Shown piece by piece: positions 1 through 64,000 of a stretch of DNA of 64,000 nt. Where the stretch lies: assembly GCF_902713615.1 (NCBI RefSeq), contig NC_052154.1:81323072-81387071 (forward strand), in the 5' to 3' direction. Below the pieces are notes generated by a model. It did not search any database. It was not told the DNA's origin and was given only the letters and a program-made list of their open reading frames with translations. How positions within the stretch are numbered: the first letter of the stretch is position 1; every line of letters begins with the position of its first letter. The stretch comes from Scyliorhinus canicula. Taxonomy: Eukaryota. The position numbers and the translations under genes were made by a program.

Positions 1-740
1 CAAAATGAGGTATATTCAGGTCAAAAACGTCCTCCGTATAGAAATTACGTGTAACCCCAGACACCAGCTCACTCGTTATTTGAGGAACTCTTGGATGTGA
101 GTGGCCTAGGGAACGGGAAATGTGGAGGCTTGTATGGGCGACTGTTGGAGAAGGTACAGTCCCCCCTGGACAAGACAAGGTAAAATGTGAGGAAGAACTA
201 GGCATAGAAGTAGGGGGGAGGAAGGATAGAGTCTGGATGGAAGCACTACACAGGGTCAACTCCACCTCCACATGGGCATAATATAGCCCATGGAGAAGAT
301 AAAGTTCACCATCGGGTTTCCACAGGACGTGAAAGATGTTCCCCAACCGGTTGCAAAACCTGTTCTTAGCCAGTAACCAGTAGAGCAGAGGCGGGGGGGG
401 GGGGGGGGGGGAGAAGAGGGGTAGTCACAGACCAGCCACGGAATAGAAAGGAAGAGGGAGGGGGGAATAGAAGGGGCGGGGGAAAGAAGGTTTGGAGGGG
501 GTTGCAAAGACTCACAAGAAAAAGAGAGATCTGAGGCACAAAGGGCAGAGCCACAGGGGCGGGTCCGAGGGCATGTTGGAAACCAGAGGGAGCAACAATA
601 CGCCGGATAATACACGCTTGGGCCAACACTGGGGAGGGCAGCTGAGCCAGACCAGCCAACTGGGATCCACAGCCACAGTGGGGGCGGGGGGGGGGGGGGG
701 GGGGGTGAGGGTAATATGTCGATGTAAATATTTATTGTGA
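1..740 (+). mobile_element. L1-clade LINE 3' remnant (ORF2 C-terminus/3'UTR)
   Basis: Matches the 3' parts of the other L1 copies here (gaggaagaactagg..., tggatggaagcactacacagggtcaactccacc); G-rich 3'UTR. Confidence 0.7.
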
Positions 741-786
741 TCTTTTTTTCTTCATATTTTCTTTCTCGCTCTTTGGTTTAACTCAC

Positions 787-866
787 TTTTATAAATTTTA
801 ATCTTTCCTTAGTTGCTTTTGCTTGGTATAATGCCCGGTTATGAAACTTGTAATTTAACGGACGAA
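787..866 (-). other. Candidate exon of an unidentified gene
   Basis: Pyrimidine-rich acceptor ending cacttcag and strong donor gtgagt. The only open frame is phase 1 to 0 (RPLNYKFHNRALYQAKATKERLKFIK). Confidence 0.3.
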
Positions 867-1994
867 CTGAAGTGTGTAACATCAAATGTGAAGACCAATA
901 AAAGCATTGAAAAAAGATGTGCGGCTGAATAAGGAAACAAAACAAATCTGCATTTAGAAAGCAACATATGGAAAGCGAACGAATAAAACATGCCTGAGGG
1001 CGAAGGTCTTGCACGTTACCAATTGTACCAATAGTGCGATTAGCAATGTAACATTGCTAACTTTGATGTAGAATATCTGTGGACTATGAACAGCGACTGT
1101 TGTCATGATTACACTAAACATGTGATGTGAAATTACTGGTATTATTTCACAGTAGGTACATTTGCAACATGCTCCGATTAACTAAGTTAAATTTAGATCT
1201 TGGTGTCTTGGTGCTTCGAGCAGAGCAACTGAACCACATCTTTAGTTCGCTCGCTTGAGCAATTCACCCTGGTTAATATTTAGCAGCACATTCATGTAGA
1301 TACCGGCAGAAGATTGGCAACCCCAACTAATAGTTATACTTTTTGAGAACGGGGAGAACGCCCACACAGCGACCTTTCATTTCCTGTGCATAGATATACC
1401 AGCGTTAAATAATGATCAACAAAATCTACACCAGATCGGTATCAGAAAAAATACTAGAAGACAATAATAAGGAGGCCGATATCTCCCATTACCATCGCGA
1501 ATGAAGATAGGGCAATTATGAAGTGAATTGCGTTTTCATTCCCCTTGCGAGTATCGACAGTATATGATAATACACAAGGCATTTTGAAACAGCGCGTTGT
1601 TATTATATGAGAAAAACAACACGAAGTAAACGGAAACATAATGATCGAAAAACAGTCAGAGATTTATTTGTATTTTTGCGAAGATCCCTGTAATTCGACA
1701 GAAATGTTCTTGCAGAAACACAAGTTATGAATTCAAATCAACACGAATTTTTAAAAAGTGCAAATCTTGTTTGATTGTCGCTGTAGATTTTTTAAAGACC
1801 CCGTGCGCAGAATAAAGGACATGCAGTAAAGATCAATCGCGCAGATTTGTTTTCAGAAAGCAATGTGACAGCATAGCGAATTGATTCTTAAAACTAAAAC
1901 TGGTGGGAATTATCAAATCGGAGTTGGACATGCCGTTGAAACCGAGAATATTGTAGGGTTTTAAAGGGAAAGCCGGAGCAAGGAACGAACTGAA

Positions 1995-2146
1995 ATTAAA
2001 AATAAACAGAAAATGCTGGAAATACTCAGTAAATCGGGCAGCATCTTGTGGACAAGGCTGATGAAATGACGCCTGTTTATTTAAATCTCTCTCCAGCGAT
2101 GCAGCCGAAATTGTTGAATATTTTTACTTTTCTGTTTTTATTCCAG
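1995..2146. repeat. Palindromic short repeat (Penelope-like terminal fragments)
   Basis: aaacagaaaatgctggaaatactcag...tttctgtttttatt inverted arms; related copies at about 6620-6770, 6810-6960 and 36880-37040. Family assignment is from recall. Confidence 0.55.
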
Positions 2147-2159
2147 GTGTACAGCATAC

Positions 2160-2387
2160 GTGATATTTTCCCTGTGTATTCTTGAACTAATTGGAAATAT
2201 CTTTCTAAGTGACGCACTGTCACTATGACCCGGCAATACTTCCTTCTGTACTTCGAGATGATATGATTCCACGCGGCCATGTGAATAGACAGGAGCTCGG
2301 GGGACAACCGGAAGGTCCTGGCAATTGACTGATGATGCTGAATATAGACTGGAGTTTCACCTTTCCAGAACACCAGCGTCACCTCGC
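2160..2387 (-). other. Candidate coding exon of an unidentified gene
   Basis: Acceptor gatttgcag, donor C|gtatgc, 228 nt open, phase 1-1 (GEVTLVFWKGETPVYIQ...YCRVIVT...GKIS). Not recognised. Confidence 0.25.
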
Positions 2388-2559
2388 CTGCAAATCACTG
2401 GGCGCTGACTGAACACATAAATTACCACACAGCCTTAACTCTCGCCAATATAATCGGGTGGGGGGCGGTGGGTCGTTGTGTTCGTGTGTGATCGAACATG
2501 ATCTATCTTTATCGGATTCACATATGATGATAATGAGGGAGAGCAGGACTGCTGTGGTA

Positions 2560-3445
2560 TCGTTTTGGGCAAGCTGAGTGAGTTGCCAAATGCATGGCAG
2601 TCTAATGTGGATAAATGTGAGGTTATCCTGGTTTGGTAGCAAACACAGGAAGGCAGATTATCATCTGCATGGCGAGAAATTGGGAGAGGACGCCCACACA
2701 ACGACCTTTCATTTCTCGTGTGTGCAATGAGACCTGGGTGTCCTCGAGCACCAGTCGCCGAGGGTAAGCATCAGGTGCAGCAAGCTGTAAAGAAGGCAAG
2801 TGGTATGTTGGCCTTCATAGCGAGAGGATTTGAGTACAGGACCAGGGATGTGTGGCTGCAGTTGTACAGGGCCCTGGTGAGGCCACATCTGCAGTATTGT
2901 GTGTAGTTTTGATCTCCTTAACTGAGGAAGGAGGTTCTTGCTGCAGAGGGAGTGCAGCCATGGTTGACCAGACTGTTTCCTGGGATGGCAGGACTGACAA
3001 ATGAAGAGAGATTGAATCCTTCAGGATTGTATTCACTCCGGTTCTGAAGAATGGGGGAGGGGGACTCATGAAAACCTATAGAATTCTACTGGGAGTAGAG
3101 AGGGTCGATGCAGAAAGGATGTTTCGGATGGTGGGGGACTCTAGAACCAGGGGTCCGCAGATTGAGGATACCCATAAAGCATTTAGGACAGAAATTAGGA
3201 GAAATTTCTTCACACAGGGAGTGGTGAGCTTGTTGAATTCGCTACTACAGAATGTGGAGGCCAAAACAGATGTTTTCAAGAAGGATTTATATAGCTCTTG
3301 GGGTGAAAGGGGTCAAAGGATATGGGGCAGGAGTGGGGAGGTGGAAACAGGGTATTGAGTTGGATGACCAGCCATGATCATAATGAATGGCGGCGCCGAT
3401 TCAAAGGGCTAAATTGCCTCCTCATGCTCCTATCTCCTATATTTC
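2560..3445 (+). mobile_element. CR1 LINE 3' fragment
   Basis: Decayed RT C-terminus (GMLAFIARGFEYR, LQLYRALVRPHLQYC, IRRNFFTQGVV) followed by the CR1 3'UTR. Confidence 0.9.
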
Positions 3446-3505
3446 TGTTTCACCGAAACAGGTGCTCAATATAGACCTAACAGTAAAATAATCCAAGAGA
3501 GTTGA

Positions 3506-3511
3506 TTTATT
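3506..3511 (-). terminator. Candidate polyadenylation signal of the IgSF receptor gene
   Basis: AATAAA on the minus strand about 190 nt after the stop codon. Confidence 0.4.
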
Positions 3512-3696
3512 CTGAGAAGCAGTTCAAAGAAAATCCATCGAAAAATTAACCAGCTAATAATAACCGGATATGTGCTATATCATGTAATGTGCTACCTCTC
3601 GGAGGGGTTGGTATAAAGTCGTATACACCTCCTGAAATTGCCAAGGGAGGGCAATGCGATTAGTACCCATGAGATGAGGAACTCCTGCATCTAAAT

Positions 3697-3879
3697 TCAT
3701 TTCGTAAATGGCTTTCTTCCTTCTGCATCGATAACCTCTCTTCCACATCCTTGTCCTTTAGCCGGCAACTCCGCATACTCTGTTCTTCTTTTGTTATTGT
3801 TGCGTATCCCCGAGTTCACTGTGCCAGTCAATGCTAGAGCCGCGTAAATTAGCTTGTTATTGACTCCCTCTTGTTGGTC
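3697..3879 (-). CDS. Exon 7, terminal exon with ITIM LIYAAL and ITSM-like TEYAEL
   Basis: Acceptor ctttacag. Translation DQQEGVNNKLIYAALALTGTVNSGIRNNNKRRTEYAELPAKGQGCGREVIDAEGRKPFTK then TGA at 3697-3699. Confidence 0.88.
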   Translation of the reverse strand, partial: DQQEGVNNKLIYAALALTGTVNSGIRNNNKRRTEYAELPAKGQGCGREVIDAEGRKPFTK

Positions 3880-6800
3880 CTGTAAAGCCCATATTTGAAA
3901 GTATTGTTAATTCGTCTTTTTTCCACTTTTGCGCACTGCTGCTCAAAGCAGCTAACAGAAGCACAAGTAAACGTCGATACATCACACGATCAAAGGCAAC
4001 ATAAGAAAATTCCTCCCGTAAGATCATGAATGTTGATGTTACTCTGATAATCTATGACGTTTCTGTTACTCAGCCCTACCTGAGCGTGCACGCTTGTCTC
4101 CTCTTCACGTTTACGTCTTGGAGTTTTCCCCGCGCTGCTGAAATCTGGTGCAGCATAAGGCACACTCTGAACGGCGCTTCTCTGCAAAGGCTAGGAGTAA
4201 AATGTTTTATGAAGTGGCTCGTTCATTGGCTTCATCCGTTTTCCTTCCACTAAGCAAGCATTGAACAGATTGCCCTAGGCTGGACATCAATTGCACAGCC
4301 CAAATTTCAGACATGTACATGAATACGAGTGTTAATACACAATGGTCACCATAACTAATCTTTATATTTCTTACTACTCTACACCATGTCGCAAAATTGT
4401 TTCAACGAGCTTCAATTACTTTAGATCAATTTATTTTCAAACTCAAAGAATGAATCTATAAAGTTATTACCTGGGATTATGATCAGATAAATAATCGGCT
4501 TTCGTTTTTTATCCAATTAGCACTTTTTTTTTTAGAACAGTACAGCACAGAACAGGCCCTTCGGCCCTCGATGTTGTGCCGAGCAATGATCACCCTACTC
4601 AAACTCACGTATCCACCCTATACCCGTAACCCAACAACTCCCCCTGAACCTTACTTTTTAGGACACTACGGGCAATTTAGCATGGCCAATCCACCTAACC
4701 CGCACATCTTTGGACTGTGTGAGGAAACCGGAACACCCGGAGGAAACCCACGCACACACGGGGAGGACATGCAGACTCCACACAGACAGTGACCCAGCCG
4801 GGAATCGAACCTGGGACCCTGGAGCTGTGAAGCATTGATGCTAACCACTATGCTACCGTGCTGCACATTTTTTAAAACTGGTGCCAAGTACATATCTAAC
4901 CTTGAGTGAAAGGAGTTACTGACACCCGTCAGAAACCATTCAACAAATGGGTTGAAACTTCTAAGGTGATTATGATCCATCATTGTAATCGTACCATTCT
5001 TTCTGACATTTCGATCAGCTGTCGGCATGAATGAATGGACTTACCAACTCCTCGCGGTGGTTCAATCCCATTACAGATTCGCCCTTACCTGGAAATGAGT
5101 GAAATTTGACTTTAAATATTGAACTATTTATTCAACTTCCATATCAGAGATTGCAAAGACCCACCTAATGTAGAATAAAAAGCCAATTTTGAATTGTCGC
5201 TGCAATGTTGAAAATTCCAATGCTTCCAGCGATCAGCAGTGGTGCATTTTCTTTAGATCACATTTCGAAAAGCAAGGAAATGTTTTCGGACACTAAGGGT
5301 TACAAGGTTATGGAAAGAGGGGAGATTAGTTCAAGAGCAAGCATGAATTTATTGCTTGGGGCAACAGGCGAGAGGGCGATAGGGCGGACCTCTGCTCGTT
5401 TTCTCACCTTCCTCGGCGCGCAGCCATTCCCGGGCGGTACTTGCAAGGACCAGCTTCAAGCAGTTGAGTATCGGTAACGGAATAGGTTGGAAATGATTGC
5501 CTGGCAGCTTATTTTTTATTTATCATGCTGCAAAGGGGAAATTTCCGTTGGAACCTCCTCCCCGCTAAATTAATTTCCATGTTGATTCCGAACCTGTGAA
5601 CATTCTTGAGTTTTAAGATGCGTTTAGATTTAACCGAGTTTCCAAAAATGAAGTGGAGTTCACCTGAGGAAGGAGCAGTGGTTCGAAAGCTAGTGTTTGA
5701 AACAAACGTGTTGGACTTTAACCTGGTGTTGTAAGACTTCTTACCAAAAATGAAGAATAGTGATTTCAAATTGAACTCCTGAGCGAATTCTCCTCCCCCA
5801 CTCCCAGATGCTGTCCGGTGAGAGTCTAACCTTGAGCTTTACATTAAATCAAGTATTGATAACAGATCTTACCTTCATTATTCTGAAGTCGACACCGTCT
5901 TCCAATGACAGCCAGTAGCACTAGAAAGGCCAATCCAGCCACTGCACAAACTGGACCCCAGAGGACAAGTGAATTGCAGACAACATCTGCAATATTGAGA
6001 GAAAAATTTGGGCGTTGTATAAAAATATACACCAAAAGATAACTTAATGTTTAAACGACGACGATGCTTTCAATAATTTGAATGTGAGTCTTTGCATGTT
6101 GTTTTGCATTCAAAGTATCATCTTGCATCATTGGCTTTGTCTATATATATGTTTGTGTAACCCACCTCTTCGTCATCTGATGAAGGAGCAACGCTCCAAA
6201 AGTTAGTGATTCAAAACAAACCTGTTGGACTTTAACCTGGTGTTGTAAGACTTCTTACTGTGCCCACCCCAGTCCAACACCGGCATCTTCACATCAAAAT
6301 TACAGAGGATACAAGGGTAGCCAATCTAAACTTTCCTTATAAGACACCCCTCCCATCCCAGGTACCAGTCGATAAAGTCGTCTTTAAACTTCTTCGAAAG
6401 CATTTTCGTTCTTGATCAATGTTGTATGCAGTCTTCCAAATGTGCTCTGACCAATGACCTGTATAAATAAAGTATAACCCCTCTGATAGATTATCATATA
6501 ACATACTAACATTTCCTTTATCTTGTGCCCTGAATATCTTTGTGCAATCTTCCCAGTTCACACCTATCTTTTATTTTGCTCCACCTGCTCCATCCGATTT
6601 AGCGGTATGATATCCATCACATTTCTGTCTCACTTTAACTCTGAAGAAGAGACTTGCAGACTCGAAGTTAAGTCTATTTCCACAGATGCTGCCAGACCTG
6701 CAGTTCATCCAGCATTTTCTGTTTTCATTTCATATTTCCAGCATCCGCAGTATTTTGCTTTCATTTAATATAATGTGTTTTTTTGCGGAGGAATTGAATA

Positions 6801-9800
6801 TAAAAGTAGCGGCGTTGTGAAATAAATACAGAAAACACTGGATAAATTCAGACGGTCTGGCAGCATCCGTGGAGAGAGAAAGAGCTTTTGGATAATTTCT
6901 CTGTTTCAGTCTCCACAGATGCTACCAGACCTGCTGAGTTTACCCAGCATCTTCTGTTTTTATAACATTCCACTAATTACTTGCTGTGCTACATTCATTT
7001 TGTGATTCATACACTAGGACACCCAAGCCTCTCATCTCAGAACTCTGTAATCTCTCGCCATTTAGATAATACGTTTATTTTTATTCCTCCTGCCAAAATG
7101 TACACTTTTGCATTTTCCCACATTATACAACATTTGTCAGATCTTTACCCACCTACTTAACCTATCCGCATCACTTTACAAACTCCTTCTGTCCTTTTCT
7201 GAATTTACTTGTCTGTCGTTGTCTCGCCAGCAAACCTAGTAAACAAAGCTTCGGTCCCCTCATCCAAGCCATTTATATAAACTGTAACATTTGAGGCCCC
7301 GGCATTGATCCTCACAGATACTGCTTTTGGTGATGTGCAATACATGACTAAAATAGTTGTTCTCGTTCTCGACGTTTCCTATTTAGTAACATTCATAGTT
7401 CCATGAAATTAGAGGCCTTTTTTCACAAGTGTTTCTTCGCTGACACCACAAAATTCTGAATTGGAGCAATCGGTTGAGAATTCCCCTTTCAGTTAATTGA
7501 GCTGTGTTTGTCAAAGTGAGTAACAGAGATCTACGGAGGGGGTCTAATTGATTATTGTTTCGCTGGGGAAAAAATATTAATAACATGCGTTGGTCGGCTG
7601 CACAGTACCCTGGTTAAGCACAAAGTTCAAATGAGAGAGACAGATTCCAATGAAACACGGCATAGAGGGATAAGGGGTAAAAGTTGTCAAGTGCATTAAC
7701 CTCAGAATTCCGCACTGGAGGAAACCAGAATGGGAGCAAGCTTGGGAGCCGCAGTGGGAGACACTCCAGTGAAAACAGCATGATGGTAACTCCTTGACAA
7801 TAATGCCAGGTAAAATAGGCATATGGAAGCAAAATAAACTGATACAATCTTAATAATGTGGAGTGAAACATAGATAGAATAGATCAAACCTGTTTCCAAT
7901 TGTTGTGTGATTATAAAGGTATTTGAATGCAAATAAGGCTTGATCATTTTTGCAACACAGAGGCCCAATTGTCATGATAGATACATGGCATGTTGTAGAT
8001 TCACAGAATCTCCACAGTACAGACAGAGGCCATCAGGCCCACTCCAGCGACCCACTGAAAGAGCATTTTGCCTCGGCATATTCCCCGGCCGTATCACGGT
8101 AACCCACCTCACCTGCACACATTTGGACACGAGGGAGCAATTTGGCGTGGCTAATGCATCTAACCTGCATGTCTTTGGACTGTGGGAGGTAACCACAGGA
8201 AACCCACGCACACACGAGAAGAACGTGCAAACTCCACACAGTCACCTAAGGTCGGAATCGAACCCGATTCCCTGGCGCTGTGAGGTAGCAGTGCTAACCA
8301 CTGTGCTAACTCTGCATTTACCAGTGCCTATTTTACCTGCCATTATCGTCAAGGAGTTACCGCCATGCTGTTTTCGCTTGAGTGTCTCCCACTGTGCCAC
8401 CCTGCTGCCCGCCATGGTAAATATTCGACTGGAGATTACTATGTTTTCAAGAAGGACTTAGATGTAGTTTTTGGGGCGAAAGAGATCAAAGGACATGAAG
8501 GGACAAAGGGGGAATGCAAGAACAGGCTAGGAGTTGGCTGATCAGCCATCATCATAATGAATGGGAGGCTCGAAGGGCGGAATGGTCCACTCCTGGTCCT
8601 ATTCTCAATGTTTATATGTTTCTTTGGGCTAGCTTCACGATTGTCAATGGGTAAAACTTCTGCGTTTCATCTATTTGCGAATTTAACAGTAGCCACCTCA
8701 CCTTTTTGAACTCCCGGCCTCGAAACTTGATTGAATATAGAAACAGTGTGAGCAACGGCAGCAGGTATCTTGAGGGAGATATGTGATACCGAACAAGTAT
8801 AAGTGGTATCGCTCTGGAGAGGCTGCGTCTCAGTCAAAGAGCTGGAAACCTCATATAAACCCTCAGTGTTCTGGATGTTCACGGTGTGTATTCCTAATGT
8901 GGCTTCAGCACCATCTTTATACCAAGTGAGGGTCAACTCCTCCGGATAAAATGCGGCTGTTTTACACATAACAGTCAAAGGCGCAGAGATATTTCCTTCA
9001 GGTAACCTGGAAGCAATATTCAGTGGGAGCGGAGCAACTGTGGAGCAAATGAACAAAGCCGAGTTACTGAGCAACAGTATCAATGTTTGGGTTGCATAGT
9101 CGAAGGAATTAAGTAAAATAACTTAACGGAGCGGAGGGAGTGGGTGCTTGGAGTCGCTTCTGTTTGCAGATTTAACCGCTCATTGTTAATTACAAAATGA
9201 GGACCTCGAGTGACTTCAGACATAATTTGCAGCCAAACATTGTGAATGAAAATAATAAAATTTGGTTGAAACCTCAGTTGTTTTCGCCAACACAGTCCTG
9301 CTGTGTTGTTCCGTCCATGCAGGCCAGTGATTGTACAGGCCAGTGATTGTACAGTGTGCTGTGCTGCAAGCTTCAGTTTCTTCCGTGAATCAGTTCACCA
9401 CAGTTAGTTGTAAACTAATTTTGAACTCAGTGGTGCTAACGTAATGTGAGCATTAGTTTCGGGAGAACCGTGGAGGGAGCGAGGAAATCGAAACCACGCA
9501 TATGGTGGGAGAAACGCACTCGTTAACGATTGTCAGATTTTCACATGTACAGAAATAGATCTTTAAACTATCTGCTACATAAATTAGCCTCAGGATTACA
9601 TTCTCACTGTTTGACCTGTATATACGTTACAGGTACTGTGCGTGTGATATTGAACATCTAAATCAACAGATCTTTCCAGAAAACAAGGATATGGAATTTA
9701 GGTTATCTGCAGAGTCATCATTATCCTGCCAAAATCGGGGAAATCAGCAAGTACCAAACAACCCTGTTTGCTATGTTCCATATGTTTGAGATAAGCGCGT

Positions 9801-10366
9801 TCTCTATTGTTCCACACTTACCATGTACAATCAGATGTGACCCGGTTCCATTTCGTTCAGCTATTCCTTTACGCATCACGGCGCAGTGATAGACTCCAGA
9901 GTCGTGCAAAGTCGCGCTGAGCAAATTAAAGAAAGCTGTGGTTTCATTTTCATAGCCAAATCTTTTTCTACGATCAGTTCTTGTGTGGAGGTATTCATTC
10001 TCACGGTCTTTCCACCAATATACTTCCACTGGCGAATGGCGCTGAGAGGGAGGGAATGTGCAGTAGAATGTAACGTACCCACTCTTAGGTACAACCACTA
10101 GTTTGGGCGTTTGAGTGACACTGAATGGACGGTGGTCCGAGACTGTGAAGAAATATAGTCAAGTAGAAGGTAATAATATTAGATGAGACATAAAGAATAA
10201 TGAGAGAAGCAGTTAACCAGACAGAGTAATTACGATTCATTAAAGCAACTAGAAGCTACTCCGAAATCGTTCTATAAACTAAAACGGCTGGGCTAATGAA
10301 TATAGATGTACCTGTGTGAATAATCCCAGGGAGAGACAAGATAAGAAAACATATCCTCGCTGACAT
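3697..10366 (-). CDS. SIRP-like Ig-superfamily inhibitory receptor, L-V(J)-C1-TM-ITIM/ITSM, 384 aa; join(10312-10366,9822-10142,8702-9037,5873-5986,5045-5088,4080-4181,3697-3879)
   Basis: Seven exons with canonical AG/GT sites and matching phases (1,1,1,1,0,0). Lengths 55+321+336+114+44+102+183 = 1155 nt give an open frame from ATG to TGA. Domain motifs: V (C..W..DSGVYHC..GTGSHLIV), C1 (CKTAAFYP..W..YTCSVSH), hydrophobic TM, LIYAAL and TEYAEL. Confidence 0.9.
4080..4181 (-). CDS. Exon 6, cytoplasmic exon with degenerate tyrosine motifs (VPYAAP, SVHAQ)
   Basis: Acceptor cctttgcag, donor CAG|gtaggg; 102 nt, phase 0-0. Confidence 0.82.
4534..4864 (-). mobile_element. HE1-like tRNA-derived SINE with CR1-type tail
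   Basis: tRNA-like head (gcagcacggtagc..ggttagc; B box ggttcgattccc) and ttct tail. Family copies also at about 7996-8308, 17255-17545, 24272-24631, 24815-25155, 28458-28811, 28830-29179, 30381-30735 and 37665-37878. Confidence 0.88.
5045..5088 (-). CDS. Exon 5, short cytoplasmic exon GKGESVMGLNHREEL
   Basis: Acceptor catttccag, donor gtaagt. The 44-nt phase 1 to 0 exon is exactly what is needed to link exons 4 and 6. Confidence 0.8.
5655..5745. mobile_element. Penelope-like element fragment
   Basis: gaaggagcag..gaaagctagtg..aaacaaac.tgttggactttaacctggtgttgtaagacttcttac; further copies at about 6150-6295, 46240-46400 and 47555-47600. Confidence 0.65.
5873..5986 (-). CDS. Exon 4, Cys stalk plus transmembrane segment
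   Basis: Acceptor aatattgcag, donor G|gtaaga. Translation DVVCNSLVLWGPVCAVAGLAFLVLLAVIGRRCRLQNNE; uncharged TM followed by basic stop-transfer residues. Confidence 0.9.
7752..8394. repeat. 70-bp inverted repeat pair (7752-7821 / 8325-8394), possible old MITE with a nested SINE
   Basis: Arms are reverse complements with 6 mismatches in 70 and start CAGTGGGAGACAC. No TSD seen. Confidence 0.6.
8702..9037 (-). CDS. Exon 3, C1-set Ig domain
   Basis: Acceptor ttgctccacag, donor AAG|gtgagg. Translation APLPLNI...VMCKTAAFYPEELTLTWYKDG...GLYEVSSSL...YTCSVSHISL, the C1 pattern seen in MHC, TCR-C and SIRP. Confidence 0.93.
9320..9354. repeat. 16-bp tandem duplication (caggccagtgattgta x2)
   Basis: Direct reading. 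Confidence 0.9.
9822..10142 (-). CDS. Exon 2, V-set Ig domain with germline-joined J-like G strand
   Basis: Acceptor ttcttcacag, donor G|gtaagt. Translation SDHRPFSVTQTPK...FYC...VYWWK...DSGVYHCAVMRKGIAERNGTGSHLIVH. Confidence 0.93.
10312..10366 (-). CDS. Exon 1, signal peptide MSARICFLILSLPGIIHT
   Basis: ATG at 10366, hydrophobic core, phase-1 donor G|gtacat; joins the V exon as GTC. Confidence 0.8.
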
Positions 10367-10660
10367 TCTGAGCAATGGGTTCAGTTGATGACTCTACAGT
10401 AACTGCGAGCTTGCAACTGTTGAGTACGGTTTTCGAGTTGTTTCCTGAGGTACGTCGCAATGACGTTAAACATCCTGTTAAACACCCAACTGCGGCTCAT
10501 CAATTATGATGCCTTTGTTGTCTTCGATTTTTACTTTCTGCACGAATACACTTTTGGAATTCCATGTGTTACTGGCAGGAAAGAGTAAAGGAAGGTTAAA
10601 AGTTTAACTAACACGGACTGTGTGTCAGTATTGTTCCCCTGACAAATTAGAGATTGAGTT
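10367..10660 (-). promoter_or_regulatory. Putative proximal promoter/5'UTR of the IgSF receptor
   Basis: Unique sequence directly upstream of the leader ATG. Contains Ets-like ACAGGATG (10471-10478), CTCAGGAAA (10441-10449) and a CRE half-site TGACG (10461); these short motifs are weak evidence. Confidence 0.3.
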
Positions 10661-10850
10661 ACATCAGGACATTCGGCCCGGCGTGTCCGTGCTGGCTCTC
10701 TGCAAAAGCAACTCAGTGGAGACCCACTTGCTATCGCAGCGTCCTATCCGGTTCCATTTTGACCGCCACGATGAACCTGCCTCCATCCCGCTCTCAGTCA
10801 GTGGATTCCAGATTCGAACAAGCTGCTAAGAAAACATCTTTTTCTCGACT
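10660..10850 (-). mobile_element. CR1 LINE 3' tail
   Basis: Reverse complement reads gttcgaatctggaatccactg...gagagccagcacggacacgccgggccgaatg, a CR1 3'UTR. Confidence 0.7.
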
Positions 10851-11399
10851 ACCTTTTGGTTATTTCCCTAATCACCGTAAATTGGCGCGTTGTAGAACAC
10901 CTCCGTGCAGATTTCCATCCCACTCCCCTTCCTCCCGCCCCGGACACGACTTGGTCAGCTCCATCAAATCCCTTCTCAAACTCCTGTTCTCCAAGAGGAA
11001 CGAGCACAGTTTATGGATTGTCTCTAGTGCTGTGTGAGAGTGATGGTGCACCGGTTTCTGCAAGAATTTCCGAAGCATGGCAGCTGACAGATGCCTGCTA
11101 ATCGAGGAACAATTGAAACTGGGGCTGGTGAAGAGACGAGGAATACTGTCATGCCGATATTTCGGACGTTTACCGGAATGGGGGAAATCACATAAGTAAT
11201 GTAGATGTGAAGCAGATGATGGAGCAAAAATGGGAACATACGAAAGCCCGAATCGAAGCAGATGAATTGTTCAGGCAGCACATGAGCACAACTCGTTTTC
11301 GGTGGATTTTTCTGCCCAATCTTCATGTAACCTTGTGTTGTACCACAATAATTGATAGCTAACCTGGTACATAAAATGAGCTAAAAGAATGATTTGGCC

Positions 11400-11960
11400 T
11401 CGATGAGGTTGAGCATCTTCAGTGTTAGAAGCTGCATTCATCCAGCAAGTAGACAGCTTCCATCAAAAGACTTGTACTTTGTAGAGGGTTGGGAGAAATT
11501 TGGGAGTCGGAGGGTGAGTTACTCGTAGCAAAATTCCTAAGCCTCTGATTTGATCCTGTAGCTACTGTATTCACATGGTCCAATTCAGTTTCCCGTAAAT
11601 TATGACAATTAGGATGCTGATAATGGGGAAATCAGTGATGGCAATCCCTTTGAATGTCATGGGGAGATTGTTATATCATAGCTTGTTGGAGGTAGCCATT
11701 GCCTTGCATGTGTGCGATGCATGTGTTACTTGCTACATCCCAATCCTAAATATTGCCCAAGTATTGCTGTATATGGACATGGATTGCTTCAGTATCTGAT
11801 GAGTTTCATGCAAGTTTCGAGCCCGCTGTGTTTCAGTGGATAGCATGCCAGCCTCCTAAGTTGAGTTCAAGTTCCACTCCAAAGCACAAAGATAGATCAA
11901 TGCCAACAATAATGGAGAGCTGCACACTTGGATGGGTTGTCTTTCCCGCGAGAATTTCAT
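11400..11960 (-). mobile_element. Old L2/CR1-group LINE fragment
   Basis: Decayed RT-like sequence resembling shark LINEs, from recall. Confidence 0.5.
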
Positions 11961-12342
11961 GCACTTATGAATGTAAAATATCCCATGTGTAGGTAAATTT
12001 AATTTAATAACTATATACAATTAGTTTGTACTTTAGTTATGGGCTTTAGTCAAATAATGGAAATATGTCAACCCAACATGTTTTATGCGGATTTCTGGGA
12101 CACTAGCTCATCACGTGAGTTGGTCTGAGCTTCACACTCAAAATTCACGTGGGAGAAAAAAATCATGGCCCTTAAGACAGTGATGCAAGATGTCAAAGTT
12201 GAACAATTAGTGGTGCTGAACCATCCACCTTACTCGCAATTAAAATATTAGCCCCATCCCTAAATTCAAATTCTTATTTTATAAAAAAAAACAAGTGTTA
12301 AAATATTCTCCCTTGTGCACTAAATTACTGCAGTTAATTTCT

Positions 12343-15300
12343 GGGACCGAATTCTTCATTTCTGAGCATGCAGAATTCGTGGAATTTCACGTCAGAAAAA
12401 TGGGTGCCACACGTGGACCGATTCCACTACAATGAAGCGGCTAGCACCGGTGCCGCGTGGAGCACAATTGATTCTAATGAAAAGCGGTGTGGGATTCGCC
12501 AGGTCCGTGATTGACGCTCTGGAGGCTGACAAGCTGCAGCCACACATTACACTCCCCATGCACACTTTTGCCAGCCAAAAAGATGGCACTGGATGTGCTC
12601 GAACACGCCCAGACGTGGGGCTCATGGGGCGGCTGGAGCCAGAGGGCATGGCTGCCTTTCTGGCTGTGGCAATGGTGCACCCCCCCCCCCCCATCCCACA
12701 GTGCACCTCCTGGCTAATCCCCACTATTCCACCGAGCCCTGGAATAAGCCCAGGCCAGCAACACAACTATCAGCGCACTATGGCAATGTTAGACACTTTC
12801 TGTATCCCCTCTCTCTCCCTAAGCAGCCACGCCAACCCCTCACCGATTCCGGAGAATGGTCGGGTCCTGGGCCCGCATGAACACAGCTGACGACCTGCAG
12901 CGGTCATGCTGTATGACATGGCATTGGCCATGCAGGGACGTGACCCACCATTCGTGATCCCAAAGTCCACCCCCTGGCCACCCCCCACCAGGCATCGCAA
13001 TGTCCCCCTGGCCAGCGGCACGGATCCTGGTCGAGTGTGGTGGTGCTGGACACAGTCCACGGCCGCCATGCCGGGTGCATGCACGGCTAAGACCACAGCT
13101 GTCATGCGCCATTGGGAACTCAACCCAAGTTTCCTTGGGGTGCTCCAGTTACCTCCCGCAGGTCGCGAAAGACGTATATGGAGGAGGGGTTCTGGTGTGA
13201 GGTGCTCCGGAGAGTGAACGCCTCCACCTCGTGCACAAGGTTGGGGCTGATACAACTGGAGGTGGTATACAGAGCACACCTCACGTGGGCGAGGATGAGC
13301 CGATTCTTTGATGGAGTAGAAGATGCGCGTGAATGTTGCGTGGGGTCGGGGGGGTGGGGGGTGTTTGTTCCTGTCCAAAGCTGGAGGATTACTAGAAGGA
13401 GGTTTTTAGGGTAATTTCTAAAGTGGTCCATGTGAAACTGGACCTGAGCCCCCGGGAGGCCATATTCAGGTTGTCGGACCAGCCAGGGTTGGAAGCGGGT
13501 GTGGAGGCAGATGTTGTTGCCTTTGCCTCATTGATCGCCAACAGGTGGATCCTGTTGGGATGGAGAGCAGCCTCTCCACGCTGTGCCCTGGCGTGGCCGG
13601 GGGACCTGTTGAAATTCTTGAATCTTGAGAAGGCTAAATTTGAACTGAAGGGAAAGATGGAGAGGTTCTACAATTCATGGGCATTATTCATTATCGAACA
13701 TTAGTTGGGAGGGGTGGGTGGGAGGGTTGTGGGGAGGGGGGCTGTGTGTGTTAATGGTGACTATGGGTGATACCTGATTCCTTTTTGTCATTTGTTTATG
13801 TGAACATGCGGGTTAATGTTTGGGGTTTGGTGGGAGGATGGGATCATTGTTACTGATATGACGATTGACATATTTGTTACTGATTATTGTTTCTTGTTGG
13901 TGGGTGTAAATTTGGGAGAAAATGTGAAAAAGGAGGAGAATAAAAATATTTTTAAAAAGCCCCGAAAGACGTGCTGTTAGGTAATATGGATATTCTGAAT
14001 TCTCTCTCTGTGTACCCGAACAGGTGCCGGAATGTGGAGACTAGGGGCTTTTCACAGTAACTTCATTGCAGTGTTAATGAGGCCTACTTGTGAAAGTAAA
14101 GATTATTATTATTATATGGCTGATGAGGGAGATAGAGGAGGTAGGACATAGAGAAGCATGACTATGGGCTGCCGTGCTGGACACTGACGGCGCTGGCTGG
14201 GGTGGAGAGGCCCTGCCAGGGCCGGGGTGGTGACAGGGGAATGGGCTGAGTGGCCAGGATGATGCCACAAGGGATTGGGGTTGTACCCCAGCCATGGACC
14301 GCCATTGCCACAGTCTGCAAGGCAACCTTTTTGCTGCGCACCCCACTGACCGCCTAACGTGGCCTCTGGTTCTGCAGAGTGACACCAGCCGTATGGCTGC
14401 TCCCAGCCCACCACACCCCACCCCTGCTCCCACCCCCACACCCCATGATTCGCCACACCCCCACTACCCAATTGGTCACCACCCAGTGGAGGGGCATCAG
14501 GCGGCTCACCCAGTGCAACACTCAATGTAGCCCCAATGGGGACACTGGGTAGGGGCCCTCAAGTGTACTGGTGGCAAGAGCAGCACCAGCTGACTGCACC
14601 CCAGTCAGCAGGGTTGGACGCCAGGGCCAGAGGCACACACAGTGCCGGACACCGACAGGGCCAGGGGTTTGGAGAAGTGGGGCATGTGGGGGCAGAGCCC
14701 ACAGTGCCAACCGGTGCCACCATGTAGCCTGTTGGACCTGGTTGGGCACGGGAGTGTGCACCATGCTAACATGTCGGCCTTTCACCCCCTGCAGACAACG
14801 GATATTGGAATTCAAACAGCAATAGTGGCCTTCCTGCTGGTCGCCTCAGCCCGGGATGATGCACTGCAGCTGGACAAGCTGGAGCTGCTTGAGGAGGAGG
14901 AAGCTGCAGCAGTGGAGTGGGCAGCAGCGGAGCCTTCCCCAGAGAAACGAGAGATATCCACCCATGATAGAGAGCCAGCTACCCAACAGGCCGAGGTGGT
15001 GCAAAGGAGGCACCGCAGATGACAGTCCGATCTACACAAACTTAAAGTGGTTCCACTCGATGAACGTGCAGCTGATATGTGACCATCAGATGCATATCAT
15101 GCATGTCTGCGCCCAATACCCAGATGGCACACTCGACTGGCCAGGGGCACAGACATTGCATCCCACCCGCACAACCCCCCTCGTCACCCCGCCCCCACCT
15201 GCAACCCTCTCCGTGGTACATGCCTGCCGAACTGCGGAGTTGAGAGCCCTGGTTGGCAGTAACACCAGGTCTGGTCCATGGGATGGAGGAAGATGACAAC

Positions 15301-16640
15301 TGGCTCTGTGATGAGCTGTGATGCTCCGCATCATATGACGACATCTGACTCCTGCCCAGGTTAGCTCTTTCCAGCTTTTACTTGGGTAATCCCTGCATGC
15401 GAGCTGGTCATTTTATCACACGGTGCCATCAGATCCCTGGGGGAACGGTAATGGAACTGTCGGGGGGGGGGGGGGGGGCACCCCAGCCCACCCCACCCCA
15501 CCCACAATGTCCACCCATCTCCCCCCCCCCCCTCCCCCCACCCCACTCCAACTTCCTCATCCACTGTCTGGCCAGCCCAGCCCAACTCACTGTGCACACC
15601 CATCTGACAGAACACCAAGGCAGGTTGCAACAGTATGAACAGGTGTTTAATGTGCACAGATATTTACAGATGCGTCCCCAGCCCCTATAACTAAACTGCC
15701 CTGCGCCCTTGACAACTTAAATTGTGTCTAACATTCTGGCCTTAGGGGCCCTAACGATACATCAAGGTGGATCCCCAGGGTGTGATGCCCACAATGCAAG
15801 CTGGTCGTCTTCTTGGGCTGCCCAGCCTGGATGGGCCGGGCTGCTGCTCAGTGTCCAAGGTGCAGCGGTGTTCCGGCACCTTGTGGGAGTCACTGGCACG
15901 GGACACATCACTTCCCTCGGAGTGCCCAAAGGCCCCGGGCTACTCCTTAGAAAGGGGCCTCGAGTGGACCTATTCCCTGAGCACCCCTTGCCACCTGGCG
16001 CTGCCAGTCCTGGAGGCCCGGTCTCGTCTTGACCAGGGTCTGCATGCTGATGGCCTTGAAGCACAGGGAGTGGATCATTGCCATCTGTAATTGTGCCACA
16101 TCTTGCTGTGACTGTGCCATCACTTTCTGGGATTGTGTCACATCAGCCAGTGAATGCGTCATCTCCGTCAGGACAGGGCCACCTCCTGCGTCATGTCGGC
16201 CAGTGCCTGGGCAATTACACCGCCTTTCCTAGCCATGGTCTGCTGTGACTGGGCCACACTCAGGAGCACTGCTGCAATTTCCAGGTGGCTCTGGGATATG
16301 ATCGCCTTTGAGGCGGCAACCCTGTACTGTGCCTCAGCCAGCGCCTGCACAGAATGCCCCAGGCCTTGGACATGCTGATCCATAGCTGAAACCAAAACTC
16401 CAAAGCCTCCACCCCGGACACCATGTAATGTTGGCCTGGGTGGCATGTATGGCCAGCACCACCTCCTGCTGCTGCATGTGATTGGACTCCTCCACCTGAG
16501 CCTGGAGCTGCTGGATGCCTGCCATCACCCCATCATGTAGTCCCTGGCTCTGTGACTGCATCTCCATGATCGATGGAACTGTCCCTTCCAGAAGCCTGAA
16601 ACACATCTGGACTGCAGCTAATTCCTGGGGTCAGCCCGCT
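12343..16640 (+). mobile_element. PIF/Harbinger DNA transposon remnant (transposase on +, second ORF on -) with nested L1 and SINE
   Basis: TIR-like start gggaccgaattcttc. HARBI1-type transposase pieces (IYTNLKWFHSMNVQLICDHQMHIMHVCAQYP, ~15010-15130) and coiled-coil minus-strand ORF remnants at about 15760-16610. Confidence 0.75.
13112..13957 (+). mobile_element. L1-clade 3' fragment with poly(A)-like end
   Basis: ORF2 C-terminus (WCEVLRRVNASTSCTRLGLIQLEVVYRAHLT; LLKFLNLEKAKF), 3'UTR and aataaaaatatttttaaaaa. Confidence 0.85.
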
Positions 16641-16650
16641 CAACGAACAA

Positions 16651-18844
16651 ATGGCTTTTAATCATCTGTTTTCTAGTCTTATATGTGCTGTAAGTTTTTT
16701 TCCCATTGGTTGTTTAATCTGTATTTTAATTTGGATTGCGGTTCAGATTTTAAACAGGTTTAAGCGTTAATTTGTTTGTTTTATCCTATGGAGCTCGTCG
16801 TCTATGGATACCTTTTGACATTTTGAGTTTACTTTATTATAGTGCATATTTCTAGCAGTGCACTGGATTATGAAAGTATGATGTGATTGCTGAGTGTGCA
16901 TATGCTAGTTTAATATATAGTTTAATTGTGGATTTGTAGGAACTCGATAGTCAGTTAAATGTGGACATTTTAATAATAATCTTTATTGTCACAAGTAGGC
17001 TTACATTACAATGAAGTTACTGTGAAAATCCCCTAGTCGCCACATTCCGGCACCTGTTCTGCTACACAGGGGGAGAATTCAAAATGTCCAATTCACCTAA
17101 CCAGCTCGTCTTTCGAGGCTTGTAAGAGGAAACCCATGCAGACACAGGGAGAACGTGCAATTTCCACACAGTCAGTGACCCAGCAAGGAATCGAACCTGT
17201 GAAGCCACAGTGCTAACCACTGTGCTACCATGTTGCCCGGTACACTGAAGAGAATAGAACCATAGAATCCCTACAATGAGGTGATTCGGCCTGTGGAGCC
17301 CACACCGACCCTGTAAAAGAGCACCCAACCTAGGCCCACTCACCTGCCCTATCCCGTAACCCACTAACCTGCAGATCTTTGGACACTAAGGGGCAATTTA
17401 GCATGGCCAATCTACCTAACCTGCACATTTTGGACTGCATGAGGAAACGGGAGCACCCGGAAGAAACCTACACAGACACGGGGAGAATGTGCGAACTCCA
17501 CACAATCACCAAATTGGACCAGGGTCCTTGGTGCTGTGTGGCAGCAATTTAAAATTAGTGTGAAATGTTTTCTAGTCTTATATGTGCTTAGCGTTGTCAC
17601 ATCACATCCGGATATTTAAAAAAACGCAAGAGGTCACCTGCTCTGGCGAGAAACAGTTTGAGATTTCCATTCACCACACAATAGGTAATGCAGATAACAT
17701 CAAGAATTGGACATTGGTTTAAATGCGGGGGGGGGGGGGGGGGGCTGTAAAGTAATTTAACCTATAATGATTGAATGAGAATAGTGGATTCTTTTTTACT
17801 TTGTATTAAGGGATTTTGCGGTTGCGGTGTTTTGTCTCGTTAAATAGCTGTAGCTGCGAGAGAATGCTGAGAATTAACTGTCTAGCTGTGAGAATCTATG
17901 TTTTACGTTTTATGCTTTTGTTTTATGTGAATGTTCATATGTTTGTTTATTCATTGGTTTGGGCTACATTGGCTACGGTTTTCTTCTGGGTAATTAACCT
18001 TATCTTGAGTTTATACCTAAGGGCATTTTGGAAGTATAGAAAACAGAAAAGCAAGAGCACTGATGTATTTTGGTTATCGTTGTTTTAAAGCACGTGCTGT
18101 ATTTCTCTGCTAGTATATGGATGATGTTTCTGTGCTTCAAACTTTAATGTTTTCCTGCCTGATAGTGTGATTTTGTGACAATAAATTCAGTGATTTAAGA
18201 CAAAAACTTAATGAAAGGGAAGTACGGTAATTTTTTTCTTCAAGTTATGAACCTGGAATCATATTACTGGCCTGAATCTTAATTGCAGGATATTTTGTTA
18301 TTAAACATGTGGGTATTTTAATCCGGATACAAATTCACGCCTGTGAGAATGAAATCATTTTAATCTAAGGGGTATTTGGAATTTGGGATATTTGAAATGA
18401 TTATGACCGATCCTGTGTTGGATTGATGTTGATTTTAAAAACTTTTGTGAGTTCTGGAGGGTTGTTCCTGACACAATTGTCACAATGAAAAAGAAATGTT
18501 GAGATTGGATAAAGAAAAAAAGTAAGTTTAAAAGGAACCGACTGTTATTAAATGTAAGTCACAGGCTGTATGTATTCTTGTTAGGTTAAAGTAAAAAAAA
18601 AACTCAGTAAAGTCCATCTGAGAACATTTGCTCCACCCCATTTCAAACCAACAGAGAATTCATTTTCACTGCTAACAGAAGAAGCTGCTCACAGCCGAAG
18701 ATGTATTTAAGTTTTACAGGAATTGTGAATTACAAAGTTTCTGAATCGTCCGGTCGGATATGTTCAGATGAATTCACCCGTTTTGCCCAAAGCAGAATAG
18801 ATATGTTTTGTTTTTCAGGTAACTGTAAGCAGAACAAGATTTGA
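16651..18844 (+). other. Speculative 3-exon small ORF (16651-16689,17576-17684,18720-18844), 90 aa
   Basis: Phase-compatible splice sites (gtaagt, gtaatg donors) and a signal-peptide-like N-terminus. No recognised homology. Confidence 0.2.
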
Positions 18845-19159
18845 AGTAGCTTCAAGACTTTAAGAATTTATCTGCAGATTTCAATACCACAGCAATAATC
18901 ATGGATGAAACGCTTTCTTTTTGAAACCTGTCCAAGCTATTTGTTAACCCCAGAACCAAGTGCTTGCATACAGGGAATCTGATGTAAACACATTGGCTAA
19001 TGAATATGCAACTTTAAAAAAAACTACCAAGCCTGGGTGCCAGAAATTGGAATTTATGGTTTAATTTTAATTTGTATGAGTTGGTAAACTACTAAGCTAT
19101 CAAAGACCTGAAATGTAAAAGAATTATATGAAAACAATAAAAAGACATATACGCATGGT

Positions 19160-19560
19160 CTAGGTGGTTTCTAGGTGGGAACATGCTAATGTAACTCCCC
19201 TATTCAAAAAGGGAGAGAGGCAAAATGTAGGAAGCTATAGACCAGTTAGCTTGACATCGGTAGTGTGGAAGTTGCTGGAATCAATCATTAAGGAGGAGGT
19301 GACTGAACATTTGGAAATACAAAGCTCAGTCCATCATTGTCAGCATGGTTTTACGAAGGGTAAGTCACCCTTGACAAACTTGCTTGAGTTCTTTGAGGAT
19401 GTAACCAGCAAGGTGGATAATAGGGAACCTGTAGATGTGGTATATCTAGACATCAAGAAGGCGGTTGACAAGGTGCCAACTAAAGAACTGATTCAGAAGG
19501 TGATATCGCAGGGGGATGGGGTCAGAATACTAGATTAGATTGAAGATTGGCTGATTGCAG
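19160..19560 (+). mobile_element. CR1 RT fragment
   Basis: ANVTPLFKKG..YRPVSLTSVV..QHGFTKGKS..VDVVYLD. Confidence 0.92.
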
Positions 19561-20031
19561 AAATCAGAGGTTTGGGTTAAAGTGACTTTTGACCTTTTAA
19601 ACTTTGTTTACTTGGAGATAAAGAAGGTATACATTAGTAATAAATGGGATTTCTTTTATTTTCAAACATTGTTTAACTGTTAAATGTGTACAATTTATTT
19701 TATGAAACTGAGGTACTTTAATACTATGGTATTAATAAATTTTGTTTTAATACTAAACAGCTGGCTTGTAATGCAGAACAAGACCAGCAGCGCGGGTTCA
19801 ATTCCCGTACCGGCCTCCCGAACAGGCACAAGAATGTGGCGACCAGGGGCTTTATACAGTAACTTCATTGAAGCCTACTTGTGACAATAAGCGATTATTA
19901 TTATATCCTTATTTGCATATGGAATCACTCCTGGAGCGAAGTATTTTTTTCTCACGGTTTTACAAATAAAATATAATTGTTGGGATCTCATCCAGTTTCC
20001 TAATATTAACTAGTGTCTGGTGCAAGATCAT

Positions 20032-20210
20032 AGGGGCTGGTTTAGCACACAGGGCTAAATTGTTGGCTTTTAAAGCAGACCAAGGCAGGCCAGCAGCACG
20101 GTTTGATTCCTGTACCAGCCTCCCCAAACAGGTGCCGGAATTTGACAACTAGGGGCTTTTCACAGTAACTTCATTTGAAGCCTACTTGTGACAATAAGCA
20201 ATTTTCATTT
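20032..20210 (+). mobile_element. SINE family with ggggctggtttagc head and gcgactaggggcttttcacagtaac tail
   Basis: Near-identical copies at about 19755-19905, 29268-29455(-), 34000-34180(-), 40356-40538 and 45783-45956(-). Confidence 0.88.
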
Positions 20211-20319
20211 TCGTAATATAATGCACTGAAGAATAGGTCTCAGGGAAGCTTAGAATTTGACAAACAGCATGCCATACAACTGTTTAAGTATGAACTATTC
20301 GTTTCTTGTAATATTAGAT

Positions 20320-21915
20320 AATATCTTTCCAAAAACTACAGTTAATGCAGAGGAACTTGGTGCAATAACCATCGCTATGGAGATGGTATTGCATACACTG
20401 ATGAGATTAAGGGCAGATAAGTCTCTCAGGCCTGATGGCCTGCCCCTGGGTATTAAGCGAGGTGGCAGCAGAGATCGTGGATGCATTGCTCATGACATTT
20501 CAGAATTGCCTGGATTCTGGAAGGGTCTCGGTGTATTTGAAACATGTTCATGTGATGCCACTATTCAAAAAGGGAGAGAAGCAACAAACAAGAAATGATA
20601 GACCAGTTAGCTTGACCTCTTTAGTGGGGAAGTTGCTGGAATCACTCATAAAGGAGCAGATGACTGAGCATTTGAAAAGACAAAGCTCAATCCACCATTG
20701 TCAGCATTGGTTTACAAAGGTCATGTTTGACAAACTTGATGGTGTTTTTTGAGGACGGAATCAGCAAGGTGGATAATGGGGAACCTGTAGATGTGGTACA
20801 TCTAGAATTCCAGAAGGCGTTTGACAAGGTGTTGCATAAAAGACCGATCCAGAAGGTGAGATTGCAGGGGATTGCACTATATTGGATTGAAGATTGGCTG
20901 ACTTCAGAAAGCAGAGGCTCAGGATAAATGGGTCCTTCTCTGGTTGGTGAAATGTAACCAGCTGGGTGCCACAGGGGTCAGTCCTCAGACCTCAACTGTT
21001 TATAATTTACATAAATGATCTGCAAACAGGAACAGAGAGTAACATAGAAAAATTTGTGGATGATACTAAAATAGGTGTGAAATCAGACAGTGAAGAGGAG
21101 ATAAAGATTTTGCAGATGTATATGGATATGCCAGGAGAATGGGCCAAAATTTGGCAAAATGGAGTTTAATGTAGATAAGTGTGAGGTTATCCATTTCGGC
21201 CAAAAAATAGAAAGGCAAATTACTATCTAAACGGAAAGCAGGTTCAAGATGCATCTGTACAGAGGCATCTGGGTGTCTTTGTTCATGAATCGCAGAAAGG
21301 TGAGATCGCAGGTACAACATGTAAAAGGACTGGAGTATAAAAGTAGAGAAGTATTGTTGCAATTGTATAGGGTACTTGTGACACCACATTTGGAGTATTT
21401 TGCCCAGTTTTTTTATTTGAGGAAGGATGTAGTGGCATTGGGGGCAGTTCAGAGGAAGTTCACCAGAATGATTCTGGGGATGAAAGGGTTGACATATGAG
21501 GAGAGATTAAACAGTTTGGCTTTATATTCACTGTAGTTTAGAAGGATGAGAGAGGATCTGATCGAGGTGCATAAAATACTAAAAGGAATTGATAAAGTAA
21601 ACGTAGACCAAATATTCCCCCTTGTGGGGCAATCTAGAATGAGAGGTCAAGGATTTAGGTTGAGATGTGGTAGATTTAGAATTGAGATGAGGAGGAACGA
21701 CTTCTCACAGAGGGTGGAGAATTTGTGGAACTCATTGCTCATATGCAGTGGCATCTGAGTCATTAAATGGTTTCAAGAAGGAGATAGATATATTTCTGAT
21801 TAAAAATGGGTTAAAGGGATATGGGATAAAGCTGGGAGGGTGGATTTGAGACGAAGGAGCTATCAGCCATGATCTGATTGAATGGCCGATCAGGTTCGAA
21901 CGGCTGAATTGCCTA
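20320..21915 (+). mobile_element. CR1 LINE 3' ~1.6 kb, frameshifted
   Basis: RT motifs (PQGSVLRPQLFIIYINDL, KFVDDTKI, LLQLYRVLVTPHLEY) and the CR1 3'UTR. Confidence 0.93.
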
Positions 21916-21969
21916 CGTCTGCTCCTAATTCCTAGTTTTTTTAAGATGGTTTAATGTTGTGGTATTAAT

Positions 21970-22206
21970 TTTTTTTTTTTTTTTTTTATAAATTTAGATT
22001 ACCCAATTATTTTTTCCAATTAAGGGGCAATTTAGCGTGGCCAATCCACCTACTCTGCACATTTTTTGGGTTGTGGGGGCGAAACCCACGCAGACACGGG
22101 GAGAATGTGCAAACTCCACACGGACAGTGACCCAGAGCCGGGATCGAACCTGGGACCTCAGCGCCGTGAGGCAGCTGTGCTAACCACTAGGCCACCGTGC
22201 TGCCCT
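21970..22206 (-). mobile_element. Poly(A)-tailed tRNA-SINE with a 16-bp TSD
   Basis: Perfect TSD atgttgtggtattaat at 21954-21969 and 22207-22222; T-run tail on +. Similar copies at about 23185-23355, 26085-26290, 29500-29724 and 37428-37660. Confidence 0.93.
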
Positions 22207-22244
22207 ATGTTGTGGTATTAATAAAGTTTGTTTTAATACACCTT

Positions 22245-22924
22245 GGGTGGGATTCTCTCAGCCCGGGGGCGGGCCAAAGAATCACCGCGACCGGTGCGAA
22301 ACACGCCACGCCGCCCCGCGCCAGGACGCGATTCTCTGCAGAGCATAGAATCTGCGCCATTGGTGCTGGAGCAGCGCCAGTCGGGGGCCGCTCTACGGGG
22401 CCCTTCTGGCGATTCTCCACCCAGGATAGGCTGATCAGCCGTATCGAAAAACCCGAGTCCCACTGGCGCCGTTCTAACCTGCTCTTAAGGTCCGGGGGCG
22501 GCCTGTGGGGGGGGAGGGGGGGTCAAACCCCGATGGGGGGGTCAAACCCCGAGGGGGGGCCTCCGCTGTGGCCTGGCCTGTGATTCGGGCCCACCAATCA
22601 GCGGGCCGGCCTCTCGAACTGGGGGCCTCCTTTCTTCCGCGCCGGCCCCTGTAGCACTACGCCATGTTGCGTCGGGGCCAGCGAGGAGGAGGGAGCCACT
22701 GCGCATGTGCGCGTTGGCGCCAGTGCAACTGCGCATGTGTGGACCCTGTGGCACTCAGTTGGCGCCGGGATTAGCAGCTGGAGCGGCGTGAGTCGCTCCA
22801 GTGCCGTGCTGGCCCCATGAAGGGGCCAGAATTGCTCATCCTGAGGCCATGTTGACGCCGTCTGGAAATGCGACGGCATTTACAATGGCGTCAAAACTTT
22901 GCCTCAGGATCAGAGAATCTCGCT
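22245..22924. mobile_element. Harbinger-type MITE
   Basis: Imperfect TIRs gggtgggattctctcag / cagagaatctcgct; GC-rich interior. Confidence 0.7.
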
Positions 22925-22929
22925 ATGGG

Positions 22930-24060
22930 GCCTTTAGGTTTCACTGCATTAGGAGCCCAGTGAACAGGACAACTCAGCAGAGTTTTACTGCTCTCAAAGC
23001 TGCCCGAATGGCCACTGCTCAGCAGATTCCTGAGCAAGGGCAGCACCAGCCAATGGTACACCTGGCAGCAGGGATGGGTGCCAGGGCCATAGTCCCCATG
23101 GCCATGCACCGACGCGTCCAGTGGTGCGGGGGCATAGTCGGCAGTACCAACCTGGGCACCATGTAGCCCGTTTGACCTGGTTGGGTGGCAGCACAGTGGC
23201 ACAGTAGTTAGCACTGCTGCCTCACGGCGCCGAGGTTCCAGGTTCGCTCCCAGCTCTGGGTCACTGTCCATATGGAGTTTACGCATTCTCTCCGCGCTAG
23301 TGTGGGTTTTGTCACATTGGAAAAAATTAATTGGGTATTCTAAATTTAAATTAAAAAGACCTGGTTGGGCACGGGGATATGCACCAGGCTAACATGTCGG
23401 CCTTTTAGAATTCAACCAGCAATGGTGGCCTTCCTATGGGTCGCTGCAGTTCTAGGGGGTTGCCCAGAGGCTGTACGAGCTGGAGCTGCTCGAACGAGCA
23501 TGCTGCAGCTTAGCATGCCTCAGAGGAACAGGAGTCCAACAGACCAAGGAGGAGGAAATGGAGGCCTCGCATGAGGCCTCATGTGTACTGGGCATGCCAT
23601 CGAAGGCTCTGGCTGAGCAAGGTGGGCGGGGGAATGTGGGAGGACATCCGCTCCCAGGGGCCATCATGGTGATGGTCACCCTTCACATTTAGGCCACGGG
23701 GTCCTTCCAGGCGGCGAGTGAGGACCTGTCCAGGTTCTCACAGACCTTGCTGCACAGGTACATCTGCGCTGTCACAGAGGGCCTTTATGCCCGGTCGGCA
23801 TAATACATCCATTTCAATGTGGACCAAGCCCACCAGGATGCTCAGGCAGTGGGGCTCGCTGATATCGCCAACATGCGATAGTGGACGATCGACGTTTGTA
23901 TGTTCCGCTAGGAGCACCTGCAGATGACAGGCTGCTCTACACAAACCAAAAGGGTTTCCACTCGATGAACGTGCAACTGAAATGTGACCGCGAGCTGCGC
24001 ATCATGCACAACTGTGCCCGATACCCGTTTACGACGCCGTCAACACAGCCTCAGGATCAG
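22930..24060 (+). mobile_element. Second Harbinger remnant with transposase fragment
   Basis: LLYTNQKGFHSMNVQLKCDRELRIMHNCARYP; homologous to about 14750-15130. Confidence 0.75.
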
Positions 24061-25399
24061 TGAATCCCCTCCCATGTCCCTATTTGCATATGGAAACACT
24101 CCTGGAGTGACGTCTTCTTTTCCTCACAGTTTTACAAATAAAAGAAAATTGTTGGGGTCCTTCCAGTTTCTAATATTAATTGGGGTCTGGACCGAGATTG
24201 CAATGTAATGCACTGAAGAACAGGTCTCAGGCAAGTATACAACTTGACAAACAACATGGCAAGAATTGGCTATAGATACATAGATACATAGAATTTACAG
24301 TGCGGAAGGAGGCCATTCGGCCCATCGAGTCTGCACCGGCTCTTGGAAAGAACATCCTACCCAAGGTCAACACCTCCACCCTATCCCCATAACCCAGTAG
24401 CCCCACCCAATATGAAGGACAATTTTGGACACTAAGGGCAATTTAGCATGGCCAATCCACCTAACCTGCACATCTTTGGACTGTGGGAGGAAACCGGAGT
24501 ACCCGGAGGAAACCCACGCACACACGGGGAGGATGTGCAGACTCAGCACAGACAGTGACCCAAGCCGGAATCGAACCTGGGACCCTGGAGCTGTGAGGCG
24601 ATTGTGCTATCCACAATGCTACCGTGCTGCCACGTGGGGCCAGTAAAGTGAAACAACACCTTTAAGGTATCAGGGAATTGACACATACTGTAGAGAAACT
24701 GACTTCAAAACAATTGAGGTAGAATTGATTCACTGGTACCTGTCTAAGTAAGCAAATTTAACGTTAAAGGGCAAAGCCTTTAAATTGGAACAATTGAGAG
24801 CCTGGTGGTAATAAACATGTTCAGAAGCATCTTAGCACTGCTGGCTCACAGCGCCAGGGACAGGTTCAATTCCAACCTTGGGTGTCTGTGTAGAGTTTGC
24901 ACGTTCCCCTCCTGCCTGGGGTTCCTCTGGCTGCTCCGATTACCTTCCAGACTCCAAAGCTGTGCAGGTTAGGCAGATTGCCATGGCGAATTGCCCCTTA
25001 GTGTCTAGGGTATACAAGTTAGGTTAAGGGGTTACTGGGGAAAGGGCAGGGTGGGTGCGGGAGTGGACTTAGGTAGAGAGCTCTTTTGCAGGGTCAGTGC
25101 AGGCTCAATGGGCCGAATGGCCTCCTTCTGCACTGTATGTATTCTATGATTCTATCCACAGAATGGGTACAGCTGAAGGGAGAGTTGGAGAATCTTTTTA
25201 ACTCTATACAGAATGTTATTTTGAATAATATTGAATGAGGTGGTCTGCAGATGGAGAGTGGCACACAGAAAGGATTATTAGTCAAAGTTGGCATTATTCA
25301 GAGATCAGATTCAAATCACAATGAATTATGGAAGGTAATAACATTTTACACAAATTATGGGAAGAGAAAACTGAAATCAAAAAAAGTGGACCTGGAATT

Positions 25400-26000
25400 C
25401 CCCGAATTTGAGGCTATGCCCGGACGAAGTGTCTCGTTCTATGATGAAAAAATTTGGCAAGGCCCCAGTACCAACCCTCCAGCCAGTGAAGGGCTAGCAA
25501 CCGTGCCACATAAAACAAACGGCCTTCACAAAATAAATGGCCAGAGAATTGCCGGGTCCGTGGCAGCGCATGTGCATGGTGACGACATGCAGCGGTCGCG
25601 CTGTACAACATGGCGCCGGCCGTGCACGAACCTGACCTACTAGATAGTGTCTCCCTGGACACTCCCTCACCTCCCCCGGGTCACCCCTCACTAAAGGTCC
25701 CCCTGTAGGCAGCACGGCTCCCTCACCCCGACTTTGGGGGGTGCTGGACACGGTCCGCAGCCGCCACACCGGATTCCTGAAAACTGAGAGCATACGTGCC
25801 ACTAGCTGTCGGGAACTCGGCCGATCAGTAACGTCCTGAGGCTGTACCAACGGTGTGCAGCATACTCCCCGATGCCTTCAATATGGAGGGGGCGGGAAAT
25901 TCAAAACAGGCGCTCCCCCTCCTCCCCGATTCGGTCATAAAAAGAATTCTCCGCTTGATCATCGAATACAAAATCGGCATTGCAATGGAGAATCCCACTC
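25400..26000. mobile_element. Harbinger-type non-autonomous fragment
   Basis: Ends in the TIR-like ggagaatcccac; GC-rich interior similar to the other MITEs. Confidence 0.5.
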
Positions 26001-26634
26001 GTGATTTTCGCTCTATGGAGATTATCCAACTCCAGTGCTAGAAAAAAGAAAGTGATCAAGAACAATAATTTGTTTTAAATAAATTTAGAGTACCCAATTC
26101 ATTTTTTCTAATTAAGGGGCAATTCAGCGTGTTCAATCCACTTAACTTGCACATCTTTGGGTTGTGGGGGCAAAACCCACGCAAACACGGGGAGAATGTG
26201 CAAACTCCACGCGGCCCAGAGCTGGGATCAAACCTGGGACCTCGGCGCCGTGAGACTGCAGTGTTACCACTGCGCCACCATGCTGCCCTGATCAAGAACA
26301 ATAATGAGACAAAGCGTGAAGTTGGAAGATTCCACCCTTAGAAAAATTGAACTTTTTTTACATGACTCAAGTTGAAAAATGTTACAAATGTTAAATATTC
26401 CTTAGGTTTAATTGGCTGAGACCCAGCATTGACAGATACAACAAAAACATTATATCAGAAAGCAGTTGTCTCAGCAAATGACATTGTTCAACATCAATTA
26501 GACATCTAATTAATCCATGTTCCTAGATAACACATGTTGTCTGATCTCAAGTAAGAGCATACACAGAACCATTCTCACTTATATTCCATAGATATGTTAC
26601 ATTTGTGCTTTGTAAACAGATTTATTAATTTTGA

Positions 26635-27510
26635 TGTTTTTTTAAATGTCTTTATTGAAGCTTTTTGTTTATGTCAGGCAGATCAATTAAACATATAATT
26701 CTGTCAGCAGAGGTGACGGAAGAAGATTCTGGGAGAAGTCAACTCAGTCACCTCGACTTTACTGTGGGTAACCAAAGAACCCCTCAAACCCCTCAACCTC
26801 AAAATGGTTGTCCAGAACCCGATCAACCTGGGACAGGACCAGAACATGTAGATATGGTTGTCTCCGGGGAGACCTATTTCCTTGGTCATTCCCCCCCCCC
26901 CCCCCCCCCTTAGAGCCTTCTCGGTCACCACCAACGTTGCCACCTCGGATTTGAGCGAGGCAACCTGCTCATAGCTTCTTGGGCCTCCAGTCTCCGCCCC
27001 GCTCTGTCTATTGCTCCCTTTATGGAGGCCAGCGTGGTTTCTATTGCCAACTTCATTGCTGCAATGAGGTCCCCCAGATATGCGGACACACCCTACTGGA
27101 CAGACTATCAGCTCAGGATGAACTAGAGGATGGCAAGTGTGACAAATATGGGCGACTGTTAGAAAAGGTAAGCGCCCCACTGGATGAAACACGATTTTGC
27201 TGGGAAGAAGAACTAGGCAGAGAGATAGGGGGAGGACATTGGATCGAAGCACTGCAGAGGGTGTGCTCCCACCTTCTCATACGCAGGGCTAAGCCTAATG
27301 CAGGTAAAGGTGGTGCACAGGACGTACCTGACCAGGAGACCCTTGAGAAGGTTCTTCCTGGAGGTGGATGATAAGTCCGAGCGATGTCAGGGGTGGGGGG
27401 GGGGGGGGGGGGGAGGCAGCCAACCAACCTACCTACGTGTTCTGGTCCTGACCCAAGGTGATCGGGTTCTGGACAACCATTGGTGGAGAATGTGAACTCC
27501 ATAGTGCATT
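26635..27510. mobile_element. Two L1 3' fragments in opposite orientation
   Basis: The HIYMFWSCPRLIGFW region occurs on - at about 26803-26846 and on + at about 27439-27482. Confidence 0.7.
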
Positions 27511-30179
27511 AACTTGTGGGCATCCACGGGTGCCAGCACCAGAGGACAACAGGACTTTTGAATCTCACTCCATCTGCTCCTCTATCCCAAGGAGGAAGCC
27601 AGAAGCCTTCGAGCACTCATAAGGAGGAGGAGAGGCTGATCCGTAGGTAGGGGCCTTCCACTCGGGAGGCTCTGGGAGTGCGCGGCCCATCTGACTCCCT
27701 CCCTTCTCTGACCCGTCCAGCTCCAGCCTTGAACATTGAGCAGGGTGACACTGCCATACTGCAACCGAAAGCATGCCGGGACCCTTTGGGCCCGAGTACA
27801 TGTAGAATGTAACCAAAGCCATTGCAGACAACAGGACATGGCATACAGAAGGCTGCCTCCATCTCTGCTGTGGATCCTGGACAGACACTGAGAAATGGTG
27901 GGTTTAGGAAGGTGAAGAAAGTTTAGTTGCACTTAGTGGGCACTGGTGTTCTTAGGCAATTGTAGATAGTGTGCACTTATGTAAGAATTAAACCACCTTT
28001 GTCAATGTCTTATACCTTACTTTTTGCATCCTTTTTGAGCCTGCCTGCTCTCATTAGGTCTCTCCACGGACCGACTGCCGGAACTCAATGGCCGCTTACC
28101 TCTGAACTCCACTTCGGACGTGAGGCTTTCATGTTCCTGCTTTAAAAAACTTGTTGTAAAACCTGTTGGCTTGACATTGCGATGCCAGAGGAAGATTGTC
28201 TGGGGTCGGGGCAAGTTACCGTGGGACTGCCCACTCATGACATAATACTGAATTCAAATGGGTTCCTCCCACTTCCTGAGTGGAAACCTCATCACGCCAA
28301 GGAGGCGACTAGGGACATTCGCTGTAGAAGATCCAACTCAAAGGAACCCTCCCCTCTCTTTCAGGCTCAAAGGGCTGCATGGCGTCCTCCTATTCCTATT
28401 TTTTATCTCACCATCGTAACTTCCCTCCTCTTGGCTCCCATGACATTTTGCCTCCTTACATAGAATTTACAGTGCAGAAGGAGGCCATTCGGCCCGTCGA
28501 GTCTGCACCGGCTCTTGGAAAGAGCACCCTACCCCCTACCCAAGGTCAACACCTCCACCCTATCCCCATAACTCAGTAATCCCACCCAACACTAAGGGCA
28601 ATTTTGGACACTAAGGGCAATTTAGCATGGCCAATCAACCTAACCCGCACATCTTTGGACTGTGGGAGGAAACCAGAGCACCCGGAGGAAACCCACGCAC
28701 ACACGGGGAGGATGTGCAGACTCCGCACAGACAGTGACCCAAGCCGGAATCGAACCTGGGACCCTGGAGCTGTGAAGCGATTGTGCTATCCACAATGCTA
28801 CCGTGCTGCCCAAAATTAATTTTCTTTAATCATAGATCATAGAATTTACAGTGAAGGAGGGCATTCGGCCCATCGAGTCTGCACCGGCTCCTGGAAAGAG
28901 CACCCTACCCAAGGTTAACACCTCCACCCTATCCCCATAACCCAGTAACCCACCCAACGCAAAGGGCAATTCTGGACGCTAAGGGCAATTTATCATGGCC
29001 AATCCACCTAACCTGCACATCTTTGGACTGTGGGAGGAAACCGGAGCACCCAGAGGAAACCCACGCACACATGGGGAGGATGTGCAGACTCCACACAGAC
29101 AGTGACCCAAGCTGGAATCGAACCTGGGACCCTGGAGCTGTTAAGCGATTATGCTATCCACAATGCTACCGTGCTGCCCAGCATGCAAATGGCAGTGCAA
29201 AATCCCACCCTATGAGGCCATTTGAATGTTGATCTTACTTCTCTCTGGGGTTTTTTGTAATTAAATAAAATGAAAATGAAATGAAAATCGCTTATTGTCA
29301 CAAGTAGGCTCCAAATGAAGTTACTGTGAAAAGCCCATAGTCGCCACATTCCGGCGCCTGTTCGGGGAAGGCTGGTACGGGAATTGAACCGTGCCGCTGG
29401 CCTGCCTTGGTCTGCTTTAAAAGCCAGCTATTTAGCTCTGTACTAAACCAGCCCTTCGTAATGAGTTACTTTCCTTTGAAAACAAAGAAGTAAAGTTTTT
29501 TTTTCCAATTAAGGGGTTATTTTTTTCCAATTGTGGGGCAATTTAGCGTGGCCAATCTACCTACTCTGCACATCTTTGGGTTGTGGGTGTGAGGCCCTCG
29601 TAGATACAGGGAGAATGTACAAACTTCAAACGGACAGTGGCCAGTCCTTCTGAGGCCAGGATTGAACCCGGGTCCTCGCTGCCGTGAGGCAACAGTGCTA
29701 ACCACTGCGCCACCGTGCTGCCCTTTAATTTATCTGCATTAAATAGCATTTATGTATGTCTGTCCAACTTACCAATATCCCTATGTCTTCCTGAATGACG
29801 TAGGTCAAAGATAATTGCTCCTCATAGTCCAATCCCCCTATCCCCTTAATCATTCTGGTCTCTATTTCCTAAAATCGTTGAACAGCTGCAATATTCTTTT
29901 TTATCTCATGGCTATCATGAATATATCACTATTTGTTATACCCCTGACTTAGAAAGTGACTGGGTTAACTCTATATTTTGGCTCAATGATAACCTTTTAA
30001 TTCATTCTATCATCTACTTTAATGTATTCATTTTCAGTGTGCATTATTGTAATATCTTCAATTCATTGTCAACCAGGACCCCCAGAACACTTCCATTTTC
30101 CATGCACACTATTATTTTATTCCCAATTAAGAAATATCTGCTCACAGTGGGATCATTCCACTCTGGAATGGAGTTTAAA

Positions 30180-30345
30180 ATCATTAAGATGCCCACCTCC
30201 TGGAAAAACCTGCCAAGTGTGTGGTCGAAGATGTGACTCTAGGATCAGGCTCATCAGCCTTGCGAGAACCCACAGACCTCATGACCAGTAACCTGGTGGA
30301 CAATCATACTCGTTAGTGACTGATCGCCGAAGAGGAAAACGAGAG
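30180..30345 (+). mobile_element. RTE-type LINE 3' end
   Basis: C-terminal zinc-knuckle-like TCQVCGRRCDSRIRLISLARTH followed by a short 3'UTR. Confidence 0.65.
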
Positions 30346-32017
30346 TTTCCACGGGTTGGCCAGAAGACCAGGTCAGTTGTAGAACATAGAACATAGAACA
30401 TAGAACAGTACAGCACAGAACAGGCCCTTCGGCCCTCAATGTTGTGCCGAGCCATGATCACCCTACTCAACCCACGTATCCACCCCACACCCGTAACCCA
30501 ACAACCCCCCCTTAACCTTACTTTTATTAGGACACTACGGGCAATTTAGCATGGCCAATCCACCTAACCCGCACATCTTTGGACTGTGGGAGGAAACCGG
30601 AGCACCCGGAGGAAACCCACGCACACAGGGGGAGGACGTGCAGACTCCACACAGACAGTGACCCAGCCGGGAATCGAACCTGGGACCCTGGAGCTGTGAA
30701 GCATTTATGCTAACCACCATGCTACCCTGCTGCCCCCAATTGGGTTCAGTTGTGACAGAGAGATGTTTATATATAATTGACCAAGGCGTTGGAGTCACTG
30801 ACAGGCAGACGCCTTGAGTGCAAGGGGAGAAATCCACTTGCTACATCTAGTAAAAGGATGAATGTGGCACTTCAGTTGCGGCCATGAAGTGAGATGTTGC
30901 GCATATGGTGGCTCCTGCCCGAGGATTTGATTTTTGGCTCATTTTTGCCTGTTTAATGGGTGATATAGTGTAAGAGTTAAGATTCCTCCTCTGATGTGAG
31001 ATGTTTCAAGATTGCCAAACAAGGTGTGTGTCTGGTAAAGGACCCTCATTGGACTCAGAAGGCATGCGTGGCGCAGGAGCGGAAAACAAAGGAATCTGTG
31101 TCATCGTTGCCTGCTCAGTGGACCACTGAGAAGTTGGTAGAGTTTTTTAAGAGGGAGTTTAGAAGGCAGAGACAGGTGGTGACGGACAATCTGGCAAAAG
31201 TGACTGAGCTAATTCACGTGGCTCTGGAAAGGGTGGAACAGTGGTTGGAGTTGAAGAACCCACCGATCCAGAAGTGGGGAAGATGCTCTCGGATCATGAT
31301 AATCAGATTGTTTCCTTGGAGGCAGAAGTGACGATGTTAGCAAAGAGGCAAAAAGTAATGAAGGCAAAGATTGATGACCTGGAGAATCACTCCAGACAAC
31401 AAAATTTGAGGATCATTGGGCTACCCAAAGGCATAGAAGGTGCGAAGGCCACAGGGTATGTGGCAAAGATGTTTGAGCAACTGAAAGAAGTGGACAGGGC
31501 CCACCAGTCATTGAGGAAGAAGCCCAGATTTGAGGAGCAGTCATGGATTGTCATAGTCTGACTCCACCGGTACTTAGACAAAGAAAACATCCTGAGGTGG
31601 GCAAAGGAAACACAAGAATGCAGATGGGAAGCCCACACCGTTAGAATTTACCAAAACGTAGGAGCAGAACTGACAAAAAGGTGAGCAGGGTTCAATAAGG
31701 CCAAGAGCAAAGTGAAATTCAGAGTGGTGTACCTAGCTCACCTGTGGGTCATGTATGGGGACAGGGACCATCATTTTGACACACCAGTGAAGACGAACAA
31801 CTTTATTAAGGAGCATGCACTGGGGACATTTGAATGTATTGGGTGGTTTCACCTGCATGGTGAAGCTTTGGATTTGTGTTTTTCTTTTTTTCACTTGGTT
31901 TTCCCTTTGTATTTTCCATGTTTCTGTAATATTTGTAATCCTGTGTTTGGAGTATGGGCTTATTGATACTTTAAAGCAATTTTTCTAATTGGTTGGTGAT
32001 ATACCTTCAATTCACAG

Positions 32018-32265
32018 TGAGGCAGAGAGAGCGAGTGAACAGTAGGATTTATTAGTCATGAACTTGCCGAGCCAGAGTCAGTAGTACAGATGAATGCCGC
32101 CCACAGGTGGCCGGCCTATATATGGCCCCGGTGTGGGCGGAGTCAGAGGCAGAGCCATACTGGGGTTACAGTACAGTACCTGGAAGCAGTTCATATCACC
32201 ACTTCCAAGTCACAGGTTACAGGTTATGGTATCATGCATACATTATGGTGAATACATTCACCACA
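32018..32265 (-). mobile_element. Probable solo LTR inside the L1
   Basis: On - it begins TGTGGTGAAT, has a TATA-like tatatag and AATAAA, and ends CA. TSD not evident. Confidence 0.5.
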
Positions 32266-32849
32266 CTTGGGAATGTTGGGGAACAGGACAATGGGGGTGG
32301 GGATGGATTGGTATGGTGCGCAAGATTAAAATTTGGTTCGGGCAATTCTGTGTACAGAATTTTTGAAAGTGTAACTTGTGTTTATCCCAGGTGGGGGTCA
32401 CCCTAATAGCAGAGATGCTAGTTAACACAAGTGAAGTGGGGGAGAAAGCTGTGGCTTGTAATGTGGAGGAGGAGGTGTTGTTTTCTTTGTTTGTTGGGTT
32501 AACAAGCCTAGGGTAGTTGGGTTTTCTTTGTTTGGGGAGGGTGAGGAGTTGGTGGGAGAGGGATGGACATGTTTGGGTTTGGAGTTACTGGGGAGGGGGG
32601 CGGCTGAAGGTAAAGGTTTCTTTGTTGAGATACTGGTTGGAGGAAGGTGATGGTGGCCATCTTGGGTGGCCATGGAATCTGGGTGAGGAAGGGCCTTGTT
32701 GGACTTCCTTATGAATTGGGTATGTCTGATCAGAGTTGGGGGTGGGGGAGGGGGGAGCCCAGAGGTCCCCGCTGACACTTATCGCATGGAACATAAGATG
32801 GTTGATTCGAAGATGGCGCTGGAGCATGGTGACTCTCTGCGAGCTCTCT

Positions 32850-33110
32850 CCCGAGACCCTTTTCTTTTATCTCTTATAACCATTCTGACTTACTAAAACT
32901 CTTCTCCACTTCATATATAATTTTGCTTTGTTTGGTCCCTTGTTCCGCATTGTAACCAATCATTGTTTGTCGATGTACTATTTGTCAATGTACTCTGTCA
33001 ATTATTCTTTTTTTTTCTGCTACGTACGTACTGTGTATGTTCCCTTGGCCACAGAAAAATACTCTTCACTGTACTTCGGTACATGTGGCAATAAATCAAA
33101 TCAGGTCAAA
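32850..33110 (+). mobile_element. LINE 3' tail (L2/Rex-like) inserted in the L1
   Basis: Ends aataaatcaaatcaggtcaaat, a microsatellite-type tail. Confidence 0.5.
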
Positions 33111-35162
33111 TAAATGGGCCGGTTAAAAGATCACGCCTGTTCGCCCAATTTAAAGTGCTTGAAGGCGGATGTGGTTTTCTTACAGGAGATGCATCTGAGA
33201 GGGGTCAAACCAGGTTGACGAATGAGTGGCTGGGACAGATTCCATTTGAGCTTTGACTCAAAAATGAGGGGAACCGTAGTACTTATCAATAAGAGGGTGG
33301 CTTTCCCAGTGGATATCTTAGTGGTGGATTTAATGGGGAGATACGTGATGGTGAGTGGGTGAATGTGTGCACCACAAATTGGGAGGGTACGGATATTATT
33401 AAGAGGGTGTTGGTGGTCATCCCTGACCTGGACTCACATCAGTTGATCATGGTGGACGGCTTTAATTTGAGCTTGATCCCCGACTCGATAGGTTGTGCCC
33501 CAAATTCCTTACATTCTTGGGGTGGTGAAGGAACTACTTGAGCTCATGGAGCAGATGTGGGGGAACAGACCTGTGGAGCTTTGGACACCCAAGGGAGAAG
33601 GAGTTCTCCTTCGTTTCACATGTGTATCGGGTCTATTCTCACCTTGACTATTTTGTTTTGAGCAAGGTAGGGGAGGTGGAGTATTAGTCGATTGTCGTAC
33701 TGACCACACTCCACATTGTGGATTTGTGTTTGGAGAAGAGCTCTGCTCAGTGATCCCTGTGGAGGTTGGATGTGGCAATGTTAGCGGATAAGGGAGCATG
33801 TGAGAGGATAGCCCCCGCTATCGGTATTTAAGTGAGTTTAACAAGAACGAGGAGGTCTCAGCTTCCACATTCTGGGAGGCAAGAAAGACGTGATTATGGA
33901 AAGCTGATCTTGATTCAAGCTCATAGGGACACGACAGGGAGGCTGGCAGAGGCTACTCTGGTGGTGGACTGGCAATACTCTGTTACCCCAAAGGAAATTA
34001 AATGAAATGAAAATCGCTTATTGTCACAAGTAGGCTTCAAATGAAGTTACTGTGAAAAGCCCCTCGTCGCCACATTCCGGCGCCTGTTTGGGGAGGCTGG
34101 TACAGGAATTGAACCGTGCTGCTGGCCTGCCTTGGTCTGCTTTCAAAGCCAGGGAGTTAGCCCTGTGCTAAACAGCCCCTGTGGAAGAGTTATTGGTGGA
34201 GAGGAAGACGCTTCAGATGGAGTTTGAGTTTGTATTGACAGGGATTGGCCAACTACGACGTGCTAGCGGGATGGTTTATGAGCCAGCCAGTTATTGGCTC
34301 ACCAGTTAAGACAGCAGATGGCATCTCGGGAGATAGTTAAAGTTAAGAACCCGGGAGGAGGAGTGGTTTCTGATTCAGAAAGGGTGAATGGGGTTGTACA
34401 TGTCAGAGCCTCTGGATGGAGCCTCGGCTATGATATAGTTCGTGAATGGATTGGACTTCCTGGTGGTGGACTGGGAAAAAGTGGAGGGGCTGGAGGCTCC
34501 GATTAGACTGGGGGAAATTATGAAGTACATTTGTTGCATGCATTCTGGGAATGCAACAGGCCTGGACGGATTCCCAGTGGAATTTTACAAACTATTTGTG
34601 TCAGAACTGGGGCAGCATCTGCTGGGCATGTTCAACAATTCACTTCTCGGGGCCACACAGGCACAGGCTTCTATCGCCTTAATTCTGAAGAAGGATAAAG
34701 ATCCAGAGGAGTGTGGGTCAGATCAGCCCATATCTCCGTTGCATGCTGATACAAATTTGTTGGTGAAGGTGCTGGCAACTCACTTGGAGGTACGTTTGCC
34801 AGGGCTAACATCTGAGGATCAGACGGGGTTTGTGAAGGGCTGACAATTGTTGTCCAACATAAGGAGACTCATGAATGTTGTGATGTTACCCTCATCAGAT
34901 ACCGAGCTCTGGAAACTGCCCAGTTCCTTCCTGAGAGCAATACAGAAATGTATCACTCACCACCCCAGCTAGTAATGTAGTGTTAAAAAGGAAACAATCG
35001 ATTCCTACTCTTGCAAAGTTGAAACCATTCTTTCTGGTCCTCAATCTTCAAACTGAAATAATCCATCAACAGAGTTACCCTTATCCTTTTTCTACTTTCA
35101 TGGAATTTGGGCAAGAGCAGCATTCCTAATTTCCGGAGATGGTGATTATGGTTATAATTTAT

Positions 35163-35390
35163 CAGGAGTCGGATAGCTCAGTTGATTGGAAGCCTGGTTC
35201 ATGATGCAGAGCGGCACCTACCAGCTGAATTCTCATATCGGCTGAGGTTATTCATAAAGGCCCCACCTTCTCGACATCGCTCCATGCTCGAGATGTGGTG
35301 ACCCTCAGGTTAAATTAACACCAGTCTGCTCTCTCTCAAAGGGGAGAGCAGTATGCGATCCTCTGGGACTGTGGCGACAATTACATCCCA
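35163..35390 (+). mobile_element. tRNA-derived SINE, distinct family
   Basis: A-box-like atagctcagttgattgg; body gaggttattcataaaggccccaccttctc...ctgggactgtggcgac. Confidence 0.7.
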
Positions 35391-36378
35391 TCTTTTTCAA
35401 ATAAATCTTGACTAATCTTACTGCTATTTTGTCTTCCGAATTGCGTATGCTATGTTCCCTTTTCTCATTTGAGATAAAAGCCATGCGTGTGTTAATATCT
35501 TTTGTTTCAGAAGAAATGTTCTTGTGCATTCCCTATCAACCATAATGCTTTTCGTTTTACCAAGCACTGTTGTATAAACAGTTGGAGCATAGATGACTTC
35601 ATTGTGCTTGAGAGTTGATTTAAATAGGGCTCATTTGCCGTAAATATTTGATTTCCTATCAAGTAGGTTTTACCCAGTTGAAGTTTGGCAGATCTTCCAT
35701 TATTTTTGTAAAGTTAACCCTCTTAAAATCTGGGACCAGCATTAGCTTGTTAAATAAGATTAAACCTAATTATATTTTAACATTAGGAGTTGGATTCAAG
35801 AGTGAATGGAGCAGATCTTGGAGCTTTGAGGTTGAAACTTGTTACAGCTGTTTGTAATCTACAAAAAAAATTGGCAAAAGGGAGTCTCGAAGGAAAAATG
35901 GATGTGGTGATTGACAATGAGGTTAGTTGTTCACTAATGCTGTTTCCATGGGACCAAGACATCAAAAGAGGATGAAAGAATGGTTTAGTAATCTAACAAG
36001 AGATAATATGGTTAATGGGAGCCCAATGCCACTCTGCATTAACAAGTTTCTCCCAACTGGATTTATTGGTGACTGCCTTGGTGTTCTGGTCTCACCTGCA
36101 AGCAAAAACATTTCTCTATGTCAATGCTATTAAACCCTTTGATAATTTTAAGGATCTCTCTGGGATCACCTCTTGGCATCCCTTTTCTGAAGAAAAGAGT
36201 GCAAGTCTGTTCAATCTTTTCTGATTGTTATAAATTCACAGTTCTATTATAATTCTGGTAAATCCTTTTTCAACCTTCACCTGAGTTCATATCCTTTTCA
36301 TAACATGGAAGCCAGAAATGTGCACAGTGCTTCCAAGAGTGGTCTGGGCCTGGTTAGCAGGTTTAGCATAACTCTTTA

Positions 36379-36681
36379 GGGCAGAACAGTAGCACAGTGG
36401 TTAGCACTGTTGCTTCACAGCGCCAGGTTCGATTCACGCTTGGGTCACTGTCTGTGCAGAGTCTGCATGTTCTCCCCGTGTCTGCGTGGATTTCCTCCGG
36501 GTGCTCCAGTTTCCTCCCACAAGTCCCAAAAGATGTGCTGTTTGGTAATTGGACATTCTGAATTCTCCCTCTGTCTACCCGAACAAGCGCCAGAATGTGG
36601 CGATGAGGGGATTTTCACAGTAACTTCATTGCAGTGTTAATGTAAGCCTACTTGTGACAATAAACATTATTATTATTATTA
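36379..36681 (+). mobile_element. Mosaic SINE: HE1-type head with the actaggggcttttcacagtaac-type tail
   Basis: Direct comparison with the other SINE copies. A similar copy lies at about 16975-17240(-) and a tail-only copy at 13958-14115. Confidence 0.85.
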
Positions 36682-47599: not shown

Positions 47600-50500
47600 G
47601 GTTAAAGTCCAAGAATGGCCAGAATGCCGGCCTCTCTCGCCTCCTGCACTCCCGGCTCCAAAGCTACCCCAAAGATCGCAAGCCCCCAGCCCGGCCTGAC
47701 CCTAGACCCAACCACTTCCGACAAAATCCCCGCCACCCTCTTCCAAAACCCCTCCAGAGCCGGACATGCCCAAAACATATGGGTGTGGTTTGCCGGGCCC
47801 CCCAAACACCTCCCACACCTGTCTTCCCCTCTGAAAAACCGACTCATCCTTGCCCCATCATGTGAGCCCTGTGCAGCACCTTCAGCTGAATTAGGCTGAG
47901 CTTGCGCGAGAGGAGGAAGAATTCACCCTCTCCAGGGCATAAGACCACGTACCATCCTCAATCTCTTCCCCTAGCTCTTCCTCCCAATTCACTTTGAGCT
48001 CATCTACTGAGGCCTCCTCTTCCTCCTGCATCAGCTGGTAGATAGCCGAGATCTTCCCTTCCCCGACCCACGTCCCCGTAAACACCCTGTCCTGCACCCC
48101 CCTTGGCGGCAGCCGCGGAAACTCCTCCACCTGCCTCTTAACAAAGTCCCTGACCTGCATATACCTAAAAGCATTCCCGGGGGTAGGTTCCACTTCCCCA
48201 CCAGCTCCTCCAGAGTCGCAAACTTCCCATCCAAGAAGAGGTCCCCAAACTGTCTGATGCCTGCCCTGTGCCAACTCCCAAATCCCCCACCCGTTCTCCC
48301 TGGCGCAAAACGGTGATTTCCCCGTATCGGGGCCCAAACTGAGGCTTTCACTTCCCCCCCCTATGCCGCCTCCACTGTCCCCAGATTTTGAGGACTCGTG
48401 GAGTACTTTGCCGGGGGGAGTGGAAGTAGGGCCGTCACCAAAGCCTCCAGACTCGTACCCGCACAGGACGCTACTATGCGTCACCCTCCCCTTCCGTCAT
48501 CCACCTGCGAATCATCGCCACGTTCGCCGCCCAATGATATCCACACAGGTTGGGCAGCGCCAGACCCCCTACCTCCCTTCTTCGCTCCAAGAATACCCTC
48601 CTTACTCTCAGGGCCTTCCGCGCCCACACAAACCCCAGAATCGACTTATTCACCCTTCTGAAAAAAGCCTTCGGGATCAATATGGGGAGGCGCTGGAAAA
48701 GAAACAAAAACCTCAGGAGCACCGTTATTTTAATCGACTGGACCCTGCCCGCCAACGAGAGGGGCAGCGCGTCCCACCTCCTGAACTCCTCCTCCATCTG
48801 CCCCACCAGCCTTGAAATGTTAAGCTTATGCATAGCCCCCCAGGTCCTAGCCACGTGGACCCCAAGATACCTAAAGCTCCCCTCAGCCCTCTTCAATGGG
48901 AGTTCCCCTATCTCCCTCTCCTGACCCCCCGGGTGCAGGACAAACGGCTCACTTTTCCCCACATTGAGCTTATATCCCGAAAAGTCCCCAAACTCCTCAA
49001 GTATCCTCAGCACCTCTGGCATCCCCTCAGCCGGGTCGGCGACATACAGCAGCAGATCATCTGCATACAGCGACAACCGGTGCTCCCCCCCCCCCCCCCC
49101 CCCCCCCGGCCGCACAATCCCCCTCCAACTCTTTGAGTCCCTCAGCGCCATGGCCAGGGGCTCAATTGCTAACGCGAAGAGCAGGGGAGACAAGGGGCAC
49201 CCCTGCCTCGTCCCTCTAGAAAGCCAAAAGTCCTCTGACCTCCTCCCATTCGTCACCACACTCGCCACCGGGAAGCTGTACAGCAACCTCACCCAGCTAA
49301 TGAACCCCTCACCAAACCCAAACCTCCGCAACACCTCCAACAGGTAACTCCACTCCACCCTATCAAAAGCTTTCTCCGCATCCATGGACGCCACTATTTC
49401 TGACTCCCCAGCCACCGGCGCCATCATCATAACATTCAGGAGCCTCCGCACATTGGCATTCAATTGTCTCCCCTTTACAAACCCCGTTTGGCCCTCATGA
49501 ATCACCGTCGGGACCACATCCTCCACCCTCCTGGACAGCACCTTTGCCAACAACTTGACATCTACGTTAAGGAGCGAGATCGGCCTATAAGACCCACACT
49601 GAAGGGGGTCCTTGTCCTGCTTCAGGAGCAAAGAGATAATTGCCCTGGACATCGTCGGGGGCAGAGCCCCCCCCCCCCCCCCCCCTCCTGGCCTCATTCA
49701 GGGTCCTCACCAGCAGCGGGCCCAGCAAATCTGAAAATTTCTGGTAAAATTTCACCGGGAACCCGTCAGGCCCGGCGCTTTCCCTGTCTGCATGCTTCCC
49801 AACGCCTCCACCAGCTCCTCCAACTCAATTGGGGCCCCCAAACCCTCCACCCGCTCGTCCCCTACTCTTGGGAACTCCAGCTTCTCCAAAAGGCGGTCCA
49901 TTGATGTCCTTTCCACCCCACACTAAGTTCCCACCTGCATCCATGGCTCCCCCAATTTCTCTAGTTGTCTCCCGCTTCCGGAGCTGGTGAGCCAACATCC
50001 GACTTGCCTTCTCCCCGTACTCATACACCGCCCCATACACCGCCCCCTGTGCCCTCCTCCACTGCGCCTCTGCCTTACGGGTGGTTAAAATGTCAAACTC
50101 CGCCTGGGGACTGCGCCGCTCCCTCAGAAGCCCCTCCTCTGGGGTGTCTGCATATCTCCTATCCACCCTGACCATCTCCTCCACCAGCTTCTCCCCCTCG
50201 ACCCTCTCCCCCCCCTCCCTGTGCGCCCGAATAGATATCAGCTCCCCTCTAACTACTGCCTTTAGCGCTTCCCAAACCATCCCAACCTGCACCTCCCCGT
50301 TGTCATTGGTTTCCAGATACCCCTCTATACCCCTACGGATCCACCCGCACACTTCCTCCTTCGCCAAAAGCCCCACATCCAACCTCCACATCGGTCACTG
50401 ATCCTTCCCCTCTCCCAGCTCCAGGTCCACCAAATGTGGGGCATGATCAGAAATGGCTATTGCCGAATACTCCGCCCCCACCACTCTCGGGATCAGCGCC

Positions 50501-52886
50501 CTGCTAAGCACGAAAAAGTCAATCCGGGAGTACGCCTTATGAACATGGGAGAAAAAGGAGAACTCCCTACCCCCGGCTTCAAGAATCTCCAAGGGTCCAC
50601 TCCTCCCATCTGATCCATGAACCCCCTCAGCACCGAGGCCGCTGCCGGCCTCCTGCCCGTCCTAGACTTAGAGCGGTCCAGAGCCGGATCCAGCACCGTT
50701 AAAGTCCCCACCCAGAATCAATCCCCCTGTCTCCAGGTCCGGGATCAGGGCCAGCATACACCGCATGAATCCCGCATCATCCTAGTTGGGGGCATAAACA
50801 TTAACCAAGACCACCCGCTCCCCCTGAAGTCTCCCACTCACCATCACATATCGACCTGCACTATCCGCCACCACTTTGGATGCAACGAACAACAGGCTCT
50901 TACCCACCAAAATTGTCACCCCGCGGTTCTTTGCATCAAGCCCTGAGTGAAAAACCTGTCCCACCCAACTTTTTCTTAGCCTCACCTGATCTGTAACCCT
51001 GAGGTGCGTCTCCTGGAGCATAGCCACATCCGCTCCCAGCCCCCTCAAGTGAGCCAAGACCCGGGATCGCTTCACTGGACCATTCAGCCCCCTCACGTTC
51101 CATATGACCAACCGAACCCGAGGGGCCGTTCACTTCCCTCTACGCCGATCAGCCATAGCCCTTCCTCAACCCACCACGTGCCCAGGGAACCCCCCCCAAG
51201 CCCGCTCCCCACGGTGGCAAACCCCCCTCCCAACCCCCCCTCCTCCTCCCCTCCAAACCCCTCCAGCCCTCCTCCTCCTCCAAACCCCTCCTCCTCCTCC
51301 CCCCTCCCCTCCAAACCCCTCCCAACCCCTTCACCATCCATTCCCTCACAGTCCCCGCAGCAATAACCGGGCACCCCCCCCTCCTCCCCTCCAAACCCCC
51401 CCCTCCTCCCCTCCAAACCCCCCCCTCCTCCCCTCCAAACCCCCCCACCCCCAAGCTAGGGTCCCCCTAGCTGTGTTACCCCCAACATTATGCTTCCATG
51501 AGTCAGCTGACTTCTGCTGACCCCGGCTACTCCCGCAATAACCATGACCCCCCCCCAATGCAACACAGCCACCAATCCCTCCCTACCAGTGCAGGCCCCG
51601 CCCCCAATTCCTCCAGCGCGGGAAGAAAGCCCGCACTTCCAACCCGAGCCCCGCCCCTCGACCCAACATGTGGGAAAAAACGGACACATGACACATCGGG
51701 ACCCCACACTACTCCCCAACCCACCAGTGGAAAAAACAAAAAAAGCACCACAATAAATAACCAACAGCCCCAAAGAAACCCCGAAAGAACCCAAATAACC
51801 ATAACTAAAATAGCGAAAACAAACAGGAAACAACCATCAGCAAACACAGCCAATATAGGCGAAAGGATACCCAAGAGGGCAAAGCCTCCAAACAAAGTAC
51901 ATTTCCCCCCAGCCCCCAGTCCGAATCCAAGTTCTCAGCCTTGACAAAAGCCCAGGCCTACTCCAGAGAGTCAAAATAGAGCTGACGGTCCTTGTACGTG
52001 ACCCAGAGGCGAGCCGGCTGTAGAAGGCCAAACTTCACCCCCTTCCTGTGGAGCACTCCCTTCGCTCGATTGAAGCCAGCTCTTCTCCTCGCCACCTCCG
52101 CACTCCAGTCCTGAAAAATCCGAACATCCGTGTTCTCCCACCTGCTGCTCCACTTCTTCACCCACCTCAACACGCACTCCCGGTCAACCAAGCCGTGGAA
52201 TTGGACCAGCACCACCCTGGGCGGTTCGTTCGGCCTGGGCTTCCGCTGCAGCACTCGATGGGCACCTTCCAGCTCCAGAGGACCACGAAACGGCCCCACA
52301 CCCATCAGCGAGTTTAACATTAGGACCACATAGGCCGTCAAATCCGAACCTTCCAGCCCCTCCGAGAGGCCCAAAATCCATAGATTCTTCCGGCGGGAGC
52401 GGTTCTCCATCTCCTCCATCCTCATCTGCTATTTCTTGAGCAGTGCCTTGTGTGACTCCACTTTCACTGCCAGGCCCAAAAGCTCATCCTCATTCTCCGA
52501 AGCCTTGTGCTGCAGCTCACGAATCTCCACGGCCTGAGCCGCCAGCTTGTCCAGCGAGGCCTTAAACGGCTCCAAAATCTCGGCTTTGAGCTCCTTGATG
52601 GAGCGCTGAAGCAGCTCCTGCTGCTCCCGCACCCACTGCTGCTGCTTCCCCGCCTGCCGCCATCTTGCTTTTTCTGCCTCTTGCCTTTCTCTGTGGTAAT
52701 ACCGACTTCCGGACCGCTCCACTGCGAGTCCAGTCCATCCACTGGCCGCTGGGCACACTGGCTGTGTTTCCCCCCGGGGGAAAGTCGAAACAGCGCGTTG
52801 CGGGCTCTTAAAAGAGCCCGAAACTCCAAAAAAAAGCAGGAGCTGCCGAACATGCGGCTTAGCTCTGCATTGCCGCCACCGGAAGT
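47600..52886 (-). mobile_element. 5'-intact L1-clade LINE, 3'-truncated, frameshifted
   Basis: ORF1 (MENRSRRKNL..), endonuclease (WNVRGLNGPVKR, LQETHL), RT (48474-49697: RQGCPLSPLLFALAIEP, LYADDLLL). Confidence 0.95.
51225..51445. repeat. C-rich tandem repeats (cctcctcccctccaaacccc-like) in the L1 inter-ORF region
   Basis: Several imperfect ~20-bp units read directly. Confidence 0.8.
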
Positions 52887-53412
52887 CCCATGAAAACTAA
52901 GTTGTTTGTTCTTTCTGGGGAACAATTATTTAAGCAAGGGACTGAGCAATGGTGACAAGCAAGTTAGACAGTTGATCTATTTAGCAAACAATGTTTCCCA
53001 CTCTGTCGTAGTACAAGATTTGAGCCTGCTCTGCTGTTCGTGCAACCTAATCCTGCTTCACTCTCCTCCCCCACCCTAAAATCATCCTTTGATCCTTTTC
53101 ACTGGGTCTGTACTCCTTGGGAGTTTAGAGTAATGGCCAGGAAGGAGGGGGGCGCGGCGGGGGGGAAGAGAAAGAGATCTTATTGAAACTTAGAATACTC
53201 GAGGCCTGTATAGAGTGGATGTTTCCATTAGTAGGAAAAATTAGAACCAGAGGACACCAACTTCAGACTAAAGGGATGATAGAGGACTATCGTGGAAGAG
53301 GTGTTGCCATTGTGGTCCATGGGTCAGGAAGTCGAGGATCCAGGTGCCGAGTGAGGAGCCAAGTCTTAGCAAAAATGAGCTTGGTGTACAAGGTGGAGCT
53401 GTAGTCAATAAA

Positions 53413-53505
53413 TAGGAGTCCTTGTTACTGAGGTGCTCCAGGGTAGGAGTCCTTGTTTTCAACATGCTCCAGGGTAGGAGTCCTTGTTATCAACATGCTC
53501 CAGGG
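53413..53505. repeat. Minisatellite, 3 x 31 bp (taggagtccttgtt...tgctccaggg)
   Basis: Units at 53413-53443, 53444-53474 and 53475-53505. Confidence 0.92.
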
Positions 53506-54402
53506 ATGAATATAGGGCCAGGGAGATAGCATCAGCTGTGGACTTGTTTCAACAGTATGCAAATTGCAGTGGATCTAGGCATTTTGGGAGTATGGAATGA
53601 TGTGCCTGATGATGCACCTGGTTATGAAGGCCAACATACCATTTGCATTCTTTACTGCCTGCTGTACCTGCATGCTTACCTTCAGGTGATTGGTGTACAA
53701 GAACACCCAGGTTGCATTGCCCATTCACTTCTAATATATGGCCTCCACTCAATTCAGAGCAGAACATCACCGTTGAAACAAAAAAGTCGCAAGGTCCCAT
53801 GCAAAAGATTTACCAGCTGTACACCCATTCAACAAAGTTGCTTTTGCAGTATGACAAGTAATCATATTTAGGAAGCACCTTACTTTAAAGAACACAATAA
53901 AAATTTGCATTTGGAGATATTATAACGGATCAAAAAGCTTTGTCAAGAAAAAGTTGAAGGGATGCCTCAAAAGCTGCTATACTGATGGGGTTGGGGGGGG
54001 GGGGGGGGGGAGAGAAGAGAGGAGAAAAAGAGGGATGAGCTGGAAGAGACTTGTATTGGAAGAATGCAGTAACTGCTACTTAAAATCAACACTGGGAAAA
54101 AAAAACAGCATGCAACAAGGTGACACTTTTCCCATAAATTGACCCCACACCAAAGAACTTGCAGATGCAGAGTTTGCATAAGTACCTTTGCAGCAATGGA
54201 ATACAACTTGTGCTTTGCAGGATATTTATACTGTATATAGTATGACGAATACCATATGTAGTCAGATCAATCCTTACCCATGGGAGACAAATGCATCTTG
54301 CAACACAAGAATCTCAAGGAAAAATAGTATAGCACTACTTCCATGTACTTTTAGCAATTCCCTTCAGCCAAGAGTTACTGCGGGCCACTACATGGGCTAT
54401 GA

Positions 54403-55001
54403 CAGTGTTCTTCAAAATTGGAGGCGTGACCCTCGGGTGGGTCGCAGAGCTGTTGTCCGCGGTGCTCCTGATCGTGCAAATCCCTGCGCAGCAGCTGGCT
54501 TTTAATAACGCCGGCTGCAAGTGGCCTTTAAAATGGCCGTGAACATGTAAAAATTAATCTGCATTGCACGCACGATCATCGGTGCGCATGCGCAAAACTA
54601 TGCCCATGCGTGGCAATGACCGGGTGCCCATGTGCAGTGCTGCCGCTATTTGTTTTTAAAACAGTCGCAGCTTTTTGTTTCAAGTTTGGGGGTTTATTAA
54701 TTTAATTTAATTTTTTTCATTTATTTTCTTCACAAGTTCAGTGGGGTTTTATTTGATAAGACTTTAATGGGAACAAATGCAGAACTTTGGACAGGAGACT
54801 CCATACTTTCTGCCACAGGGAGGCTTCATCTTCATCCAACAGGTTCCATTGGAGGAGCGTGTACGAGGGCCAAAGGGACCCAAAACCATTTCCTCCATTA
54901 TTATCATCAAGCAGCAAACAAGGCAAGAGAAAATGGTGGGTCACGAAGGTCAGCTGGTTGGTAAAAATGGGTCCCCGGAAAATTTTTTTTGAAGAACAGT
55001 G
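54403..55001. mobile_element. hAT-type MITE
   Basis: TIRs cagtgttcttcaaa / tttgaagaacagtg; decayed 8-bp TSD ggctatga / ggctacaa. Confidence 0.8.
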
Positions 55002-55915
55002 GGCTACAAGCGATTTCCATCCTGAATACCCGAGTAGTGGGCTGCTGTTTGCAAAAAAAAACCTCCGTGTAGTGTTTCTTGAAACGGTTATTAGAATCAC
55101 TCCAGTCTATCCCACAAAGCATGTTCTGTTTAAAATTATTTTTAATACAAAATCAGGTAGGTAGTGATGCAGCCAGGTATAAGGAATATAATTTTTTTAT
55201 TTCTTTTTTATATAAATAAAAGCCTCCCATCATTCAACTACTAGGTGTGAATGTCTTTTCTTCAGGTCAGCACTTTTTGCTTTAAAAAATGAAATGAAAT
55301 GAAAATCACTTATTGTCACGAGTAGGCTTCAAACAAAGTTACTGCGAAAAGCCCCTACACAAGACAAGTGCAACATATTCACTGGTTATTAGGCATTTAG
55401 AGTTTGAAGGCTTCTCCAAGTAACTGGAAGGAAAAGTCAAAGGAAATGCAATTTAGGGTCCTCTTGCTTTAATGTGTAGTTAACAAAAAAAAAAATGCAT
55501 CCACCCGCTGCTCACCCAGTCACGATAATGACTGATCCAATTACTGCAACTCATTCTCAGACTCCTGCTCACCAATCTAGGACAGGGGCATAGAAACACC
55601 CACCCAAGGTGACAACACCAATTTTCAAAAGAATTGCTGCTGATCATAAAGAAAACAAAATGCTGCTCTTGCCAATCCATGCCTACATCCCAACAAATGA
55701 ACACCAAGGTACTTTCAGCTTAGTACAAGAGAAGGAGAATGCACTTGAAAGATGCATTGGTTACCATAATATTTTAATAAGGTTTTAACATAACAATGAC
55801 AGACTGCAGCATGACAAAGGTTAATTTTTATGCAGGACAATTAGAGTGTCAAGGCCAACACAAGAAATGCATTTGGGGCCCATTACAGATCTGCAAAATG
55901 AAAATTCTGTCAAAC

Positions 55916-56048
55916 TCAAACATCTTTCAAAACATCCATGGTTGGAGGACTCTCCTTCCAATGGGGAGGCCATGAAGCCTGGATGCTTGGCCGCTCTTTC
56001 ACTCTGTTGTAGTACTCCGTCAACTTGGGATATTTATCTGATGATAAT
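55916..56048 (-). CDS. gstr: GST rho terminal exon
   Basis: Acceptor ttttgtttcag, 133 nt, TGA at 55916-55918. Confidence 0.92.
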
Positions 56049-58828
56049 CTGAAACAAAAGGATTTATTTAAAAAAGTGGAACTCACATGACATAGCTTCA
56101 AGAAACATCTTGCCCTTTCATACCAACCAGTTAAGAACATGTGCCAAAGCTCTTGTAGAGAGCTGCTGTTGAAGGGCGCAACCTACTGGTCACATTGCGC
56201 CCGAATGTGTGACATAGCGGTAGATACCGAGAGGCCTCCCGCAGGCTTCCTGTATGCTCAGGATTGCAATGCTAAGGTGCCATGCCCATAATGAAGGGTG
56301 GGGTGCAGGGCAGGTATGAAGAGACCTTGGGAAGGTTTTGGGGGGGGGGGGGGGGGGGAGAAGAAAGAACTGGTTCGCAGTTAAATGATAAAATAATCCT
56401 ATGATGGCACAAAAGGAGGAAGATTTTTAGGTAATGTCAGGTCAAGATAAACCTGCTTTGAGTTCACTCCCATCATAAAGTGTGCCAACTGAATTTAAAA
56501 TGTAACCAAACTAAACATTTTAACGCCTGAAGAGGCAGATAAAAGACCAATGCTCTAAGGATCAAGAATAGTAATTGGAAAACAAGGAACAGGAGTTCAG
56601 GGAAGAAAAAAAAAACATTCCACCCCACCATCAACTCCCCTCCCATCCCATTTTAAATGAGAATTGCAAAGGAAAATGAAGATGAATAGTTAACATGCTC
56701 GATCAGACCAATCAGTTCATATATAAACCTAGAATTGTAATCATATTGGCCTTCCCATTTTAAGGGGAAAGACCAACTTTCCATGAAGTTAGTCAAACCA
56801 AAAAGTAGATGGGAAGTAATGTAACAAATGTGAAAAAAAACATTCAACAGATATCAGAGGCAGAAGGCAAGAGTATGTGAAGTCAGAAGACACAATGAAT
56901 AGCTGGCTGGAGGACCGGAAGCAGAGTCCTACAAGGATTACTATAGTAGAGCTATTTTATATGTAATGAGACTTCAGAAAAAAAAAAAGAATATCTAAAC
57001 TCGAGACAGACAAAAAACCCTGAGACAGATGAGTTTGGTACTGCCACATTGCAAGATAAGCACAGCTGAAATTTCTCAATTATAGTCGAGGCATTAAATT
57101 TGGTAAGAATAAGCATCACATATTACTTAGAAAATAAGTGTCTAAACGAGGTAGAAGAGCAAAAGGATTGATAAATACAAAAGTCACAAAAAATGCACAG
57201 GTTAAAGTTATATTGAGCACGAGGCTTCATTGCTGTACTGGGTTTTTAAAAAAAAGGGACAGAAAAGATTTGCTAGAATACTAAAAATGAATGACGATAC
57301 CCCTTGGGGAAGAATGAGCAAGCTGGATTGCTTTTGTGGAGATGAAAATGTGACAAAAGTAGAATTGATAGTCACCAATTTTATGGAGGGGGTTGTTATT
57401 GGACTGGGAATGAAGCCCAGTCTCTGGGAACATGGGTTAAAATCTGGTGAAATGTAAATCCAATAAATTTTTGAAATCTGAATTATAATGCTAGTCTCAC
57501 ATCACTAGTGTCCTTTGGAAAAGGAAATCCATCATTCTTGCCTGCAAATCCAGGAAACAAATACTAGCTTAGTCAATGAACAAACATCCCATGAACAAAC
57601 AAGAGAAGTTGGGGGGGGGGGGGGGGGGGGAGGGGAGAAGAGAAATTCATAAAGTTCCCAATTAGACTGGGAACTCATTGCTATAGACAATGGAGGGAAC
57701 TAGTATAGATGCTCAAGAGGAAAGCTATATACAATGATAGGAGACAATACAGAGGATGCTGACAAGGAGACAATATAGAGGATGCTGATCGTGAGGCAGG
57801 AAGGATAGGAGAAGCACAAGTTCAGCAGAGACACTAGAGCGGACTGATTAAGCTGAATGGTAAGTTTCTGCACAAAAAAAAAGTTATAATCCAGATTTGC
57901 AAAAGAAATGCAAACTGAAATACTAATTAGTGGTAGCAACTTACCCAAAGTGAACAGCATACGCCACTTGTGGGAACAGCATTACATCTGCCATTGTGAA
58001 GTTCTTCCCAGCAAGATGGGAATCAGGAGCCACCTGAAAGAGAAAGATGACAACAGTTGAAAAAACTTTTGTCCCCGTCTTTGGGATCACTTTACTGGGC
58101 CAGATACTCCCTAGATTCAATTTTTACACAGGCAAAAACTGGGACAAACAAACAAATTAGTCCCATCAGCAGTAGGGATTTACTGGGTATTTAATCCCTG
58201 CACCATTTTCACACCAAGCATTTTGAAATCCAAGCTAGTAACCAAATCTCTCATCAATTATTCCTGTCCAGATGAAAGCCTCATCAGCCAAAATTCACCC
58301 CAATGATTCAATCAGGGGAAAAAAACAGTAGAAATGCTACGAGAGAAAACTTCCTTATGGAAGGAAGTGTTTGTGTGAAGGCCATTTTTTATTTATTAAA
58401 ACATCAGGGCAGAAGCTCTGTACTGGAAAGGAATAAACTCACCGATTGTCCCCTCAGAAGAGCAACAAAGTCCAGCATCATATACACTGGACATTTTGCA
58501 GAAAAGTATAGCACAAGGCTGCACAAATGCAAGGTACTTTTGATCTATAACCACTAGATGGAATGAAAAAAGTTAGTTACATGAGAGAAAGTGAAGGGTT
58601 CAAGTAATAGCCGTTTAAGCCCCCCCCCCCCCACGAAACACCAGTCAGAGCTCCTGTTACTGAAGCAGCTGGTTTCCTATGAAAGCTTCTCCGTGCTATT
58701 ACTCCTCACCTTTTCAAGGTATCCTTCCCACAACAGCAATTCTTCATTCAGAGTCTTTTTGTTTCTCTCTATGGCAGAGTCATGACGCTCATCCTCTGGA
58801 ACCTTCCAGGTATAATAGATCACAGCAC
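55916..58828 (-). CDS. gstr: Glutathione S-transferase, rho class (GST-A-like), 3' part; join(58710-58828,57945-58033,55916-56048)
   Basis: Three in-phase exons with canonical splice sites: AVIYYTWKVPEDERHDSAIERNKKTLNEELLLWEGYLEK / VAPDSHLAGKNFTMADVMLFPQVAYAVHFG / LSSDKYPKLTEYYNRVKERPSIQASWPPHWKESPPTMDVLKDV*. The LWEGYL, AGKNFTMADV and RPSI..WPPHW motifs match fish rho-class GST C-terminal domains. Upstream exons were not found in the window. Confidence 0.9.
57945..58033 (-). CDS. gstr: GST rho penultimate exon
   Basis: Acceptor tctctttcag, donor GG|gtaagt, 89 nt, phase 0 to 2. Confidence 0.9.
58710..58828 (-). CDS. gstr: GST rho internal exon
   Basis: Acceptor ttgttacag, donor AAG|gtgagg, 119 nt, phase 1 to 0. 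Confidence 0.9.
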
Positions 58829-59769
58829 CTGTAACAAATGAGACGATATTGGCATGGGGTCACAGATTGAGCCAGCAGTTTGACTGAATTCTAGGTTGGA
58901 CTTCTGTTCACCATGTCAATATCTGGAAATTGAACTTGTAGGGGTGATGCTGAAATGGGAGGACACGAATACATTAATCAAAAGGGAAGCCACAAGAACA
59001 TTAATGGGCCCTTCACATCTATTCCACCATTCTATAAAAATCATGGCAGATCTGGCCGTCAGCTCAACCCCTTTTCCTTCCTAGCTGCCCTCCCATAACA
59101 CCTCCCTTGCAGAATGGATACATTCAAGACAGAGTTAGACAAATACCCTAGCTTTCACCACCCCATGGTCGAGAATTCCTTGAAATTCCACCTCATGTTC
59201 GAGGTTCTAGATATCCCATTAAGGGGAACCTCCATCTCATTCTTCTAAAACCAAATGGATATTGGCTCAACCTTTCCTCAAGTTGACCCTTTATCCCAGG
59301 AATCAGCCTAGTGGGTCTTCTTCTAATGCCTGCGAAAACACAGTCTCAACAGTGTCACGTTTTATACCCCATCCTCTTGATTTTGACAAGTGGCATATGT
59401 AATTTAATACCCAAGTGTAATGTACAAGAAAGTGGTAGCTTTAGAAAATTAATTAACCAGCAGGGGTAGAACAGAGAAGTTTCATTCATTCAGAAACTAA
59501 TAGCCCAGGTAAAACAAGGGCTATGTCGAAGTCCCTTGACATCCCTGTGCTGACAAAGCGGAGACTTATATCAATGTAGGTGTTTTAACTGGCAAGACAA
59601 GCTGAAAAACAGCCCCATGGCAAGGCAATGGACAGCAGAAGTTTATAGCTGGTGTACCAATGCTTTAAAAGTGATTGAAAAAGGCACCAGCTCATTAGTT
59701 AATGCGAGAAGGCAGCAAACAAACTGACAAGAGATTGCAAGCCCCAAAGCAGAAATTGTTTAATTCATC

Positions 59770-60990
59770 TTTTGAACCCTTGGGGATCAGCAAACCATCC
59801 TCACCCACCACAGATCATCTATTTGTTTCTTAAATATATTTCTCTAAAAACAAATTGGAAGGGTTTGATTTTTTTGGTGGCTAATCTGATGCCCACAAAG
59901 GACAGCATTTACAGCTACGAGAACGGTACATCATGGTTAGTGGTGTCCTGGAAGGGGTACCTTGTTAATGTGTATGCTCCCCAACTGGAACAATGGGTTG
60001 ATTCAATTAAAAGTACACAGGATGCACTTAGGGCAAGGATCAGCTGGCTGTTTGAGGGGGTCAAAGATAGCTTCAAACAGTGCTAGAGGGGCCCAGCTAA
60101 TCATTCCTATGTTCTAGTCCTGCCCAAAATTGGGAGAATGTTTGGGTCATTTTCCCCACCATGTCAAAGTTGTATATGAGATTTGGAGCCTGGTGCCCAT
60201 ATTTGGGGTGTCAGACCTGCAAATGTCTTGGCTCTCCTACGAGTGATCAACGAGGCTCTGTTGTGGTGGAGGTCAGCTTCTCCCATGGAGTGTGCCTCTG
60301 CATGGCTGAGGGATCTAATGGAGTTCCTACACTTGGAGGTGAAATTTGCTCAGAGGGATTCCACTTTTATCTTACACACATTGGGATCTGGTTGACATCA
60401 AGGGGTGGGCTATGTTGGGTTTGCGCTTATTCTTGTAAAAAGCACTGAAAAAGTTTTAAAATTTATTATTATTTTTTTAAATTGAGAAAGGTTGCGGAGA
60501 GCATCAATGCCATGCAGGCGGGGAAGGCGCCAGGACTGGACGGATTCCCAGCAGACTTCTACAAGAGTTGTGCAGCACTCTGCAGCAGAGGTTCGCAGAC
60601 TCACTGGTAAGGGACTCCTTTCTCCCAACACTAGCACAAACCTCACTATCGCTGATCCCCAAAGACCCAACAGGCCCATCTCCCTATGTAGATGCAAAGA
60701 TCCTGGCAAGTGGCTGGAGAGTTGCTGGTTGCAGAGGACTAGATGGGTTTTGTCAAGGGTAGGTAGCTAACATGGAGCATCAGGCACCTGCTGAATGGGA
60801 CAATTACCCCCATCCAAGGAAAGAACACCAGAATTGATCTCCCGGGACCCAGAAGTGGCCTTCGATAGAGTTGAGGCAATGGAACTGTTTGGGTCAGTTC
60901 ATTTCCTGGGTAAAACTACTGGACAGCACTCCCATGGCATGCATACAGACCAACACAGACAGCAGAATAGCGATCTTGGAAGATCTCAGG
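59770..60990 (+). mobile_element. Heavily degraded L1 fragments in a GST intron
   Basis: Remnants such as LVNVYAP and GKAPGLDGFPADFYK. Confidence 0.65.
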
Positions 60991-61006
60991 AAACAAACTG
61001 ACAGAG

Positions 61007-63545
61007 ACCATAAGACATTGGCCCACAGAATTGAGCATTGGGCAATTTGGCCCATCGAGTCTACTCTGCCATTCAATCATAGCAGATATATTTCTCATCT
61101 CCATTCTCCTGCCTTCTCTCAAAAAGCCCTGATCCCTCATTAATCTAAATCGATCTTTAAAAAATGATTTGGTCTCCACAGCCTTCTGCAGCAATGAGTT
61201 CCACAGATTAATCACCCTCTAGTTGGAGAAATTCCCCATCTCAACTTTAAAGTCCCTTCAAGTTCTGTTTTTTTTTCTTACTGGTGGATACATCCTCTCC
61301 ATGTCCACTCTTTCTAGGCCTCAGTATCCTGCAAGTTTAAGCAAGATTCCACCCCATCTAAACTCCCGAGTACAGACCCAGAGTCCTCAACCGCTCCTCA
61401 TATAAAAAGCACTTCATTCCAGGGATCAGTCATGTGAACCTCCTCTGGATCCTTTCCAAGGCCAGCACATCCTCCCTTAAATACAAGGCCCATACTGCTC
61501 AAAATAGTCCAAATGGGGTTTGACCAGAGCCTTGTATAACCTCAGAAGTACATCCCTGCTCTTGTATTCTTGCCCTTCTCAACATGAATGCCAACATTGC
61601 ATTTGCCTTCCTAACCGTTAACATGAAGGTTCAGTCAGCAGTTAAGAGAATCTTGAACTAAGACTCATTTGTGGCTCTGATTTCCCCAAGCCATTTCCCC
61701 TTTAGAAAATAGTCTATGCCTCCATTCTACCTACAAAGTGCATGACCTCACTCTTTTCCATCTGCCACCCACCTAGCCTGTCCCACACCCTCTGCAGCCC
61801 CCTGCTTCCTCAATATTACCTGTCCTTCTGCATCTTTGTATCATCTGCAAACTTAGCAATAATGCCCTCCGTTTTCTTCCAGATCGTTAATGTATATTGT
61901 GAAAATTTGTAGTCCCGACACTGGCCCCTGAGGCACACTCACTAGCCACCAGCTGCCATCCTGAAAGAGACCCCTTTATCCCACTCTGCCTTCTGCCAGT
62001 CAGCCAATCCTTTATCCATGCCAGTATCTTTCCCCAATTTAACAGCCTCCTCTATGGCACCTTGTCAACGGTCTTCTGGAAATCTAAATTAGAGATTGTG
62101 TCCACTGGTTCTCCTTTGTCCATCTCCATGTTACCCAACAGATTTGTCCAATAGGAACTTCTCTTGCTGATTCAGTCCTATTTTAATCGTGCACTTCCAA
62201 ACACTCCGCAATCTCCTCTTTACTTACTGATCAAAGTCAGGCTAACCGCCCTATAATTTTAAGTCTTCAGCCTCCCTCCCTCCTTAAACAGGGGTGTTAC
62301 TTTAGCCATTTTCCAGTCCTCTGGGACCCTCCTTGCCCCCAGTGATTCCTGCAAGATCATCACCAATGCCTCCACAATCTCCTTTAGAACCCTGGGGTAT
62401 AGTCCATCTGGCTCAGGTGATTCATACATCTTCAGACCTTCCAGTTTACCCATAATCTTCTAAAATCATGGCCACTACACTTGCCTCCGGATTCTCCTGA
62501 AATTCTGGTATCGCACTGATGTCTTCCACTGTGAAGACTGATGCAAAGTAACGATTTAGTTTCTGCCATTTCTGTTCCCTAGTGGTCCAATGTCTATTCT
62601 TGCCTCTTTTACATACAAAAAAAATAACTCTTGCCATTTTTGTATTACTAGCTCGTATTTCCTCCACCCCCCGCCCCCCCCCCCCCCCAATTGGGTTCCT
62701 TCACTTCAAGTTCCCTAATCCAGCCTGCTGCTGCCCAAAAAAAAAACATCTTAGACATTCCACAAATTCCTTTTCTTGGGATCCACTACCAACCTGATTT
62801 TCCCAGTCCACATGCATATTGAAGTCCCCCACGATTATTGTAATATTGCCTTTCTTATATCCAGATTTATTTTCTGCCCCACATTCTGACTACTGCAAGG
62901 GGACATGTACACAACTCCCATCAGGGTTTTTTTCCCTTTGCAATTCCTCAACACTACCCACAGATTCTATACCTTCTGATCGTAGATGGATTCAATTTAA
63001 TTCGTTAACAATGCAACCCCATTCCCTCGATATGACACATCCTTGGGTGCTTAGATCCCAGCCCAGATCCAGCTATGCCCACATTGTACAAGCCAATTTC
63101 AGTGTGCACAACAAGCTCATTTACCTGGTTCTATATACTGCATGCATTTAGGTACAACACCATCAGACTTTGTGACAAAATAGTGTCAGTGTCCCCAACT
63201 ACGACCAAATCTCTCTTCCACCAGCTCCCCGCACCCACAGTGCTGTCCTCATCCGCTCTGCAGTCCTGGTTCTAATCCACACAGGGAGTAAGGATCTCAA
63301 ACTGGTTGGACAGGTACAAAGGCCAAGACTCATGTGACCCTACCTTGCTGGATCCCTCTACCTACCTCACTCGCAGCCACACCCTCCTTTCCCTCACTAC
63401 TGGCTGTATTTAAGTTAGTTATTCTAACTGCCTCCTGGAATAGAGTGTCCAGGTACCTCTCCCCTCCCTGCTGTCACACTGTCTGAAGCTCAGAATCCAG
63501 CTATCAACTCTGAGCCAGTGTTCCTCAAGCAACCAACACTTACAG
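61007..63545 (-). mobile_element. CR1 LINE remnant (composite) in a GST intron
   Basis: CR1 3'UTR at the left end; SPEPDGLYPRVLKE, VPEDWKMAKVTPLFK, KLNRYFASVFTVED. Confidence 0.85.
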
Positions 63546-63552
63546 CAGATAT

Positions 63553-64000
63553 GGGGCGGAATTCTCCCTTCTGGGGACTAGGTACCCACGCCCGCCAGAA
63601 AACAGACAGGAATCACACCGGAGTTTTTCCTAGAAAGTCCGGGGTGATTCTCAGTTTTCAAGAGGGCTAGCAGGGCCACGGCATGCGTCCCGCAGCTCCG
63701 GCTGCTGGCAGGGCCTGCAGTTATGCCCGCACATGGCGGCCGGCCACATGTCAGCACCAGTCCCTGCGTAACATGGCAGAGCCCTACAGGGGCCTGGCAT
63801 GGAGAAACATCACCACCGCCTGAACAAGCACGCCCGCTGCTTGGTAGCCACCGATCGTGGGCCTGGCCAACGTGGAGGCCCCCCCCCTCCCAGAGTCGGA
63901 TCCCCCTGCCACCCCCCCCCCCCCCCCCCAAAAGAGTCGGATCCCCCTGCCCCCCCCCCCCCCCACCACCACCACGGCCCCTGCAGCCAAAATGCAGAGG
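63553..64000. mobile_element. Harbinger-type non-autonomous element, runs off the window
   Basis: TIR start ggggcggaattctcc; GC-rich interior. Confidence 0.7.

What the first reader, a model, noticed from the sequence alone, without database searches (positions are those of the whole stretch)
3697..10366. Intact non-rearranging VJ-C1-TM inhibitory receptor in a shark-type genome
Seen in sequence: a complete 384-aa gene in which one exon encodes a V domain including the J-like G strand (YHC...NGTGSHLIV), followed by one true C1-set domain, a TM and ITIM/ITSM motifs. Established: C1-set domains are confined to few families (Ig, TCR, MHC, beta2m, tapasin, SIRP and a few relatives). A V(J)+C1 chain is the architecture of an antigen-receptor chain, and mammalian SIRPalpha is V-C1-C1. 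Inference: this is a V-C1 SIRP-like, germline-encoded inhibitory receptor of cartilaginous fish, probably one member of a multigene family. It is the most significant biology in the window and relevant to models of the pre-rearrangement receptor ancestor. I cannot tell from sequence alone whether it has been described.
Basis: partly seen in the sequence, partly recalled or inferred. Interest (0 to 1): 0.75.

Follow-up and report, generated by a model that had tools for sequence, protein, structure and literature searches.

The report
Shark germline V-C1 inhibitory receptor gene
This is an intact shark gene for a cell-surface receptor built like a single antibody or T-cell-receptor chain that needs no DNA rearrangement and has an inhibitory tail; it is one more member of a large, unstudied shark, ray and chimaera family of paired inhibitory and activating receptors, so it is interesting but not unique.

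Summary
On the minus strand, 10366..3697, seven GT-AG exons give exactly 384 aa. They encode a split leader, a single-exon V domain whose G strand is J-like (GTGSHLIV), one C1-set domain, a transmembrane segment, and a tail with an ITIM (LIYAAL) and an ITSM (TEYAEL) 23 residues apart.

- **Domains:** C1 identity is supported by Pfam (2.8e-13) and by fold. The window holds no second C1 or V exon, and no recombination signal lies near the V exon.
- **Family:** The gene belongs to a family seen here only in sharks, rays and chimaeras. It has about 80 cluster representatives. NCBI names them inconsistently ("SIRP-alpha-like", "tapasin-related-like", "CD276", "MHC II beta-like").
- **Paired receptors:** Inhibitory members (long ITIM/ITSM tails) and activating-type members (arginine in the membrane segment, short tail) are interleaved in the tree, some with near-identical ectodomains.
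- **SIRP comparison:** It works like SIRP but is not shown to be a SIRP. It has one C1 domain, not two, and no protein named SIRP appeared among the V-domain hits whose names I obtained. The family C1 profile scores best against an Ig lambda constant domain, then shark UrIg2.

Caveats: the window's own protein is absent from the protein collection, so transcription is unverified, and three of five ancestral tail tyrosines are lost. This scan has already noted the same family at several other loci on this chromosome. I found no paper describing it.

The parts
10312..10366 (-). Exon 1: start codon and most of the signal peptide (MSARICFLILSLPGIIHT), phase-1 donor. It is followed by a short 169-nt leader intron (10143-10311), the 'split leader' layout of V genes.
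   Evidence: aligns with the leaders of orthologues.
9822..10142 (-). Exon 2: the complete V-set domain in one exon. It includes the canonical Cys46, Trp61 and Cys105 (YHC) and the J-like G strand.
   Evidence: Pfam V-set 3.2e-9; 143 bits against the family V profile; AF2 pLDDT 90.3; Foldseek matches to vNAR, TCR V, CD79b, SIRP d1, PD-1 and NKp30.
9826..9849 (-). J-like motif GTGSHLIV (G-x-G-x-x-L-x-V), preceded by Asn so that it forms the sequon NGT. It is contiguous with the rest of the V exon.
   Evidence: NGTGSxLxV is conserved across the family; no RSS-like site in or next to the exon.
8702..9037 (-). Exon 3: the single C1-set Ig domain (Cys150, Trp164, YTCSVSH with Cys207).
   Evidence: Pfam C1-set 2.8e-13; PDB sequence hits to Ig constant domains and UrIg2; AF2 pLDDT 86.1 with a D strand; Foldseek top hits are MHC II beta2 and Ig kappa/delta constant domains.
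5873..5986 (-). Exon 4: stalk with a Cys (DVVCNS), the transmembrane segment (residues 244-266, holding the family-conserved Cys in VCAVAGL and no charged residue), and the stop-transfer RRCRLQNNE.
5045..5088 (-). Exon 5: short cytoplasmic exon (GKGESVMGLNHREEL).
   Evidence: Canonical splice sites; aligns with orthologues.
4080..4181 (-). Exon 6: cytoplasmic exon carrying two degenerate versions of ancestral tyrosine motifs. SVPYAAP stands where orthologues have VHYAAL, and TSVHAQ where they have TVYAQ.
3697..3879 (-). Exon 7: cytoplasmic end with the ITIM LIYAAL (3835-3852), the ITSM TEYAEL (3766-3783) and the stop codon (3697-3699).

Best explanation
The locus is an intact, non-rearranging gene for a type I membrane receptor. 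It is the inhibitory type of a cartilaginous-fish family of paired V(J)-C1 receptors.

**Shown**
- The gene structure.
- The V-set and C1-set identity of the two ectodomains.
- The uncharged transmembrane segment.
- An ITIM and an ITSM spaced 23 residues apart.
- Family membership.
- Activating-type sisters in the family, with an arginine in the membrane segment and short tails.

**Inferred**
- The V domain binds an unknown ligand.
- Src-family kinases phosphorylate Tyr336 and Tyr359.
- The doubly phosphorylated ITIM/ITSM pair recruits the tandem SH2 domains of SHP-1/SHP-2-type phosphatases, which dampen activation of the leukocyte carrying the receptor.
- Activating sisters signal through a DAP12/FcR-gamma-type adaptor.

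This is the same logic as SIRP-alpha/SIRP-beta.
For: - **Gene model:** seven GT-AG exons, 384 aa, collinear end to end with orthologues at 54-60% identity.
- **Domains by sequence:** V-set and C1-set by Pfam.
- **Domains by fold:** AF2 models with pLDDT 90 and 86. Foldseek hits are all VJ-type V domains for the V model and all C1 domains for the C1 model.
- **Exon count:** only one V and one C1 exon in the window.
- **No rearrangement signal:** no RSS near the V exon.
- **Family size:** 135 V-domain hits in 1.84 billion representatives.
- **Family taxa:** every V-C1 family member whose name I obtained is from Scyliorhinus, Mustelus, Heterodontus, Heptranchias, Stegostoma, Mobula, Hemitrygon, Pristis, Amblyraja, Hypanus or Callorhinchus. 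The V-only models named add Narcine.
- **Tail types:** of 72 V-C1 members, 30 have ITIM/ITSM tails and 15 have an Arg-bearing transmembrane segment with a short tail.
- **Paired-receptor pattern:** the tree interleaves the two types and has near-identical ectodomain pairs.
- **Placement:** the window gene sits in a 12-member clade with SH-aLRT 98.
- **SIRP logic:** the SIRP-alpha ITIM/SHP and SIRP-beta/DAP12 mechanisms are as reviewed in PMC12975943.
Against: - No transcript, annotation or protein fragment of this particular gene was found in the 5.8-billion-protein collection, so expression is unverified.
- The copy has lost three of the five tail tyrosine motifs that its orthologues keep.
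- The ligand, the expressing cell type, phosphorylation and phosphatase binding are all untested.
- The ectodomain is only 57% identical to the one same-species (S. canicula) member for which I have a V-C1 identity figure. It is therefore not a tight inhibitory/activating pair with that member.
Confidence: 0.7

Rival explanations
1. The copy is silent or decaying: a recently inactivated member of a fast-turnover receptor cluster that merely still has an open frame.
For: The protein is absent from the protein collection. Searches seeded from close relatives returned two other S. canicula members of the V-C1 family (P0001, P0097) but not this gene. A search with the V exon for 58-185-aa fragments found nothing. 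The tail has lost the first ITIM (SVPYAAP), the second tyrosine (Y to H) and the last one. An earlier scan note reports a relic of the family 577 kb away.
Against: A 1,155-nt frame is open across seven exons and all twelve splice sites are canonical. All structural Cys and Trp residues, the J motif and the two glycosylation sequons shared with the family are kept. The membrane-distal ITIM+ITSM pair, which is enough for tandem-SH2 binding in other receptors, is intact. Absence from an automatic annotation is weak evidence.
Confidence: 0.15
2. It is the cartilaginous-fish orthologue (or co-orthologue) of SIRP-alpha itself, having lost one C1 domain.
For: 'Tyrosine-protein phosphatase non-receptor type substrate 1-like' is the most frequent NCBI name in the family. 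It shares the V(J)-C1 order, the paired inhibitory and activating forms, and an ancestral tail of alternating xTYAxL and TEYAxL-type motifs. From my memory, not tested, that tail resembles the four-tyrosine tail of SIRP-alpha. SIRP d1 structures are among the Foldseek V matches, at ranks 10-26.
Against: There is one C1 exon, not two, here and in the family members inspected. No protein named SIRP appeared among the V-domain hits whose names I obtained, although not all 135 hits were named. SIRP-alpha was not among the best 60 solved chains for the C1 profile, whereas Ig lambda C (47.7 bits) and UrIg2 (39 bits per domain) were near the top. Automatic names in the same family also include tapasin-related, CD276, MHC II beta and Ig lambda. 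Synteny was not examined.
Confidence: 0.1
3. It is a B7/butyrophilin-type ligand (V plus C domain) rather than a signalling receptor.
For: There are weak Pfam hits of the C exon to CD80-like C2-set (1.4e-4) and the BTN3A2-like IgC domain (6.3e-4). Some members are named CD276, PD-L1-like or NCR3LG1-like.
Against: C1-set scores nine orders of magnitude better. The fold matches are MHC II and Ig constant domains. The V domain carries a J-like G strand and matches receptor V domains. The tail carries ITIM/ITSM, and sister genes have Arg-bearing transmembrane segments. Those are receptor features.
Confidence: 0.03

Closest known systems
SIRP family (SIRP-alpha / SIRP-beta), tetrapods
   Same: V domain with a J-like G strand followed by C1-set domains. 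An inhibitory member with tyrosine motifs that recruit SHP phosphatases, and activating members with a basic transmembrane residue. Germline-encoded. It is the commonest automatic name for this family.
   Different: One C1 domain instead of two. No protein named SIRP appeared among the V-domain hits whose names I obtained. Only two functional-looking tyrosine motifs in this copy. Ligand unknown. Orthology and synteny untested.
UrIg and UrIg2, non-rearranging VJ-C1 genes of elasmobranchs (PMC12227049; PDB 9dmx)
   Same: Single-exon VJ with a split leader, antigen-receptor-type C1 domains, found in cartilaginous fish. UrIg2 C1 and C3 score 39 bits each against the family C1 profile, second only to Ig lambda C among solved chains.
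   Different: UrIg has three C domains and is secreted. UrIg2 has nine or more C domains. This gene has one C1 domain, an ITIM/ITSM tail and activating twins. UrIg2 was not among the best 60 solved chains for the V profile.
PRARP genes of chicken and other non-mammalian vertebrates (Fu et al. 2019, J Immunol; cited in PMC10751288)
   Same: [quoted passage not shown] That is the same architecture.
   Different: No PRARP sequence was available to compare. No bird protein appeared among the V-domain hits whose names I obtained. The relationship is unresolved.
Ig light chains and TCR chains
   Same: V(J)-C1 order, split leader, phase-1 domain exons. The C1 profile's best single-domain score among solved structures is to an Ig lambda constant domain (47.7 bits). 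The V fold matches TCR V, Ig kappa V and shark vNAR.
   Different: V and J are one exon with no RSS. The V domain is short, with only 14 residues between the C and D strands and no C'' strand in the model. It has its own signalling tail.

Membership tests
Cartilaginous-fish V(J)-C1 paired-receptor family (unnamed; automatically named 'SIRP-alpha-like' and others) | V domain with the family signature YWWK...DSGVYxC...NGTGSxLxV, encoded in one exon | tested here: met
   Alignment A2, 29-60% identity to 27 members; 143 bits against the family V profile.
Cartilaginous-fish V(J)-C1 paired-receptor family (unnamed; automatically named 'SIRP-alpha-like' and others) | One C1 domain with PTPL...LxCxTxxFYP...TWYK...EGLYEVSS...YTCxVSH | tested here: met
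   Alignment A1, 35-67% identity; 147 bits.
Cartilaginous-fish V(J)-C1 paired-receptor family (unnamed; automatically named 'SIRP-alpha-like' and others) | Full-length collinearity and placement inside the family tree | tested here: met
   54% identity over 379 residues to P0137; 12-row clade with SH-aLRT 98.
Cartilaginous-fish V(J)-C1 paired-receptor family (unnamed; automatically named 'SIRP-alpha-like' and others) | Inhibitory subtype: uncharged transmembrane segment with a conserved Cys, and a long tail with xTYAxL and TEYAxL motifs | tested here: met
   VCAVAGL transmembrane segment, 122-aa tail with LIYAAL and TEYAEL; three other ancestral tyrosines are lost.
SIRP family | Ectodomain V-C1-C1 (three Ig domains) | tested here: not met
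   Only one C1 exon in the gene and in the whole window; orthologues are also V-C1.
SIRP family | V domain specifically related to SIRP d1 | tested here: inconclusive
   An exhaustive phmmer search of 1.84 billion representatives gave 135 hits at E<=0.001. Those whose names I obtained are chondrichthyan family members, reptile multi-V proteins and one teleost protein, with no protein named SIRP; many hits were never named. SIRP d1 is only one of many V folds matched.
SIRP family | Orthology by synteny, and CD47 binding | not testable with these tools
   The window holds no flanking non-family gene, only LINE ORFs. DNA of the annotated catshark chromosome could not be fetched.
Ig C1-set domain | C1 sequence signature and a seven-strand ABED/CFG fold with a D strand | tested here: met
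   Pfam PF07654 at 2.8e-13, 50.4 bits against a cut-off of 21. The AF2 model has strands 49-55 (D) and 61-69 (E). All top Foldseek hits are C1 domains.
Rearranging antigen receptors (Ig/TCR) | V and J as separate segments flanked by RSS | tested here: not met
   V through the J-like strand is one open exon ending at a splice donor. The five RSS-like sites in the window all lie about 10 kb or more from the V exon. The four matching strings with 22-23-nt spacers lie in a dispersed repeat, and the fifth (52695, 13-nt spacer) is unrelated.
UrIg / UrIg2 | VJ followed by three or more C1-type domains; specific V and C relatedness | tested here: not met
   There is one C1 domain. C1 similarity to UrIg2 domains is 32-40 bits, below Ig lambda C at 47.7. 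UrIg2 is absent from the best 60 V-profile hits.
PRARP | Sequence relatedness to chicken PRARPA/B | not testable with these tools
   The paper and its sequences are not held.
ITIM/ITSM inhibitory receptors | Consensus (S/I/V/L)xYxx(I/V/L) and TxYxx(V/I/L) motifs in the cytoplasmic tail | tested here: met
   LIYAAL (334-339) and TEYAEL (357-362), tyrosines 23 residues apart.
ITIM/ITSM inhibitory receptors | Tyrosine phosphorylation and SHP-1/SHP-2/SHIP recruitment | not testable with these tools
   Needs biochemistry.

The most novel reading that the evidence does not exclude
This family, rather than SIRP or UrIg/UrIg2, could be the closest surviving germline relative of the light-chain/TCR-type V(J)-C1 chain. 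On that reading it is a membrane-bound, signalling, paired-receptor descendant of the pre-RAG receptor. The precursor invaded by the RAG transposon would then already have been an inhibitory/activating innate receptor of this type. The family C1 profile's best single-domain match among solved structures is Ig lambda C. The V domain is a compact VJ domain that matches vNAR and TCR V folds.
Probability: 0.1. Interest if true: 0.8.

Novelty: new member of a known kind. Interest (0 to 1): 0.45.

Why it matters
C1-set domains and J-bearing V domains are the hallmarks of antigen receptors, and germline genes that join them are the material for models of what the RAG transposon invaded. Cartilaginous fishes carry a large, clustered family of V(J)-C1 receptors with paired inhibitory and activating forms, alongside UrIg and UrIg2. 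That shows this architecture was widely used for innate-type signalling in the oldest jawed vertebrates. It also offers many sequences for rooting V and C1 trees.

This gene is one more intact inhibitory member, apparently missing from public protein sets. It shows lineage-specific erosion of tail motifs. By itself it does not change the picture.

Tried and rejected
1. **Missed exons or further copies.** I looked for a second C1 exon, a hinge exon or further V/C1 copies in the 64 kb window with tblastn and family HMMs. There were none.
2. **RSS search.** The window has five RSS-like hits. Four are one string inside a dispersed repeat and the fifth is unrelated. All are about 10 kb or more from the V exon.
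3. **Annotation or transcripts of this copy.** Three word-indexed searches failed to return the window's protein or any fragment. Absence is weak evidence because of the tool's length and word limits.
4. **DNA of the nearest catshark paralogue (P0001).** It was not available because the file is too large. I therefore did no synteny or dN/dS analysis and made no independent check of the species.
5. **Explicit SIRP, PRARP, TCR and IgL domain trees.** I could not build them because no tool gave me those sequences, and typing them from memory is unreliable. As substitutes I used PDB profile scores, Foldseek and NCBI names.
6. **PDB profile rankings.** These are dominated by multi-domain sums. Only the per-domain scores of the top two hits are usable.
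7. **Literature.** The PRARP paper and the 2023 UrIg paper are not held. Searches for SIRP or paired receptors in sharks found nothing on this family. The CD28-family survey (PMC11599192) concerns single-V receptors only.
8. **B7/butyrophilin reading.** Rejected on domain scores and tail features.


Full report
**Observation.**
The region reads as a gene on the minus strand. I rebuilt it independently from stop-free stretches and splice signals.
- The seven exons are 10366-10312, 10142-9822, 9037-8702, 5986-5873, 5088-5045, 4181-4080 and 3879-3697.
- Every intron is GT-AG, and the junctions around the leader, V, C1 and transmembrane exons are in phase 1.
- There are six introns, not seven junctions.
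- The leader intron is 169 nt, the 'split leader' layout that Flajnik et al. describe for antigen-receptor genes (PMC12227049).

**Domains.**
- *V exon (106 aa):* Pfam V-set, 3.2e-9, covering the whole model.
- *Next exon (111 aa):* C1-set, 2.8e-13 (50.4 bits against a cut-off of 21). CD80-like C2-set scores only 1.4e-4.
- *C1 model:* AlphaFold2 with family alignments gives pLDDT 86.1, with a clear D strand before E. Foldseek returns only C1 domains: MHC class II beta2, Ig delta and Ig kappa constant.
- *V model:* pLDDT 90.3. It is a compact V domain with only 14 residues between strands C and D and no C'' strand. It matches shark vNAR, TCR V-alpha and V-beta, Ig kappa V, CD79b, SIRP-gamma/alpha d1, PD-1 and NKp30. 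That is the general class of J-bearing V domains, not one family in particular.

**Non-rearranging status.**
- The G strand GTGSHLIV is contiguous with the rest of V and runs into a splice donor.
- A heptamer-spacer-nonamer scan found five loose matches in 64 kb, against 0-3 in shuffles.
- All five lie about 10 kb or more from the V exon. Four are one string with 22-23-nt spacers inside a dispersed repeat, and the fifth, at 52695, is unrelated.

**Nothing was missed.**
tblastn with each exon, and hmmsearch of family V and C1 profiles against the six-frame translation of the window, find only these two Ig exons (143 and 147 bits). Everything else is noise. The rest of the window consists of LINE reverse-transcriptase and endonuclease ORFs and SINEs.

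**Relatives.**
- An exhaustive phmmer search of 1.84 billion cluster representatives with the V exon gave only 135 hits at E<=0.001. The best was 56% identical.
- Word-indexed searches and cluster look-ups name the V-C1 members. All named ones are chondrichthyan: Scyliorhinus canicula and S. torazame, Mustelus, Heterodontus, Heptranchias, Stegostoma, Mobula, Hemitrygon, Pristis, Amblyraja, Hypanus and Callorhinchus.
- named V-only models from the same taxa plus Narcine.
- The other named hits are reptile multi-V proteins and one teleost protein that match only the V domain.
- NCBI's automatic names are inconsistent. 'Tyrosine-protein phosphatase non-receptor type substrate 1-like' (SIRP-alpha) is the commonest. 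Others are SIRP-beta-1-like, tapasin-related-like, CD276 homologue, H-2 class II beta-like, Ig lambda-like, NCR3LG1-like and PD-L1-like.
- Within each species, all members for which the look-ups report a contig lie on one chromosome-sized contig.

**Gene model validated by homology.**
My model aligns end to end with Heptranchias P0137 (54% over residues 1-379), Heterodontus P0136 and P0140 (56-60%) and others. A full-length alignment shows each cytoplasmic exon matched.

**Paired-receptor family.**
- Of 72 V-C1 members including the window gene, 30 have an uncharged transmembrane segment and a long tail with ITIM/ITSM motifs.
- Another 15 have an arginine in the outer part of the membrane segment and a short tail, often ending ...IVDH.
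- Another 18 are models without a transmembrane segment, and 9 are other.
- A maximum-likelihood tree interleaves the inhibitory and activating types. It also contains near-identical ectodomain pairs of opposite type, P0119/P0123, P0042/P0047 and P0142/P0006. That is the signature of paired receptors.
- The window gene is the inhibitory type. It lies in a 12-member clade (SH-aLRT 98) with members from Heptranchias, Heterodontus, Mustelus, Mobula and Stegostoma.

**Tail.**
Orthologues carry up to five tyrosine motifs in the order VHYAAL, TVYAQ, LTYATL, T(E/D)YAEL, AVYSE.
- The window gene keeps the third and fourth, as LIYAAL (ITIM, residues 334-339) and TEYAEL (ITSM, 357-362), with the tyrosines 23 residues apart.
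- The first has become SVPYAAP, the second TSVHAQ (Tyr to His) and the fifth EVIDAE.
- An ITIM-ITSM pair at that spacing is what tandem-SH2 phosphatases bind in SIRP-alpha, PD-1 and similar receptors. This rests on established knowledge and on the review PMC12975943. It is inferred here, not shown.

**Comparison with known families.**
- *SIRP:* the best functional analogy, with V(J) then C1, an inhibitory form plus Arg/Lys-transmembrane activating forms, and germline encoding (PMC2785349). Membership is not shown. There is one C1 domain, not two, and no protein named SIRP appeared among the V-domain hits whose names I obtained.
- *Family C1 profile against solved chains:* Ig lambda C scores 47.7 bits. 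UrIg2 domains C1, C2 and C3 score 39.2, 32.4 and 39.7. IgG CH1 and CH3 score 31-32. SIRP-alpha is outside the best 60 chains.
- *UrIg/UrIg2:* they share the single-exon VJ and C1-type domains, but have three or at least nine C domains and no ITIM tail.
- *PRARP (Fu et al. 2019):* this is, as I recall, the same VJ-C1-TM-tail architecture in birds and other non-mammals. I could not obtain the paper or the sequences, so the relationship is open.

**Weak points.**
- The window's own protein did not appear in any search of the 5.8-billion-protein collection, although two other S. canicula members of the V-C1 family did. I therefore have no evidence that this copy is annotated or transcribed.
- I could not fetch catshark chromosome DNA. 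The species assignment to small-spotted catshark rests on earlier scan notes.
- Those notes report the same family at about 35, 150, 437 and 577 kb upstream on the same chromosome, including an activating-type neighbour. They are unchecked leads. They agree with my finding that several S. canicula members lie on one 198.8-Mb chromosome.

**Verdict.**
The gene is a new, apparently unannotated, inhibitory member of a cartilaginous-fish V(J)-C1 paired-receptor family. It works like SIRP but is not demonstrably a SIRP. I found no description of the family in the literature I could search. The scan has met it repeatedly, so this copy adds little beyond the family-level story.

Noticed in passing
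window 41418-43400 (-) and 47891-50391 (-): LINE-type retrotransposon remnants. There are ORFs with an endonuclease/exonuclease/phosphatase domain (42282-43400) and reverse-transcriptase domains (41418-42236 and 48474-49697). No other cellular gene was detected in the window.
   Followed up: partly
window 4536-4870 (intron 5 of the gene), 8122-8308 (intron 3), plus about 14 more copies such as 30404-30733 and 28534-28812: A SINE-like dispersed repeat of about 330 bp with at least 15 copies in 64 kb at 67-95% identity. Two copies sit inside introns of the receptor gene.
   Followed up: partly
window 20161, 29328, 34054, 40484 (within a repeat also at 45789-45893 and elsewhere): A second dispersed repeat carries an RSS-like string: CACAGTA, a 22-23-nt spacer, then ACAATAAGC. 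It accounts for four of the five RSS-like hits in the window. It is probably chance resemblance inside a transposable element and is not near any V exon.
   Followed up: partly
window 9850-9852 with 9826-9849; family alignment A2: In this family the residue before the G-x-G bulge of the J-like strand is Asn, not the Phe/Trp of Ig/TCR J segments. This creates a conserved N-glycosylation sequon (NGT) on the G strand in 20 of the 28 aligned members.
   Followed up: no
window 5970-5986 (start of exon 4): This copy has a 7-8-residue insertion in the membrane-proximal stalk that contains a Cys (DVVCNS). The orthologues aligned lack it. It could form an interchain disulfide as in Ig/TCR chains.
   Followed up: no
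family proteins P0145, P0028, P0040, P0092, P0111, P0152 (other species): Many activating-type members share a membrane segment with Arg near the outer face and Asp/Glu-His (...IVDH) at the inner end. The two charges suggest a specific, unidentified adaptor.
   Followed up: no
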